IMG/VR virus record: IMGVR_UViG_3300010403_000021
Coordinates: 64,001-128,000 of that record
DNA: 64,000 nt
Strand: one strand, 5' to 3'
From: a virus
Taxonomy: Duplodnaviria > Heunggongvirae > Uroviricota > Caudoviricetes
Under the pieces are notes generated by a model, which had not been told where the DNA came from, made no database searches, and worked only from the letters and a program-made list of their open reading frames with translations. The position numbers were made by a program, and so were the translations under genes. Below are positions 1-64,000 of the stretch, piece by piece (positions within the stretch are counted from its first letter, which is position 1; every line of letters begins with the position of its first letter).

Positions 1-460
1 AGGGGTTGGAATTAGATACAAGACTGTATTGAATTAAAGAAAAAGAGAAATAATAGTAACCGTTTTAAGCGGTTATTTTAGTTTTTTCAACGGAAAAAGG
101 GCTAATTTACAGGATAATCAACGGAAATAGTTGTTTTTTGCCGAATTTTCTACGGTTTAGCATTTTCAGCATTCTAGCATAAGGGGCATTATGGTGAATT
201 CAGCTATTGAACATAGTAGTAGGCATAATGCCGTTGATATAGGTAAGACTGTATATAGGTATATGGTAGTAGGGGCTGCTATGTTGCCTATTATCTGTAT
301 TAGTATGGTTACATTGTTCGCATTTGTTGTTATTCTCTATGTATTTGGTAGTTTTGTAGTAGTAGCACTAGAATAATCAAGGGTATATCCATTACTTTAC
401 CCCGCCATATTACATTAAATAAACAATAAGATAGGTACAATACATGCTCTGACCTGCTAT

Positions 461-489
461 GTGACAAATGTCAGACAATGATATATAAT
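461..489 (+). promoter_or_regulatory. sigmaA/HrdB-type promoter; -35 overlapped by a TGACA-aa-TGTCA inverted repeat
   Basis: GTGACA(461-466)-17 nt-TATAAT(484-489); ATG 6 nt downstream at 496. Confidence 0.7.
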
Positions 490-495
490 GATTGA

Positions 496-672
496 ATGAA
501 TAAAGACATACGATACACCATTCGCTTTACTAATAAAGAATGGGAAGGCATAACAAAGCGGGCTAATAGTAAAGATATGAAGCTTAGTGAATACATAAGG
601 GCTATGATTGATAAAGGGGAAATAGCAGACTACAAAGATAAGAGTAGTGATAGTGGTGGATTCACATGGTAA
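496..672 (+). CDS. Ribbon-helix-helix (CopG/MobC-like) DNA-binding protein, 58 aa, not in the ORF track
   Basis: Hand translation MNKDIRYTIRFTNKEWEGITKRANSKDMKLSEYIRAMIDKG...; beta-strand plus 'E..I...A....lSEYIR' RHH pattern; leaderless promoter. Confidence 0.75.
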   Translation: MNKDIRYTIRFTNKEWEGITKRANSKDMKLSEYIRAMIDKGEIADYKDKSSDSGGFTW

Positions 673-681
673 GGGGTGTAT

Positions 682-948
682 ATGAGCTATGTAGATGAAT
701 CAATTGATATCAAGGTTAGTTCTACTACTGCCACCCGCGTTATTCGCCAATGTATTTATATTACCCATGCAATGGGGTACGGATATAAACTAAACGCCTC
801 TATGACGGACTATTGGGGGTCTATGGCATGGTGGGTACTGCACTACCCTGACACCATTGAGCTACTAGAGAACGCCTATTACGATGCCCTGACGTGGATG
901 TGTGACAACGTTATTGATAGTGGGGTAGTGGGACCTAGGGTAGGCTAA
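682..948 (+). CDS. Hypothetical protein
   Basis: ORF directly after the RHH gene with AAGGGG RBS before ATG 682. Confidence 0.5.
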   Translation: MSYVDESIDIKVSSTTATRVIRQCIYITHAMGYGYKLNASMTDYWGSMAWWVLHYPDTIELLENAYYDALTWMCDNVIDSGVVGPRVG

Positions 949-1216
949 TGATCATGGTAGGTAGAGGCTGTGAGGCTGCATGATAGTGCCATGTGGTAGT
1001 GATGCACTGATGTGTGTATGTGTTGAGCTATTGATAGTGGATAATGTAATTGAATTACCATTACCATATGGTATGTCAAGGGTCATATCCCTTCCCCGGC
1101 TGAATTCCACTAGAGAATATGTTCTTATTACATTACTTACAATGAAAGGTGTGATAACACTAAGATGTACTAGAAACAAACCATTCAATGTTTACACTCA
1201 CACAATACATTGATGG

Positions 1217-1246
1217 GTAATGCCTATTAAATCCAATAGGCATTAC
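1217..1246. repeat. 12-bp perfect inverted repeat between converging gene blocks (possible terminator or binding site)
   Basis: GTAATGCCTATT-aaatcc-AATAGGCATTAC. Confidence 0.6.
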
Positions 1247-1464
1247 ACCAAATTCATTTTAAGCGCATTTTAAAAGTCAAAACGTGGCGATATTTTGACA
1301 AGCGATCATAAGGTTTTATTTTGCCTATTCTGTGCGCTCTATATCGAATTGTTTTTCTTTTAGATTGCTACATCATATATCTTATAAAAAATATTCAAAA
1401 ATTGAGATTTGAAAATAGTTGATCTTGAAAGGCATAAATATTTAATCTCTGCGCCCACACCAAT

Positions 1465-1677
1465 CTATCTTTTATTCGCACGTTTAATATGATCATCTCT
1501 GTTTTTCTTTGCTGTTCTGAGAGCTGCTGATCTATCTTTGACCTGCTTTTTAGCCGCCGCGATTTTTTCTTTATCGTCACTATGATATTTTTCAACCATA
1601 ATCAATTGTGCTTTGGCTAGATTTAAAGCATCTTCTTCCAATGTCACTATATAATCATGTTGTCTTTTTGTAGTCAT
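1465..1677 (-). CDS. Hypothetical basic helical protein
   Basis: 70-aa ORF; start overlaps stop of upstream minus-strand gene. Confidence 0.65.
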   Translation of the reverse strand: MTTKRQHDYIVTLEEDALNLAKAQLIMVEKYHSDDKEKIAAAKKQVKDRSAALRTAKKNRDDHIKRANKR

Positions 1678-1982
1678 TATTCCTCTGGTGGTAGTATTAC
1701 TTCGCTGAAATATGTTTGAAATCTATCCAAGTATGCTTGTTCATCTCTTGGTATTGCTTGATAGACTAGTTCGTTGATTGTGTATTCTACATCTTTATCT
1801 CTATAAGGTACTATGGATTTACTTGCTTGTCTTGATGATGGTAGATGATAAAGATAAATACTGAACCATCTTCTCCCGGCGTAAACATAGGTTTCTGATT
1901 CACAAACAAAATCTTCCACCGGTTCTGTTACACCATATTGTGTAAATATATCCGTAAGCTTTAAAACTGTCATTCTTTGCAT
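1677..1982 (-). CDS. Hypothetical protein
   Basis: Strong AAGGAGG RBS; TACAAT -10-like element upstream. Confidence 0.75.
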   Translation of the reverse strand: MQRMTVLKLTDIFTQYGVTEPVEDFVCESETYVYAGRRWFSIYLYHLPSSRQASKSIVPYRDKDVEYTINELVYQAIPRDEQAYLDRFQTYFSEVILPPEE

Positions 1983-2010
1983 ATTGTCACCTCCTTGACT
2001 ATATTGTACT

Positions 2011-2289
2011 CTAGCCTGAAGGTTTCTGTTTATTGATCTTTTCTAACTCACGCACTGATTTTACAATGCTGGCTTCGGCCTTTTTGATAGCCTTTTTGGC
2101 ATCTTTAATATTCTTGATGCACTTTAGTTTTTTGGCCGTCGTAGAGTTCTTGCTATTTCTTACATTGCTCAATGCCGCTTCGGCAGTATTTTTCAACATT
2201 TGTGCGGCAAAGGCTATCTTTCGCTGTTGTTCAATATTTCTCAGCTCACTAGAGCGTCTGCTATTCCATTGTTCCAATGATTCTGGCAT
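2011..2289 (-). CDS. Hypothetical Lys/Ala-rich coiled-coil protein
   Basis: 92-aa ORF abutting upstream gene. Confidence 0.65.
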   Translation of the reverse strand: MPESLEQWNSRRSSELRNIEQQRKIAFAAQMLKNTAEAALSNVRNSKNSTTAKKLKCIKNIKDAKKAIKKAEASIVKSVRELEKINKQKPSG

Positions 2290-2502
2290 CTATCTTCCCT
2301 TTGATCGTCTGGCCAAAGCTGCTTCCGCTCTGACTCTTGCTGTTCTGGCTTTATTTAATTGTCTTTTTGTTTTCTTCACCGCGAGTTTAGCGGCACTTAT
2401 TCTAGCTTGATCTTTTGATTTCAATGCCGCTGTTTCTTCACGTTGTGCTTTGAGCACTTGGGTTTCAGCATCTGAGACCGCTTTATCCAGATCTTTGCTC
2501 AT
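2290..2502 (-). CDS. Hypothetical Lys/Arg/Ala-rich helical protein
   Basis: Start re-set to MSKDLD (GGAG upstream, overlaps end of HAD gene). Confidence 0.6.
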   Translation of the reverse strand: MSKDLDKAVSDAETQVLKAQREETAALKSKDQARISAAKLAVKKTKRQLNKARTARVRAEAALARRSKGR

Positions 2503-2992
2503 CCATCCACTCCTTTGTTTTGATAAGATCTTTTGCTGTAATACCCAGCTTAGGATCAATCCATTGTAAAGAACATGGTTCTTTACGTTGAGATTCGAAC
2601 CATCTTAGTTCTTTTTTATACTTGTTGAAGTCATCATCAAACCACACAAACTGTTCACCGGCGCAATAATCAAGTACCGCGTTATATTTCCATTTATGTG
2701 CTGTCCATCCGAAATTAATAACTGGAAGTTCCGGTAGTCCAATCAAGGGGGCAATCATGCTATTGGCATCATCTTCCCATGTTGTACACCACACAAGCTT
2801 GCAATCACTTTCCGCCGCGAAATTTAACAACATCGGTCCATGATCTTTATTAAGCCAAACACGCAAAGGTTTATCTTTCGGAATACCAAGCGGGGCTAAT
2901 CTATAAGTATCATAGCCTGCTGGTCGTCTGGTGGGTTTAGCCGCATATGGATTTAATGGCCCGTCTACATCAATCAGTAGAAGCATTTTCAA
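2483..2992 (-). CDS. HAD-superfamily phosphatase, Swiss-Army-Knife RNA-repair-like type
   Basis: DVDGPLN motif I, 'LVWCTTWEDDAN' motif II, 'WFDDD' motif IV. Confidence 0.85.
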   Translation of the reverse strand: MKMLLLIDVDGPLNPYAAKPTRRPAGYDTYRLAPLGIPKDKPLRVWLNKDHGPMLLNFAAESDCKLVWCTTWEDDANSMIAPLIGLPELPVINFGWTAHKWKYNAVLDYCAGEQFVWFDDDFNKYKKELRWFESQRKEPCSLQWIDPKLGITAKDLIKTKEWMDEQRSG

Positions 2993-3188
2993 TCTTCTGT
3001 CTATCTTGACCCAATAGAGGTCGCATGTACATTGTCTCTTCTAGCATATCTTCAAGCTGCTTGCGCACATGAATAGCACCATAAGTTTTCAAGCCATTAA
3101 GCGCACTCAGTGCTCGATTAATAAAATATACGACATCGGCGATCTCATCAATCGCCTGGTCAAGCATAACTACTTTAATATCAGCCAT
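2970..3188 (-). CDS. Hypothetical protein
   Basis: 72-aa ORF with AGGAAAG RBS. Confidence 0.65.
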   Translation of the reverse strand: MADIKVVMLDQAIDEIADVVYFINRALSALNGLKTYGAIHVRKQLEDMLEETMYMRPLLGQDRQKIENASTD

Positions 3189-3219
3189 TATCTTTCCTAT
3201 TCATATAATGAAAAATGAG

Positions 3220-3243
3220 ATCGGTGGCCAATAGACCACCGAT
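3220..3243 (-). terminator. Possible intrinsic terminator for leftward transcripts
   Basis: ATCGGTGG-8-CCACCGAT stem followed on minus strand by CTCATTTTT. Confidence 0.45.
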
Positions 3244-3271
3244 AACAACAATCCAAGCTATTAATACAAAA

Positions 3272-3493
3272 CTAGTCATTTTCTTCTACATATTCAAAAT
3301 CATTCATAAATACTTCATCACTTGGATCTACCAGCGGTAAAGGCTTTTCTGGCTTCAGCCATTTCTCTCTGATCCAAACCCCGCCTAGTTCGGCCGGTAG
3401 AGCATGAAGGATATCAGTCAAAAGCTCATACAACTCATGATTATACGGCGTAGCTTTGACCAGTTTGGTAATCGGTATAGCATTCTCGTTCAC
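3272..3493 (-). CDS. Hypothetical protein
   Basis: ORF within the dense minus-strand run. Confidence 0.5.
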   Translation of the reverse strand: MNENAIPITKLVKATPYNHELYELLTDILHALPAELGGVWIREKWLKPEKPLPLVDPSDEVFMNDFEYVEEND

Positions 3494-3770
3494 TGTAGAA
3501 TAAGCCTCGCTTCCAAATAGTTTCTGGTTTAGTTTTGCTGCCTTCTTTCAGGTAGCCAATTCTTATAACATATTTATTACCTACAGGACAACCAACTTTT
3601 GTCAGCCTATATATTTCATCGATCCTAGTAAATGAATTCATAAATGAGTCATGAAAATTAACATTAGGACTGCTTGGTTTTATATAACTGTGATAATAAG
3701 TAGACTGTAATGGCTCAACAAACATCTTTTTATTATTCAGTCGGCCACCATGAAAAGTTATCTTAGGCAC
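3441..3770 (-). CDS. Hypothetical protein
   Basis: 109-aa ORF overlapping neighbours. Confidence 0.55.
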   Translation of the reverse strand: MPKITFHGGRLNNKKMFVEPLQSTYYHSYIKPSSPNVNFHDSFMNSFTRIDEIYRLTKVGCPVGNKYVIRIGYLKEGSKTKPETIWKRGLFYSERECYTDYQTGQSYAV

Positions 3771-4273
3771 TCGAATACTTTCTTATTCCATTTGGCATCA
3801 TAAAGAGGGTGATGCTCAATCTCAGGACCAAAACCTAGATAGATCCCAGGCCTCATATTATCTTCAATATATTGTTGAATCTCGTGGGTAAACATAGGAA
3901 TAGGTTCCGGCAAATTCATCATAGGACCCCAACACTGAGCTAGGCGCACATGGTCATACGCCGCATAGTAGGCCCAGAGCTGTACGTCGTCTCTTGACAA
4001 GATCCTACCACCATCCGACACAAAGTCAAGCATGATCGGAGCGAAGTACTCGAACGGAATAGCATAGTCGATATAATCGTTTTCGCTGATGTGCTTTAGC
4101 ACATTATCTTGCAACCATTGACTAGGCTCATATTCACCTGATTGTACTGCGTCAATATAATCTTTGTTGATCATATATAGTTCACGATCATTTTCATCTA
4201 CCATACCTATAGAAATAGGCTTTACGGTTTCACCGTCTTCATCAAATTCCCAATCATAGAAGATTCTACGCAT
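3758..4273 (-). CDS. DEDD 3'-5' exoribonuclease, Rv2179c/RNase AS-like
   Basis: 'FYDWEFDEDG...ISIGMV', 'WAYYAAYDHVRL', 'EHHPLYDAKWN' match RNase AS-like family motifs. Confidence 0.85.
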   Translation of the reverse strand: MRRIFYDWEFDEDGETVKPISIGMVDENDRELYMINKDYIDAVQSGEYEPSQWLQDNVLKHISENDYIDYAIPFEYFAPIMLDFVSDGGRILSRDDVQLWAYYAAYDHVRLAQCWGPMMNLPEPIPMFTHEIQQYIEDNMRPGIYLGFGPEIEHHPLYDAKWNKKVFECLR

Positions 4274-4698
4274 TAGTCAACCCATACAATCTTTGTCAGT
4301 TCGCCATGTCCATGAATTCTAATGACTGATTCAATATCATCATATGTTCCGCCGGTACCAGGTAGACCATTTTTAGTAGGCCATCTAACAGCAACACTTC
4401 CATCAGACCACTGAATTCCTTCAGTGATTCTACCGGTGCCTGAAACACCAGAAACATCCTCTGATCGTTCTAAATAAAATCTTTTCATTTTCTCTGTCTC
4501 CGTAGGTTCATTATCAAAAATAAGCTTATAAAACTCTGGGTAATCTTCTTCCCAGTTACCGGTTCTTTTTAAAACTGATTCAACCAATGGGCTTACTTCT
4601 TTTTCCATTTTACGTGCTGTTTGACGTAAAATATACTCACCATGATCTAAAATAGTAGCCATTGTTTGAAAAATTCTATTGTAATCTTTGTCGCGCAT
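4273..4698 (-). CDS. Hypothetical protein with conserved actinophage 'F.L.R..DVSGVSGTG' domain
   Basis: C-terminal 'FYLERSEDVSGVSGTGRITEGIQWSDGSVAVRW'. Confidence 0.75.
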   Translation of the reverse strand: MRDKDYNRIFQTMATILDHGEYILRQTARKMEKEVSPLVESVLKRTGNWEEDYPEFYKLIFDNEPTETEKMKRFYLERSEDVSGVSGTGRITEGIQWSDGSVAVRWPTKNGLPGTGGTYDDIESVIRIHGHGELTKIVWVD

Positions 4699-5278
4699 CC
4701 AATGCTCCTCTCAACATGTCAGCCAGCACATAAGCATGGCCCATTTTTACTTTAGGGTTATTCAAAATCTCTTGAAAAGTCAAATCATCGGCGGTATCGC
4801 CGGGGTAAACATCATAATCCAATAATGTAACAAGCTCTTCGCTATCTACAAAATATAGAAAATTGTTAAAAAGCTCATCTAATTTATGAACAGCCATTTT
4901 ATATGATGGAACATAGATAGTTTTACGTGCTTCGATATAATCGATTGGCTTACCAATCCATGAATATAATGGTATAGCTCCACGTCCCATCGGATATCTA
5001 CAAGCCCATTTATTGGAAAAACCTTCATCTCGCCATTCATACCATTCAGCATTAGGCTTGCCATTATCATCATGATGTGCATAAACTTTGGAATACTGCC
5101 AGCCATTTTCGACATTTTTAGCAATTTTCGGCGGGGTATTTTTACCTTGATATACCGAAACAGGACCTAAAAGCATAGGACTGAATTCACGACCTAAACC
5201 TACACCTGATGTTGTTATATTAATAACGGCACCTTTAGGTTTGCTGTTATATACGCTACGAACTATAATTTTAGTCAT
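4676..5278 (-). CDS. Conserved hypothetical protein (DUF6939-like; possibly NADAR-related)
   Basis: 'FSPMLLGPV...AKNVENGWQYSKVY...EARKTIYVP' motif set. Confidence 0.6.
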   Translation of the reverse strand: MTKIIVRSVYNSKPKGAVINITTSGVGLGREFSPMLLGPVSVYQGKNTPPKIAKNVENGWQYSKVYAHHDDNGKPNAEWYEWRDEGFSNKWACRYPMGRGAIPLYSWIGKPIDYIEARKTIYVPSYKMAVHKLDELFNNFLYFVDSEELVTLLDYDVYPGDTADDLTFQEILNNPKVKMGHAYVLADMLRGALDARQRLQ

Positions 5279-5517
5279 AGATGACCGCCTTCAGATTCCC
5301 ATTTTTGAATATAAGCAATCCATTCTGGATCAAATCCTGAAGACTTGATAAATTCTTCCCAATCCATAGAACAATATTCACATGGATATTCTTGCTCCAC
5401 CCCGCCGTCTATAACGGCACAGAGCTTATTCGTATTAGAGTTATGTTTGCCATATCCATATTTACATCCATGCCACTTACAACAATGTGTAGAGCAAGCG
5501 TAGCCATATTCACTCAT
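5275..5517 (-). CDS. Hypothetical Cys/His-rich protein
   Basis: 'CSTHCCKWHGCKYG' and CEYC; coupled start/stop. Confidence 0.65.
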   Translation of the reverse strand: MSEYGYACSTHCCKWHGCKYGYGKHNSNTNKLCAVIDGGVEQEYPCEYCSMDWEEFIKSSGFDPEWIAYIQKWESEGGHL

Positions 5518-5821
5518 TAGTCACAACACCATTAGCGGCTTCGACAATTTCCTTGAGGATTTCAGCAAAATCAAAGTCTTCATAACTAATTTCCGTGCTA
5601 AGACTTCTGCCCTTGTTGCTCCGTGAAGTAATAAGAACGTTAGCTGATGGACTTTCGGCAAAGCAACAATAACAATCAGGGTCTTTACCGTTACAACACA
5701 TGTAACCTTCATTGAAATTCATGGTTACATTGACATCATCAGCATTAATATACTCGTTCTTACGCAAAAGATACTTCAATCTGTTACGACCCCAATGCTT
5801 TAATGCCTGATCATACTTCAT
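5510..5821 (-). CDS. Hypothetical protein
   Basis: 103-aa ORF, coupled to neighbours. Confidence 0.7.
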   Translation of the reverse strand: MKYDQALKHWGRNRLKYLLRKNEYINADDVNVTMNFNEGYMCCNGKDPDCYCCFAESPSANVLITSRSNKGRSLSTEISYEDFDFAEILKEIVEAANGVVTNE

Positions 5822-6110
5822 TTCTTCTATCCTCTACAAATTCGGCTGTATAAAGTGCTGATGGTAAATCGTAATTAACGATAACGTACTCTACATCACC
5901 TTCAAGAGTGTGGAAAATAAGAACATTATCTCTGACAATAGATACAAATTTACTATCATCAAGGACTTCTTCCGCGATTTCCATCTCATCCGGCAGTGGT
6001 CCATAAAAATATACGCCAATGATGTTTTCATAAGCGTCATCATATTCCGCAATAATTTCCATTAAATGTCCAATCTCATTGGGCCATATTCTTTGACGAC
6101 CTTTGACCAC
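5811..6110 (-). CDS. Hypothetical acidic protein
   Basis: ORF in minus-strand run; start uncertain. Confidence 0.6.
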   Translation of the reverse strand: MVKGRQRIWPNEIGHLMEIIAEYDDAYENIIGVYFYGPLPDEMEIAEEVLDDSKFVSIVRDNVLIFHTLEGDVEYVIVNYDLPSALYTAEFVEDRRNEV

Positions 6111-6235
6111 TGTAAACCAACATAAGCTAAAATATATTCAAAATGACTCAAGGACCAACCATCATTAGGTTCATCCCAATACCATCTATAGCCATCACTG
6201 TCTCTGACTCTTTTATCATGTTCTGGTTCTAGCAT
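6062..6235 (-). CDS. Hypothetical protein
   Basis: Start re-set to MLEPEH with GGAG RBS. Confidence 0.55.
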   Translation of the reverse strand: MLEPEHDKRVRDSDGYRWYWDEPNDGWSLSHFEYILAYVGLQWSKVVKEYGPMRLDI

Positions 6236-6237
6236 TA

Positions 6238-6435
6238 TTACTCCGGTTCGATAATATAAGGAAGCGGACACAATACTTCATGATTTTCATGACGTGTACC
6301 TAATTCTGTAGCTACTTCTTCATCAAAATGCGCTAAAATGTGCATCATTACGTCATAGTTACGCATACTTTGAATCAAAAGTAGATAGAGCATTTGATTT
6401 GTGTCCGGAACCTCTGGATCTTTTAGTTCACTCAT
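6238..6435 (-). CDS. Hypothetical protein
   Basis: 65-aa ORF in run. Confidence 0.65.
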   Translation of the reverse strand: MSELKDPEVPDTNQMLYLLLIQSMRNYDVMMHILAHFDEEVATELGTRHENHEVLCPLPYIIEPE

Positions 6436-6453
6436 CCATCAAGCGTACACCGC

Positions 6454-6609
6454 TCAACGTTCAGAGTCAAGCTCCTCAATGTCATAGGTCACACTTTTAT
6501 AGTGCTCTTCTACAAGATCATCCAGTGCAGAATACTCATCATCAGCTTCTACGAACACTGTTTTTACATAAACATCTTCAAAATAGATATCTGCTTTGAA
6601 TTTAGCCAT
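6454..6609 (-). CDS. Small acidic hypothetical protein, 51 aa (not in ORF track)
   Basis: Hand translation MAKFKADIYFEDVYVKTVFVEADDEYSALDDLVEEHYKSVTYDIEELDSER; overlaps thyX stop and fills the gap. Confidence 0.65.
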   Translation of the reverse strand: MAKFKADIYFEDVYVKTVFVEADDEYSALDDLVEEHYKSVTYDIEELDSER

Positions 6610-7294
6610 TGAAAACCGCCTTAAATGTTGATGGGAATAGCGGTTGTGTTAGATCTCTGACCGCTTTGGCAAACTGTTGAAACTCAAACTGTGCATCATG
6701 CTCTAAGCGTTCATTCAGAAGATGTAAAACGCCGGAAAGCGAAGTAGTCCATCGCCATCTTACATACATACCATAAGCTGGTAGAAAAAGTCTAGCTTGT
6801 TCGGCACAAACACCCATTTCCATCAATCTATTGTAATTACTCAAGCCTTCTTCAATAAATCTATCAAGTTCTTGAGTAAAAATTTCACCCATTCTTGGAT
6901 CTACTTGTTCACCTGAGCCCTGCTTGGAATTAGCCGGTGCTTCACGCCATTCGTTCTTGGATGGAATATAAAAAGTCGGCTCTTCTGTAACGTATCTGCG
7001 ACTGCTTTCGTTCCAGCCCTGCTGATCGTCAAGATGCGCACTAGCAACTGAATATTTAAACCATTGACGAGCGATCATCAATGGAGCATAGGCTTCAAAT
7101 GTAATAACCGCATGTCTAAACGGTGCAGTGTGGTTATTTTTCCATAAGAAGTTAATAAGTTTATCGTCTTTTTGGTTAAATTCTAAAGATTCTTTATCGT
7201 AAGATACTCTAGCTGCATTGGTGATCGACAAATCTGATCCCATATGGTCTACAAGACGCACATAGCCGTGATCTAACACATCAATCTTTTGCAA
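6602..7294 (-). CDS. thyX: Flavin-dependent thymidylate synthase
   Basis: 'VLDHGYVRLVDHMGSDLSITNAARVSY', 'HTAPF', 'WNESSRRY', 'ARLFLP', 'AQFE'; TTG start with GGAG RBS. Confidence 0.95.
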   Translation of the reverse strand: MQKIDVLDHGYVRLVDHMGSDLSITNAARVSYDKESLEFNQKDDKLINFLWKNNHTAPFRHAVITFEAYAPLMIARQWFKYSVASAHLDDQQGWNESSRRYVTEEPTFYIPSKNEWREAPANSKQGSGEQVDPRMGEIFTQELDRFIEEGLSNYNRLMEMGVCAEQARLFLPAYGMYVRWRWTTSLSGVLHLLNERLEHDAQFEFQQFAKAVRDLTQPLFPSTFKAVFNG

Positions 7295-7442
7295 TGTAAT
7301 GCTCCTTTACGTATTCTATAATATTGTGTAGAGCATTGGCTCTTCCTTCAATAACTGGACCCCATATTAGATCTAGATCATCGATATAAAGATCATCTAG
7401 TTGCTCTTCTACAAAACTTGATAAATCTGACTCATTACTCAT
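7281..7442 (-). CDS. Small acidic hypothetical protein, 53 aa (not in ORF track)
   Basis: Hand translation MSNESDLSSFVEEQLDDLYIDDLDLIWGPVIEGRANALHNIIEYVKEHYIAKD; ATGA overlap with upstream stop. Confidence 0.65.
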   Translation of the reverse strand: MSNESDLSSFVEEQLDDLYIDDLDLIWGPVIEGRANALHNIIEYVKEHYIAKD

Positions 7443-7657
7443 TTAAGATCACCTTTCCAATCAGGATCATTAGGACATCCATACATACTACATAATTTAT
7501 CACACGTGTGTTTCATAACATAATTCTCCTCAACAAATCCTGCAATGAGTCTAGCAGCTTCTCCTATTTCGCCTTCATAATATACAGCTTCATCGTGAGC
7601 CCCGGCGAACACAACGCTACGAATTAAATGGAACATTTCTTCTTCTAGATCTCTCAC
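7439..7657 (-). CDS. Hypothetical protein
   Basis: Coupled ORF. Confidence 0.65.
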   Translation of the reverse strand: MRDLEEEMFHLIRSVVFAGAHDEAVYYEGEIGEAARLIAGFVEENYVMKHTCDKLCSMYGCPNDPDWKGDLK

Positions 7658-7962
7658 CAGTTACCGTCCCAATAACGATCATTATAGTTTTCTCCAACAA
7701 CATCATCTACAACCTTATTAAAATCATGAATATCAACCCAAGTACGCTTAGAAAACAGATCAAACATTTTACTTATAATCCAGCTTGCATGATCAATTCT
7801 ATAATCATCGTAGCTGTCGCCTAATCCGCCGAGATTTTCCACATAATGTTTTACAACACCGGGAGGCATTACTGTTTCAACCCATTGACCATCTTCCATT
7901 TCAGCCGAAGTGTCGTGTGTTTCATAATATTCACGAAGTTCTTGTAGCTCTTGTTCAGTCAT
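7654..7962 (-). CDS. Hypothetical protein
   Basis: Coupled ORF with GGAG RBS. Confidence 0.7.
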   Translation of the reverse strand: MTEQELQELREYYETHDTSAEMEDGQWVETVMPPGVVKHYVENLGGLGDSYDDYRIDHASWIISKMFDLFSKRTWVDIHDFNKVVDDVVGENYNDRYWDGNW

Positions 7963-8218
7963 CTAAATCTCTCCAATAATAGTCGGAAGCTGCGTCCCAT
8001 GCTTTATCCAATGCTTTGAACCAAGCATCGTATTGTCTATATGACTTATCGCCATAATTATTTTCTAATTCAGTAATAGCGTTTAGGTAAAAATAAATAC
8101 TGGTATGCCCATGTCTATATCTTTCCATTAATAGATCGCTAAAATCCTCCGGTTTTTCCAGGTGATCAAAAAGACCATCTATTAAAGCATCATATACTTC
8201 TTGATTAAAATCTATCAT
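7955..8218 (-). CDS. Hypothetical protein
   Basis: ATGA-coupled ORF. Confidence 0.7.
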   Translation of the reverse strand: MIDFNQEVYDALIDGLFDHLEKPEDFSDLLMERYRHGHTSIYFYLNAITELENNYGDKSYRQYDAWFKALDKAWDAASDYYWRDLDD

Positions 8219-8385
8219 ACTCTAAACTCCGAATCAACAGGTAGATTGATTCTACACTGACGACAAAACATAATATAATTATATGGATTGAAAGTCATAT
8301 CAATATATTGTACGTGGGAGAGTTTTACGATTCTCTCCCCGCAATCCTGACATTCCACCCAATACTTATCATCTGGATTGATCAT
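8215..8385 (-). CDS. Small zinc-ribbon-like protein
   Basis: CQDC and CRQC pairs; ATGA overlap at 8382-8385. Confidence 0.6.
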   Translation of the reverse strand: MINPDDKYWVECQDCGERIVKLSHVQYIDMTFNPYNYIMFCRQCRINLPVDSEFRV

Positions 8386-8681
8386 GCAGGAACCCATTTT
8401 GTTACTAGAACTTCAATAGGCTTGACTAGAGACACGTCATAAAATTCATTATCACCGTCATCACCAGTCATAATATAAACTTCAAGTTCAATATGAAAAT
8501 CATCATTAATCTTGAAAATATAATGCTGAATGAATCCCCAACTCATCTCGTCGCCAATTTCACTTTCAATAAAAGTGAAATCATTGATCAAACCATTCTC
8601 TTGAGCACCATAAAGAGCATCCTCAGCGATATAATTCCTACCACTAGCATAACTTCTAAGATAATTAAGTAATTCTGTCAT
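8382..8681 (-). CDS. Hypothetical acidic protein
   Basis: ATGA-coupled ORF with GGAG RBS. Confidence 0.7.
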   Translation of the reverse strand: MTELLNYLRSYASGRNYIAEDALYGAQENGLINDFTFIESEIGDEMSWGFIQHYIFKINDDFHIELEVYIMTGDDGDNEFYDVSLVKPIEVLVTKWVPA

Positions 8682-9025
8682 TCAATCCATCTCCCTAATT
8701 GTCTACAAGCAAAAATGCTGCCATCTTCATTCCTCACGATATCATATGGGAAAACCAGGTCGTCTCGCTCTGGATAAGCCTGTGCTACCATCTGTGAGAC
8801 GACATAGAGCGTGTCTTTTAATTCTCTGGGTAGATTGTATGCATGAGTATATTCAACGGCTGAGATTGTGATTTCTGCACCTTGATAGTCAAGGATCTTC
8901 ACTCGTTCTGCGTGTTCGTGTAGCCTAACAGGTGTAGGACACGCAGGCAAGATAGTAACTTTTTTGTCTAACCCCACGATTTGCACCGGGTGGGGAGTAA
9001 GATTAACCAATTTCAAAGTTGCCAT
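8678..9025 (-). CDS. Conserved phage protein with N-terminal NLTPH motif
   Basis: 'LVNLTPHPVQI...YVVSQMVA...ERDDLVFP' family pattern; start re-set to MATLK. Confidence 0.75.
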   Translation of the reverse strand: MATLKLVNLTPHPVQIVGLDKKVTILPACPTPVRLHEHAERVKILDYQGAEITISAVEYTHAYNLPRELKDTLYVVSQMVAQAYPERDDLVFPYDIVRNEDGSIFACRQLGRWIE

Positions 9026-9377
9026 CAACCAATCTGCGAGGATTTGCATATGACTTATATGCTTCAACAAGTGGACTCGGATCTGTTTGTTCATACAAAC
9101 GATGCATTGTGTCTTTATCTGTCATGAAGACATCACCTTCAGGGCCATCTTCTTTCATGATAAACCAACCAGAAGGAACCTTGGTCCACTCATTTGTATC
9201 AGGAACAAGTACTTCCAGAATCATTCTGCTGGAAATAGATGCGTGATCAAAGCTGGCACGACATTCCCGCATAGGATTAAGCCATTTGCTTACTTCTTTG
9301 AATTCTTCAATTGATGTTCCGGTCCATAAAAAGCCGGTAAGTTTGATAGGTTTTGCTACAAATTTTCTTACTGTCAT
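9003..9377 (-). CDS. Conserved phage protein ('K...KP...W.G' family)
   Basis: 'RKFVAKPIKLTGFLWTG...WFIMKE..GDVF' pattern; ATGA overlap. Confidence 0.65.
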   Translation of the reverse strand: MTVRKFVAKPIKLTGFLWTGTSIEEFKEVSKWLNPMRECRASFDHASISSRMILEVLVPDTNEWTKVPSGWFIMKEDGPEGDVFMTDKDTMHRLYEQTDPSPLVEAYKSYANPRRLVDGNFEIG

Positions 9378-9634
9378 TGCAACCATCCTGTTTCTTTGAT
9401 CTTAATTAATTCGATAATATCATTTGATGACATATGACCATATTCATTTTCGAATTTCACTATTACTTTATTATTTTCTCTGTAGAAAACCGGTACATCT
9501 CTGTATCTATATTTCCAACGACTTAATACTGCCTTTTTGAATTCAGCTACGGATTTAAAATAACCCATAACCTCTTCTTCTTTGAATCTATGAGGATTAA
9601 ACTTTCTTGAATCTTTATATACTGCTCTGTACAT
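9374..9634 (-). CDS. Hypothetical protein
   Basis: 86-aa ORF. Confidence 0.65.
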   Translation of the reverse strand: MYRAVYKDSRKFNPHRFKEEEVMGYFKSVAEFKKAVLSRWKYRYRDVPVFYRENNKVIVKFENEYGHMSSNDIIELIKIKETGWLQ

Positions 9635-9826
9635 TTAATTCATCCATCCACGATGCCCATGATCGATTTCTCTTTGTTGATCTTCAGGAGTATCGAATAA
9701 TTTATAAGGCTTTTTATGGTGGTGTGGACCACCCTTGCGGTAAAACTCTACACCATCAGAGCCCACAAAGATAGATCTGTAGCATACGTAGCAAAAGCCT
9801 GCGTACCATCTGTCTCTAGCTCTCAT
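9635..9826 (-). CDS. Hypothetical protein with CxxC
   Basis: Start re-set to MRARDR (TGATG overlap with upstream small ORF). Confidence 0.55.
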   Translation of the reverse strand: MRARDRWYAGFCYVCYRSIFVGSDGVEFYRKGGPHHHKKPYKLFDTPEDQQREIDHGHRGWMN

Positions 9827-9981
9827 CAACGATCCCATCTGTCGTCAGCAGTCATCCATACATACTTCGGACCTGATATACAGATATACCTCAGTCCCCA
9901 TATAATATTGCATTCACCACAAATCCATAGATCATTTTCTTCAAAGTCTTTTTCGTCTGGTGTTTCACAATTATGTTCCAT
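9826..9981 (-). CDS. Small Cys-containing hypothetical protein, 51 aa (not in ORF track)
   Basis: Hand translation MEHNCETPDEKDFEENDLWICGECNIIWGLRYICISGPKYVWMTADDRWDR; AAGGA RBS. Confidence 0.65.
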   Translation of the reverse strand: MEHNCETPDEKDFEENDLWICGECNIIWGLRYICISGPKYVWMTADDRWDR

Positions 9982-9989
9982 ATTATTCC

Positions 9990-10169
9990 TTAATATGGCG
10001 GCGGATCAATAATACCAGCTCTATATGACTTATAAAGACGAAGAAAATCCATCATTTGATCTGCTGTATATTGATTGAATCTAATATTACGTTCCATACA
10101 CATTGCTTCAAAATCCTTGAGTAAATCAATCAAGGTAATTAGATTTTGCTTTGGTATTGATGTTCTCAT
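9990..10169 (-). CDS. Small hypothetical protein, 59 aa (not in ORF track)
   Basis: Hand translation MRTSIPKQNLITLIDLLKDFEAMCMERNIRFNQYTADQMMDFLRLYKSYRAGIIDPPPY; ATGA overlap. Confidence 0.65.
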   Translation of the reverse strand: MRTSIPKQNLITLIDLLKDFEAMCMERNIRFNQYTADQMMDFLRLYKSYRAGIIDPPPY

Positions 10170-10375
10170 TTCTTACTTCCAGTTCCAGCAGAAAATGCAT
10201 TTTTAATAGCATATTTTCTTCTATTATATAGATCTTTATTTCTTATATCTCTATTATGATGCAGTAAACATTTTGGATGTAAAAGTAAATTATCTTCTTC
10301 CAAAAAGACAAAATTCTTGCCAACTTGTTTTTTACATCTAGAGCATTTAATTATAATGTTTATTATTATCCTCAC
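10166..10375 (-). CDS. Small basic protein with CxxC...HxxC zinc-finger-like motif
   Basis: 'CSRCKK...HPKCL'; first gene after the leftward promoter; start uncertain. Confidence 0.5.
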   Translation of the reverse strand: MRIIINIIIKCSRCKKQVGKNFVFLEEDNLLLHPKCLLHHNRDIRNKDLYNRRKYAIKNAFSAGTGSKK

Positions 10376-10407
10376 TTCGTTCGGGTCTGTTCACTTCGTT
10401 CACAGAC
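10370..10407 (-). repeat. Tandem TCACTTCGTTC repeats forming two C-GAA-G triloop hairpins with tandem G.A pairs on the minus strand
   Basis: Minus strand CC-GA-AC-GAA-GT-GA-GG and GTCTGT-GA-AC-GAA-GT-GA-ACAGAC. Confidence 0.75.
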
Positions 10408-10433
10408 TAGCCTTATTTTCTTTTCAAAGTCAA
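10404..10433 (-). promoter_or_regulatory. Leftward HrdB/sigmaA-type promoter for the minus-strand arm
   Basis: Minus strand TTGACT-18 nt-TAGTCT, matching actinobacterial TTGACN/TAGNNT. Confidence 0.7.
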
Positions 10434-10741
10434 GGAGAAAGATTGTGTTGGGGCCGAAGGCCCTTAGATGATCATGAATTCCTTGATCTTTTTAAGAAGA
10501 TATATTAACTTATAATAGGTATTTTAAACATAGTTTAACCCATAGAGACAGTATCTCAGCCTCAACGGATGATCCGTCAATGGTACGATCCAGACCTGTT
10601 TCCCGAACACCCTTATATCTCTTGGCTTATGTAGGACCCTTTTGATAAAGAATAATGGGTTAATCTCCCGACCAGCCATTACTCAATACCCAGTTGTCTC
10701 CCTACCCCGGTTGCTCCCTGAATACACCATACAGGGGCAAA

Positions 10742-10779
10742 GAAAAACCCCTAGAGAGGACTCGACTTCTCTCTAGGGG
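10742..10779 (-). terminator. Intrinsic terminator (leftward)
   Basis: Minus strand CCCCTAGAGAG-10-CTCTCTAGGGG followed by TTTTTCTTT. Confidence 0.8.
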
Positions 10780-10820
10780 CCTTCAAATCTAAGGTCCGGG
10801 TATGTCTGTCGAGTCAACCC
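10742..10820 (-). ncRNA. Candidate ~80-nt small RNA or attenuator leader
   Basis: Bracketed by the promoter at 10827-10856 and the terminator at 10742-10779; no ORF; three hairpins. Confidence 0.5.
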
Positions 10821-10826
10821 GGAAGT

Positions 10827-10856
10827 ATCCTAACACAGAGACCGCGACCTAGTCAA
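10827..10856 (-). promoter_or_regulatory. Leftward promoter, back-to-back with a possible rightward TG-TATGAT promoter (10874-10879)
   Basis: Minus strand TTGACT-18 nt-TAGGAT with TG extension. Confidence 0.7.
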
Positions 10857-10943
10857 GCTGACCTCTGATGTGCTATGATCTTTCCATACAGATATTCTCT
10901 GTACAAGTAATACTATAACACAAGGGACCTAGGTAGCACAAGC

Positions 10944-11927
10944 ATGGATATGAGCTTTTATTGCAATGAAGGTGATTTAAATTTGAACGGTGGTTATGGT
11001 ATAGCAAGCTATAACATAATAACATCGTTACAAAAACTGGGACATGATGTGAAGTTTAATTCTCCATCAAGTCCATTACAATTATTCTTTTCTTTTCCGA
11101 CATTTTATGCAGATTTCATTAGACCTAATCAACATAAAATACACTTATTGGTTTGGGAATCAACTGAGTTTCCAGAAGGTTGGAAAGAGATATTAGAAGA
11201 AGTAGATGAAATCTGGACTGCTTCTAATTGGTGTAAACAGATTGTAGAAGATAATGGTTTTAAAGTAAGTAATGTATATCCGCATGGAATTGATCCAATG
11301 TGGAAGCCACGTAAACGTATCCGATCGGATAAGCTGAGATTTCTTCATGATGGAGAACCGGCGGTAAGAAAAGGTGGTCAGATAGCCTTTGATGCTTTTA
11401 AGGCTGCTTTTGGTGACTCCACCGATGTAGAATTAATTCTTAAAGCCAAACGATCATCATATGTCAGAAAATATGACAGAATGGGTTCCATCGTAGGTGT
11501 GCCTGATGGTAATGTGCGTGTGATTACCAACACATACGAAATTGAACAAATGGTGTCTTTGTATCATCAGTCTCATGTGTTGGTAAGTCCAAGCTACGGT
11601 GAGGGTTTCGGCTTCCCGGCATTGCAAGGATTGGCTACTGGGATGCCCGTAATAAGTACAGGGGAATGGGCACACTACAACAATTATTTAGGGCCTCTAT
11701 CGCTAAATAGTGCATATGTAACGAGCCCTTGGCCACAGGTACACCCCGGTAAAGTAGTCAAGCCTGACTTTGACCATTTGGTAGATCTCTATCGCTATGT
11801 GTATGATAACTATGAAGAGCTAGCCAAGACATATCATCAGCAATCTTTCGATATTCATAATGAATATGATTGGCTTAAATTGACCGAAAAAAGTTTTAGA
11901 AATATTTCCGATCGCTTAAGTATATAA
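10944..11927 (+). CDS. Glycosyltransferase, GT-B fold (GT4-like)
   Basis: 'GGYG..S', 'WESTEFP', 'YPHGID', 'RKGG', 'PSYGEGFGFPALQGLATGMPVIST'. Confidence 0.9.
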   Translation: MDMSFYCNEGDLNLNGGYGIASYNIITSLQKLGHDVKFNSPSSPLQLFFSFPTFYADFIRPNQHKIHLLVWESTEFPEGWKEILEEVDEIWTASNWCKQIVEDNGFKVSNVYPHGIDPMWKPRKRIRSDKLRFLHDGEPAVRKGGQIAFDAFKAAFGDSTDVELILKAKRSSYVRKYDRMGSIVGVPDGNVRVITNTYEIEQMVSLYHQSHVLVSPSYGEGFGFPALQGLATGMPVISTGEWAHYNNYLGPLSLNSAYVTSPWPQVHPGKVVKPDFDHLVDLYRYVYDNYEELAKTYHQQSFDIHNEYDWLKLTEKSFRNISDRLSI

Positions 11928-11947
11928 GCAGAATGGTATAATGAAAC

Positions 11948-12307
11948 ATGAAGCAATGTTATCTCTGTGAAAGGAATTTAACATTAGAGAACTTCAATAA
12001 AAAACGCAAGGAATGTAAAGAATGTTCCAAAGGCATGAAGCTTGAATATAGATATGGCATAACTCAGAAGAAATATAACGAGTTACTTATCTTACAAGGC
12101 AACGCCTGCGCAATATGCTTTAGATCTCCCGAGGATGTTGGAGTTTTAGTAGTAGACCACGATCACGCTTGTTGCCCAACTGAAAGATCATGCGGGGAAT
12201 GCGTTAGAAAATTACTTTGTGGCTATTGCAACACATCGATCGGTCTTATGGAAGACGATATTGAACGTCTTCTTATGGCTTCTGAATATTTGAAAAACTA
12301 TAGCTGA
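11948..12307 (+). CDS. Endonuclease VII-type HNH endonuclease
   Basis: 'YGIT..Y..LL..QG..CAIC', 'VDHDH.CC...CGECVRKLLC..CN..IG'. Confidence 0.9.
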   Translation: MKQCYLCERNLTLENFNKKRKECKECSKGMKLEYRYGITQKKYNELLILQGNACAICFRSPEDVGVLVVDHDHACCPTERSCGECVRKLLCGYCNTSIGLMEDDIERLLMASEYLKNYS

Positions 12308-12309
12308 CG

Positions 12310-12342
12310 GACAGGTAGCTAAAAGGCTACCTGTCTATTTTT
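12310..12342 (+). terminator. Terminator-like hairpin immediately upstream of the RNR RBS
   Basis: GACAGGTAGC-taaaag-GCTACCTGTC then TATTTTT. Confidence 0.6.
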
Positions 12343-12368
12343 ATCTAAAAGGAGAGGAGTTAACATTT

Positions 12369-14351
12369 ATGGCTAAGATTGACAAAGATGGTTATATCGA
12401 TAATGGATACCAACAATTCATCGCGACATCAAAATATGCTAGATGGAATGATGAACTTGGGAGAAGAGAAACTTGGCTGGAAACAGTCGACAGATACATG
12501 AATTTTATGCGTGAACATTTGCGCACTAATAACGACTATGAATTGACTGAAGCAGAATACAGTGAAATGCGCTCGGCTATCGCTACAATGGAAGTTCTTC
12601 CAAGTATGCGTGCGCTTATGACCGCCGGTCCGGCACTAAAAAAGAATCATATCGCTGCCTATAACTGTTCATACATCCCCGTTGATTCACCAAGAGCATT
12701 TGATGAAATACTTTATGTCTTGATGCATGGAACCGGGGTAGGATTCAGTGTTGAGTCAAAATATGTAGAAAAGCTTCCTGTTATTGCTGATGAATTTGAA
12801 AAAACTTCAACATTAATCGTTGTAGAAGATTCAAAAGAAGGTTGGCAGAAAGCGTTCAAGGAATTAATTGCTATGCTTTACGCAGGTAATATTGCAAAAT
12901 GGGATGTTTCAAAAGTACGTGAAAAAGGTGCTAGATTAAAGACTTTTGGTGGTCGTGCCAGTGGACCAGATCCCTTGGTTAATCTATTCGAATTTACCAC
13001 ACGTCTTTTTACAAAAGCAGCCGGTAGAAGAATTACAACAATGGAAGCTCATGATCTTGTTTGTAAAGTAGCTGAAATAGTAGTAGTCGGCGGTGTAAGA
13101 CGTTCAGCCTTGATCTCTCTATCAGATCTTAGAGATCCAGAAATAGCAAAATCAAAGGTAGGAGAATGGTGGACAAGCAATAATCAACGTGCTCTTGCCA
13201 ACAATTCAGCAGTTTATGAAAAGAAGCCAAGTCTTGGTGTATTTCTAGAAGAATGGACTAATCTATATGATTCAAAATCAGGAGAACGAGGAATTTTCAA
13301 TAGAGAAGCAGCAGCCAAAGCAGCCGGTAGATCTGGTAGACGTCAAATTGACGGAATTGAATTTGGAACAAACCCTTGTTCAGAAATTAATCTCAGACCA
13401 TATCAATTCTGTAATTTATCCACCATTCCAGTATCAGGACAAGACGACAACATCGATTTGGAAAGAAAAGTCCGACTTGCAGCTATATTGGGAACTTGGC
13501 AGTCTACTCTTACCAACTTCAAAGGCCTTAGAGCAATCTGGAGAAAGAATACTGAAGAGGAACGTCTGTTAGGTGTTTCAATGACTGGTATATTTGGTAA
13601 CACATTGCTTAATGGAAAAGATGCCGGTCTTTCAGAAAGACTTGAAAACTTTAAAGCTACAGCAGTTGCAACAAACAAAGAGTGGGCAACCAAACTTGGT
13701 ATTGCTCAATCAACAGCCGTTACCTGTGTAAAGCCGGAAGGTAATTCAAGTCAGCTTACAAATACATCATCTGGTATTCATCCTTGGTATTCAGAATATT
13801 ACATTCGTACTGTAAGATCTGATAAGAAAGATCCATTGGGTCAGTTCTTGCGTGATTCTGGGGTACCCTGCGAAGACGATGCAATGAATCCTCAAGTTGG
13901 AGATGTATTCTCATTCCCTATCAAAGCTCCAGAAGGTGCCTTGACTAGAGAACATCTAACTGCTATCGAACATCTTGAATTGTGGCTGACATATCAACGC
14001 TCATGGTGTGAACATAAGCCTTCAGTTACTATCAACGTCAAGGAAGATGAATGGTTGGATGTAGCAGCATGGGTTTACAGAAACTTCGATGAAGTAACTG
14101 GTGTTAGCTTCTTACCTTATTCAGATCACACGTATCAACAAGCACCATATCAGCCAGTTAATAAGGAAGAATATGAAAAAGCATTAAGTACAATGCCAGA
14201 GAAGCTTGAATGGTCTTTGCTTTCTCATTATGAACAAACTGATGCGGCTGTTACAGGAACAAAAGATCTAGCTTGTAGTTCCAATAATGGAATGGGCTGT
14301 GAAGTTGTCGATTTGGTTTCAGAGCCAATTGATATAAAACCGATTAGATGA
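12369..14351 (+). CDS. nrdJ: Class II (adenosylcobalamin-dependent) ribonucleotide reductase, monomeric type
   Basis: 'PSMRALMTAG', 'YNCSY', 'VVGGVRRSALISL', 'GTNPCSEI.LRPYQFCNL', 'TCVKP.G', 'WCEHKPSVT', C-terminal Cys pair. Confidence 0.95.
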   Translation: MAKIDKDGYIDNGYQQFIATSKYARWNDELGRRETWLETVDRYMNFMREHLRTNNDYELTEAEYSEMRSAIATMEVLPSMRALMTAGPALKKNHIAAYNCSYIPVDSPRAFDEILYVLMHGTGVGFSVESKYVEKLPVIADEFEKTSTLIVVEDSKEGWQKAFKELIAMLYAGNIAKWDVSKVREKGARLKTFGGRASGPDPLVNLFEFTTRLFTKAAGRRITTMEAHDLVCKVAEIVVVGGVRRSALISLSDLRDPEIAKSKVGEWWTSNNQRALANNSAVYEKKPSLGVFLEEWTNLYDSKSGERGIFNREAAAKAAGRSGRRQIDGIEFGTNPCSEINLRPYQFCNLSTIPVSGQDDNIDLERKVRLAAILGTWQSTLTNFKGLRAIWRKNTEEERLLGVSMTGIFGNTLLNGKDAGLSERLENFKATAVATNKEWATKLGIAQSTAVTCVKPEGNSSQLTNTSSGIHPWYSEYYIRTVRSDKKDPLGQFLRDSGVPCEDDAMNPQVGDVFSFPIKAPEGALTREHLTAIEHLELWLTYQRSWCEHKPSVTINVKEDEWLDVAAWVYRNFDEVTGVSFLPYSDHTYQQAPYQPVNKEEYEKALSTMPEKLEWSLLSHYEQTDAAVTGTKDLACSSNNGMGCEVVDLVSEPIDIKPIR

Positions 14352-14418
14352 TATAATCTAATCACCGGCCCCTTGTGACGGGAGAAATAACCTTCGTGTA
14401 TATTTCGCTACTTTAGGA

Positions 14419-14450
14419 CGAAAGCCAGACTGAAATATGTCTGGCTTTCG
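14419..14450 (+). terminator. 12-bp hairpin after nrdJ (likely terminator with weak U-tract)
   Basis: CGAAAGCCAGAC-8-GTCTGGCTTTCG then GTATTTT. Confidence 0.6.
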
Positions 14451-14488
14451 GTATTTTCAAGTGCTTTATAAAAATACACAGAATTTGT

Positions 14489-14517
14489 TTGCAATATACC
14501 CCTATCTATGTCATAAT
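14489..14517 (+). promoter_or_regulatory. Endolysin-proximal promoter
   Basis: TTGCAA-17 nt-CATAAT with TG extension; GGAGG RBS at 14524-14528. Confidence 0.65.
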
Positions 14518-14533
14518 CGATAGGGAGGCAAAA

Positions 14534-15520
14534 ATGGGAATCAGAGGAATTGACATTTCCAATCATCAGGCAACAATGGACGTCGAGCGTGTCGTTAGAG
14601 AAAACGATATTGACTTCGTCATTGTTCAGGCTAATGATGGAACGTTTAAAAATGTCTATTTTCAGAGTCAAATAAACGCGGCTAGAAGAGCAGGTGCTCT
14701 TGTCGCGGCTTATATGTATCAAAGACCAAATTGGCAACAGACCGTAGACAACTTCAAATCAATAGTAACCAAGGATATACCGGCTATTGTTGACGTTGAA
14801 GATGGTAGCGGTGATGCTGATATAACTTATAAGATTCATGAGGATCTTTGGAATAGTGGATATCGAACACCTACACTTTATCTACCCAAGTGGTATTGGG
14901 ATAGAATAGGCCAGCCAGGGCTACTTGGTTTGCCATCAATATGGAAGTCATGGTATCCAAATAATACTCCAGATACTTACGATAATCATTTGGCAAAAGT
15001 GCCATCTAGCGTATGGACTGGACACGGTGGGCTACCAGTAAATATTTTACAATTTTCCGGTACAGGAAGATTGAAAGGTTACGACGGGAATGTAGACTTG
15101 AATTACTTCCCAGGAACAAAAGAACAGCTAGCTAATATATTTGGACAGGAGGAAGACGAAGATATGGCAACAGCAGAAGAAATTGCAAAGGCAGTATGGG
15201 ATTATCAATTGGCATCATTGGTTGGTGAACCTGATGAAAAGGGTGAGTTCGGTAGTTGGACTACAACAGCAGGAAATGCTCTTTCATCATCATGGGCACA
15301 GATTTTTAATGCTACTGGTGTTTATGGTCCAAGCTTGGCGGCAGGTCTAGGTAAGGTAATCAATACACTTGAAGATCTAGCAGGAGCCGTTCCTGGTGGT
15401 GGAACTGTTCCAACCAAGGAAGAAATTCTAGCAGTAATAGAAAAAGCTATTAAGGATAAGGTTCGTGTAGTTGGATCGCTTCAGGTTGATGCAAGACCTG
15501 ATGGTTCACAAGGACAATAA
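14534..15520 (+). CDS. Endolysin, GH25 muramidase with C-terminal extension
   Basis: 'GIDISNHQ', 'DVED', 'YLPKWYW', 'LQFS.TG', 'NVDLN'; start at MGIRG with GGAGG RBS. Confidence 0.9.
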   Translation: MGIRGIDISNHQATMDVERVVRENDIDFVIVQANDGTFKNVYFQSQINAARRAGALVAAYMYQRPNWQQTVDNFKSIVTKDIPAIVDVEDGSGDADITYKIHEDLWNSGYRTPTLYLPKWYWDRIGQPGLLGLPSIWKSWYPNNTPDTYDNHLAKVPSSVWTGHGGLPVNILQFSGTGRLKGYDGNVDLNYFPGTKEQLANIFGQEEDEDMATAEEIAKAVWDYQLASLVGEPDEKGEFGSWTTTAGNALSSSWAQIFNATGVYGPSLAAGLGKVINTLEDLAGAVPGGGTVPTKEEILAVIEKAIKDKVRVVGSLQVDARPDGSQGQ

Positions 15521-15524
15521 AGCT

Positions 15525-15556
15525 AAGGCCGGTCAATGACCGGCCTTTTGCTTTTT
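15525..15556 (+). terminator. Intrinsic terminator after endolysin
   Basis: AAGGCCGGTC-aat-GACCGGCCTT then TTGCTTTTT. Confidence 0.85.
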
Positions 15557-15586
15557 CAATACAATTTAAGGTATAATCATATTATA

Positions 15587-15997
15587 ATGAATATTGAAGA
15601 CAGAGTTAATAAAATGTCTATGGATTTAGACAAAATTGTAGAAAAAGCATCAATATGGCAGAGTCTATTTGACGAATGTCCATTTGCTGTGGCTGTTTTC
15701 AATAATGAAATGAAATTTTTCATGGTCAATGATGCTTTTCAGCAATTAACAGGATTTGATGATCAAGATATCATAGGCCAAAGAGTCCAGGCTATTCTGC
15801 CAGATAGATTTAAAAGGATGCATAAGAGATATGAAAAAGACTATGCTATAAAACCAGAGAAGAAAGTCAATAGACATGGTATTGAGCCATACGTCTTGAC
15901 TAAAGACAAAGAAGAGATACTGGTCGATATAGATCTTTCTTATATTTTATATAACTCAAAAATCTACTATGTATCGTTCATTAGAAGAATTGTCTAA
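15587..15997 (+). CDS. Stand-alone PAS-domain protein
   Basis: 'QSLFDECPFAVAVFN..MKFFMVNDAFQQLTGF...IIGQ.V..ILP.RFK..H', 'TKDKEEILVDI.LS' PAS signature. Confidence 0.85.
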   Translation: MNIEDRVNKMSMDLDKIVEKASIWQSLFDECPFAVAVFNNEMKFFMVNDAFQQLTGFDDQDIIGQRVQAILPDRFKRMHKRYEKDYAIKPEKKVNRHGIEPYVLTKDKEEILVDIDLSYILYNSKIYYVSFIRRIV

Positions 15998-16016
15998 TTG
16001 GTGATATAATCAGGCT

Positions 16017-16454
16017 ATGTCCAGTTCATACACAATACAATTGCCCGCAGGCACTAATATAACCAAGTTGATAAATGTACCAACTGGTGGTGCGTGGCTG
16101 GGCGGAATCAATATTTCAATTGCTACTCATACTACAGATGCAACAGTACATGAGTGGATTTTTATCAATGAAGTTATGCCAACGCAGCCGACCAAAATAG
16201 GTTATAGGCACGTTGATGTTCTAGGAGTATCGGCCGGTGGATTTGATAACTGGACTCTTAAGAAAGAAACAAGACCATATAAGGTTCTATTTATTGGTGA
16301 GAGTCTAATGAAGCTCAGATATACATCAACATATGAGATCAGTGTCAACGTAGAGACAAGTAATACTCAATGGAAGTCAAACAAATATCCAACAATACAA
16401 GGCAATTTACCACATGCGCTAGATGGTCGTATTGTATGGGTTAATAAGACGTGA
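16017..16454 (+). CDS. Hypothetical beta-rich protein
   Basis: TG-TATAAT 6 nt before ATG (leaderless). Confidence 0.7.
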   Translation: MSSSYTIQLPAGTNITKLINVPTGGAWLGGINISIATHTTDATVHEWIFINEVMPTQPTKIGYRHVDVLGVSAGGFDNWTLKKETRPYKVLFIGESLMKLRYTSTYEISVNVETSNTQWKSNKYPTIQGNLPHALDGRIVWVNKT

Positions 16455-16458
16455 TGAT

Positions 16459-18021
16459 ATGAGCAATTATGATCAGACTGCCATAGCCTCAGATCCAGAG
16501 TTTTATCTTTCATCAGCATCTATGTCTGATCAATCAGGCAAATCACTTTATGTGCTGGATAATGATGCACTTAATACAGGTCAGCCAATTATCGCCGGGA
16601 ATCAATCAAGTTTTGTTGTTGATTCCACTCATACAATTAATCTGGATCTGAACTGTATTTTTTTTAGAAGTAATTGTCATATGGAGTTAGTAGGATACTT
16701 TACACAGCCAACAGAGAATATCTGTATTTTTGGTGATGATGATACACAGAATGGTATATTCATCGATCAGTCAGGCATCGAATTGAGGTTCGTGGACAGC
16801 AATCTAAGTAGTAAGTACACAAGAGTCGAGATTGCTGAATGGCCACTCAAAGCGCATATTACCTTGACTTTCGATGTAGAATCAGCAACTTTGGATGTCA
16901 ATGATGTTCAGTCACAAATAAGTTATTCACCTACAGATCCAGGCAATATCGCTGATGTTACATTCAAGTCAACCGGACAATATTTTTACTTATTGGATGG
17001 TTTTGGTGTCTATTCAAACAGATTCCTTAACAAATCAAATATGATCGATGCTAAGGATTTCGATTATTTTAATTTTACATCAAGTAAATATGAGGCAGTA
17101 GGTTCTGTTTTCTCTGGGTACAGATTAGGAGAATCCAAGATAATTAATAAGTCAGATTTCATGCTACATCCAGACGGATACTACATGGTCTCTTATATCA
17201 TGACTCCACAGATTGATGATAGTTATGACTATATTACTTTTGAATGTAATGATCCAGATGTAATAGTTACATATAAAGTAAATGCTTTAAGTGAGACAAG
17301 TTTTACCACAATGGAAGAGTTCTTCCCTGTAGCCAGAGTATTTAGTATAAGCTTTAAAGTATCGCTGGATGATATCAATAAATCATTTTGGCTAAGAGTA
17401 AAAGCTTATTACGAAGGAAGCATTACGACTCAAACTCCAGGTAAACTTATATTGGACGGCGCAGCTTTCTATTCAGACTCAAACGATATTAAAATAGTAG
17501 ATTGTCCACCAGGACATTATCTAGGTGGCTCAAATTACGATGGTACATGGTATGACACGCCTCCTAATAGTGTTGAAATAGCTTTTATGGCATTGGATTT
17601 GACCAACGAGACTTTTGTTTTCTCCAGTACAGATGGAGAAGCTAGTTTTGGCGCGGGTGGATCGATTATCGGTTATACAGCTTATCTTAATGGTGTTGCT
17701 GTAGCTAATCTAAATAATGTAAGAGTGAATCAATGGAATCACCTTGTATTAACAAAGGTAAGTGTTTCAGACACACAATTCATTCTAAATGATAGTCAAG
17801 CCGGTGGAGAACAATCCAATATAAGATATCTTTTTATTAATGCATATCCATCAGTTCTTACTGCTGGAACTATTCAACAATTATATAGAATAGTAACATC
17901 ATCACATAAGTTACGTATTGTAGAAACATTGTCACCAATTGTAGAAGGCGAAGCAGAATATGATTCTCCATTCTTATTATATTCTTATGCATGGTCTATT
18001 ATTGGTAGTAATGTTGGTTAA
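16459..18021 (+). CDS. Probable virion protein with LamG/ConA-like segments
   Basis: 520-aa beta-rich ORF; 'VNQWNHLVLT'; position upstream of portal. Confidence 0.55.
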   Translation: MSNYDQTAIASDPEFYLSSASMSDQSGKSLYVLDNDALNTGQPIIAGNQSSFVVDSTHTINLDLNCIFFRSNCHMELVGYFTQPTENICIFGDDDTQNGIFIDQSGIELRFVDSNLSSKYTRVEIAEWPLKAHITLTFDVESATLDVNDVQSQISYSPTDPGNIADVTFKSTGQYFYLLDGFGVYSNRFLNKSNMIDAKDFDYFNFTSSKYEAVGSVFSGYRLGESKIINKSDFMLHPDGYYMVSYIMTPQIDDSYDYITFECNDPDVIVTYKVNALSETSFTTMEEFFPVARVFSISFKVSLDDINKSFWLRVKAYYEGSITTQTPGKLILDGAAFYSDSNDIKIVDCPPGHYLGGSNYDGTWYDTPPNSVEIAFMALDLTNETFVFSSTDGEASFGAGGSIIGYTAYLNGVAVANLNNVRVNQWNHLVLTKVSVSDTQFILNDSQAGGEQSNIRYLFINAYPSVLTAGTIQQLYRIVTSSHKLRIVETLSPIVEGEAEYDSPFLLYSYAWSIIGSNVG

Positions 18022-18071
18022 TATATGGTGACGATTTGCGAGATATTAGCAATTGTTGGTATAATCGTGGT

Positions 18072-18401
18072 ATGGAAAATAAGAAAAGCAGAATTTCTGC
18101 GGTATCAGAAACAAATCTAGGTGTTTATGTATGGCAGTTACCAGATGAAACATTTGTAGCTGATGAAAATGCCAATGTTATGAGTATCGCGGCATTTCGT
18201 GGTGATTTAAATGCTATTTCAAAGATTACTGCTGCTGCCAGACATTATGGGTTTCCCGAAGGTACAGCAGTCTTTCTTGAAGGTGTAAGAAAAATAACCG
18301 ATGAAGAATTACAGGAGCAGGTCGCAAGAATGAATGATGGTCTCATTCCTGATCCTTATGATATCGGTGTATATAAGGAAGAGATGAGACGTAAGAGATG
18401 A
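18072..18401 (+). CDS. Conserved hypothetical protein preceding portal
   Basis: 'GVYVWQLPD', 'GLIPDPYD'; leaderless TATAAT 6 nt upstream. Confidence 0.7.
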   Translation: MENKKSRISAVSETNLGVYVWQLPDETFVADENANVMSIAAFRGDLNAISKITAAARHYGFPEGTAVFLEGVRKITDEELQEQVARMNDGLIPDPYDIGVYKEEMRRKR

Positions 18402-19972
18402 TTGAATCTACGGACAATGCAGACGATCTAATTCGCGCATATATAGCCAAGTCAGCGAGTGTTAAATTATCAGGAGCTGACGAGGACTTTGACGCATTTA
18501 AAAAGCCGATAAGTCAGATCAGAAAGATGTCTGGACTGGATAAGAATTTTGTCCGTAGAATGGATAGAAAGCTTTCCAAAGCATATGAGAATCAAGCACA
18601 AACTGCTGGTACAAAAGCACTCAATGTTGATGATCTACAAGGCTATAACTATCTTGAATGTATTACTCCAGAATATAATCTGGATTACTTGGCTAAACTA
18701 TATGAAATTTCACCAGCACATCATGCTGCTGTTAATGCCAAGGTAGAAAGTGTGTTCGGTCTTGGTTATGAATGGATAGAATCAAATAAGACAAAGCTTG
18801 CTCGTCAAAAAACTACAACTCCCGCCGGTCTGAAAAAGCTTGAAAAGGCTTTGGAAAATGCAAGAGTCAGTATGGAAGATTGGCTAGAGTCAACAAATAG
18901 AGAAGATATCTTTGACGAGATAATGAAGAAAATAGGTCGTGACTATGAAACGATGGGTAACGCCTATATGGAAATCGGTAGAGATATACAAGGTCGTATA
19001 GCTTATATCGGTCACGTCCCAGCTATTCACGTGCGCGTACGTAGACAACGTGATGGATTTATTCAGGTGTATGGAGCCAATGTTGCTTATTTCAGAAACT
19101 TTGGAGATAAAGGTCCAAATAGAGTAACAGACGATGAAAATCCAAATGAGCTTATCCATTTCAAGAAGTATTCTCCAAACGATAACTATTATGGAATTCC
19201 AGATATCGTAGCCGCAAAGCACGCTTTGGCTGGTAATGAATTTGCTTCAAGATATAACCTTGACTACTTTGAGAACAAGGCTATTCCACGTCATGTTATT
19301 ATTACCAAAGGTGCGTCTCTTACCGCAACAGCAATGGCAACATTGGTTGAATTCTTTGAGACCGGTTTAAGAGGACAGCATCACAGAAGCGTTTATGTTC
19401 CATTGGGCGACATTAATGCTGAAATTGAATTTAAGTCAATCGAGCCAGGTAAACAAGATTCTTCATTTGGTGATTTTAGAAATAGTAATAATGAAGAAAT
19501 CTTTATGGCTCACCGTACACCACCGTCTCGCGCGGGTGTATTCAGTGAGAATGTTGGTTTAGCAGCAGCTAAAGATGCCGATAAGGTATTCAAGGAATCA
19601 TATTCACGTCCAGAGCAGTCAGCCTTTGAAAAAAAGATCAAGAGGGTCTTCAAGGAAATAACAGATATAATTGAACTCAAACTTAATGAACTTTCACTTA
19701 CAGATGCTAACACTCAGAGTCAGATGGATGAAAGAGAAGTTAAGATGGGTATTGTTGTACCTGATGAAGTTAGAGCAAGAAAGGGTATGGCGGCGCGCCC
19801 GGATGGAAAGGGTAGTGAACCAATTACCTTGACTGCTCAACAGCAAGCCGATCAAAAGGCAAATACACTAAAAACACGTGAGCGTGATACTCAAAGAAGT
19901 AATAACGCATCAGATTCAGCAGGCAGTGCTAGCGGTCGTAATGTTAAAGGAACAGGACGTGCTTCCAAGTAA
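18398..19972 (+). CDS. Portal protein (PBSX/HK97-like)
   Basis: 'SPAHHAAVNAK', 'DYETMGNAYMEI', 'ELIHFK.Y.P...YYGIPD', 'FENKAIP'. Confidence 0.9.
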   Translation: MIESTDNADDLIRAYIAKSASVKLSGADEDFDAFKKPISQIRKMSGLDKNFVRRMDRKLSKAYENQAQTAGTKALNVDDLQGYNYLECITPEYNLDYLAKLYEISPAHHAAVNAKVESVFGLGYEWIESNKTKLARQKTTTPAGLKKLEKALENARVSMEDWLESTNREDIFDEIMKKIGRDYETMGNAYMEIGRDIQGRIAYIGHVPAIHVRVRRQRDGFIQVYGANVAYFRNFGDKGPNRVTDDENPNELIHFKKYSPNDNYYGIPDIVAAKHALAGNEFASRYNLDYFENKAIPRHVIITKGASLTATAMATLVEFFETGLRGQHHRSVYVPLGDINAEIEFKSIEPGKQDSSFGDFRNSNNEEIFMAHRTPPSRAGVFSENVGLAAAKDADKVFKESYSRPEQSAFEKKIKRVFKEITDIIELKLNELSLTDANTQSQMDEREVKMGIVVPDEVRARKGMAARPDGKGSEPITLTAQQQADQKANTLKTRERDTQRSNNASDSAGSASGRNVKGTGRASK

Positions 19973-20358
19973 TGCTTGAAAAAATGGCAGGTAGAATGTT
20001 GAGTCCTATTAATACCGCTGGTATCAGCATTCTTGGCCTGTTCAATTTGTTCATGGGCATTTGGATTATTCTACCGTTCGATTCAATAAGCGGTAGTCTT
20101 CCAGAGATATATTATGGAATTATTCTTATAAGTGCTGGCATTTCTATATTAATAGGTTCAGTAAAAGAACACTATATGACATTAGCTGTGGGAACAAGAC
20201 TAAGTTATTATCTTTGGTTTTTAACCATGCTTATGTCAATTTTAGATAATTGGCATAATTCATATTGGATAGTATGTTTAATGATTGCTTGTTACGGTTT
20301 GTTCGTTGCTGCAAATATAAAGGTGAATCGTAACAATTTGCCTTTTAAAAATCTCTAG
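19972..20358 (+). CDS. Membrane protein, ~4 TM helices
   Basis: Hydrophobic stretches across 128 aa. Confidence 0.7.
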   Translation: MLEKMAGRMLSPINTAGISILGLFNLFMGIWIILPFDSISGSLPEIYYGIILISAGISILIGSVKEHYMTLAVGTRLSYYLWFLTMLMSILDNWHNSYWIVCLMIACYGLFVAANIKVNRNNLPFKNL

Positions 20359-20375
20359 TTTATAATCAAATTACT

Positions 20376-21638
20376 ATGGAAATAGAAAAAGCTCTATTGT
20401 CTGCAACAGACGATACAATTCAGATTGGTGTGCCTTTCAGTAAATTTGACAAGGCAAATAGACGCGTCTCTGGATGGGCTACAATTGACAATATTGATCA
20501 GTCTGGAGACGTTTTAACTGCGGAAGCATCCAAGATGGCTTTTGATACCTTCAGAGGAAACGTTAGAGAACAACATGATAAGAATAAGGCAGTTGGAAAA
20601 GTTGTAAGTTTTGCTCAGCAAACCTATTATGATCCAGAAACCGAAAAAATGTATGATGGTATATATGTAACAGCATATGTTTCAAAAGGAGCGCAGGATA
20701 CCTGGGAAAAGGTTCTAGATGGAACATTAAGCGGTTTCTCAGTAAAGGGTTCAATTTTAAAACAACACACTGAATACAGCCCGGACAGGGAAATGCAGAT
20801 CAGATTTATTGATCGATATGCCCTTGAAGAACTAAGTCTTGTTGATTCTCCTTGTAACCAGCTTTGTAATGTTTTTACAGTTGAGAAAACTGTCGATGGC
20901 GTTTCTATTAACATGAACAAAGAACTTGATGTAGACCCAGAGAATGTTTTCTGGTGTGAAGCAGATGCTATTGCAGTTCTCAGTAAAGACGATTCACATA
21001 ATTGCACAAAATGTGATAACAGCATGAAAAATGCCGGATGGATTGAATCTGTCGCTGGTGAGGACAAGGTAGAAAAGATAAAGGACGTACTTAGTTCTTC
21101 AGGCTTTATGAAGAACCATGTTGATCTGAGTGAAACGAAAGGAGGTTCCGAAATGGCAGATGTAGTTAATAACGAAACAACAGATGCGGTAGAAACACCA
21201 GTTGAAGAAACAGCGCAGGTGATAAAATCCGAGGAAGTGACGAGTGAGGTAACCGCTGAGGAGGCTTCTAATTTAAATGAGCCAGATCTCCAGGGTATCG
21301 CAAAAGCTCTAGAAGAAATTAAATCTAGCCTTAATAAGGTTGGTGAAGATAGAGATGATGCTCTATCAGCAATAAGAGAAACTGTTGCAGGTGTAGAAAA
21401 GAGCGTTAGCGCTCAAATGGAAGACCTATTAAAGCAACACACAGAATTTGCTAGTGAATTCAAAAGTTTTAAAGAACGTCAGGAAGCAGTAGAAAAGAGA
21501 CTTTCTACATTCGAAGGTTCAACAGCTTTTAAGAAGTCACTAGACGTAACAGAAGAAAAAGAACTGGAAAAATCAGCCGGTTCAGATAAGCAAAATACTT
21601 TTTGGTCAGCAGCATTTCTTCCTAACACGTTTGACTAA
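20376..21638 (+). CDS. Capsid maturation protease fused to acidic coiled-coil scaffold
   Basis: 'RRVSGWATIDNIDQSGD', 'VREQH', 'TWEKVLDGTLSGFSVKG', 'ELSLVD.P.N'. Confidence 0.85.
   Translation: MEIEKALLSATDDTIQIGVPFSKFDKANRRVSGWATIDNIDQSGDVLTAEASKMAFDTFRGNVREQHDKNKAVGKVVSFAQQTYYDPETEKMYDGIYVTAYVSKGAQDTWEKVLDGTLSGFSVKGSILKQHTEYSPDREMQIRFIDRYALEELSLVDSPCNQLCNVFTVEKTVDGVSINMNKELDVDPENVFWCEADAIAVLSKDDSHNCTKCDNSMKNAGWIESVAGEDKVEKIKDVLSSSGFMKNHVDLSETKGGSEMADVVNNETTDAVETPVEETAQVIKSEEVTSEVTAEEASNLNEPDLQGIAKALEEIKSSLNKVGEDRDDALSAIRETVAGVEKSVSAQMEDLLKQHTEFASEFKSFKERQEAVEKRLSTFEGSTAFKKSLDVTEEKELEKSAGSDKQNTFWSAAFLPNTFD
21153..21638 (+). CDS. Putative nested scaffolding protein from an internal in-frame start
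   Basis: AAAGGAGG RBS (GGAGG 21141-21145) before in-frame ATG 21153; acidic coiled-coil sequence. Confidence 0.55.
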   Translation: MADVVNNETTDAVETPVEETAQVIKSEEVTSEVTAEEASNLNEPDLQGIAKALEEIKSSLNKVGEDRDDALSAIRETVAGVEKSVSAQMEDLLKQHTEFASEFKSFKERQEAVEKRLSTFEGSTAFKKSLDVTEEKELEKSAGSDKQNTFWSAAFLPNTFD

Positions 21639-21669
21639 ATAAAAATACACAAAGAGAGGAGTTATATAC

Positions 21670-22662
21670 ATGAGCGAAGATATTTTAGAGAAAGTAATTC
21701 GTACCACAGAAGTTGGTTCTGGTGGTGGTGGTCTACTAACTGCTGAGCAGAGCAATATGTTCATCGACTATATGTTTGATGCAACAGTTATGCTTAGAGA
21801 TTGTAGAACACAAAGAATGCGCTCTGAAGTTGCAGAAATTGATAAGATTGCTGTTGGTCAGAGATTAATTCGTGCTGCTACAGAAGCAGTGGACACTGGT
21901 GAAAACGCTGGAGTAACATTTAGCAAGATTTCTTTGACAACAACAAAGATCCGTCTTGACTGGGAGCTTTCACGTGAATCACTAGAAGATAACATTGAAG
22001 GAGCTGGTCTTGAAGACCACATCGCTAGACTAATGTCTGCACAGTTCGGTAACGACCTTGAAGACCTAGCCATTAACGGTGACACAACATCTTCAGACAA
22101 GACAATCAAGATCTTTAATGGTTGGTATAAGCTAGCCCTAGCCGGTGCTCACGTTGTTGATGCTGGTGGTCTTCCACTAAATCTAGCAGCGTTTAACAAG
22201 GCCCTAAAGGCAATGCCACGTACTTACATGCAGAAGCGTTTGGATCTTAAATTCTACACAGGTTCAAATTCTATCCAGGATTACCTATACTCTATTGCCC
22301 AACAGGGTAATGGTGCATGGTCCGGTCCTAGATCAGATGCTGTTATCGAGAATGGTCCAGTTCGTACTGAGGGTCCTAATGGATTCGTCGCCGGTCGTCC
22401 GTTTGGTGTTGTTCTTCAGGAAGTTCCATTGTTCCTAGAAACAGAAAATGCCAGCTATTCCGGTGGTACAGGTGATCACGGTCACCTTGAACTTACATTC
22501 CCAAAGAATAGAGTTCTTGGTATTAAGCGTCAAATTGAAGTATTCCGTCAGTTCGCACAGAAGAAGGATGCTATTGAGTACACCTCATACGTCCGTGCTG
22601 GTGTCAACTGGGAAAACCTAGATGCAGCGGTTATCGTAAAGAACATTAAACTAGCTGCCTAA
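21670..22662 (+). CDS. Major capsid protein (HK97 fold)
   Basis: GAGAGGAG RBS; 'GGGLL..EQ...FIDYM.D', 'EDNIEG', 'DLEDLAING'; followed by strong terminator. Confidence 0.9.
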   Translation: MSEDILEKVIRTTEVGSGGGGLLTAEQSNMFIDYMFDATVMLRDCRTQRMRSEVAEIDKIAVGQRLIRAATEAVDTGENAGVTFSKISLTTTKIRLDWELSRESLEDNIEGAGLEDHIARLMSAQFGNDLEDLAINGDTTSSDKTIKIFNGWYKLALAGAHVVDAGGLPLNLAAFNKALKAMPRTYMQKRLDLKFYTGSNSIQDYLYSIAQQGNGAWSGPRSDAVIENGPVRTEGPNGFVAGRPFGVVLQEVPLFLETENASYSGGTGDHGHLELTFPKNRVLGIKRQIEVFRQFAQKKDAIEYTSYVRAGVNWENLDAAVIVKNIKLAA

Positions 22663-22685
22663 TAACAGTGTTTAATAACTTGATT

Positions 22686-22712
22686 AAAGCAGGACTTCGG
22701 TCCTGCTTTTTT
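22686..22712 (+). terminator. Intrinsic terminator after MCP
   Basis: AAAGCAGGAC-TTCG-GTCCTGCTTT TTT. Confidence 0.9.
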
Positions 22713-22747
22713 CGTTTATATATGATACAATCGATGAGGAGGTTATA

Positions 22748-23122
22748 ATGAGTTTTGCAAAAATGAACAAGGACACTTTAACTAAGGTAGCAGATTTTTT
22801 CGACATTCTTCTAGACCCAACAGACGGGGTAAAAGAGATAAGGCTTAAGCTTGAGGATGAGGGTAAGACATATGATATGTGGAAGAAATTTAATGATCCT
22901 GAACAGGAGAAAAATGAGCCATCCGGTATCGCTTTTAATCAGAAGAATCTATTGCTTAAAATGACCAGACAGAATCCAACGTTTGAGACTTATGGATATA
23001 GATTTACCAGGGAAAGTCCATATCGTGCGGTGCCTGCGGAAGATGCAGAGAAGATTATGAGCGAACATGAAGGCTTTGTCATAGCGACACCTTCTGAAGT
23101 AAAATCGTTCTTTGATAAGTGA
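22748..23122 (+). CDS. Conserved hypothetical (possible virion) protein
   Basis: GAGGAGG RBS and TG-TACAAT promoter. Confidence 0.7.
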   Translation: MSFAKMNKDTLTKVADFFDILLDPTDGVKEIRLKLEDEGKTYDMWKKFNDPEQEKNEPSGIAFNQKNLLLKMTRQNPTFETYGYRFTRESPYRAVPAEDAEKIMSEHEGFVIATPSEVKSFFDK

Positions 23123-23124
23123 TA

Positions 23125-23158
23125 AAAGCTCCTCCAAGTGGGGAGCTTTGCCTTTTGT
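23125..23158 (+). terminator. Intrinsic terminator
   Basis: AAAGCTCC...GGAGCTTT followed by T-rich tract. Confidence 0.65.
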
Positions 23159-23192
23159 TTTGTGCTGTGTTAAAATAAATGTGGTGAATTAA

Positions 23193-24074
23193 ATGAAAGA
23201 AATACTATTAAATAGCATTAGTAAGGCAAAGTATTCCATATTTATTGATGGAGTAGCCACAGCAGCGACCGGAACCCCAACAGTTAAAGTGTATGAGGGT
23301 GAGACTGTTGTTCTAAATAATCCAGTAGTATCAACACCTTCAACCGGTGTTTACACATTTATCATCATACCTTCATTGGTTTCTGAAGAAAAAGTTCTTA
23401 CTGTTGAATGGACCTTCGTAGTTTCTGGTTATAACATGGTAATCAGAGAAGATTATCAAGTCGTCACTCCGTACTCTGATTGGGATTATTTCAAATCGGT
23501 AACCACATATACAGAATTTCTAGAGTGTGAACGTGTTTCACGTATGGTAATAGATGGATATTGTGGTCAGACTTTCGGTAAGAGAGAATTCATTATTACA
23601 GCAGAAGGCAATGATAACAATTCTATGAGATTGAACAGAAGATTGATCTCAGTAAATGACGTAACGCATATATCATCTTGGTATCCAACCGTCGTATCAA
23701 GTGCTTCTGATGATGGAATATTGGAGTCATGGGACATCGCCGGGAATGGATGGATAATAAGAACATCTCGTTCAAGATCAAGACTAGATGCTGCATATCC
23801 TACTCATTATGCATTTAGAAGAAATATTACTTATAGCATAGATGGACTATGGGGATGGGAAAATGTTCCTGGACCTGTTGTAGAAGCATCAAAAATATTA
23901 ACAGCAAATTTGCTATGTCAAGATCAGAAGTATAGAGACAAATATATCGAATCCTTGAAGACAAGTGATTGGAATATGAAGTTTTCACCATTGACTTGGT
24001 CCGGCACAGGAAGCGCCACGGCCGATGATCTATTGCTTGAATATAGAATGTTTCCTGGCATTGGGGTGATTTAA
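23193..24074 (+). CDS. Head-to-tail adaptor
   Basis: 'R..IDGYCGQTF', 'G.WGWENVP..V.EA'; position. Confidence 0.75.
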   Translation: MKEILLNSISKAKYSIFIDGVATAATGTPTVKVYEGETVVLNNPVVSTPSTGVYTFIIIPSLVSEEKVLTVEWTFVVSGYNMVIREDYQVVTPYSDWDYFKSVTTYTEFLECERVSRMVIDGYCGQTFGKREFIITAEGNDNNSMRLNRRLISVNDVTHISSWYPTVVSSASDDGILESWDIAGNGWIIRTSRSRSRLDAAYPTHYAFRRNITYSIDGLWGWENVPGPVVEASKILTANLLCQDQKYRDKYIESLKTSDWNMKFSPLTWSGTGSATADDLLLEYRMFPGIGVI

Positions 24075-24524
24075 ATGTTAGGTGGATGTATATTTTCTAT
24101 TAGATATACAATGTTAGCGAAAGTATATAAGAAAATTAAAACTGTAGGAAATTCAGGACAGATAAAATATAGTTGGGTAGTAGATACTACAATTGGAAAT
24201 CAAGGAGTGATACCTTGTATAATCACGCCATTTAAATCTAATAGTTTTAGTAGACAGGGAATTGGCCAGGTATTCGCTGAGTCATTCCTGAGCTTTGACT
24301 ATCTCAAGATGCAAAGCGAGTATAATATACCGGCTAGCTATCAGATAACTGAAATCAAAAGTGTTAATGATGGAAGTCTTATATACAAAGAAATGGATAT
24401 TGCAGGTAATCCTCAAACATGGTACAACACATCTGGTTCTTCACCGGTAATTGATCCCTTTGGTGCTATTACAGAATATAATACCTTACTGGCGAGAGCA
24501 GAACAGCAGGGTGGAAATGTTTAA
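24075..24524 (+). CDS. Head-to-tail stopper (positional)
   Basis: 'G.IKYSW', 'DPFGAITEY'; synteny. Confidence 0.6.
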   Translation: MLGGCIFSIRYTMLAKVYKKIKTVGNSGQIKYSWVVDTTIGNQGVIPCIITPFKSNSFSRQGIGQVFAESFLSFDYLKMQSEYNIPASYQITEIKSVNDGSLIYKEMDIAGNPQTWYNTSGSSPVIDPFGAITEYNTLLARAEQQGGNV

Positions 24525-25332
24525 TATTAAAAGCGATCTTGGTAAAGTGTCAGAACTTGGTACCACTATAAATACTCTAGAAGCAACACTAAAATCTTCT
24601 AGACATATCAGCACGCTTATTAAGGCTGCTCACGAAATAACTTCAAGTGAGTTCGTATTGCATATGACAAGTGCCGCTGTATCAACCAGACAATTTAATC
24701 ATATGTATGAATGGAATCGCGTTGGTGATCCATCAGCTAGACTTTGGAGCCATGTGTTAAAAGGTAATGGGGCCAATAGAGTAGCTTATTTTGAATTCAG
24801 AGCATCAAAGAAAATGGTTCCAGTTAATCCTAAATTAGCGGCGGTTGGTGTAAAAAAGATCCACGTATTTGTTTGGAAGTCTATGGTTCTTGAACTAGGT
24901 CAGCCAGTGAGAATTTCACCGAAACTTGCCAAGTATTTAGTTTTCCTTGATAAGAGTGGATCTGCTGGTAACGTAGAGGGCAAGGGATATAAGCATGGTG
25001 GAATCGTTTACTTTAAAGGTGCTATATCTATAGCAAGTGCAGGTAACGAACAAATAAAAGGTTCATTTACCAAGGAGTGGACAAATTGGTGGAACAGTGA
25101 CGCTCCAAATGAAATAATAAGAGAAAAATTAACTGAGGCTGCTACTAGTGGTATGAAGAAAAGTATATCTGAAAAAATTGGTTCCTTTGCAAATCTAAAA
25201 GAAAAAAACAAGACTTTTAGTATTAGACCGATTACAGTTGACCCTAATCTTCAAAAGAAAATGGAAGAATCTCTTACTAAGAATTATATTGGCGCGGCAG
25301 CTCAAAGAAGAGGATTGATGCAAGATGACTGA
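24517..25332 (+). CDS. Neck/tail-completion protein (positional)
   Basis: 'HMYEWNRVG...RLW'; synteny. Confidence 0.55.
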   Translation: MFNIKSDLGKVSELGTTINTLEATLKSSRHISTLIKAAHEITSSEFVLHMTSAAVSTRQFNHMYEWNRVGDPSARLWSHVLKGNGANRVAYFEFRASKKMVPVNPKLAAVGVKKIHVFVWKSMVLELGQPVRISPKLAKYLVFLDKSGSAGNVEGKGYKHGGIVYFKGAISIASAGNEQIKGSFTKEWTNWWNSDAPNEIIREKLTEAATSGMKKSISEKIGSFANLKEKNKTFSIRPITVDPNLQKKMEESLTKNYIGAAAQRRGLMQDD

Positions 25333-25906
25333 TTGGAAAGTTAAATATGGAGATTCACCAGTATATAGATTAAACAAATTCATTCTATATAAATTAGATG
25401 ATATGGAGTTTATTAATCTGGAATCATACAAGACAGACTTGCCGGGTGGTGAGTTGTCGATTCCATACTTTTTGCCGGGGCAGGATCTACCTGAAGTAAC
25501 AACTGTCTATGATCAAGATAAATATCAGAATCTATCATATTCAGTATATAACGTATCAGATAGATTAAACCTTGACGAGCCATACATGATGTGTGGGCAG
25601 ATCTCATACACCTTCTATCACCTTGATATGGATTATCTTATCGGTATGAAAGATTATTTAGGAGAGCTTTTAAGAAGAGAAGATTGGTCTGCAAGCGACG
25701 TCAACGATTATTTTAGAACTGATTCCACTTATCCTTTTGATTTTAAAAATGTCAGTATTCTAGGCACAGCAGGTCCTTCACCAGCGGATGATGAGGGTGG
25801 AAGAAATACTATGATAATTATAGTAAGATATGATGCAACATATGAAGGAACAAATAGAAATTATACTTTGCAATCTGGTTATAGTAAAGAATTTGGTATG
25901 AGATGA
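25325..25906 (+). CDS. Tail terminator (positional)
   Basis: Gene preceding major tail protein. Confidence 0.55.
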   Translation: MTDWKVKYGDSPVYRLNKFILYKLDDMEFINLESYKTDLPGGELSIPYFLPGQDLPEVTTVYDQDKYQNLSYSVYNVSDRLNLDEPYMMCGQISYTFYHLDMDYLIGMKDYLGELLRREDWSASDVNDYFRTDSTYPFDFKNVSILGTAGPSPADDEGGRNTMIIIVRYDATYEGTNRNYTLQSGYSKEFGMR

Positions 25907-25999
25907 TTTGCACAATAATTACCAGAATGCGATAATTTAAAAAGGAAGCAATGCCAGACTTAAAGATATACAATAAAACTTAGGAGGTGAAATTCTAAA

Positions 26000-26710
26000 A
26001 TGACACAATTTAATACTCGTAATATTATCGTTGGTGCAGCCGCTGTATTTCTATCAACAGACGATTCACTAAGCACAGGATGGCCAGACAGTGTTACTCT
26101 GCCAGCTACATCAAGTGGTGTTCCTTATGCAGACACATTGGGCCTTAACGCAGACTGGAGATCAGCAGGTTTTACATCAAACGGTGTTGAATACATGTAC
26201 AGCCCTAACTATGGTGAAGTAGAAGTAGATCAGTTGCTTGACGCTGCAAAGCTATTCAAGCAGAAGATGACTGCATCTGTTAAGACTGAATTTGCTGAGG
26301 CAACATTAGAGAATCTATTGGTGGTATGGGCGCAAGCCGGTGCTTCACTTAGATCAACAGCAGGTAGCCCAACAGCAGTAGACTCAACAGGTCGTATTGT
26401 TGATCAGACAAAAGACTTTAATGGAGTAACAGTTCCAGCCGATGAACAAGTTCTTGGTATGGAAGCGGGTGCGCTTGGTATCGAACCTGTTGAAAGACAG
26501 ATGGTATTTGTTGGTGTATCCCCACGTACAGCCGGTAATAAAAAGCGTGAGCGTATTTATCACCTACGTAGAGTTCTTTCAGTAGATCCATCTACACACG
26601 GTCTAAAGCGTAACGACTCAACTAAATTCCCAGTCAACTTCCGTTTGCTACCTTCCGAGGTATCAGGTGCGGAATATGGTTCAATTAGAGACAGAGTTAT
26701 TACCCCTTGA
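26000..26710 (+). CDS. Major tail protein
   Basis: AGGAGGTG RBS; 'RNIIVGAA', 'G.TSNG', 'VDQLLD', 'AEATLENL', 'FPVNFRLLP'. Confidence 0.85.
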   Translation: MTQFNTRNIIVGAAAVFLSTDDSLSTGWPDSVTLPATSSGVPYADTLGLNADWRSAGFTSNGVEYMYSPNYGEVEVDQLLDAAKLFKQKMTASVKTEFAEATLENLLVVWAQAGASLRSTAGSPTAVDSTGRIVDQTKDFNGVTVPADEQVLGMEAGALGIEPVERQMVFVGVSPRTAGNKKRERIYHLRRVLSVDPSTHGLKRNDSTKFPVNFRLLPSEVSGAEYGSIRDRVITP

Positions 26711-26732
26711 TAACATAAATCTTTAATTAGCG

Positions 26733-26760
26733 AAGGACACAGTTAACGCTGTGTCCTTTT
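26733..26760 (+). terminator. Intrinsic terminator after major tail gene
   Basis: AAGGACACAG-6-CTGTGTCCTT TT. Confidence 0.8.
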
Positions 26761-26820
26761 GCTATTATTTGCTAATAGCAGGTTGTCATGTTAAAATTAG
26801 ATAATAAGAAAGGGGCTTCA

Positions 26821-27150
26821 ATGAAAACTGTATACACCATTGAAGAAGTAAAGCTTCAAGGAATTAAAAAGGCGGTTCAGGTATGGCCGTTGACAATTAA
26901 ACAATTTAGAAGAGTAGCTTCTGTTTTGAATACTATTCAAAATCCTAAAGAAGGCGAAGAAGAAAAACTTATTATGGATATTCTATTGGAGGCAACTGCT
27001 ATTGCAATGGAAACATTTGAACCATCTCTATCAACCATAGAGGTCCTTGAGGATCATGTTGATATGCCAACAATGGATTATATTCTTAATATAGCAACAG
27101 GGGTAACCGTTAACGACCCAAATCAGAAGGCAGCTCAAGCGGAGAGTTAG
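26821..27150 (+). CDS. Tail assembly chaperone (short form)
   Basis: Between MTP and TMP; 'PLTIKQFR', 'LEDHVDMPT'. Confidence 0.8.
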   Translation: MKTVYTIEEVKLQGIKKAVQVWPLTIKQFRRVASVLNTIQNPKEGEEEKLIMDILLEATAIAMETFEPSLSTIEVLEDHVDMPTMDYILNIATGVTVNDPNQKAAQAES

Positions 27151-27446
27151 ATCTAGTAGATTATGAAGCTGAGCTGCTTTATCATTATCCAGGTATGTAT
27201 AAGAATTTTGATGATCTAGAGACGCATCTTACCAGGCAAGAATTAAGTATTATGATAGAAAAGGCCAGGGAGAAGAAATATGATGACCAGAGATTCTTGG
27301 CAGCACTTAAAGGTATTGATTTAGATGAAGGAAAAGAAACAGAATTCGATAGAATCAAAGCTAGAGCCGAAGCAAAAGCTCTTGGTGTTTCAGAAGAGCA
27401 ATATGAATTGTCAGGCCATTTCAATATAATAGAAGAGGATGAGTAA
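26821..27446 (+). CDS. Tail assembly chaperone long form via -1 frameshift at C CCA AAT (27117-27123)
   Basis: XXXYYYZ heptamer in the correct frame; -1 frame is open through 27446 (PKSEGSSSGELDLVDYEAELLYHYPGMYKNFDDLE...). Confidence 0.75.
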
Positions 27447-27502
27447 AGATTACACAAAACATTGGCATTAATTTCACCGGTTCAGCCGACTTTAGTCAAG
27501 CA

Positions 27503-30500
27503 ATGACTGAACTTAAGGCTCTTAATGCAGTTGCAGGCGATGTTGAGAAGCGTTTAAATACGCTTAATAGTGCACGCTTGGGTAATCTTGCTCAGAATGT
27601 ACAGTCTGTTGCGGCACCTAGATTTCAATGGGATCAAGGTCTACGACAGACTGATCTATTTGTAAAGAATCTTCAAAAGGGTAAAATGGAGATTCAGGGT
27701 ATGCGAGATCTTATGGAGAAGCTCGCTATTCAATCTCGTTCAATGGCAGAGAATCAGACAAGACTTGCAAATGCCGCTGTTAGACAAATGCCAAGTGGTC
27801 AAACACAAATGTACCTGCCGTCAGTTAATGATGTAAATAAACTTAATGGTGGATTAGAAGTATCCAACAGACAGTTTGGTATTCAAACTGAAATGCTCAA
27901 GGCTGCTAGTGTTCAGGTTCAAAACTGGGGTAAGAATATGCAGTGGGCCGGTAGACAGCTTATGGTTGGTTTTACGGTTCCATTTGCGGCGGCTGCCGCT
28001 GCTGCTGGTGTTTATGCTTTTCAGATTGATAAGGAAATTACCAGAATCACCAAGGTTTATGATGGTGCTCAAGGTGAGGTAAGAGGCCTTGCTCTGGAAA
28101 CAGCTTCAACCGTTTCTCAAACAATGGGTAAAGCATCAAAGGATACACTTGATGTCATGGCTCAATTAGCCGCTATTGGTAAAACCGGGGCTGAACTAAA
28201 GCAGTCCACTATTGAAGTACAAAGGCTTTCAACTCTAGGTGAGATGGATTCACAAACCTCCCTTGAGTCTATTATAGCGCTTCAAGCAACATATAAGATG
28301 AGCACTAAAGAAACAGCAGATGCCATCAACTATATGAACGCCACTGAAAATGCTACATCACTAAGTATGCAAGATTTTGCTAAATCTATTCCTGTTATTG
28401 CTTCCACTATGTCTCAACTTAATGGAACAATTCAAGACACAGGTGTATTGCTTGTTGCTATGAAGGAAAAGGGCATTGATTCAGTTGAGGGTTCTAACGG
28501 TATCAAGTCCATGATGAATAGACTTCTAAACCCTTCAAAGAAGGTACAGGAGACATTCAAGGAATTAACCAAGGGTATGGATCTAAAAGAATTGGTTAAT
28601 TCTACAAATGGTGAAGTTCTTCCAACAATGCAAAAGTTAGCTGATGTAATCATGGGTGGCAGCATGGATATTATTGACCAGCAGCGCCTTATTGGTCAGC
28701 TTGCTGGTTCATACCAGATGACCAGAATGAATGCTTTACTTGATGGTCTGGCTAATAAGTCAACTCAGGTAACCAAGGCAATGGAAGTTGCCAATCAAGG
28801 AACTTCCAAATGGGCAGCAGCAGCCGCTAAAGAGCTTGAAGCTCAAGTAACAAGTACTTCAGGTAAGTTCGCTATTGCCGTTCAAACATTCAAAGATCAA
28901 CTTATGGGCTTTGGTGAAGTAGCATTGAAGATTGCTACTTGGATCATGGAAAAAGTTGGCTCAGTAATGGGCAAACTAAACGATATGCCTGAATTCCTTA
29001 AAGGCTTTTTATTGATCGGCGCTGGTATTCTAGCAGTAGCCGGTCCTATTACTATGATTGTTGGTATCTTTGCTAACTTTATTGGTACTATCGGTAGAGC
29101 GGTATCATGGATTCTTAATCTAAATAATGGATACAAGACCCTGACTGTAGAATCAAAGATTGCTGAAATTGCTTCTGGTAATCTAAGTAATAAGTATTTA
29201 TCAGAAGCAGACACTGTTCAATTATTGGTATTCCAACTTGACAAGTTAACCAGAGCTTATACACAATCAACTGCCGCTGCTCAAACAGCAACGGCTGCCA
29301 GTATGGCAACAGCTAAAACACAGACTCTTGAGAAGGATCTTACAAAGGCTAAGGCAGTTGAAAAGATAGAAGCCGAAAAGCTTGCCTATCTAATGAATGA
29401 GAGAAGTAATGTTGTCAATGGTTCAGCTATGGACAAGATGTATTATGAGAAGTACGGAAGAATGTACACTCAGGCTTCTCAGGAAGAGTTTAATAAACTA
29501 ACAACTCAGATTAGAGCGCAAGAAAGCATTCTAACTCAGGCTATTAATCATAGAACTGCTGCAACAAAGGTCGCATTGGATCTTGAAAAGCAGATGATGA
29601 TTAATGAGCTACGTGAACAGGCTGCGATTCAAAAACTTGCTGCCGTTGGTGCATCTGGTTCACTTACATCAATGCCAGCTATTATTAGCGCGGGTGGTAA
29701 AGACTTCAAGCAAAATGCTTCTGGTAGATGGATTAATTCAGTTGGCGGAAAGTTTGCCACTAAAGATGAAATGAAGGCAATCAATGAAGGGTTTGCTGAA
29801 GTTTCTACTACATCAACACAGGCAGCGCAGGGTATCAATAGAGCATCAATTGCTTCAAAGATATTTACTCAGGAAACACTTATGGGTGTTGCTGCTGTTT
29901 CTGCTATTGGTGGATCTTTCACTCAGGCCGGTTCATCATTGTCTACTTGGCTTAATGGTATTGCTCTTGCATCAGGACTTCTATCCGTATTGGCGCCAGC
30001 TATTGCTTCCGCAAAGAACGCCGTTATGCAATCCAACTTTATGAGTAGTTTGTTTGGTACTGCTGCTGGTAACAGATCTAGAATTGCCTCAGCTCTTACG
30101 CCTGCATTCTCTTGGATGAAAGATAAGCTTTCAATGGCTGGTAGTTTTATTACGAATCCTTGGGTTCTCGGTATTACAGCAGCAGCAGTTGCTATTTATG
30201 CAATATATAAATTAAGAACAGCCGAAGGTGAAAGACAAGTACAACATCAGCGTGAACTTTCAAATACCACAGAAGGCTGGATGAAGACTCTAGGTCAAGC
30301 TAAACTTGAATGGGGTCAGATTAAAGATGCCTCAGGTGCTACCAAAGATAATATGGCTGGAATGGCAAACAAGCTTAGAGAAAATAATAAGGATCTTGTT
30401 CAAGAGACAGCAAGTCAACAAAATGGTGGACTTGATAGAACACTTCGTTATGAAGTTTATAGACTCCAGGGTCAAGGACTAAACCAAGAAGATATTATGA

Positions 30501-33500
30501 AGAGTATGGAGACTCTTCTAAATGCCGCTGGTAAGTCGAAGAAGCAGATTGAAGAAGCAATGAAGAATATCAAGGTTACCTTTGATTTCAAGGGTGCTCT
30601 TCCAGATATGGACGATTTCCTTAAGGATATTAGAAAGAGAACAAGAGACGCTAATGTATTTGAGGGTGCATTCCAAGGTAATGTTGGTTTCTTTAGTGAA
30701 TCTTATCAGCCAACAGATCAAGGCCGCGCGGGTATAGAATTAACTGCAAGTCTTATTAAAGACAGACTTGTCGGCCTTGACGATACTACAAAGAAGTATG
30801 TATCGGGACAAATTGCTGCTCAGCTTAATAGCGCGTTTGATGACAGCTTCACAGAGTTAAAGAAGAAGTATGGAGATCAGATCAAGGGATCATGGCAGGA
30901 TGCCGCTAAGGACCTATTGATCTTTGATGATAAGCAAGATGGATTTAGACCTAACACAAAGTTTGGTTCAGATCCAAATAAATCACAGACTGAACTTGCT
31001 CTATTGCTTAACAATAATCGTGTTCTTGCTATCAAGCTAAAGGATGCGTTGAATCTTCCTATCCAAAATAAGGATATCAAGAACTTCGGCGATATCATGA
31101 AGTATATTGGTAACTCAGCACAATCAGCAACAGATACTCAGAAAGAATATAATGAGGCTGTCAAGAAAACTGAAAACGCAAGCGGTAAACTAACAGATTC
31201 ACAGAAGCTTCAGTTGGCTCAAATTTACGCGGGTGTCCGTGGACTGGATGCTGCCAAACTAGCCGCAAATGGTTATTCAGATGCACAGAAGAAGACTTCA
31301 AGTGCTATTGATGATGCTAATAGAGGTATCGGTAAGCTTATCGAGAATCTTAATGCAGCAAGAAATGCACACGGAGATTTTGCTAGTGCTATGGCCGGTA
31401 CAAGTGATTTCTGGAATAATACTGCCGATAGTGAAACAGGCTTTGGTGGTCTTACCGGCGACCCAATGGCACAGGGTAATCAGATCAATGATGCAATGAA
31501 GAACGCTTATTCCAATACAATGGGTACTGTATATGATCTAGCCGGTACACAAATGGATCAGCAGTTCAAAGCTCGTATGGATGGTATTGCAGATTATTAC
31601 TCAGGTATCAAGGACAGACTAGAAGCAGAATCAAAGGAACTTGATAGAGCCTGGGATGACAGAATGCAGGCCTTCTCTGATAATTGGAAAGAAAAGATCG
31701 AGCAAACAAAGCAATCCTATAAGGATCGTAAGGAAGCTATTGAAGACGATGCCAAGGCTGAACTAAAAGCAATTGATGATCAGATCAAAGCTATCAAGGA
31801 TCAAGAAGATGCAGCTAAGGATCTTGATGACCAACGTAAGAGAATGTTCGAAGCAGAAGAAAGAAGAATCGAAAGATTAACTGAACTTGCCAATAACAAT
31901 ATCTCTTATAATCGTGCTCTTGCTACTGGTAATCTAGATGAGGCTGCTCGTGTTATGAATAACACTGAGCGCCTACAAACAAGCTGGGGTGTAGAAGACG
32001 CTCAGCTATCTGCTGATGAAAGAGCACGTCAAAGAGAAAAGGCCAACAAGGCACAAATTGATGAACTTGAATCACGTAAAGATGTTATCAATGAAGCCAA
32101 GGAAGCCAAGCTAGACGCTTTAGCTGAAGAAGAAGATGCAGTAATGAAGTCTCTTGAAAAGCAACAAGAGATGGAAAAGCGTAATCTTGAGATTCAGAAG
32201 GACAATGAAAAGCAGAGACTTCAAGACAGAATAGATGGTCTTTCCAAGGAACAAGCAGCGGTAGAAGAGACAGAACGTGCAAAGCAAGAAATGAATCGTA
32301 AGACTCTTGAAATCCAGCTTGCTACCTTGAGAGCTTTTGTTCCTATGAACGAACAACAGCTTTGGGAGCACATTGCCAGAGTACAAGGTGCCTATGATGA
32401 GCATGGAATTTCATTGCAATTCAAGGGTACTGAGTGGGGTAAGATTGTTGGTATGGCTCTACAAAATAACGTAGACGCCGCTAGAATCCAAATGTCCAAT
32501 TCATCAGATTGGGCTGCTTCTGGTGCTCAAATTGGTGACTCTATTGCTAAGGGTGCTTTTGGTTTAACACTTGGTGAGTTCTTCAATATGATTATTTCTG
32601 GTCAACCACCAGAAGGATGGAAGCCACCAGGTGCAAGCGCAGGATTCTCCAATGTTGGAAAACCTAATTATGGTGCATTCCACGTTGGTGGTATGGTTGG
32701 TAGAGATCCAGGAGGCCGTCTTGGTAGAACTGGTGGTCTTCATTCTGATGAAATGCCAGCTATCCTACAAAAGGGTGAATACGTCCTTGACAAGAATACT
32801 GTAGATAGAATTGGTACTGGTGGTATTGATGCTATTAAATCAGGTCAATTTGGTATTGGTGGAGCCGATATGGGTTTCGCTGGTATTGCCGGTGGTATTG
32901 CAGTTACACTTATGCGTTCTATGATCATGGCAGCCTTCCTTGGTAGTCAAAAGCAACAGGAAGAATTTGCTGCCAATGGATTTACTGGCAGTATTGCACA
33001 ACAACCAGGTATGTATGGCGGTATTCCATTAAGTGAAGAACAACTACTTAATGCAAACACTATCGCTTCTGTTGGTATGGGTATGGGTGCCAGTACAAGA
33101 GACATCATTATTTCTCTTATGACTGCTATGCAAGAATCAGGTCTTAGAAATCTTAACTATGGTGACCGTGACTCTGTTGGTTTATTCCAGCAGCGTACAT
33201 CACAAGGTTGGGGTACTATCGAACAGATCATGAATCCTACATATGCAGCCACTAAGTTCTTTGAAGGACTTTTGGCCATTCCTGGCAGAAATGCTATGAG
33301 CTTGACTCAAGCTGCTCAAGCCGTTCAGCGCTCAGCTTTCCCTGATGCTTATGCTCAATGGCAAGGTATGGCTGAGGCTGTTGTAGGCGCGGGTGCAGGA
33401 ACTGCTCAGAATGATGGAACTCTAAAAGGTTTTGGTATGTTCTTGAGAATGGCACAAAGTGCTATGAGTGGTTCAGGTGCTGCTGGTGGTGGACCAGTTG

Positions 33501-34153
33501 GTCTTGGTAATTATGTAAGACCGACTAGTGGACCTATTACATCTGAATATGGTTGGAGAACAGATCCATTTACCGGTGCACAATCACTTCACGATGGTAT
33601 TGACATTGGCGCGGCACAAGGAACACCAATTTATGCTACAGATCAAGGTCGTGTAATTCAGGTTGGTGACAGCGGATCTGGTTTTGGTAACTGGACCTTG
33701 ATTGATCATGGTAACGGTATTATTTCTGGTTACGCTCACCAAAGCTCATATGCTGTTGGAAATGGACAGAACGTTGGAAAGGGGCAGACTATTGGTTATG
33801 TTGGTACTACTGGTAGATCTACTGGTCCCCACCTTCACTTCCAGATGGGTCCAGGTCCAGGCAACTTCCAAAACCCTAGAAACTATATTCCAAGCCTGAG
33901 TACTGGTGGAACAATCAATTATGATAATGTTATGGCTAATTTGCACAAGGATGAAAAAGTACTTACTGCTCCATTAAGTAAGTCACTTGAGCGCGGTATC
34001 AATAATCTTGACGCCGGTGCTAACAATGTGTATCATGTAGATGTGAGAATTGACGGAAGTGGCCTTTCACCTAGAGAACTAAAGAGAGCAGTTATTGAAG
34101 CTATCGATGAGAAGAAATTAATGGATTCAAGAAAGGTTGGTAAAGTAAGATGA
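27503..34153 (+). CDS. Tape measure protein with C-terminal lysozyme-like and M23 peptidase domains
   Basis: 2216 aa; 'WGKNMQWAGRQL.VGFT.P'; 'QESGLRNL...DSVGLFQQR..QGWG'; M23 'HDGIDI...YAH...STGPHLHF'. True start probably further upstream. Confidence 0.95.
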   Translation: MTELKALNAVAGDVEKRLNTLNSARLGNLAQNVQSVAAPRFQWDQGLRQTDLFVKNLQKGKMEIQGMRDLMEKLAIQSRSMAENQTRLANAAVRQMPSGQTQMYLPSVNDVNKLNGGLEVSNRQFGIQTEMLKAASVQVQNWGKNMQWAGRQLMVGFTVPFAAAAAAAGVYAFQIDKEITRITKVYDGAQGEVRGLALETASTVSQTMGKASKDTLDVMAQLAAIGKTGAELKQSTIEVQRLSTLGEMDSQTSLESIIALQATYKMSTKETADAINYMNATENATSLSMQDFAKSIPVIASTMSQLNGTIQDTGVLLVAMKEKGIDSVEGSNGIKSMMNRLLNPSKKVQETFKELTKGMDLKELVNSTNGEVLPTMQKLADVIMGGSMDIIDQQRLIGQLAGSYQMTRMNALLDGLANKSTQVTKAMEVANQGTSKWAAAAAKELEAQVTSTSGKFAIAVQTFKDQLMGFGEVALKIATWIMEKVGSVMGKLNDMPEFLKGFLLIGAGILAVAGPITMIVGIFANFIGTIGRAVSWILNLNNGYKTLTVESKIAEIASGNLSNKYLSEADTVQLLVFQLDKLTRAYTQSTAAAQTATAASMATAKTQTLEKDLTKAKAVEKIEAEKLAYLMNERSNVVNGSAMDKMYYEKYGRMYTQASQEEFNKLTTQIRAQESILTQAINHRTAATKVALDLEKQMMINELREQAAIQKLAAVGASGSLTSMPAIISAGGKDFKQNASGRWINSVGGKFATKDEMKAINEGFAEVSTTSTQAAQGINRASIASKIFTQETLMGVAAVSAIGGSFTQAGSSLSTWLNGIALASGLLSVLAPAIASAKNAVMQSNFMSSLFGTAAGNRSRIASALTPAFSWMKDKLSMAGSFITNPWVLGITAAAVAIYAIYKLRTAEGERQVQHQRELSNTTEGWMKTLGQAKLEWGQIKDASGATKDNMAGMANKLRENNKDLVQETASQQNGGLDRTLRYEVYRLQGQGLNQEDIMKSMETLLNAAGKSKKQIEEAMKNIKVTFDFKGALPDMDDFLKDIRKRTRDANVFEGAFQGNVGFFSESYQPTDQGRAGIELTASLIKDRLVGLDDTTKKYVSGQIAAQLNSAFDDSFTELKKKYGDQIKGSWQDAAKDLLIFDDKQDGFRPNTKFGSDPNKSQTELALLLNNNRVLAIKLKDALNLPIQNKDIKNFGDIMKYIGNSAQSATDTQKEYNEAVKKTENASGKLTDSQKLQLAQIYAGVRGLDAAKLAANGYSDAQKKTSSAIDDANRGIGKLIENLNAARNAHGDFASAMAGTSDFWNNTADSETGFGGLTGDPMAQGNQINDAMKNAYSNTMGTVYDLAGTQMDQQFKARMDGIADYYSGIKDRLEAESKELDRAWDDRMQAFSDNWKEKIEQTKQSYKDRKEAIEDDAKAELKAIDDQIKAIKDQEDAAKDLDDQRKRMFEAEERRIERLTELANNNISYNRALATGNLDEAARVMNNTERLQTSWGVEDAQLSADERARQREKANKAQIDELESRKDVINEAKEAKLDALAEEEDAVMKSLEKQQEMEKRNLEIQKDNEKQRLQDRIDGLSKEQAAVEETERAKQEMNRKTLEIQLATLRAFVPMNEQQLWEHIARVQGAYDEHGISLQFKGTEWGKIVGMALQNNVDAARIQMSNSSDWAASGAQIGDSIAKGAFGLTLGEFFNMIISGQPPEGWKPPGASAGFSNVGKPNYGAFHVGGMVGRDPGGRLGRTGGLHSDEMPAILQKGEYVLDKNTVDRIGTGGIDAIKSGQFGIGGADMGFAGIAGGIAVTLMRSMIMAAFLGSQKQQEEFAANGFTGSIAQQPGMYGGIPLSEEQLLNANTIASVGMGMGASTRDIIISLMTAMQESGLRNLNYGDRDSVGLFQQRTSQGWGTIEQIMNPTYAATKFFEGLLAIPGRNAMSLTQAAQAVQRSAFPDAYAQWQGMAEAVVGAGAGTAQNDGTLKGFGMFLRMAQSAMSGSGAAGGGPVGLGNYVRPTSGPITSEYGWRTDPFTGAQSLHDGIDIGAAQGTPIYATDQGRVIQVGDSGSGFGNWTLIDHGNGIISGYAHQSSYAVGNGQNVGKGQTIGYVGTTGRSTGPHLHFQMGPGPGNFQNPRNYIPSLSTGGTINYDNVMANLHKDEKVLTAPLSKSLERGINNLDAGANNVYHVDVRIDGSGLSPRELKRAVIEAIDEKKLMDSRKVGKVR

Positions 34154-34572
34154 TACTTCCTATTACTTGTGGTATTACTTTCGCTCGTCCCTCAGATCCA
34201 GGCTATTTAACTGCCAGGGCAACTGATCATAATAGATCAGCAATTACTGTTACCCCAGAAAAAATGGAAAATAAAGAACGCATGGCCGATGGTACTTTGA
34301 GAAAGTTCGTGGTAGCAACCAAGAATAATATCAAGGTATCTTGGACAGATTTACCAAATAAGAATGTTGTATCTGTGGATAAATTCTGGGCGGCAGATGC
34401 GTTAAAGAATTTCTATTATTCACATGATGGTGATTTTTATGTCACTCTAAATTATGGTGATGGAACAAATAAGATTTTTCATGTTATGTTCAGTGAATTT
34501 GATGCAAAGCTTTCAAAAAGAGGAATTTATACAGATTTATATGATATCAGCATAGGATTGGAAGAAATATAA
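34150..34572 (+). CDS. Distal tail protein
   Basis: 'DHNRS', 'RMADGTLRK', 'VSW..LP'; follows TMP. Confidence 0.75.
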   Translation: MILPITCGITFARPSDPGYLTARATDHNRSAITVTPEKMENKERMADGTLRKFVVATKNNIKVSWTDLPNKNVVSVDKFWAADALKNFYYSHDGDFYVTLNYGDGTNKIFHVMFSEFDAKLSKRGIYTDLYDISIGLEEI

Positions 34573-37500
34573 TGCAGCAACTTGACAGCCAATTGATGAC
34601 GGCTCTGGATACAGACTATCAAATTGGTGGTAAGGCTATAGTTATTGCCGAATGGAATTTTAATAGAATTGTCAAGACAACTGTAACCAATACTATCGAT
34701 GATGTGGATTTTAAGCCTTGGCCTTATTCTAAAATTCATTTTCCAGTCAGCTCTATTACTGAAGGGTTTAGGCCGGACGCCGGAATGGTGTTTGGTTTTA
34801 CAGGCACGGCAATTCCTATTTCCAATGCTGAATTAGCGCCGGGTGGACAAAGATTCTATGTTGCAAGTAAAACTACTCCATATAAGTATTGGATATCACC
34901 AAGTAAATCCATATCAAATATTAATCAAGACACAGTATCAACAGGTGAACTTAACTTTGCCATCAGTAATGCTGATCTAATTGTTGAGTACGACACTCCA
35001 ATAAAGGTTAATAAAGTAAAAGTTGTCTTCACAGGTGATACAAGACCAGTTATATGGAGAGTATCTATCTTTGATCAGAATCTAAATGATTGGGTTCTTA
35101 TTTCAACATCTCCAACAGTTGATGCAATTACTGGTAGAGCTGAGCTATGGTGGAATGGTTCTGCATGGGTGCAAACACAACAACTAGATGACAGTTTGTA
35201 TAAGACCATCAAGAAAGTAAAAGTTGAGTTTGATAGCGTAAATGCACCGGCAGAGAGATTGCATGTAATTGAAATAGCAGGCATGAGAGAAATTGATATG
35301 TCTGCAAGACTTCAGAACTACAATATTAATAGCAGCATGGATAACGTTGACTACATCCATCCTGTTGGACAAATGAATTCAAATGACGGATCTTTGGTTA
35401 TAGATAACAGAGATTTGGCTATTGAAGTGGCAGATCCAACGGTTGATTTTTATGGTCTTACAGACGGCTGGTGTGAATACAGAACTTATGTCAAGTATGA
35501 TATGTCTAAATATCTAGTTGATGATGAATATGTTCGTACCGGAACGATGTTTTCAAATGGATGGGCTCAAGAAAATCCATACGAATACAGCATCGAACTA
35601 TTCGATATCGTGAAGATTTTACAAACCATAAAATGCCCGGCGGTGCTGGTAGAGAATAAGTCGATTGGTCGTATCATGTCTATGATCCTTGATCTAGTAG
35701 GAATAGATAGATATGAAATTGACTTTCAAGACTTTGATCAGACATCCAACATAAGGTATTTCTGGACTGATGGTAAAGAATCAGTATACGAGGTTCTCAA
35801 TAGAATATGTGAATCACATCAGTGTGCTATATTCTCAGATGAATTTGGTAAGCTTCAACTATTGACAAGAAATCAAATAGCAAATGATATCGATACAGAA
35901 GACTTCATTCTACGTGGTGAAGATGTCATCGTTGGTCCTACAACATTAATTTCAAACTTTTCACAATTGAGAAAAAGATACGATCTCGCAGTAAATGATA
36001 TTGAAATAAAATATAAGCGTAGACAAGCCAACGTAGATGATTTGGATATTACTGGAAAAGTTCTTACTTCAAAGGTATGGGATACCAGTGATTCTATTGT
36101 TATGAAAGCTAGTCCTTTAAGAATTAAGGTCGACAAGACTGCGATTCCTGGTGTTGAAGTAGATCATGATACTCCTTGTGATGTTTTTATGAATGACAAA
36201 GACATAGAGACATGGCCTTATAAGGGATCGTTTTCTCTGGATGGTGAAATATTCAATTATGATGGAAAGGGTTATGCTGTAATTGATTATGGTACTAACA
36301 CCTGGGCTGAATGGATCATCAAGAGCAATGACGAAAAGAAGGCTTACGACAAGCAGACCTATGACAGCTACCAGCCTGTAGGAGGCCCATCAGGCGGTGC
36401 TAGCGGCCAGCCTATTAATGCTCCGGTACCAGCAGGCCTCTATCAAAATAAACTGACTGGAAGACTACGTGTCACAGCTCGTGGAGTAGATGAAACCGTA
36501 CCCGCAACCCATACAAATAACTGGGTTGACGGATGGTTGCCTTTGCGCGCGTGGAGATATGAGGGTACTGGTGTCGGTTATATTGATTATGGTGGCAGTG
36601 GAATTACTCTAGCCAATGTAGCTGATTGGAGAAACAAGCCAAATTGGAAGCGTACACAGAGTAGATGGACAGTTGAAAATTCAAAAGCGATATGTGATCA
36701 CAGTGAACAGACAAATATAAGTGATAAGTTTGGTTTTCTCATTAGAGATCTTGGAGATGTAGAATTCAGAGAGTTCGGTACCAGAATTAAATTTAATACT
36801 GGTGGAACTGCTGGTATTGTTTTTTGTATTACAGATCAAGACGGATATACTCAAGATGATCCATCATTGGAAGATCCAACTGACGCTCATAGATACTATA
36901 TTCTTTCAGTTATTACATCTGAGGATGTAGACGCTGCTGGCCGAGTAAACAACGAAATTAATATCGATGTCAAAAACGGTGATGATTTTACACCACTTGA
37001 ACCAATGAATACCAAGATCGCCGACGGCGGTGGAAAGATGCAAATAGATAAAGGTAAATGGTACGACATTGAGATTGTTTATCATGACAATATGATGAAT
37101 GACCGTCGTGGTTCCGGTAAAATTGAAGTCTTCGTTGATGGTCAATACATTGATACATGGGAGACCGATGATGTCATTCGTCCAACAAACTACGCAGGCG
37201 TTCATTGCAGATATTCAACTATAGCCGAATTTGAATATTTCTATGCGACTACAACAAGTGGTCGTGCTGCTCCACGTTGGAGAAATGATGAAACATTTGG
37301 TATGAATATTATTAATCTTCCACCCGGAACTGATGTCAGCACAATAGTTAATTTTGGTTCTGATGGCGCTTGGCCAGGTAGAGTGGCAATGTCTGCTGCT
37401 TCACTTGCAACTACAAGCTCCTTGAGTTCTGTTAAGATATTTGGTAAAGGAAATGCTCAACTAGCAGAATTAGGCCCGGTGACACTTAAAGGTGACACAC

Positions 37501-38375
37501 GTAAAACATGGCTTATGGAAGATATAGCTAAAGGTAAGCTTGCTAGTATGGCTAAAATAAGATATACAAGCTCAGAAGACCTATCATTATGTTTTGAATA
37601 TACTAATATTGGAGCATTACCTTATTTTGGATACAGAAATATCTATCCGCAAGATTATTCTTATTACAATAAGACCAAGGGTGCATATTTCGCTACTAGA
37701 TTCCAGAATATAGTAGTAAATAAAGATTCAAATTATGATAACACTGGAAATATAATTATTGCCAACAGTGAAACAGATCAATCTATTTTCTTCGATGATT
37801 TTGGATCTATCATTAGAGAGATTAGAGACTTCGATGTTGAATTATCAGCGGCACCATCAAAGGGTACTAGTGTTTTCAGTAGTAATCCTGGCGTTGTTGT
37901 AACAAAGTTTTCTTATAATCCTCAAAGAGGAATCTTTACTCTTGCCAATGCATCACATGAGAATGAGATTGTCAACGGTACGGAACAAGTAGATAGTTCT
38001 AATACAATTGATCATACTTTGCTACTTTATGGTTATATCATCATTGAAAAGGAAGAGAAAACAAAAGAAGTCAAGAATGATGATTCTATTAGAAAGCATG
38101 GTTCAAGACCAGCAGACTTCGATGCATATTGGATCAATGGTGATGAAGAAGCGGATGCATTAGCTGCTTGGATTTCAACTCATTGGGCTGATCCTATGGC
38201 AACAATTGAAGTAAAAACATTTGGTGATATTTATGTTCAAATAGGTGATAAGTCAAAAATTATCTATTCAGATTCACAAATTAAACCAGAATGGCTTTAT
38301 ATTGTAACTGCTATGACTAGAGAATTTGACAGCAGCGGTCTTTCAACAAGTCTAACTCTTCGTAGAGTTAGATAA
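34572..38375 (+). CDS. Minor tail / baseplate hub protein
   Basis: 1267 aa; 'IRYFWTD', 'FSDEFGKL'; position. Confidence 0.75.
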   Translation: MQQLDSQLMTALDTDYQIGGKAIVIAEWNFNRIVKTTVTNTIDDVDFKPWPYSKIHFPVSSITEGFRPDAGMVFGFTGTAIPISNAELAPGGQRFYVASKTTPYKYWISPSKSISNINQDTVSTGELNFAISNADLIVEYDTPIKVNKVKVVFTGDTRPVIWRVSIFDQNLNDWVLISTSPTVDAITGRAELWWNGSAWVQTQQLDDSLYKTIKKVKVEFDSVNAPAERLHVIEIAGMREIDMSARLQNYNINSSMDNVDYIHPVGQMNSNDGSLVIDNRDLAIEVADPTVDFYGLTDGWCEYRTYVKYDMSKYLVDDEYVRTGTMFSNGWAQENPYEYSIELFDIVKILQTIKCPAVLVENKSIGRIMSMILDLVGIDRYEIDFQDFDQTSNIRYFWTDGKESVYEVLNRICESHQCAIFSDEFGKLQLLTRNQIANDIDTEDFILRGEDVIVGPTTLISNFSQLRKRYDLAVNDIEIKYKRRQANVDDLDITGKVLTSKVWDTSDSIVMKASPLRIKVDKTAIPGVEVDHDTPCDVFMNDKDIETWPYKGSFSLDGEIFNYDGKGYAVIDYGTNTWAEWIIKSNDEKKAYDKQTYDSYQPVGGPSGGASGQPINAPVPAGLYQNKLTGRLRVTARGVDETVPATHTNNWVDGWLPLRAWRYEGTGVGYIDYGGSGITLANVADWRNKPNWKRTQSRWTVENSKAICDHSEQTNISDKFGFLIRDLGDVEFREFGTRIKFNTGGTAGIVFCITDQDGYTQDDPSLEDPTDAHRYYILSVITSEDVDAAGRVNNEINIDVKNGDDFTPLEPMNTKIADGGGKMQIDKGKWYDIEIVYHDNMMNDRRGSGKIEVFVDGQYIDTWETDDVIRPTNYAGVHCRYSTIAEFEYFYATTTSGRAAPRWRNDETFGMNIINLPPGTDVSTIVNFGSDGAWPGRVAMSAASLATTSSLSSVKIFGKGNAQLAELGPVTLKGDTRKTWLMEDIAKGKLASMAKIRYTSSEDLSLCFEYTNIGALPYFGYRNIYPQDYSYYNKTKGAYFATRFQNIVVNKDSNYDNTGNIIIANSETDQSIFFDDFGSIIREIRDFDVELSAAPSKGTSVFSSNPGVVVTKFSYNPQRGIFTLANASHENEIVNGTEQVDSSNTIDHTLLLYGYIIIEKEEKTKEVKNDDSIRKHGSRPADFDAYWINGDEEADALAAWISTHWADPMATIEVKTFGDIYVQIGDKSKIIYSDSQIKPEWLYIVTAMTREFDSSGLSTSLTLRRVR

Positions 38376-38411
38376 GTTGGCCGTGACAACTATATGTGAT
38401 AAAATGTAGCA

Positions 38412-38780
38412 ATGGAGCAAATTAAATCAGATCAGATTGTACCTAATAAGGTTGCAGACAATACAATCAATTCTATTCCAAGAGATTTAGGTCAAGAAGT
38501 TGGAGACAGAAGAAAAAAGCCTTTGGGTTTAATTGTCGCAGATGGCCCCGGTGGATCAACATCTAATCCTGATGCAATTTCTCCAGTAAATGATTCAGTT
38601 GAAGTATTAAATCCGGCATCTAAGCTTCCGGCTACTCCGCAACTTATTGCTATTAAAAGTCAGACAGTCAATATAAAACCAGATGGAACAGCAGCGGTTG
38701 ATATTATTATTGAAGTAGAAGATGTAAGAAATGCCGTAGAATATGAAGTGAGGATAACTAAAGGTGCAGGGAACCTATAA
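38412..38780 (+). CDS. Minor tail-associated protein
   Basis: Leaderless TG-TAAAAT promoter; position. Confidence 0.6.
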   Translation: MEQIKSDQIVPNKVADNTINSIPRDLGQEVGDRRKKPLGLIVADGPGGSTSNPDAISPVNDSVEVLNPASKLPATPQLIAIKSQTVNIKPDGTAAVDIIIEVEDVRNAVEYEVRITKGAGNL

Positions 38781-39645
38781 TTTATATCTAGACGGAGATC
38801 TAGTAGCGTGTTATAAAAATCTGATAACCAATCAAGGCAAGTCTAGAATAAGACAAATGTTGGCAGGTAATGTCAATAGTTTTGCGTCTTCTATCCTTGT
38901 GGGTATTGGTGAAGATGTAGCAAATGTTAATGATACAAAACTAACATTTGCAGTCGATGGCGCTAATATTTCAGGTACTATGGTTGACGATGTCAATAAT
39001 GGTATTTATTTTAAAACTTCACTTCCAGTAAGAGGACAATATGTAATTTATGAACTTGGCTGCTTTGCTGCAAATAGTGTAACTTCTCAACAAATTATGC
39101 AGAATGCACTGTTGATGTCCTTTGGAGATTCTCCAGGCTGGGCGTCTAGTGTAGGCTCACATACTTTAGATGATACATTTACCAGAATAGGTATTAATTC
39201 ATTGCATTATAATATCCTGGCCAGCGCAACAGCCAAAGGTGCCACTCCTATGTTGATCAATCTTGATCAACTAGATGCCTTGACTATCTTCTCTTTTGCA
39301 TTTTATGCTTCTAATATTAATTCAATTAAGCTAAGATTCAAGAATTCAGATACCGATTATTACGAACGTGTGATCAGTTCCATCTTGGATGAAGATTATA
39401 ATATATCTACTTTTACAAAAGGTAGTTTTACTGCAACCGGTTCCCCTACATGGTCAAACATAATTTCAATGGAAGTTGAAATAGAAGCCCAGGCATCAAA
39501 TGGCTTCATTGATTTAGATGGTCTGCGTTATGATTCAGCAGGACAGAGTAATCTTTTGCTTAGTAGAGCATTGGCGGCAGACCCAACAATTAAACCAGTA
39601 GGGTCAACTTTGGATATAGAATATATTCTTGAGGGTGTTGTCTGA
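38764..39645 (+). CDS. Minor tail protein
   Basis: 'NLITNQGK..I...LAG', 'IYELG', 'LDIEY'. Confidence 0.65.
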   Translation: MQGTYNLYLDGDLVACYKNLITNQGKSRIRQMLAGNVNSFASSILVGIGEDVANVNDTKLTFAVDGANISGTMVDDVNNGIYFKTSLPVRGQYVIYELGCFAANSVTSQQIMQNALLMSFGDSPGWASSVGSHTLDDTFTRIGINSLHYNILASATAKGATPMLINLDQLDALTIFSFAFYASNINSIKLRFKNSDTDYYERVISSILDEDYNISTFTKGSFTATGSPTWSNIISMEVEIEAQASNGFIDLDGLRYDSAGQSNLLLSRALAADPTIKPVGSTLDIEYILEGVV

Positions 39646-42600
39646 TGGAAATTATGCTTAAAGATCTAAGTCCTGGTGAAGAATATACCATTCAACTTAG
39701 AGCAAAGAATCAATCAGGATCATCACCTTGGTCAAGATCATATAAGATTCAAGCTACCAGTGATACATTCGCGCCAGGTCCAGTAACAGGTCTTACTTGG
39801 ATTTCTTCGGGAACTTCATTTGTTGGCACGTGGGTAAAGCCTGCCCTTGATTCAAATGGACTTCCACTAAAAGACTTTAAAGATTATAAGATTACATTAA
39901 CTGCTGGTATTAAATCAGTGGTTTATTATGTTACGCAAGAAAGATTCGATCTTTCATTTGAAGCTAATGTGGGAGCATTTACTGATCCAGAGCCTACTGT
40001 TACATTAAAAGTTGAAGTAAGAGATCAGGTTGGTAATATATCAACACCTGTTTCATTAAGTGCTTCAAATCCCGTTCCACCTAATATCAGTAACTTTACT
40101 GCAACAGCAAAACCAAACTCAATCTCATTGATGTGGGATTCTGTAGATGTCGATGACTTAAAGCAATATGAAGTTCATATGTCAACATCTGGATCTGGGT
40201 TTACACCAACTTCAGGCAATCTTGTATTCAGCGGTTTATCAACTGCTTTTCTATTTCCATCATCAAATCAGATACTTCATTATTTCAAGATCAGAGCTGT
40301 TGATATTTATGGTCAGGGTTCATTGGCATATGCTACAGATAGTGCAATTCCGGATCTTCCAACTGGCCTGGACACATCACCCCCAGATGATCCAACTGGT
40401 GTGGTAGTATCAACCACGGCCGGTGAAGCAGGAGAGTCACAGCTCACTGTCTCATGGACTGCTGTAACTAGTCCCAATCTACGCTACTATGTGGTACGAT
40501 GGAGTACGGACGAGGTCACATGGCAGTTTATTAACGTACCATCGGATAAGACCAGCACTATAATAACTGGTCTGAAATCATCAACTGACTACTATGTAGC
40601 AGTGGCTTCAGTATCTCAAGTAAACAGTATCTCTGACTACATAAACGCCACTCCTTATCCAATCACAGCAGCGGTTGATAATACTGCTCCGTCTCGACCA
40701 GCACCAGCAACAGTTTCCGTTGGCCCCTTGATGGCTTTGGTTGGTCACGATATGACTAAAAATTCCGGCGGTAATCTGGAAAGTGATGTTGCTTATCTAG
40801 AAGTACATGCATCAACAACAACGGGTTTTACAACAAGCACAGCAACTTTGAGAGGAACTATTCAAAGTGCTGGTGATGGTATTCCGGTTCAAGGTGCATT
40901 TACTTTTACAGATCTTTCAACAACACCAAGTAGTGTGTATTGGAGAGTTGTGGCCGTTGACACATCAGAGAATAAATCTGTTGGATCTTTTGAGGTCACA
41001 GGAACACCTGGTCTACTAAGCGGTGTCAATATCCTTGATGCCTCTATTTTGAATGCAAAGATTCAGGATCTTAGCGCAGCCAAGATTATTGCTGGCACTG
41101 CATTTATTAATGATTTGTACATCAGATCTGAGCTTACAATGGATGATACTGATGGAATCATTAAAACATCAGATTATAACGCCGGTACAAAAACAGGGTG
41201 GAAATTAGATAAACAAGGCATTACTTTATACGATGGTATCGTAGCAGCTAAAGCTTTGGATATTCAAGATTCAGCAAATATAGCACCACCACAGTTTGCC
41301 GATTTCGAATTCGATTCAGATTTTTATCATGATGGTGCAAATATTGCCAATCCAACCAATCTAACTGCTACTAGTGGTATGAATTTGGTTATTCAGAATG
41401 TCAGTTTTAAAACTGGTAATCAAGCATTAAGATTACATAATGCTGCTATTACACCAACTACAAAGCATACATTGGTGTTCTCAAGAGATGGATTAACTAA
41501 TGTTGACATGAATGTCAACGTAGACCCAGGTGATTATATATTTTCTATCTGGGCTAAATCCAATGGAGCCATTGACCAAGATATTGCCTTTGGTCTATAT
41601 ACTGATGCCAGTGGAACTGTAACAAGTTCTACTATCAATGTGACAAGCACTGCTTTCACTAGATACAGTGCTAAATTAACTGTGCCATCTGGTGTATCAA
41701 GAATCAAGCTTTTCATTAAAGTTGGTCCTATGGCTTCCGAAGTTGGTTATGATATTGTTATTGATTCACTTCAGTTTGAAAGAAAAATAGCTGCTTCAGA
41801 TTCTCCTTCTGCCTGGACATCACCATCACGAACAACAATTGATGGTGGTTCTATTGTTACCGGTTCAATTAGAAGTTCAGCTCCTTCTACTACTGTTCCA
41901 ACAGAACCAGCTTGGTCTCTTAATACGACCGGTGGAATGCAGGTTGGTGATGCTTTGGTAAGAGGTACATTAGTAGTCGGTAACCCATTATCCTATATCA
42001 ATCTAGTACCTGATGAATATTCATCAATTGAAATGCCAGAAGCATTCTATAATGATGGTACTGGTCTGGCTAACCCTAATAATATCTTTATTGATGATAG
42101 CTGTGTTGTACAGGTTCAAAATTCTGGTGCTATGTTTGGTAGTCAAGCACTAAGAATTCAGAACTCGACTCATGTTGCCGCAGATCCAATAGGTTTGTTT
42201 ATGGGTAATATAGTCGGAGTGGGTAACGTTGCATTAAAGCCATTGACAACATATATACTTTCTGCATATGTAAAATCTGGTAACGTAGCAATGAATCAAG
42301 AGGCTGGTGTCGGAGTATTAGCAAATGATGGAAACTGGTATATTGGTTTGGCCGGGGACAGACAAAATATTACATCAACTTCTTACACTCGCGTATTTAG
42401 ATCATTTACCACAACATCAGGTATAACTGCCGCTCAATTTGCATTCTATTTGGCACCAACAGGATCTGATGTTGGTTTTGATATGATTGTTGACGGACTA
42501 ATGATTGAAGAAGCTGCCGTTGGTCAAACTACACCAAGTACTTTTTCACTTAATGGAGATTCAACATCATATGTAAAATCAGCCGGATATCAAGAAGGAC

Positions 42601-44552
42601 TATCAGGATGGATCATCAATTCTGATGGCTCAGTAGAATTCAACAATGGTTTGTTCAGAGGTTCACTTGATATCTCACAAACTGTTGGTGGTTATACATA
42701 TAACATGAATCTACAAAATAAGATATCCAGATTCCAATATAGAGAAGATGGAAGCATTGCGTTAGTATCAGATACTAATATTTATGGTACAAATCCAACG
42801 ATGAGATATTCTGGTTATGCACAGCAGTATGTAAAAGGTGCTGATGGTAACTTGGTGCTTGACAGAAACAGTCAAGTGCAGGCAGCTACAAGATTAACAC
42901 CAGCCGGACAATATCAGATTATCTTTGATCCTACTAATACTGAAGATATTTATAATGTCGACGGTAATTCACTATACGCTGTTGATGGTAATAGAAAGAA
43001 CATTAACTATTCATTTGCTAATAGTTTCTGGGGAACAAGACGTGCAGGTACATCTCAAAGTAGACGTGCAAATATTGAGCATACAACTCGTTCATTTATG
43101 GAGAATACATCACCTGGTGCTATTCTTCCTAAATTAAGAAGCTATTCAACATTGATGCAAGAGTCATCTGCTGAGACTGGTCTTTGGTATGATATTAAGA
43201 ACTATACTTCAGCAGCAGCCGGTGGAACAAATAATTTTATATCAGGAAATAAGATAAAAGATTATTTCGATTCATTTGATAATGGTGGAGGTCTTTCATA
43301 CTATAGTTCAAATTCAATTCAGAATAGATTTACATTTACTTCTATTCAGACAAATACTTGGGCTGCCGGTAGAAGAGATCTCAACTCATTGAAGCTTACT
43401 ATTGCATCAGGTACTGGTAATCCAACTATTTACTTTGCTACTACTGGGGTGTATGATACGACAGTTGTACCAGGACAATATAACATTGTAGCTGGTTGGT
43501 TTGCGACGTCACAGGCTAATCTACAGGTAAGAGGTCTGATCAAGACTTCAGATGGTGTAGTATATGCTGGTGACTGGCAGTACATCAATAAGACTGCTTC
43601 ATTAATTAGTGGTCAGCTTGTCGACTATCCATATGCTTATGGATACAGCACATCTATTAGTTTGCCTGCTCTTGCGCCAACCGGTGCACAAATTGGTTTT
43701 GAATTCCAAACCGGTACAAATGGTCAAACGGTTAATATAACTGCTGTAACATATGCAGATGCTATGTCAGATGTAGATAGATTAAGATTCTCAGAAGTTG
43801 GAAGAACTGAAACATATTCTGGTGTTGCAACAATGCAAACCAACTTTGAACCATATCCTAATTTCTATGAATATGTTTCAGCCTCTTCTGGTCCAATTGC
43901 AGATCCTAGCGGCTGGGATAGTTTTGTAGCGCACCAAAGAGTAAAGGCAGAACTCATTGTTGAGTTCCTTGATGCATCAGGATATGGAATTCATAATGTT
44001 GCTCTTACAAGAGCAGGATGGCAAGAGGGAACAATTCAAGATCCACATATGCCTAATGGTTTTGCAAGGGTTTGTCCAGGTACACCGGGCAGTCTAGCCA
44101 GCAACGTCGAAGTTGGTTTCATTAATATGGACTATGCTACGATGAAACCATCGACCAGCCCTAATTTAAACAAGGCTGTTCTTTATGATGAAAATGGTAC
44201 AATTTGGACATCTACTTCAGCAATAACTGGTGTAGAAACTGCTTGGCCTGTTGAGGTTTATACGGCGACTAGGGCCGGTGTATATTTAATGAGTGCAGCG
44301 GCCAATGTAGATAAAATCCTTGACGAGGAAGTATATATTGAACTTCGTAAGCTTCCAGTTGGAACTAATCCACCATCACCCGGAACAACTATAGCAAGAC
44401 ATCAGTTCCCATTAGCCGATACGTATGGTATTCTTACAATACCAGTTTCGGCATCAGTAGGAGAAAGATTCTACTTTGTTTTGGGATCTCATACGCTGGC
44501 AGCAAACAGAGATATCTCAGATATGCGTATTACATTTGCACAAATATTATAA
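39645..44552 (+). CDS. Tail fibre / receptor-binding protein with FN3 repeats and two CBM-like modules
   Basis: N-terminal FN3-type repeats (PGPVT.LTW, PPDDPTGV..S); 'YIFSIWAKS' and 'YILSAYVKS' CBM4_9-like segments. Confidence 0.8.
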   Translation: MEIMLKDLSPGEEYTIQLRAKNQSGSSPWSRSYKIQATSDTFAPGPVTGLTWISSGTSFVGTWVKPALDSNGLPLKDFKDYKITLTAGIKSVVYYVTQERFDLSFEANVGAFTDPEPTVTLKVEVRDQVGNISTPVSLSASNPVPPNISNFTATAKPNSISLMWDSVDVDDLKQYEVHMSTSGSGFTPTSGNLVFSGLSTAFLFPSSNQILHYFKIRAVDIYGQGSLAYATDSAIPDLPTGLDTSPPDDPTGVVVSTTAGEAGESQLTVSWTAVTSPNLRYYVVRWSTDEVTWQFINVPSDKTSTIITGLKSSTDYYVAVASVSQVNSISDYINATPYPITAAVDNTAPSRPAPATVSVGPLMALVGHDMTKNSGGNLESDVAYLEVHASTTTGFTTSTATLRGTIQSAGDGIPVQGAFTFTDLSTTPSSVYWRVVAVDTSENKSVGSFEVTGTPGLLSGVNILDASILNAKIQDLSAAKIIAGTAFINDLYIRSELTMDDTDGIIKTSDYNAGTKTGWKLDKQGITLYDGIVAAKALDIQDSANIAPPQFADFEFDSDFYHDGANIANPTNLTATSGMNLVIQNVSFKTGNQALRLHNAAITPTTKHTLVFSRDGLTNVDMNVNVDPGDYIFSIWAKSNGAIDQDIAFGLYTDASGTVTSSTINVTSTAFTRYSAKLTVPSGVSRIKLFIKVGPMASEVGYDIVIDSLQFERKIAASDSPSAWTSPSRTTIDGGSIVTGSIRSSAPSTTVPTEPAWSLNTTGGMQVGDALVRGTLVVGNPLSYINLVPDEYSSIEMPEAFYNDGTGLANPNNIFIDDSCVVQVQNSGAMFGSQALRIQNSTHVAADPIGLFMGNIVGVGNVALKPLTTYILSAYVKSGNVAMNQEAGVGVLANDGNWYIGLAGDRQNITSTSYTRVFRSFTTTSGITAAQFAFYLAPTGSDVGFDMIVDGLMIEEAAVGQTTPSTFSLNGDSTSYVKSAGYQEGLSGWIINSDGSVEFNNGLFRGSLDISQTVGGYTYNMNLQNKISRFQYREDGSIALVSDTNIYGTNPTMRYSGYAQQYVKGADGNLVLDRNSQVQAATRLTPAGQYQIIFDPTNTEDIYNVDGNSLYAVDGNRKNINYSFANSFWGTRRAGTSQSRRANIEHTTRSFMENTSPGAILPKLRSYSTLMQESSAETGLWYDIKNYTSAAAGGTNNFISGNKIKDYFDSFDNGGGLSYYSSNSIQNRFTFTSIQTNTWAAGRRDLNSLKLTIASGTGNPTIYFATTGVYDTTVVPGQYNIVAGWFATSQANLQVRGLIKTSDGVVYAGDWQYINKTASLISGQLVDYPYAYGYSTSISLPALAPTGAQIGFEFQTGTNGQTVNITAVTYADAMSDVDRLRFSEVGRTETYSGVATMQTNFEPYPNFYEYVSASSGPIADPSGWDSFVAHQRVKAELIVEFLDASGYGIHNVALTRAGWQEGTIQDPHMPNGFARVCPGTPGSLASNVEVGFINMDYATMKPSTSPNLNKAVLYDENGTIWTSTSAITGVETAWPVEVYTATRAGVYLMSAAANVDKILDEEVYIELRKLPVGTNPPSPGTTIARHQFPLADTYGILTIPVSASVGERFYFVLGSHTLAANRDISDMRITFAQIL

Positions 44553-44562
44553 GGAGTAAGAA

Positions 44563-44775
44563 ATGAATCAAGAAGAACATTTTAAAAATATTATAGATGA
44601 TCTAAGAGCACAACTATCAGAAAAATCTTTGGAATTAGCTGTTGCAAGATCATTAGGTAATGATTGGAAAAATGAAGCAGAAAAACTACAAAAGGAATTA
44701 AATAATGTTCAAAACACGCCGGAAAGACCAGTCGAACAAGAACCAACAGTTCATGTGGTCACCACCAAGCAATAA
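44563..44775 (+). CDS. Small coiled-coil protein
   Basis: AAGGAG RBS; heptad pattern. Confidence 0.7.
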   Translation: MNQEEHFKNIIDDLRAQLSEKSLELAVARSLGNDWKNEAEKLQKELNNVQNTPERPVEQEPTVHVVTTKQ

Positions 44776-45163
44776 AGTAAAATATCCAAGATGGACTTTT
44801 GTATTTCTTCCAGAAGAAGATAAATATTATTTAATTTGGGATACAACAAAATTAGCTTTTATTTCTCAAAGAGCATTTAGAAGTTGGAATAGAATTCCAG
44901 TAAGAGTATCAAAGGAAAGTATTTCTGGATATAAGACTTGGAAACAAATAGGTTTTGCACCAGGATCAATAATTGAATCAATTGTAGATGGTAAGAGATA
45001 TTTTATTACTGGACAATTATTTGAAGAAGAAAAAAGACTAATCACAACGCCAGATTTCTATCAGGTATTAGGATTTAATCCGGGGCTTGCATCAAAAGTT
45101 TCACAGTCTGAACTAGATTTTCATAATGAAGGGAGTAATATAGATGACATCAGATTTATATGA
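44753..45163 (+). CDS. Conserved hypothetical protein
   Basis: Start re-set to MWSPP; 'IGFAPGSII...DGKRYFI'. Confidence 0.6.
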   Translation: MWSPPSNKVKYPRWTFVFLPEEDKYYLIWDTTKLAFISQRAFRSWNRIPVRVSKESISGYKTWKQIGFAPGSIIESIVDGKRYFITGQLFEEEKRLITTPDFYQVLGFNPGLASKVSQSELDFHNEGSNIDDIRFI

Positions 45164-45581
45164 ACACGTTAGCTGGGGAGATGGACCTATTGATGTAGAA
45201 TTTCTACAGAAAATGGCATCGAACTCAGATTATCTGTATGAACATCAGTTCAATGGGTATTTCAACATGCTCGGAATCGTCAGAGAAACAGGGTTGACGT
45301 TCAGAATCGGACATGCTAAGCTAATCAACACAGAAGACCAACAGCAAGTAGCCAATGTCTATTTCAACAGACCATTTTTGCCGGGTATGAGACCGGCTGT
45401 ATTTATATCTGTACAGACAGATCAACATAATAGAGTATACATCGCTACACGTGGCCTTGATGGTAGAGCGATACCTGACCACCGTGGATTCCACTTGATA
45501 GCCTCCCAAGAGGAGACAGACGAGACAGAGTTCGCCGGTGAGCAGTATGTGAGCTACTTCGCCATCGCACCTTCGGGTTGA
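45144..45581 (+). CDS. Conserved hypothetical beta-sandwich protein (possible tail component)
   Basis: GGGAG RBS; 'VYFNRPF...RPAV', 'YFAIAP'. Confidence 0.6.
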   Translation: MTSDLYEHVSWGDGPIDVEFLQKMASNSDYLYEHQFNGYFNMLGIVRETGLTFRIGHAKLINTEDQQQVANVYFNRPFLPGMRPAVFISVQTDQHNRVYIATRGLDGRAIPDHRGFHLIASQEETDETEFAGEQYVSYFAIAPSG

Positions 45582-45608
45582 CAAGTCATGTGGAATGTGT
45601 GCTATGAT
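45578..45608 (+). promoter_or_regulatory. Promoter for the phosphoesterase / replication block
   Basis: TTGACA-19 nt-TATGAT with TG extension. Confidence 0.6.
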
Positions 45609-45652
45609 CCTACCAAGTCCCCAATCAAGGGGCAGACAGTTAAGGGCTTAAA

Positions 45653-46438
45653 TTGAGTAACGATTTACGCTGGCTTGTTATGTCAGATATTCATATTCCA
45701 TTACATTCAGAACGAATGCTGTCTATGATGTTCGATATCATTAAATGGTGGAAACCAGATGCTATCGATTTAGCCGGAGATATTGATGATGCCTGCGGTA
45801 CATCTCGTTGGGCAGATGGCAAGATTGACGAAGTGGATAATAATGTATTTGAAGATTCAGTTCTATTGAGACAATTCAGTGCTGATATTAGAAATGCTGC
45901 ACCTAAGGCTGATCTTCATTGGCATGATGGTAATCATGGTTGGACAAGACACGACAGTTATATTAAAACCAAAGCTAAGGCTTTGGACGGATTAATTACA
46001 CCAGATTCACTATATGATTTGAATAAAAATGGTTGGTCTTGGCATTCTTATCAAGGACCGCCGGTGCAAAGATTTGGTGATATGCATGTTCATCATGGAC
46101 TTGCTATTTCAAAGCACGGCGGGCAGAGTGTAAAACAAGATATGGAAGACTGGAATGTTTCCTTGATTAGAGGACACTCGCATAGACAAGCAAGCTTTGC
46201 CAAGTCAGTAGTTTTCACTGATCCAGATCAGACTACAACTCAACATCTAGAAGGTTATGAAATTGGACATCTGATGAATGTATCAGAGGCTAAATATGCA
46301 CCGACACATAACTGGCAACCAGGATTTGCTATTGCACATGTTGAAGAAGGTCAAAAGCCGCACGTACATCTAGTACCAATTCATATGACCGAACGTGGCT
46401 ACACATGTTATCTTGACGCTAAGAGATTTACTGCATGA
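45653..46438 (+). CDS. Calcineurin-like metallophosphoesterase
   Basis: 'SDIHIP', 'AGDIDD', 'DGNH', 'HHG', 'GHSHR' metal-binding motifs. Confidence 0.9.
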   Translation: MSNDLRWLVMSDIHIPLHSERMLSMMFDIIKWWKPDAIDLAGDIDDACGTSRWADGKIDEVDNNVFEDSVLLRQFSADIRNAAPKADLHWHDGNHGWTRHDSYIKTKAKALDGLITPDSLYDLNKNGWSWHSYQGPPVQRFGDMHVHHGLAISKHGGQSVKQDMEDWNVSLIRGHSHRQASFAKSVVFTDPDQTTTQHLEGYEIGHLMNVSEAKYAPTHNWQPGFAIAHVEEGQKPHVHLVPIHMTERGYTCYLDAKRFTA

Positions 46439-47250
46439 TAAAGTCATATGGTGTAAAGATATGGACTAACAGAGGGTGGCAATACGATAATGGGCTAATG
46501 GTAGGAGATAAAGTCATCTCCTACAACCCAAAGAGAAATTGTACCGAGTACGATACTATAAGACATATACAGACCGAGTACAAAACTCAACACTTTCTTG
46601 GAATGAAATTCAAGGGTCTAAATATTAATTTGACCAAAGATCATCCAGTAATTATTTACGATGAATCTATTAATCAGACAGAACGTAAGCCTATGGATGA
46701 TATTTTCATGACTAAATTTGCCAATAGAAAGGATGCTGTTCTTTATAACAGTTGGTTTGAGCCATATGATATAAATATAGATAATGATGATTTATTATGG
46801 TCAGCCCGATTAGCAGCAAGCTTTACTATTACAAAATATATTCCAGGTGAATACAGAGATCAAATTTGGAATGTTATAGAAAACATAAACGGTTATCAAG
46901 CTCAAGAGTGGATTAATGAACTATTGTCTTGGAATAAACAAGTGTCAGGTAGGCAATGGATGAAGTCAATACGCTTGTCTAACCGTGATGTGCGTGCTAT
47001 GATATTCCACGTCGGGGTGAAAGCGGGTCTTGGGGTGAAGTTCAGACCACCAAGTTTAATCATGAAAGATAGAACTTGGATTATATCTGTTGCTTCGACA
47101 TCACATGCCCTGCCAGATCCACGTAAAAGTTATTCTCAAATTAGAGAAACAACTCAATCTTTTAACATAGCCACCAGAAATGGAAGCGCTATGATGCAGT
47201 ATCAAGCAGGAACATTTCTTGTTGCCTGTGAAATTAAGGAGGATTTATAA
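46435..47250 (+). CDS. Free-standing intein-like (Hint plus degenerate LAGLIDADG-like) protein lacking splicing residues
   Basis: Block A-like 'KIWTNRGW...L.VGDKVISYN', block B 'LTKDHP', block F/G-like 'FNIATRNG...TFLVAC'. Confidence 0.7.
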   Translation: MIKSYGVKIWTNRGWQYDNGLMVGDKVISYNPKRNCTEYDTIRHIQTEYKTQHFLGMKFKGLNINLTKDHPVIIYDESINQTERKPMDDIFMTKFANRKDAVLYNSWFEPYDINIDNDDLLWSARLAASFTITKYIPGEYRDQIWNVIENINGYQAQEWINELLSWNKQVSGRQWMKSIRLSNRDVRAMIFHVGVKAGLGVKFRPPSLIMKDRTWIISVASTSHALPDPRKSYSQIRETTQSFNIATRNGSAMMQYQAGTFLVACEIKEDL

Positions 47251-47547
47251 ATGTTAACAGGTTTAATAATCGCATCAGTTATATCAGTTGTTCTTTTAAC
47301 CTCTCTTATAAAGAATGTTGAGTGGAATTTTAAAGGAAAAGCTGCGGTAGCCACAATACTGTCTGTATTAACGGCAATTCTAGCGTTATTTATGACGGGT
47401 GGATTTGCGGCGTTCACAACGGTTGCATTATTTCAAACGTTTACCACTGTTTATGCATCTTCACAGTTGATCTATCAATTCATTATGAAGGGCACAACGG
47501 TAGAAAATAAACTGGCCCTTTCAGGTAATAAGCCGAAGGTCGATTAA
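47251..47547 (+). CDS. Putative holin
   Basis: 98 aa, 2-3 TM helices, 'SQLIYQFIMKGT..ENKL' resembling actinophage holins. Confidence 0.6.
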   Translation: MLTGLIIASVISVVLLTSLIKNVEWNFKGKAAVATILSVLTAILALFMTGGFAAFTTVALFQTFTTVYASSQLIYQFIMKGTTVENKLALSGNKPKVD

Positions 47548-47753
47548 TGCTCTATTGTAAAAAATGTAACGGAAGAGTATTTATCGATAGGGTGCATTCT
47601 TATAATGGTGATATAGAATTATTCTGCATAAAATGTGGCGAACGATGGTCTTTAGGTAAAGCAACCTATGCGGCCAAGGTTTTGAATAAAATAGAAAAGA
47701 AAAGGGAGCGAGCTTATTTTGGCTACCCAGATCCCCAACTACTTCTTTCTTGA
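47547..47753 (+). CDS. Zinc-ribbon protein
   Basis: CKKC and CIKC. Confidence 0.75.
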   Translation: MLYCKKCNGRVFIDRVHSYNGDIELFCIKCGERWSLGKATYAAKVLNKIEKKRERAYFGYPDPQLLLS

Positions 47754-48204
47754 TGGTAAGTTATATAAACTCATCAGAGTAGTTAAAAATGAAAATATGT
47801 TAGTTATTTGGGGTTTCGAAGAGGAGAGTAGAATGTGGTTTAATTATCAACAGACTCTCAAGAGATTTCAAAAGGCTTTTACTTTGCAAGAAGTAGCAGA
47901 ACTAATTGATAAGAAAATTACGTATCTTAAGGTCATGATGCAAAGAAATCTTATAAGTCGTGGCTCTGGTACGTCTTATTCTATTGCAACACGTCGTCCG
48001 CTTACCGTATACTGGTCAGAAGACGACGTGTTCAACTTGCGGTCTGAGTTATTTGCTCTTGCAAAGAAAAACAAATACGGAGAGCCATACGCTAATTTTA
48101 ATTTAGTCAGTGAAGCTGAACTATTGACGAAAATGCGCGGTGGAGAATCATATTTTATTAAAGATAAAGATGGTCAATTCGTAAAGGTATGGCGTGCTAT
48201 ATGA
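47719..48204 (+). CDS. MerR-like / HTH DNA-binding protein
   Basis: 'AFTLQEVAELIDKK', 'YWSEDDV'. Confidence 0.6.
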   Translation: MATQIPNYFFLDGKLYKLIRVVKNENMLVIWGFEEESRMWFNYQQTLKRFQKAFTLQEVAELIDKKITYLKVMMQRNLISRGSGTSYSIATRRPLTVYWSEDDVFNLRSELFALAKKNKYGEPYANFNLVSEAELLTKMRGGESYFIKDKDGQFVKVWRAI

Positions 48205-48500
48205 GTAAGAAAAAGAAGAAAGGCAAACTTGTCTATATACCTTTTGGTGATACAGAATTTGGTATGGAAGAAATGTTTGCTCAAGGGGCATCGGCTCTGG
48301 ATATAGCAGCAGTTCTGGCTATCCAGAATGGTGATGTTAAATCCCTGATCAATATAGGCTCTAAATATATTAATATGGCTAATGCTATAGCTGGCATTCA
48401 ACCGAATCACAATGAGGATATTAAACTCGGATTCGGATTTTGTATGGAAAGAGAGGTAGAAGATGTCAGAAGTGAAAGTGAATGTGAAGACGACGATTAA
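48201..48500 (+). CDS. Hypothetical protein
   Basis: ATGA-coupled ORF. Confidence 0.65.
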   Translation: MSKKKKKGKLVYIPFGDTEFGMEEMFAQGASALDIAAVLAIQNGDVKSLINIGSKYINMANAIAGIQPNHNEDIKLGFGFCMEREVEDVRSESECEDDD

Positions 48501-48645
48501 TCTTGGTAATTTTGAAAATGTAATTCTTGAATTTGGCGTTACAACTGAAAAACAGCCGGAAGAATCAACAGGAGACGCCCTTGACAGAGTATATGATCTA
48601 GTTGCTAGTAAGCTAGCAGAAAAAGCTAAGAGGTATGTTAAGTGA
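48463..48645 (+). CDS. Conserved small protein
   Basis: GAGGT RBS; 'TINLGNFE', 'DRVYDLV..KL'. Confidence 0.7.
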   Translation: MSEVKVNVKTTINLGNFENVILEFGVTTEKQPEESTGDALDRVYDLVASKLAEKAKRYVK

Positions 48646-48980
48646 GCAAAAGTCAATTCGAAAATGCAGATGCTTTTATTAATCATTTTGTCAAGTCGTA
48701 CATTGATAAATTTAAGACTAGGCCTATTGTCAATAGGTCTAAATTTAAATACGCTGTAGTTGATATGCTTAAAGATATTAAACTAACAGAAGCTAAGGCT
48801 CTTGCAGACTACTATATCTCGCATTATACTGAAGTTAGTATCAGCGAGTTTCTCTATAAATATGATGAAATGATTCAAGAGATGAACGCCGAAGAAGCAG
48901 ACTTAATGCAGAGAGAACAATTACTATCTGAGACACAAAGTGCTGTTCAAAGATTTAGAGAAAGGTACGGCAAGAATTGA
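48642..48980 (+). CDS. Hypothetical protein preceding helicase
   Basis: GTGA coupling. Confidence 0.65.
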   Translation: MSKSQFENADAFINHFVKSYIDKFKTRPIVNRSKFKYAVVDMLKDIKLTEAKALADYYISHYTEVSISEFLYKYDEMIQEMNAEEADLMQREQLLSETQSAVQRFRERYGKN

Positions 48981-50236
48981 TCAATGAAATCAGAGTAATT
49001 TCTTCAGTAATCAAGGAAAAAGACATCGCACCATTAATCAATGGATCGTATGTTGATGAACTGTTTGATGCTTATGCTGATGTGTGGGAATTCATCAAGA
49101 GTTATTACACAAAGCATAGGCAGATCGTTCCGGCTGATATTATTACTGAAAGATTTGCCAAAGAAGACCATAGCTTTAAATTGATTGAAACATCAGGAAA
49201 CGTAAAACATTATCTTGAGCAACTGCGTGAAGAGTATACAAGCAACATGCTTGAACGTATTGCACGTGGATTGGCAAGTGATTTAGGTCGTAGACCTAAT
49301 GACGAGATTATGAGCAATCTTCAAAAAAGATTTGTCGAAATCAGTAAGGTTTCAAATGTTGTCAAGGACCTTGATATCACTGATCACTCTAAAGCCGTAG
49401 AACATTTTACTGAAACAAAACGTAGAATGGAAGAAAACGGCGGGGTGCTAGGAATCAGATTTGGTTTCGATTCCATTGATGCAAACTATCCGACTGGCGC
49501 TGGTCCAGGTCAGTATATTATGATTATCTCTAGAACCAATCAAGGTAAGTCATGGCTTGCACTGGAGTTTGCTATTAACGCCTGGAAGCAAGGGAAGAAA
49601 GTTTTATATGTATCCCTGGAGATGTCTCCAGAGCTAGTAAGAAATCGTGCGTATGCCTTGATGTCCAGAGGTAAGTTCAATATGTCAGATCTTTCCCGTG
49701 CTGAAATTGATCTTATTGATATGGAGAATTGGTCTTCGCAAGAGCTTGACAATGATAATTCTTTTGTTGTAACTGGCTCAGAAGGCATGGGTGGATTTAA
49801 TAACCTTCAGCTTCAAGCAAAGATTGATCAATATGGTCCGGATATTATTTACATCGACTATATGCAACTACAGGAAGACAATAAGAATTCCAGCGGTGAG
49901 ACTGAAAAAGTAAGAAATGTGTCAAAGGAAAACAAAGCAACGGCAATGAGAAATGAAGTTCCTGTTGTTTGTGTTGCTTCCGCTTCAAGTAATGAGACTA
50001 AGGAGTATTTTACTCCTCCGCAAATCTACGAGGTCGCAGGATCTAGACAATCAGCTTTCGATGCTGACTTGGTTCTTAGTATGATTTCTCATAAACAACG
50101 TGAAGGTCACAATCTAACTGAAGTCATCGCACGTAAAAACCGTCATGGTCCACTATTCAATTTCATGCTAAAAATGGATATTGCCAATGGTAATATTGAA
50201 GAAGTTTGGGTTGATGAGCCAGATGAAGAAGATTGA
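48977..50236 (+). CDS. dnaB: Replicative DnaB-like helicase
   Basis: Walker A 'SRTNQGKS', 'SLEMS', 'YIDYMQL', 'Q..FDADLV', 'KNRHG'. Confidence 0.95.
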   Translation: MINEIRVISSVIKEKDIAPLINGSYVDELFDAYADVWEFIKSYYTKHRQIVPADIITERFAKEDHSFKLIETSGNVKHYLEQLREEYTSNMLERIARGLASDLGRRPNDEIMSNLQKRFVEISKVSNVVKDLDITDHSKAVEHFTETKRRMEENGGVLGIRFGFDSIDANYPTGAGPGQYIMIISRTNQGKSWLALEFAINAWKQGKKVLYVSLEMSPELVRNRAYALMSRGKFNMSDLSRAEIDLIDMENWSSQELDNDNSFVVTGSEGMGGFNNLQLQAKIDQYGPDIIYIDYMQLQEDNKNSSGETEKVRNVSKENKATAMRNEVPVVCVASASSNETKEYFTPPQIYEVAGSRQSAFDADLVLSMISHKQREGHNLTEVIARKNRHGPLFNFMLKMDIANGNIEEVWVDEPDEED

Positions 50237-50511
50237 TCATGCACGAACCGGTAAAGCATTTTAGTCAGCATGGCATCATAAAAGATGATAAAGATTTCAT
50301 AAGGCTTAGATTAGAATTCGAAAGGATTATAATTGATGTTATGAAGTCAACTGGCTATCTTCCCATTTACAATATGGGATCTCATTGGTCAACTGAATGG
50401 CTAGGCGACAGATATACATTTCGGCTTACCATGTATGGATCTTACGCCGGGAAGAAAAAAGCGCAAGACTATACTTTTTGGCTTGATGGGAGATTGATCA
50501 AAGATGGATGA
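50233..50511 (+). CDS. Conserved hypothetical protein
   Basis: Between helicase and primase; 'GYLP', 'LTMYGSYAGKKKA'. Confidence 0.7.
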   Translation: MIMHEPVKHFSQHGIIKDDKDFIRLRLEFERIIIDVMKSTGYLPIYNMGSHWSTEWLGDRYTFRLTMYGSYAGKKKAQDYTFWLDGRLIKDG

Positions 50512-51550
50512 AGTTTATAGTGCTGGTCAAATTGAAGCTATATTGAATGATATAGGTGTAGACGTAAGGGGAGAAACAGAGACAAATTTACTTTGTCTCT
50601 GTGTATTCCATAGGAATACGGATAGTCCAAGTTTGTCAATAGACAAAGATAAAGGTCTTTATTTATGTTTTTCTCCTATGTGTGACGCAAGAGGTACCTT
50701 GGTAAAATTGGTCACTCATATGACCAATTCAAATCCTTTTGTCGTAAAGAGAATTATTGACAGACACAAGACATCATCCGGTCCTATTGGTAAACAGATA
50801 GAAGATTTACTTGATAAAAAGATTGAACTTCCAACATTTAACGTAGACACTATGAATAGAATGGCTGATGACTTATGGGGGTCACTTGGTCAAGATTATA
50901 TGGTTGAACAAAGGAAGTTCAAGCCCGAAACCTTAGGTTATTTTGGTATCGGATATTCTATTAGAAATGATATGCTTGCTATTCCACTACACGATTGGGA
51001 TGCCAAATTAGTTGGTATAATCGGTAGATCTAGAATTGGTAAAGTGTTCAAGAATTCAGATAAATTACCAACAAGTAAACTTCTCTTCAATGCTCATAGG
51101 GCCAAGAAAATTGGTGATACGGTAATTGTTGTCGAATCTTCAATGGATGCTATGCGTGTACATCAAGCTGGATATCCAAATGTGGTTGCTACAAATGGTG
51201 GATTTTTCACCGAGTGGCATAAGCAAACATTAGATAGATATTTCAATACAATTATTATCATGACTGATATGGATGATCCAGATAAACACAGATCTCCTTA
51301 TTGTAATAAATGTCCAAACACATGTCTTGGACATAATCCAGGCAGAGCGCTGGGTGAAAAAATAATCAAGGCTCTACCATCCAAGAGAATTAGATGGGCT
51401 AGCTATGATTATCATATTGTATATCCGGATGGTGCAAAAGACGCCGGGGATATGACAGATGAGCAAATTGCCCAATGTATTGATAATTCAATCAGCTCTA
51501 TCGAGTGGGCCTTCTGGAAGCGACAAAATAAGCTCTTCTCTTTGATCTGA
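50504..51550 (+). CDS. dnaG: DNA primase (zinc finger plus TOPRIM)
   Basis: 'CVFH.NTDSPS...CF...C', 'VVESSMD', 'TDMD', 'KDAGD'. Confidence 0.9.
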   Translation: MDEVYSAGQIEAILNDIGVDVRGETETNLLCLCVFHRNTDSPSLSIDKDKGLYLCFSPMCDARGTLVKLVTHMTNSNPFVVKRIIDRHKTSSGPIGKQIEDLLDKKIELPTFNVDTMNRMADDLWGSLGQDYMVEQRKFKPETLGYFGIGYSIRNDMLAIPLHDWDAKLVGIIGRSRIGKVFKNSDKLPTSKLLFNAHRAKKIGDTVIVVESSMDAMRVHQAGYPNVVATNGGFFTEWHKQTLDRYFNTIIIMTDMDDPDKHRSPYCNKCPNTCLGHNPGRALGEKIIKALPSKRIRWASYDYHIVYPDGAKDAGDMTDEQIAQCIDNSISSIEWAFWKRQNKLFSLI

Positions 51551-51629
51551 CGAAGTGGTATAATGGACTAGGCAGCTTAAGTAAAAGCCAAGCCATAAAA
51601 CAATAAACATAGAAAAGGAAATAAATAAA

Positions 51630-52319
51630 ATGGCATTTTCACTAGATGATGTACTTCGTAAAAAGCGTGAAATTAAAGAACGTGCAGACCGTCCTACAGT
51701 TGATTGGTTCAGTCTTGCAAAGAGGAATCCGGTACGTATTAGATTCCGTCAGGAAATCAGTGCAGATTCTGTAAACTACGATAGCAATAATGGTTCATTT
51801 GTATTTCTCAATGAGCACACTTCTCCTTACAACTTTATTCGTAGAGCTGAATGCTCTTATGATTCAGAAGGTCGCTGCTTCGGTTGTGAAATGGTAAAGG
51901 TAGAACCTGTAATTGAAATCGAAGGTCAAAAGAAGTATGGTGCTTGGGCTGCAAAGTCTAACCTATATACTTACATCGAAACAGAAGATAATGAAATCAA
52001 GGTTCTTTCTAGACCAGCACCAGGTACCTTCTTTGATCTAATTTATGGATTCCATGACGGTGATGGAGAGGGTTCAATCACACAACAGGAATTTGAAATC
52101 TCCAAGGGTCCTAAGCGTAACGATTCATGGAATCTTACTCCTAGACTAAAGACTTCATTTGAGATCACTCAATCCGCAGAACTAGCTGATTTAGCAACTG
52201 CCGTTAGTCGTAAGATTCCTTACGAAGAGCAGAAGAACTTCTATCTACCAGATGCTAAAAAGAATGAAACTCAAGCTCCCGCTTCACAGGCTGAAGCTGC
52301 TAAAAGTTTTGAATGGTAA
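51630..52319 (+). CDS. Single-stranded DNA-binding protein (probable)
   Basis: 'VRIRFRQE', 'RRAECS...CFGCE', acidic/aromatic C-tail; own TG-TATAAT promoter and terminator. Confidence 0.7.
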   Translation: MAFSLDDVLRKKREIKERADRPTVDWFSLAKRNPVRIRFRQEISADSVNYDSNNGSFVFLNEHTSPYNFIRRAECSYDSEGRCFGCEMVKVEPVIEIEGQKKYGAWAAKSNLYTYIETEDNEIKVLSRPAPGTFFDLIYGFHDGDGEGSITQQEFEISKGPKRNDSWNLTPRLKTSFEITQSAELADLATAVSRKIPYEEQKNFYLPDAKKNETQAPASQAEAAKSFEW

Positions 52320-52331
52320 GATTGTTGTAGA

Positions 52332-52356
52332 GCACCCCGCTTCGGCGGGGTGTTTC
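52332..52356 (+). terminator. Intrinsic terminator
   Basis: CACCCCGC-TTCG-GCGGGGTG then TTT. Confidence 0.75.
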
Positions 52357-52399
52357 CATTAATAGACAGGTCCACAGAGACCATTAAAAAGGAGATTAA

Positions 52400-55300
52400 A
52401 TGCAGATCGCAGGTTTACATTGTCATTCAGAATACAGCCCACTAGATGGTTTTTGTTCAACAGATGAAATGTTTGAACAAGCAGTTAAAATTGGTATGCC
52501 AGCTATTTCCATTACAGATCATGGAACTTTGGCCGGACATAGAAGTTTCCAGCGTTCAGCCTTGAAATATAATGTCAAGCCAATTCTTGGCGAAGAGCTT
52601 TATTATTCGGAAACAGACAGATTCGACCGGCGTGCAAAAACATCACGTCAAGACGGTACATCGGTTTATGTACATCTTATTGCTTTGGCTATGAATGACA
52701 AAGGTCTCCAGAATCTACAAGCTATTGATCGCGAAGCTTGGTTAGCATATTACAACAAGCCGCGTATGGATTTTGAACTGCTTGAACAGTACAATGAAGA
52801 TATTATTTTCACCAGCGCGTGCATGGGTGGTCTTCTAAGCAAGGCTATGAACGAGCGCCAGGATTATGAATATGCTTACGACCAAGCAAAGAAATTCAAA
52901 AGTCTGCTAGGTGATCGCTATTACATTGAACTGCAAGGACACAATCCTGTTAAACTGAACTATGATCTGCTTGAGCTAGCAGATGAACTAAAGATCAAAG
53001 CTATTGTTGCGGAAGACAGTCATTACGCATCAGAAGATCAAAGAGTAATGGAAGAGATTTTTCTTATTCTTTCAACTCACCCTAAGATGGACAAGTCCTT
53101 TGATCTAGCTAAAGCTAGTAAGATGGAATTGATGGAGCGCCTTGATTACATCTATCCAGATTCAGCTCAAAAAGATGGCAAGCGTAGAATGAGCTTTAGG
53201 GATATCAATCTATTTATCGGCGGGTACGATTTGAGAAAAGCCGAACTTGTAGAAACTGGTATCAATCGTGAAGACATCTTTGAAAATACTCTAGAGATCG
53301 CTGATCGTATTAGTGATTACACTTATCAAGAGGGGCTGGACACTCTACCAAAAATTAGCGATGATCCTAATAAAGTTCTTAGAGAGAAAGTATTCGCCGG
53401 GCTTAAGAAGCGTGGGCTGGATGAAAAGCCTGAGTATGTAAACAGGGCAAACTATGAACTTAAGGTAATTGAAGACTTAAAGTTTCCAACATACTTTTTG
53501 CTTGTTGGTGATGCAATGGATTTTGCTAATAAAATGGGTATTCGTTCAGGATTTGGTCGTGGTAGTGCAGCAGGTTCACTTACATGTTATGCTACAGATA
53601 TCACAGGTCTTGATCCTATTAAGAAGCACCTTCTATTTGAGAGATTCCTTGATCCCGAACGTACCGACTATCCTGACGTAGACTGGGATATTCAAGATGA
53701 CAGACGTGGTGAGATCAAACAATATCTAGCTGATAAGTATGGTCACGTTGCCAGTATTACAAATATTAATCGTTATAAGGGCAAAAAAGCACTAAAGGAT
53801 GCAGCTCGTGCCCTTGGTGTACCTTATGCAGAAATCAATAAAGCTATTAAGTCTATTGAAGGTATCGATGAAATCACTGGGCATGATGTTGTTGCAGAAT
53901 TCAGAGAAGCTGCAAAGAAGTTCTGTCTGAAGTATCCAGAAGTACCGGATATTGCTGAACAGCTCTTTGGTAAGATTAATGGGTATGGTATGCACGCGGC
54001 CGGTGTAGTTGTTGCGGACAGAGCTATTGCTGATTATGCCCCTATTGAAACCAGAAAACAAACAGGTTCTGATCAACGTATTGAAGTAGTTGCACTTGAT
54101 AAAAATGAATGTGAATCTCTAGGTTTGATTAAGATCGATCTTCTAGGTCTGAAGACATTAACTGTTATTGAAGATGCCATTAATTTGATTAGACAGAATC
54201 AAGGTATCGCTATTAACCTTGAGCACATCAATTATGAAGATGAAGATGTTTATCACATGCTTGGTCAAGGCAGAACACTTGGAGTATTTCAATGTGAAGC
54301 TGCACCTTATACTAAACTATTGATGAATATGGGTTGTAATGACTTCAACGATCTAACAGTATCGAATGCGCTGGTCCGACCGGGTGCTTGGAATGCTATT
54401 GGTAAAGATTACATTAGCGCCAAGCTTGGTAAAACAAAAGGTATTCAGATTCACAAGGATGTTTCAAACTTTATGGATGAGACATTTGGATATCCGGTTT
54501 ATCAGGAGCAAATGATGAAATTGTCTGTTGAACTTGCTGGTTTTACCGTTGGTGAGTCGAACGCTCTTCGTCGTGGTATTGGTAAAAAGAAGCGTGAAGT
54601 AATTGATACGTTCAAGCCTATGTTTGTTATGGGTGCTCAAAAGAAAGTAACAAAAGAAGTGGCTGAAAAGCTTTGGACTTCATTTGAAGAATCAGGGGCG
54701 TATGCTTTTAATAAATCTCACGCCGTTGCCTATTCAATGCTTTCATATCAGACTGCGTGGTTGAAGTATCATTATCCGCTTGAATACATGTGTGCTTTGC
54801 TTCGTAATGAAGATAATAGAGAAAACATTACAGATTATTTGCTTGAATGTAAACAAATGAATATTCGTATCAGATTGCCACATATTTCCAGTTCTAATAC
54901 AACATTCTCTATTGAAGATACAGCATTGAGAATGGGTTTGTCCGGGGTGAAGTATATCTCTGACACTTTAGCTCAAAGAATTATTAGTGGCCGTCCATAC
55001 GCAAACTATAAAGAGTTTAGAGAATATGCTATGACTAAAGGAAGTGGTCTTAACAGCAGAGTTCTATCAGCTCTTAATGCTTTTGGTGGCGCATCATTTG
55101 ATGACAATCCAGTACCGGAAGATTTTAAAAAGAATCTCTACGAGTATCTTGGCGTACCGGCTTTTGATACGAACATGATCACTCAAAGAATGAAAGATCA
55201 AATTACTCCATTGGAAGAATACATGGATGATGAAACTTTCATTGTTATGGGAATGGTAAAAGCAATTAAGCGCGGTGAAGGCTGGGCTAGAGTTGATATG

Positions 55301-55702
55301 GTAGACTCATCGGGAACTGCTGGTGCTTTCGCTGACCAAGATATTGAAGTCGTTAAGGGAAAGATGTACTTGTTTTTGATCGGTAATAACAGTATCATGA
55401 AGTACATCGACCTGGAAGAAGTAAACGAAACAGATGACATCGTACTTGATTATCTTCGGAGACCAATTCTAGAAGATATTGTTGAAGGACAATATAAGAT
55501 TCTTTATGCAAAAGCCAAGACTACTAAAAATGGTAAGAAGATTGCCAATCTAGTTGTCTGTGATTTCGAAAAGAATCTTCAAACGTTAATGGTATTCGAA
55601 AAGAATATTCAAATGGTTAGAATGACTTGTAAGATTGGCTCTGTGAGAGCATTGGATATCAAAGAATATAAAGGGACTAAGTTTATTAATGGAGCAAGCT
55701 AA
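52400..55702 (+). CDS. dnaE: DNA polymerase III alpha subunit (family C)
   Basis: PHP 'LHCHSEYSPLDG', 'TDHGTL', 'GRGSAAGS', 'PDVDWD', 'KIDLLGL', 'YQEQ', 'FNKSHA'. Confidence 0.97.
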   Translation: MQIAGLHCHSEYSPLDGFCSTDEMFEQAVKIGMPAISITDHGTLAGHRSFQRSALKYNVKPILGEELYYSETDRFDRRAKTSRQDGTSVYVHLIALAMNDKGLQNLQAIDREAWLAYYNKPRMDFELLEQYNEDIIFTSACMGGLLSKAMNERQDYEYAYDQAKKFKSLLGDRYYIELQGHNPVKLNYDLLELADELKIKAIVAEDSHYASEDQRVMEEIFLILSTHPKMDKSFDLAKASKMELMERLDYIYPDSAQKDGKRRMSFRDINLFIGGYDLRKAELVETGINREDIFENTLEIADRISDYTYQEGLDTLPKISDDPNKVLREKVFAGLKKRGLDEKPEYVNRANYELKVIEDLKFPTYFLLVGDAMDFANKMGIRSGFGRGSAAGSLTCYATDITGLDPIKKHLLFERFLDPERTDYPDVDWDIQDDRRGEIKQYLADKYGHVASITNINRYKGKKALKDAARALGVPYAEINKAIKSIEGIDEITGHDVVAEFREAAKKFCLKYPEVPDIAEQLFGKINGYGMHAAGVVVADRAIADYAPIETRKQTGSDQRIEVVALDKNECESLGLIKIDLLGLKTLTVIEDAINLIRQNQGIAINLEHINYEDEDVYHMLGQGRTLGVFQCEAAPYTKLLMNMGCNDFNDLTVSNALVRPGAWNAIGKDYISAKLGKTKGIQIHKDVSNFMDETFGYPVYQEQMMKLSVELAGFTVGESNALRRGIGKKKREVIDTFKPMFVMGAQKKVTKEVAEKLWTSFEESGAYAFNKSHAVAYSMLSYQTAWLKYHYPLEYMCALLRNEDNRENITDYLLECKQMNIRIRLPHISSSNTTFSIEDTALRMGLSGVKYISDTLAQRIISGRPYANYKEFREYAMTKGSGLNSRVLSALNAFGGASFDDNPVPEDFKKNLYEYLGVPAFDTNMITQRMKDQITPLEEYMDDETFIVMGMVKAIKRGEGWARVDMVDSSGTAGAFADQDIEVVKGKMYLFLIGNNSIMKYIDLEEVNETDDIVLDYLRRPILEDIVEGQYKILYAKAKTTKNGKKIANLVVCDFEKNLQTLMVFEKNIQMVRMTCKIGSVRALDIKEYKGTKFINGAS

Positions 55703-55910
55703 TTTACAGGGTGCGCTCATACCCTATTTATTTCATGAGCTTTTAGACAGACATGGTGGCACAATCGAATTTGATGCCGCGAAGATTAAAGATTCAGTAA
55801 GTTCCAAAGAAGATCGTGGAGTTGCCATCAGCATTGTTGATGGCATTCTCATAGTAAAACTAATAGATAAGGATGATATGGATGCAGATGAGAATCAAGC
55901 TTCTAAGTGA
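55689..55910 (+). CDS. Hypothetical protein
   Basis: 73-aa ORF between dnaE and dut. Confidence 0.6.
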   Translation: MEQANLQGALIPYLFHELLDRHGGTIEFDAAKIKDSVSSKEDRGVAISIVDGILIVKLIDKDDMDADENQASK

Positions 55911-56319
55911 TAGTGCTTTGCCACCAAGATATGCCCAACCAGGTGACGCCGGTGCGGATTTGTTTGCTGACGAAGATGCAATTGTACATGCACGTGGACA
56001 AAAGTTAATTAGAACAGGCGTGGCGTTTGAAATTCCAGAAGGATATTTTGGTTTAGTCAGACCGCGATCTGGTCTTGCCACCAAATATGGAATCGGTATG
56101 AATAGCTCTGGAGTAATTGACTCAGGGTATCGTGGTGAAGTATCTGTAACTCTGATGAACCACACGGATGCCAACTATATGGTTAATAAGTGTGATAGGA
56201 TCGCCCAGATATTAATTCTGCCAGTAGAGTACGTCACGTTTAATATAGTGTCTCAGTTGTCAGATAGTGACCGTGGAACGCATGGTTATGGAAGCACAGG
56301 TTACCAGCAATGGGCATAG
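55888..56319 (+). CDS. dut: Trimeric dUTPase
   Basis: 'GDAGADL', 'PRSGLA', 'GVIDSGYRGE', 'IAQ', 'RG..GYGSTG'. Confidence 0.95.
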   Translation: MRIKLLSDSALPPRYAQPGDAGADLFADEDAIVHARGQKLIRTGVAFEIPEGYFGLVRPRSGLATKYGIGMNSSGVIDSGYRGEVSVTLMNHTDANYMVNKCDRIAQILILPVEYVTFNIVSQLSDSDRGTHGYGSTGYQQWA

Positions 56320-57305
56320 AAGAAATTATGGCTAAGCTTGATAAAAAGACCAGAGATAGAGTAGAAGCTGCTTCCAATAGAAATATTGAAAAGCTTGAAC
56401 TTGCCAGCATTGGTTTGAATAATGCCCTTCTCGGCGGGATAGGAATGGGAAGACAGACTCTAGTGTGGGGTAATAAATCTGCTGGTAAATCATCAATGTG
56501 TTTGCAGTCAGTAGGCATGGCACAAAAGCAAGGAAAGACATGTGCTTGGATTGATTCAGAGTCCAGCTTTGATCCTGTATGGGCAGAAAAGCTTGGTGTA
56601 GATACTACACAACTTATTGTTTCACCAGCTAAAGATATTGATAGCTGGACACTTACAATTTGCGAGCTGATGAAGCACGGTGTTGATGCAATTGTGGCTG
56701 ATTCTATTTCTTCCTTGATTCCTTCAACATACTTTGAGAAAGGTGAAGAGCTTAAAGAAGGTCTTGAGGGTACTAAGCAGATTGGTACAATGTCTAAGGA
56801 ACTTGGTATCGCTGTAAACAAATTCAATTATATGAATAAGAATACGGCATTGGTATTGATTTCACAGGCCAGGAATAAGTTCAATACTTATGGCGCTCAG
56901 CTTCAGCCTATGGGTGGAGAGGCTATGAAATTCTATTCAAGCACTGTTATTAAACTATGGTCTTCGGCATCCGAACGTGAACAGATTACTGCTGATATAA
57001 AGAGAAACGATAAAATAGTTAGCAAGCCTGTTGGACGTCCAGTCAACTTTACTGTTGAATTTAATAAAATTGGCCCACCAAATCAAATGGGAATGTATGA
57101 CTTCTATTATGCTGGTGATCATGTTGGAGTAGATCAAATTGGTGAAATAGCCGATTTAGCCGAAAAGTCTGGCATCATTAATAAGGGTGGAGCATGGTAC
57201 TCTTATGGTGAAGAAAAGTTCCAAGGCAGACAAAAAATGGTTACGTGGTTGAGAGATAATCCAATTATTGCCGAAGAAATAGCACAGAAGGTGCTAAATG
57301 CCTGA
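56310..57305 (+). CDS. recA: RecA/UvsX-like recombinase
   Basis: 'GNKSAGKS', 'IDSE', 'DSISSL', 'ISQ.R', 'GGEAMKFYSS', 'GAWY'. Confidence 0.95.
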   Translation: MGIEEIMAKLDKKTRDRVEAASNRNIEKLELASIGLNNALLGGIGMGRQTLVWGNKSAGKSSMCLQSVGMAQKQGKTCAWIDSESSFDPVWAEKLGVDTTQLIVSPAKDIDSWTLTICELMKHGVDAIVADSISSLIPSTYFEKGEELKEGLEGTKQIGTMSKELGIAVNKFNYMNKNTALVLISQARNKFNTYGAQLQPMGGEAMKFYSSTVIKLWSSASEREQITADIKRNDKIVSKPVGRPVNFTVEFNKIGPPNQMGMYDFYYAGDHVGVDQIGEIADLAEKSGIINKGGAWYSYGEEKFQGRQKMVTWLRDNPIIAEEIAQKVLNA

Positions 57306-57501
57306 ATTCATTCAAGGAAAGGGTGCCCCTAAAAAGGCACCCGACCTTATAGAAGTAGATATTGATTCAGCGTGTGAAAAATGCTTTGCGCCCGCCGACA
57401 AAGTGTACTATAATAAGGTCAATAAGACACTAATTGTTATATGTCCAAGTGAACATGAAACAATTTTACAAGGGAATTGGGGTTGGATTATAAATGGCTG
57501 A
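57298..57501 (+). CDS. Small zinc-ribbon-like protein
   Basis: CEKC and CPSEH. Confidence 0.65.
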   Translation: MPEFIQGKGAPKKAPDLIEVDIDSACEKCFAPADKVYYNKVNKTLIVICPSEHETILQGNWGWIING

Positions 57502-57808
57502 CGCAAGATCAGAAAAAGACGAGATCAGAAAAATGGGTGGAATTCCACAACCTAATTCTGGCCGGGGTAAATACAAAAAAGGCGATGCTGTTCTAGGTCC
57601 TTTTATTGTAGATGTAAAAGAAGCAAAGAAGTCTTTTAATCTAAATCAAAAAGTATGGGCTAAGATATGCTCTGACGCTGCCAAGCATCTCCAAGAACCG
57701 GCATTAATGGTTGCCATTGGCGAAGACAATGACACTATACGAACATGGATTATTGGAGATGTCATGTTCCACCAGATGCTAGAAGAGTGGTCGAAGAAAT
57801 ATGGATGA
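57494..57808 (+). CDS. PD-(D/E)XK nuclease, Holliday-junction-resolvase-like
   Basis: 'NSGRG..KGD...VDVKE..KSF'. Confidence 0.7.
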   Translation: MADARSEKDEIRKMGGIPQPNSGRGKYKKGDAVLGPFIVDVKEAKKSFNLNQKVWAKICSDAAKHLQEPALMVAIGEDNDTIRTWIIGDVMFHQMLEEWSKKYG

Positions 57809-58127
57809 TACGCTATCACTAGTTTCTAAAATTACAGAGATCAACGACCTTTCTAATTTTCTTAAAGATCCAGACTTCGATGAGGCTATGGACTTGGTTA
57901 TTAAATTAACGGTAAAGCCTTATATGGAACCAGAGAAAGCAAGACATTTAATTGTCAAACTTCAAGCTCTTAGCACAAAGTATGCGGTATTAGCTGTGAC
58001 CTACACAACTATTCTTAGAGATAAAGCTGGTACGGATAATAATCACAAAAAGAATATTTACTATACTCTTAAAGAAGCATTGGATAAATTAGTTGATGGA
58101 CTAAAATATCAGGCAAGGACGCTGTGA
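57801..58127 (+). CDS. Conserved helical hypothetical protein
   Basis: 'DPDFDEAM', 'KNIYYT', 'LKY'. Confidence 0.7.
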   Translation: MDDTLSLVSKITEINDLSNFLKDPDFDEAMDLVIKLTVKPYMEPEKARHLIVKLQALSTKYAVLAVTYTTILRDKAGTDNNHKKNIYYTLKEALDKLVDGLKYQARTL

Positions 58128-58128
58128 T

Positions 58129-58899
58129 ATGAGTCAGTTTGCAAATCTATGGTTTGACAAAACACCATATGGCTTAGAGAGCCTGGCCAAAATATTAGAT
58201 GCCAGTTATTCCGATGCAACAAATAAAAATGAGCATATTAAAAAAGAAAGATTCTCACCATCATCAGTTGGATATGGTTCTGGTAAATGTCCTAGAAGAT
58301 GGGTGCTTGCATTTAATGGTGCAGATTTTGTAGAAGAATACACTTCGAAATCAGTTGACAATATGTCTGCTGGTACTTCAGCACATGAAAGAATTCAAGC
58401 TAATTTCGGCAACAGTAAATTAGAAGTTGAAATTGAAAAAGAAATAAAGAATGACGATCCTCCCATTAGAGGGTTTGTCGATTTAATTATCAAGAATTAC
58501 AATGGACATAATATAGTTGTTGAAATTAAGACTACAAGAACTGAAGCATGGCGGTCAAGGATGGTAAAAAACGCGGGGCCAGAATATCAGGTTCTTCAGC
58601 TTTTAATCTATCTGTATATCCTTGATGAGAAATATGGAGTACTTCTATACGAAGATAAGAATGACCATCAGAAACTCTTGATCCCAGTCGAGATGACAGA
58701 TGCCAATAGAGATAAAGTAGAAGGTGTCTTTGATTGGATGAGAATAGTCTTTGCAGCGTATAAAGAAGGAAAGCTTCCAAAGAATCCTTTTAGATCAAAT
58801 TCTAAAATATGTAAAGAATGTCCAATTCAGAAATGGTGTTTCATTCAACCGGAAGGAGACACTGATATTCCAGTATTAAAATATGAAGACGAAGACTGA
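58129..58899 (+). CDS. Cas4-family / PD-(D/E)XK exonuclease
   Basis: 'CPRRW', 'GTSAHE', 'GFVD', 'EIKT', 'QL.IY', 'C..C...C' cluster. Confidence 0.85.
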   Translation: MSQFANLWFDKTPYGLESLAKILDASYSDATNKNEHIKKERFSPSSVGYGSGKCPRRWVLAFNGADFVEEYTSKSVDNMSAGTSAHERIQANFGNSKLEVEIEKEIKNDDPPIRGFVDLIIKNYNGHNIVVEIKTTRTEAWRSRMVKNAGPEYQVLQLLIYLYILDEKYGVLLYEDKNDHQKLLIPVEMTDANRDKVEGVFDWMRIVFAAYKEGKLPKNPFRSNSKICKECPIQKWCFIQPEGDTDIPVLKYEDED

Positions 58900-59194
58900 T
58901 TCAGAAATAATTTGTGTTTGGTGCGGCGAGAGTTTTATAAAACGCCGCCCAAATATGATCTATTGTAAAAAAGAATGCTGTAATGCAGCTACTAATAAAA
59001 AGCTTATAGAAAGATATCACGAAAATAAACAAAGGCGAAGAGAAATAAATAGAGTTTGTATTAAATGCGACTCTAGATTGTCAAGATATAATCAAGATGA
59101 TGTTTGTCATTCCTGTCAAATAAAAGAGACAGATAGTGAAAAAATTGATCTTTTGCGTAGCCTTGGATTTTCTTATGTGGATGAAAATGAATAA
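58883..59194 (+). CDS. Cys-rich zinc-binding protein
   Basis: CVWC, 'YCKKECC', CIKC, CHSC. Confidence 0.7.
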   Translation: MKTKTDSEIICVWCGESFIKRRPNMIYCKKECCNAATNKKLIERYHENKQRRREINRVCIKCDSRLSRYNQDDVCHSCQIKETDSEKIDLLRSLGFSYVDENE

Positions 59195-59723
59195 TAAATT
59201 TCCTACTATGGGACTAGACTGTTCAACTAACAGTCTAGCCTATTCGTTTGTCCATAATGGTAAGTTGTTAAAATATGGTGAGATATTCTTTAAAGGTAAT
59301 GATGTTTACCATCGAGCGTCTGATGCTCGTAAGAAAATTGAATCAATTAAACATGAATTTCAGATGTCTTCCATTGCTATAGAAAAGACTATTTTCGTTA
59401 GATCTATAGATACAGCTATAAAAATGGCATTTGTCGCTGGTACTGTAATTAGTTGTTTAATAGATGATAATATAAGTGTAGTTGAGATTAATCCACTTAG
59501 CTGGCAATCAGGTATAGGTAATCCTAATCTTACAACAAAGGAAAAGGCTGAGATTCAACGAGATTTTCCGGGGAAGAGTAAGAATTGGTACATGGCAAAA
59601 AACAGAGATATAAGAAAGAATAGAACAAGACAATGGGTAAGGAGTACGTTCAACATAGATATTGAATCGGATAATATAACAGATGCTATCGGTTTAGCAT
59701 TTTATGTTGACAATAAAAGATGA
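59187..59723 (+). CDS. RuvC-like Holliday junction resolvase
   Basis: 'MGLDCSTNSLAY', 'AIEK', 'WQSGIG', 'DNITDAIG'. Confidence 0.85.
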   Translation: MNNKFPTMGLDCSTNSLAYSFVHNGKLLKYGEIFFKGNDVYHRASDARKKIESIKHEFQMSSIAIEKTIFVRSIDTAIKMAFVAGTVISCLIDDNISVVEINPLSWQSGIGNPNLTTKEKAEIQRDFPGKSKNWYMAKNRDIRKNRTRQWVRSTFNIDIESDNITDAIGLAFYVDNKR

Positions 59724-59872
59724 AAAGAATAAAAATATATCAAAGCGAGGCATGGCTTAAAATGAATTTTCTTATAAAAGGCTATTCAATAAAAGAAATG
59801 GCAGCAATAGCTAGATGCTCTGAAAATACAATTAGAGATAATCTAAAAAAGCATGGTCTAATCAATGATTGA
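59720..59872 (+). pseudogene. Small HTH gene apparently split across frames by two single-base indels
   Basis: Frame A MKRIK, frame B IYQSEAWLK*, frame A again MNFLIKGYSIKEMAAIARCSENTIRDNLKKHGLIND; both switches fall in A-runs. Confidence 0.5.
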
Positions 59873-60584
59873 TTATGCAATTATAACAATAGATGATTCA
59901 AGGTTTTATAAGAAGGTTTGGATAAGACAGCGTTTCATTAGAACAAATGAAGCAAATATAGATTTTGTTAATGGAAAAGATCCAGTTGAACTTGGCAAAG
60001 CTAAACGTAAATGGCATGACGTAGAAACACCAGGACCGTTTAAAGCCGGTGAGTTTGGTATATTCTACTCAGTTCTTAACTGTCTTGAATATGGTGCCGA
60101 AAATGATGGTATTATATACTTTGAAGACGATGCCATGCCGTGTGCTGACTTTGAGCAACGTGCTCATGATTATTTAGCAGCCTTACCAGAACATGCCGAC
60201 TTATTAGCACTATGGTCACCAGCCAACCAGCAGGGTGATTACATGGCTGTCAGTGGCTATAATGATGGTGGAGAGCCAAGCTATGAACCACATCAAGGGT
60301 CTATCTTTGACTTTGGACATGATGAATTAACAGGATTATGGCAGGGGTATGGAAATGTAAGTATGGCATTTACCAAACAAGGTAGCCGTAAAGCATTGGA
60401 TTATATTAAGCGCAGAGGTTTCTTTTCACCTATTGATTGTCTGTTATGTATAGCATCTCATACAGGTGAATTGAATAGCTATGCGTTAAAGCCGGGTGTA
60501 AGAAATCTTATCGACTATGACTGGGAAGGCCCCACCACCATACATACCTCCAAATGGGGTAGCATCGAAGAGCTAACAAAATGA
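59865..60584 (+). CDS. Glycosyltransferase, GT25-like
   Basis: 'FVNG', 'KAGEFGIFYS', 'FEDDA', 'PIDC'. Confidence 0.8.
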   Translation: MIDYAIITIDDSRFYKKVWIRQRFIRTNEANIDFVNGKDPVELGKAKRKWHDVETPGPFKAGEFGIFYSVLNCLEYGAENDGIIYFEDDAMPCADFEQRAHDYLAALPEHADLLALWSPANQQGDYMAVSGYNDGGEPSYEPHQGSIFDFGHDELTGLWQGYGNVSMAFTKQGSRKALDYIKRRGFFSPIDCLLCIASHTGELNSYALKPGVRNLIDYDWEGPTTIHTSKWGSIEELTK

Positions 60585-61120
60585 AATGTAATTTTGAAGA
60601 GTGTGTTAATGATCAAAGAGCAAAGGGATTGTGTCCTGGGCATCTTAATCAATTATCAAAAGGAAAAGAATTAACAACTCTCAGAAAGGTAAGAGCCAAG
60701 GGTAGCACCTTGGAGAGAAATCAATCTGGAGATAAATTTTGTCCAAAATGTGAAGATTGGTTACCTGTCGATAACTTTTCTGAACATGCAAGCACTTCAG
60801 ATGGATTAAGAAATACTTGTAAAAAGTGTCATGCGTTGCATAAATATGGATTAAATGAAAACACTTATCAAAAATTATTTACTAATCAAAACGGTAAATG
60901 TGCTGTATGTGAAATTTCATTACAAGGTAAGAAAATATGCATAGATCATGATCATTCATGTTGTCCAGGTTGGAATACCTGTGGCAAATGTATAAGAGGT
61001 ATTCTATGCTATGGTTGCAATACAGCAGAAGGATTATTAAAATCAGACCCAGTTATCATATCTAAATTATTAGAATATGTTAAAACTAGGGGATCAATTG
61101 AGGAGTTAATAAATGAATGA
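60581..61120 (+). CDS. Endonuclease VII-type HNH endonuclease with N-terminal zinc knuckles
   Basis: 'C..EC...AKGLCPGH', 'QNGKCAVC', 'IDHDHSCC...CGKCIRGILC..CN'. Confidence 0.9.
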   Translation: MKCNFEECVNDQRAKGLCPGHLNQLSKGKELTTLRKVRAKGSTLERNQSGDKFCPKCEDWLPVDNFSEHASTSDGLRNTCKKCHALHKYGLNENTYQKLFTNQNGKCAVCEISLQGKKICIDHDHSCCPGWNTCGKCIRGILCYGCNTAEGLLKSDPVIISKLLEYVKTRGSIEELINE

Positions 61121-61802
61121 CATGGCAGTAATCGTTCCATCAAGGGGACGACCAGGAAATATAAAAAGATTATATAAGGCACTAAGTGACACTGAAGCAA
61201 AAGTAGATCTCATTGTTGGTGTTGACCAAGATGATCCATTTGTGGATGAATATACGGATATGGCAGATAAGATAGGAGATCTTATTGTTGTTGTTAGTAC
61301 CATCAGAAGAAGATTTGGTCCAACACTGAATATCATAGCTCAAAACTTTGTAAATTATTATAAGTATTTAGCATGGATGGGCGATGATCATCTTCCAATT
61401 ACAAAGCACTGGGATCAAAGATATAGAGAAGAGCTAGATAATGGCGCTGGTATTGTTTATGGTAATGATTTAGTTATGGGTGAATCAATTGCAACACAAC
61501 TGGCATTTACGCCAGATATTGTTAAAGCATTAGGGCGTGCATTGCCAGAAGATTTTATTCATCTATATATCGATAATTACTTTATGGCACTTGGTGAAAA
61601 GATCGGTGGATCAGTATACTTACCAGATGTTATTATTCAACATTTACATCCAGTTGCTGGCAAGGCAGAGCAAGATCTGACTTATACTGAAGCTAACTCT
61701 AAGGAGAATTGGTCAAATGATAAGAGAGTCTTTGAAGAGTATATAGTTCATGAATTGCCAAATGATGTAGAAAAGATTGAATATTACAGAGGTCAAAAGT
61801 GA
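61113..61802 (+). CDS. Glycosyltransferase, GT-A fold (GT2-like)
   Basis: 'VIVPSRGRP', 'D.DDP', 'MGDDH', 'HLYIDN', 'HLHP'. Confidence 0.85.
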   Translation: MNDMAVIVPSRGRPGNIKRLYKALSDTEAKVDLIVGVDQDDPFVDEYTDMADKIGDLIVVVSTIRRRFGPTLNIIAQNFVNYYKYLAWMGDDHLPITKHWDQRYREELDNGAGIVYGNDLVMGESIATQLAFTPDIVKALGRALPEDFIHLYIDNYFMALGEKIGGSVYLPDVIIQHLHPVAGKAEQDLTYTEANSKENWSNDKRVFEEYIVHELPNDVEKIEYYRGQK

Positions 61803-62425
61803 GAGATCTAGTAGAGGGTGAATATGCATTTTTTGACAGAACCACAGGTCAGCCACCATTCTTCTCAACACAAGAGTTTCACAATGATAGAGAGGCTGCA
61901 CCACATATTGAACAACATGGTATGCAAAGAGACAGACTTGTCTTAGCAGCAATGTTTGTGCAAGAATTATGTCTTAATAATCCAGAAATAAAAACCGTCG
62001 TAGATGTATGTTGCGGAGACGGAGGATTATTGCAATATCTATCACCTTTTCTAAAAGAACAAGGCATTGCCTTCTGGGGGTATGAATTTCAACCATCTAA
62101 TATAAAGGATGGTGTAAATAAACGCGGGGTGGATGTAAGATACGCTGATGTTGCTAATGAAGATATTGAACTAGGTGACCTTACAATTATGACTGAATGT
62201 CTTGAGCATTTTCATAAACCACATGAAATGGTTCAGAAGGTTGCTGAACAATCTAAGTATATTGTTGTCAGTGGTCCTAATGGAGAAGTCCCAGAAGCTC
62301 ATTATGAACTTCATACATGGGGCTGGAGCTGGCCAGCTTATGAGAATCTAATTCAACAAGCTGGATATAATGTTCTTCGACACGAAGAATCAAGTATCTT
62401 CCAAGTTATGTCCGGAAATCTGTGA
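61799..62425 (+). CDS. Class I SAM-dependent methyltransferase
   Basis: 'VVDVCCGDGGLL', 'YEFQ', 'TECLEH'. Confidence 0.85.
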   Translation: MRDLVEGEYAFFDRTTGQPPFFSTQEFHNDREAAPHIEQHGMQRDRLVLAAMFVQELCLNNPEIKTVVDVCCGDGGLLQYLSPFLKEQGIAFWGYEFQPSNIKDGVNKRGVDVRYADVANEDIELGDLTIMTECLEHFHKPHEMVQKVAEQSKYIVVSGPNGEVPEAHYELHTWGWSWPAYENLIQQAGYNVLRHEESSIFQVMSGNL

Positions 62426-62465
62426 AATAATAGTCATTCATATATAATATATGTGGGTGACTATT

Positions 62466-63374
62466 ATGATTAATGGAAAAGGAAAGAAAGCCTTAATAAC
62501 AGGCTCACATGGTTTTGTTGGTAGTAAGTTTTGTGAAAGACTATTTAATACAGGATGGGAAATTGCTCTAGTAGATATAGCAGATACACTTAATCCAATA
62601 GATGCAAGAGACTTCTTTAGATATGATAATACACATTATGACTTGGTTGTACATTTAGCGGCTGTGGTTGGTGGAAGAGTAACTATTGAAGGCGCACCAT
62701 TGAGTGTAGCTGTAGATCTAGCAATTGATTCAGAAGCATTTCAATGGGCGCTAAGAACCAAGCCAAAGCATTTTGTTTACTACTCAAGCTCAGCAGCATA
62801 TCCTATTGCATATCAAGAAGAATACGATGGTTTATTCAAGAATGATTGTAGATTAAAAGAAGACTATATCGATCTGGATGATATTTCTAATCCTGATCTT
62901 ACTTATGGTTGGTCAAAATTGACCGGTGAAATGCTGGCAAGACATGCTCAAAATGAGGGCATTAGGGTTCATGTATTTAGACCATTTTCAGGATATGGAA
63001 CAGAGCAAGCGCTTGGATATCCATTCCCTGACTTCCTTGATAGAGCTAGACGTAAAGTTCCGGTATTCGATATTTGGGGGACTGGTGAACAGACAAGAGA
63101 CTGGATTCATATTGACGATATTGTTAGTGCAACAATGGATGCAATAGAACAAGATGTTCAAGGGCCGGTTAATCTATGTTCAGGTATTCCAACCAATTTT
63201 AATGAGTTGGCGGATATGGTTACGGAAGCTGCTGGATACACTCCAGAGTTCAATCATATTTTATCTGCACCTAAAGGTGTTCATTATAGAGTAGGAGATC
63301 CAACTAAAATGAATACTTTCTATACTCCAAAAATCAGTATTGAAGAGGGTATTTATAGGGCTCTGCAAAATTGA
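62466..63374 (+). CDS. NAD-dependent NDP-sugar epimerase/dehydratase (extended SDR)
   Basis: 'ITGSHGFVG', 'HLAA.VGG', 'SSSAAY', catalytic 'YGWSK', 'RPFSGYG', 'RDWIHIDD'. Confidence 0.92.
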   Translation: MINGKGKKALITGSHGFVGSKFCERLFNTGWEIALVDIADTLNPIDARDFFRYDNTHYDLVVHLAAVVGGRVTIEGAPLSVAVDLAIDSEAFQWALRTKPKHFVYYSSSAAYPIAYQEEYDGLFKNDCRLKEDYIDLDDISNPDLTYGWSKLTGEMLARHAQNEGIRVHVFRPFSGYGTEQALGYPFPDFLDRARRKVPVFDIWGTGEQTRDWIHIDDIVSATMDAIEQDVQGPVNLCSGIPTNFNELADMVTEAAGYTPEFNHILSAPKGVHYRVGDPTKMNTFYTPKISIEEGIYRALQN

Positions 63375-63404
63375 TTGACATGTTGATTCACTCCTTGCTA
63401 TAAT
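63375..63404 (+). promoter_or_regulatory. Consensus sigmaA-type promoter
   Basis: TTGACA-18 nt-TATAAT with TG extension. Confidence 0.8.
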
Positions 63405-63429
63405 GTCGATAGCAAGGAGTGAATTATTT

Positions 63430-63606
63430 ATGCCTATTTATGAATATGGATGCATGAGATGTTTAACATTCAAAGAAATTAATGTTTCAATAGATCAAAG
63501 AGACAATGTAAAAGAATGCGATATATGCGGCGGTGTTAGATATAGAAAGATCAGTTTCACTGGATCGGTATATGCGCCAACTGCTACGAACGGCGGCATG
63601 AAATGA
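63430..63606 (+). CDS. FmdB-family zinc-ribbon protein
   Basis: 'MPIYEYGC..C...E...C..CGG'; AAGGAG RBS. Confidence 0.85.
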   Translation: MPIYEYGCMRCLTFKEINVSIDQRDNVKECDICGGVRYRKISFTGSVYAPTATNGGMK

Positions 63607-63896
63607 AAAAGAAAGATCAGCTATATGATTCGCCACCAGCTAGATGGTCAACAGATGTAAATAAGGCAGTCTTTTATGAATTAGATTTCAATGGTTTTAC
63701 AATGAAGCCAGGAACAAAATTTAAGATCAAAAGTGAACATACTATATTTATATTCGATTGTCTTGTTCATAACATAAGTAAAGATGTAACTTGGGTGGAA
63801 TGCCAAGAAGAAAAAGGTGGATTTAGGTCTTTTTATCCTAGTAAAATATCAAAGGTAATAACTCCTAAAGTAAGCTATAGGAGGAAAAATGTCTGA
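63603..63896 (+). CDS. Conserved hypothetical SH3-like protein
   Basis: 'PGTKFKIK.E...F.F', 'WVEC', 'RSFYP'. Confidence 0.65.
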   Translation: MKKKDQLYDSPPARWSTDVNKAVFYELDFNGFTMKPGTKFKIKSEHTIFIFDCLVHNISKDVTWVECQEEKGGFRSFYPSKISKVITPKVSYRRKNV

Positions 63897-64000
63897 TATG
63901 GAAAAAAGAGAAGCATCAGAAGCTGATGTAATGCGTTATTATGATGATCAGTCTGAAGTCGTTCTTTTGCATGTAAAAGGTTATACGGTAACGGATATCG
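63889..64000 (+). CDS. Partial CDS running off the window
   Basis: AGGAGG RBS, ATG 63889, open to end. Confidence 0.6.
   Translation, partial: MSDMEKREASEADVMRYYDDQSEVVLLHVKGYTVTDI

Follow-up and report, generated by a model that had tools for sequence, protein, structure and literature searches.

A family of phage RNA elements in which the loop of a promoter-proximal terminator covaries with an upstream complementary box

We describe a short transcription unit in a large phage genome, in which the loop of a first RNA hairpin is exactly complementary to the loop of the intrinsic terminator that follows it. Comparison with relatives indicates that this loop-loop pairing is maintained by compensatory change across the family, and that chance is excluded as its origin. 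On the same evidence we conclude that it is a real RNA control element, uncatalogued, with a function that can be predicted only. The explanation that we favour, with slightly better than even confidence, is that the element would act in cis as a pseudoknotted leader, gating a promoter-proximal terminator at the head of a leftward early operon. An earlier note, made from the letters of the DNA without database searches, had suggested a kissing-loop or pseudoknot attenuator of the left arm; the pairing that it proposed is kept by covariation, and gating is the function that we would predict for it.

Results

Genomic setting and anatomy of the element

The window, by which we mean the whole 64,000-nucleotide stretch of DNA that was analysed, comprises bases 64001-128000 of a 139,461-bp virus record. 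The 139-kb genome is that of a relative of the Stanwilliamsviridae, and the best reading is that the element is carried by a large lytic actinophage. Comparison of the DNA with 50,697 phage records gave no match, and an exact DNA pattern search of viral contigs returned one close relative only; the neighbouring glycosyltransferase has hundreds of homologues, including proteins of cultured Streptomyces phages of the family Stanwilliamsviridae. The genes of the window diverge at 10680-10944. Leftward lie small ORFs, ThyX, an exoribonuclease-like gene and a HAD-like gene; rightward lie genes with Pfam assignments as a GT4 glycosyltransferase, endonuclease VII and a class II ribonucleotide reductase (RNR). 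Further promoter-like sites, all weak, are found down the left arm at 10393, 10283 and 10036.

The element occupies the minus strand of the divergent region. A promoter scan recovered, at 10856..10827, the TTGACT-18-TAGGAT promoter to which the earlier note had drawn attention, with a predicted transcription start at ~10820, and we found no minus-strand ORF in the element, in agreement with that note. The same scan returned the rightward promoter-like site that had been placed back to back with the -35. The features are as follows.

10827..10856, minus strand: element promoter, TTGACT (10856-10851), 18-nt spacer, extended -10 TAGGAT (10832-10827) with TGn; from the promoter scan
10796..10822, minus strand: hairpin 1, stem CCGGGU/ACCCGG, 15-nt loop; from the fold
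10808..10815, minus strand: box A in the hairpin-1 loop, GACTCGAC
10780..10795, minus strand: A/U-rich linker of 16 nt, site of a supposed hairpin 2
10748..10779, minus strand: intrinsic terminator hairpin, 11-bp G+C-rich stem (10779-10769 with 10758-10748), 10-nt loop
10759..10766, minus strand: box A* in the terminator loop, GTCGAGTC, 2 nt past the 5' arm and 0 nt from the 3' arm
10734..10747, minus strand: U tract (10747-10739), then a GCCCC motif (10738-10734)
10887..10941, minus strand: candidate second, upstream leftward promoter, TTGTGC-18-TGn TATAGT (10941-10912), and small hairpin (10903-10887); predicted from sequence
10850..10879, plus strand: promoter-like site that faces the glycosyltransferase/RNR block on the right, TAGTCA-18-TATGAT with TG; arranged back to back with the element promoter; from the promoter scan

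Box A (10815-10808) is the exact reverse complement of box A* (10766-10759) over 8 nt, as had been claimed, and the duplex of the two has an energy of -12.0 kcal/mol. Folding of the 88-nt RNA gave hairpin 1 and a 16-bp terminator, at -36.4 kcal/mol (z = -3.9; 1 of 200 shuffles as good). Hence two of the three hairpins drawn in the earlier note are present in the fold; the third, a middle CCUU/AAGG mini-hairpin, is missing from the minimum free energy structure and is not preserved as a hairpin in relatives, and we discarded it. The terminator passed a test for intrinsic terminators, with a G+C-rich hairpin directly before the U tract and a loop that, at 10 nt, is larger than usual. Our terminator scan accepts loops of up to 8 nt, which is why this hairpin is absent from its output.

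The flanks of the element have counterparts in related phages. The GCCCC motif is seen after other terminators of this phage family, and a tail resembling UUUC(A/U)UGCCC trails ordinary terminators and the kissing-loop terminator alike (for example L177, G004:C1:12209-12302); it may be a family-specific terminator or processing signal. A far better counterpart of the candidate second promoter (TTGACA-17-TACGAT, followed by a hairpin) is kept at the same place in Streptomyces phages. Inspection by eye of Streptomyces-phage loci (L104 and others) revealed that this TACGAT -10 overlaps a perfect TGnTATAAT on the opposite strand, just upstream of the glycosyltransferase start, and from their sequences these divergent promoters look as if they should be mutually exclusive. 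Also by eye, and in many Streptomyces-type copies though not universally, the element-promoter spacer reads over 7-11 nt as the reverse complement of the hairpin-1 3' arm and flank (L104, L113, L107, L120 and L023). Only transcripts from the upstream promoter hold both the spacer and hairpin 1, and these could therefore fold unlike transcripts from the element promoter.

Compensatory changes in the loops of related phages

The analytic probability of an 8-nt complement arising by chance is ~0.004, and among 56 U-tailed hairpins of the 139-kb genome we identified a single true terminator, that of the element, whose loop has an upstream complement of at least 8 nt. We assembled loci from relatives as glycosyltransferase neighbourhoods in viral and metagenome contigs; relatives represented in Logan assemblies only (P0002-P0009, glycosyltransferase 75-83% identical) lie outside this set. 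The same layout heads the same divergent region in ~25 distinct relatives, including the cultured Streptomyces phages EGole, NootNoot and Jay2Jay. The matched pairs are 7-14 nt long across these relatives, and nearly every phage has a sequence of its own.

The nearest relative (L003) has a glycosyltransferase that is 99% identical to that of the window, and its promoter, hairpin-1 stem, linker and terminator base are unchanged. Its boxes are CACACCAC and GTGGTGTG, which differ from those of the window by three compensatory double changes, and its upper terminator stem has three more compensatory pair changes. The right arms of the two phages are 96% identical, and the left arms are ~85% identical with non-homologous gaps, as would fit a mosaic junction near 10845. 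We rejected a conclusion of diversifying selection from this pair alone, since such a junction can account for the clustered differences. Within the clade of the window the matched pairs are 8-12 nt long and all distinct, save for two nearly identical loci with a common pair. Two nearly identical copies (L014 and L096) have an internal G.U in the pair, which is acceptable in RNA but would be a mismatch in a DNA inverted repeat. The sequence of the hairpin-1 stem varies in relatives with its pairing retained. Covariation in this clade was counted with a custom script, a MAFFT alignment having misaligned the terminator loops; the covariance-model alignment was not used for pair counts because it placed the loops in insert columns. 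When we compared G.U with A.C mismatches, G.U positions were present and A.C mismatches were absent, in a check for which the script partly caught terminator stems.

A 7-nt hairpin-1 loop complements the terminator loop in EGole, NootNoot, Jay2Jay, LukeCage and others, and the pair differs in almost every phage. For an unbiased test, each of 21 distinct loci contributed one terminator, the first to be met on the opposite strand when moving upstream from the glycosyltransferase gene; complementarity was not a criterion for selection. A loop-loop complement of at least 7 nt was found within the same locus in 19 of 21 cases (median 8), as compared to 29 of 420 cross pairings between loci, and most of those 29 involve loci that have the same or a nearly identical pair in common. 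In an alignment of eight Streptomyces-type copies, both sides change in four of seven loop-loop pairs and in four of ten terminator pairs; 94.9% of cells are paired, versus 32-47% when the partners are slid, and none of 500 shuffles attained the observed covariation score.

We then built a covariance model from those eight Streptomyces-phage copies, with the pseudoknot left out. In the 64-kb window, the element was the sole match to this model (29 bits, E = 7e-7), and we therefore place it in one family with the cultured-phage copies. Applied to five complete cultured genomes, the model detected a single full-length copy above threshold in every one, and it recovered ~19 elements among 75 loci. 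A promoter with a TTGAC-like -35, a 16-18-nt spacer and a TAnnnT -10 lies upstream in 21 of 24 members, with TG before the -10 in ~17. We propose to define the family by a host-type promoter, a box A that is either in a hairpin or single-stranded, a complementary box A* in a terminator loop, positioned 0-3 nt from the 5' arm, and a U tract; the window element has the promoter, box A, a terminator loop with A* 2 nt past the 5' arm, and the U tract. We found no convincing extra copies in the window's genome or in three cultured genomes. An extra match in the terminal repeat of EGole was discarded, as its box is inside a coding region at the end of a gene.

Geometry of the paired loops

In all 22 elements measured, A* starts 0-3 nt past the terminator 5' arm, so that the loop-loop helix would continue that arm. 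The return segment, which leads from A* back to the 3' arm, measures 0-2 nt where the helix has 9 bp or fewer and 2-15 nt where the helix is longer; its length rises with that of the helix (Spearman 0.57, p = 0.005). Such scaling is what A-form geometry demands of helices that coexist, which argues for a pseudoknot rather than mutually exclusive hairpins. We rejected a classical alternative-hairpin antiterminator, given that A* sits in the loop and overlaps the stem by 1-2 nt at most. Across members, the energies of the loop-loop duplex range from -12 to -28 kcal/mol, and terminator loops reach 27 nt. In 9 of the 22 members the linker could not span a straight coaxial stack in which the loop-loop helix is formed and both stems are zipped to the end.

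The loop-loop columns change rapidly. In the alignment of Streptomyces-type copies their mean pairwise difference is 0.36, as against 0.37 for the unpaired linker, 0.21 for the terminator stem and 0.07 for the hairpin-1 stem; that is, they change five times faster than the hairpin-1 stem. Fast change in columns that are nonetheless paired would favour a role for the address itself.

Variants and neighbouring modules

In three relatives (L115, L117 and L118) the module is on the strand of the glycosyltransferase gene and just upstream of that rightward gene; box A seems to be single-stranded there, and the helix extends over 13-14 bp. We conclude from this placement that the module is portable, being bound neither to the left arm nor to an origin. 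The earlier note had also offered a replication-control or primer RNA, for which we found no support: nothing ties the element to an origin, and the module faces the rightward gene in these three loci.

A different arrangement, typified by Peebs, occurs in L092/L108 (Peebs), L109, L122 and L021. The partner of box A is here the loop of an additional hairpin with a weak U tail; the pair is 7 nt, and Peebs and L109 differ in it by one compensatory change. Next comes a strong terminator of its own, whose loop is complementary to a conserved stretch ~60 nt downstream. We also observed at least three alternative modules of ~150-250 nt, conserved and highly structured, between the terminator and the first gene of the left arm (L018, L104, L113, L013, L107, L023, L111 and others). 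The post-terminator module of L003 is common to L013 and is not found in the window.

Two further sites in the window's genome have loop complementarity. Between the RNR and lysin genes (14351-14489, plus strand) is a second promoter-to-terminator unit, in which a TTGATA-17-TATAAT promoter is followed by a terminator (14419-14450) whose loop complements an upstream stretch by seven Watson-Crick pairs and one G.U; the one relative in which this unit is present is 98% identical. Outside the window, in a GC-rich island (G000:C1:56333-56382, minus strand), a 10-bp stem carries a 30-nt loop with a 12-nt perfect complement to the stretch just upstream, and lacks a U tract.

Comparison with known RNAs

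Rfam searches of the whole window at the gathering score, of 10300-11000 at E values up to 10 and of the loci of 13 relatives detected two ordinary tRNAs elsewhere and yielded no family for the element. Covariation of the 8-bp pair in relatives and an Rfam search were among the checks put forward in the earlier note; the first was positive and the second blank, and together they lend strong support to its suggestion of an undescribed phage RNA with genuine loop-loop pairing. The literature searches that we made returned neither an account of the element nor any transcriptome study of these phages. The homologous element of EGole (MK494112.1, 19296-19390, minus strand; L168:1306-1400) is annotated as a 95-nt "tRNA-Arg, codon CGC". 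ARAGORN reproduces this call, with a cloverleaf whose acceptor stem contains a G.G, whose T loop lacks the consensus and whose extra arm is long and unpaired. ARAGORN found no tRNA in the window, and the Rfam tRNA model matches neither the window nor the EGole copy. The EGole entry is probably a mis-annotation.

Several well-studied phage and plasmid RNAs bear a partial likeness to the element. The c4 RNA of P1/P7 (immI) and the CI RNA of P4 are leader-derived phage RNAs with short boxes that pair with complementary boxes in the same transcript, and matched changes in both boxes give closely related phages separate specificities. Those RNAs are processed from the leader, and their target boxes lie over a ribosome-binding site or upstream of a Rho-dependent or intrinsic termination point, whereas the partner in our element is the terminator's own loop. 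We rejected membership of the P1/P7 c4 family (Rfam C4) on two counts, the lack of an Rfam match and the location of the partner box in the terminator loop, not at a ribosome-binding site. At the lambdoid PR'-tR' locus, which produces a 6S RNA and is released by Q, a strong promoter is followed by a terminator, such that a short RNA is the default and the long operon is opened when termination is overcome; at put of HK022, the leader RNA itself overcomes termination in cis. Neither is known to involve loop-loop pairing with the terminator, and only the promoter-then-terminator layout is shared with the element. RNA I/RNA II of ColE1 and CopA/CopT of R1 have fully complementary hairpin loops of ~7 nt, in which a few changes create new specificities, and phi29 pRNA combines in one molecule two loops that are complementary to each other and that covary between phages. 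The pairings of these plasmid antisense RNAs and of pRNA are intermolecular and serve copy-number control or the packaging motor; in our element, both loops belong to a single leader, separated by ~40 nt, and one of the two is a terminator loop. Membership of a phi29-type pRNA family was rejected, there being no Rfam pRNA match and the genome being that of a 139-kb Stanwilliamsviridae relative, not a phi29-like phage.

The nearest characterised topology is that of the guanidine-IV riboswitch (mepA motif), which has in common with our element a kissing loop between a first hairpin and a terminator. In that promoter-proximal leader the loop of the first hairpin kisses the loop of an intrinsic terminator and the ligand stabilises the contact; the kissing loop sterically hinders completion of the terminator stem, leading to read-through (PMC11611296). 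Conserved loop bases form the ligand pocket of guanidine-IV and pair weakly without guanidine, whereas the bases of the phage element are free to vary and make 7-14 Watson-Crick pairs that should form without a ligand; guanidine-IV precedes guanidine exporters, and the phage element an early operon. We rejected membership of the guanidine-IV class, since there was no covariance-model match, the loop bases differ in nearly every member, and no exporter or detoxification genes lie downstream. By class, the best reading of the element is a terminator-controlling leader RNA, with its function predicted from the layout.

Discussion

We envisage that host RNA polymerase would start at ~10820 and make hairpin 1 first, followed by the 5' arm of the terminator and, immediately afterwards, box A*. 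While leaving the polymerase, A* would pair with box A in the pre-folded loop of hairpin 1 (8 bp here, 7-14 in relatives), and the resulting helix would stack directly on the terminator 5' arm. With a helix atop that arm, the terminator would have to close within a pseudoknot, or kissing complex, when its 3' arm emerges. The pairing would then set the share of polymerases that stop, releasing an RNA of ~80 nt, versus those that read on into the left arm, where the small ORFs and the ThyX, exoribonuclease-like and HAD-like genes would be reached by read-through. We infer that the RNA is made, that pairing is co-transcriptional and that termination is modulated.

As to the direction of the effect, analogy inclines us, by a narrow preference, towards a pairing that acts as a built-in "pass" by making it harder for the terminator to zip fully; polymerases would then terminate by default when pairing is blocked. 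Read-through is likewise slightly preferred because the terminator is intrinsically strong, because linkers are short and because guanidine-IV sets a precedent; the steric argument from those linkers, which applies to 9 of 22 members, is the same as that used to explain read-through in guanidine-IV (PMC11611296). The opposite direction, in which pairing would aid the closing of a large-loop terminator, is nearly as probable in our estimate, and accords equally well with return segments that scale with the helix and with loops as long as 27 nt. Moreover, a helix of -12 to -28 kcal/mol should form every time, favouring a pairing that helps termination, and a helix that always defeats its terminator would make the terminator seem pointless unless some factor withdraws the pairing. 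We found no factor that does so. The weak promoter-like sites down the left arm mean that the left genes may bypass read-through, in which case the element is possibly a stand-alone RNA gene.

An unlikely alternative, though the best placed of those we considered, is that the element is a stand-alone small RNA acting in trans by means of a private "address". Loop A or A* of the ~80-nt RNA would kiss the nascent transcript of the same leader, as feedback on its own terminator, or some other target, and pairs would differ among phages to avoid cross-talk between co-infecting relatives, as in the heteroimmunity of P1/P7 c4 and in plasmid incompatibility. This would fit with nearly every phage carrying its own pair, and with loop-loop columns that change as fast as the linker although each change needs a change in the partner. 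For phage T7 there is a published precedent, in which short, promoter-derived abortive transcripts act on a terminator hairpin in trans (PMC2952870). Against this, both partners are in one molecule and would be expected to pair mutually first, and a mosaic junction near 10845 can explain the clustered differences between the window and L003 with no need of fast diversification for that pair. Moreover, four complete genomes were searched for a third copy of the address at homologous positions and none was found; the extra 8-10-mer matches to it occur at chance frequency and are not syntenic. A trans target is therefore unsupported, though a short one may have been missed. More speculatively still, and with correspondingly lower confidence, the element may be a self-addressed RNA timer: as the ~80-nt product accumulates, it would kiss the matching loop of nascent leaders and flip the decision at the terminator, forming a protein-free switch for the early operon. 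As part of that same doubtful proposal, the private 7-14-nt addresses would diversify so that co-infecting relatives cannot interfere.

A structural or stability role is, in our judgement, improbable. The element would in that case give read-through mRNA a compact, nuclease-resistant 5' cap, or else hairpin 1, the loop-loop helix and the terminator would form a quasi-continuous helix of ~25-28 bp that serves as an RNase III-type processing site. The stacked geometry, with 0-3 nt from the 5' arm to A* and helix totals of 25-30 bp, is consistent with such a role, as are the long, highly structured leader modules behind the terminator in relatives, but it leaves unexplained why the pairing should in every case involve a loop from a U-tailed terminator.

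Reverse-complement covariation cannot by itself distinguish RNA pairing from DNA half-sites, and the inverted repeat does lie within a divergent promoter region; hence we considered whether the boxes are two inverted 8-bp half-sites, an operator pair for a phage-specific DNA-binding protein around the early promoter. We regard this as very improbable. The length (7-14 nt), spacing and sequence of the pair differ in nearly every phage, so that each would need its own protein, and box lengths follow RNA-helix geometry. The boxes are always in the loops of hairpins that are themselves preserved by compensatory changes, and the promoter upstream and the U tract are on one strand only. Internal G.U is present and A.C mismatches were not seen, in a mismatch check that was not clean.

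Least credible of all is an ordinary terminator with a chance complement, for which p is only about 0.004 from the 8 nt alone, or a degenerate tRNA gene, as ARAGORN and the EGole GenBank record would have it; both are largely refuted already, by the family-wide covariation and by the tRNA tests, in which the window gave no ARAGORN call and the poor EGole cloverleaf went unmatched by the Rfam model.

Of these explanations, we return to the cis-acting leader as the one that we prefer. To our knowledge, a layout in which a terminator loop makes a tertiary contact has been characterised experimentally only in the guanidine-IV riboswitch, where it is ligand-dependent. In the phage element the contact is a long, freely varying Watson-Crick helix and is therefore easy to test, loop mutations and their compensatory partners being simple to design; the family includes easily grown Streptomyces phages, making it directly accessible at the bench. 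The element could be reused as an orthogonal, address-coded terminator part, and at least one GenBank genome lists it, probably wrongly, as a tRNA, an annotation that can now be corrected. Should the timer proposal prove true, it would represent a so far undescribed class of phage gene control. If instead the leader works as the gate that we favour, the loop of a terminator would itself take part in a tertiary contact, and this contact would control the access of host RNA polymerase to the entire early arm on the left in a widespread family of large actinophages.
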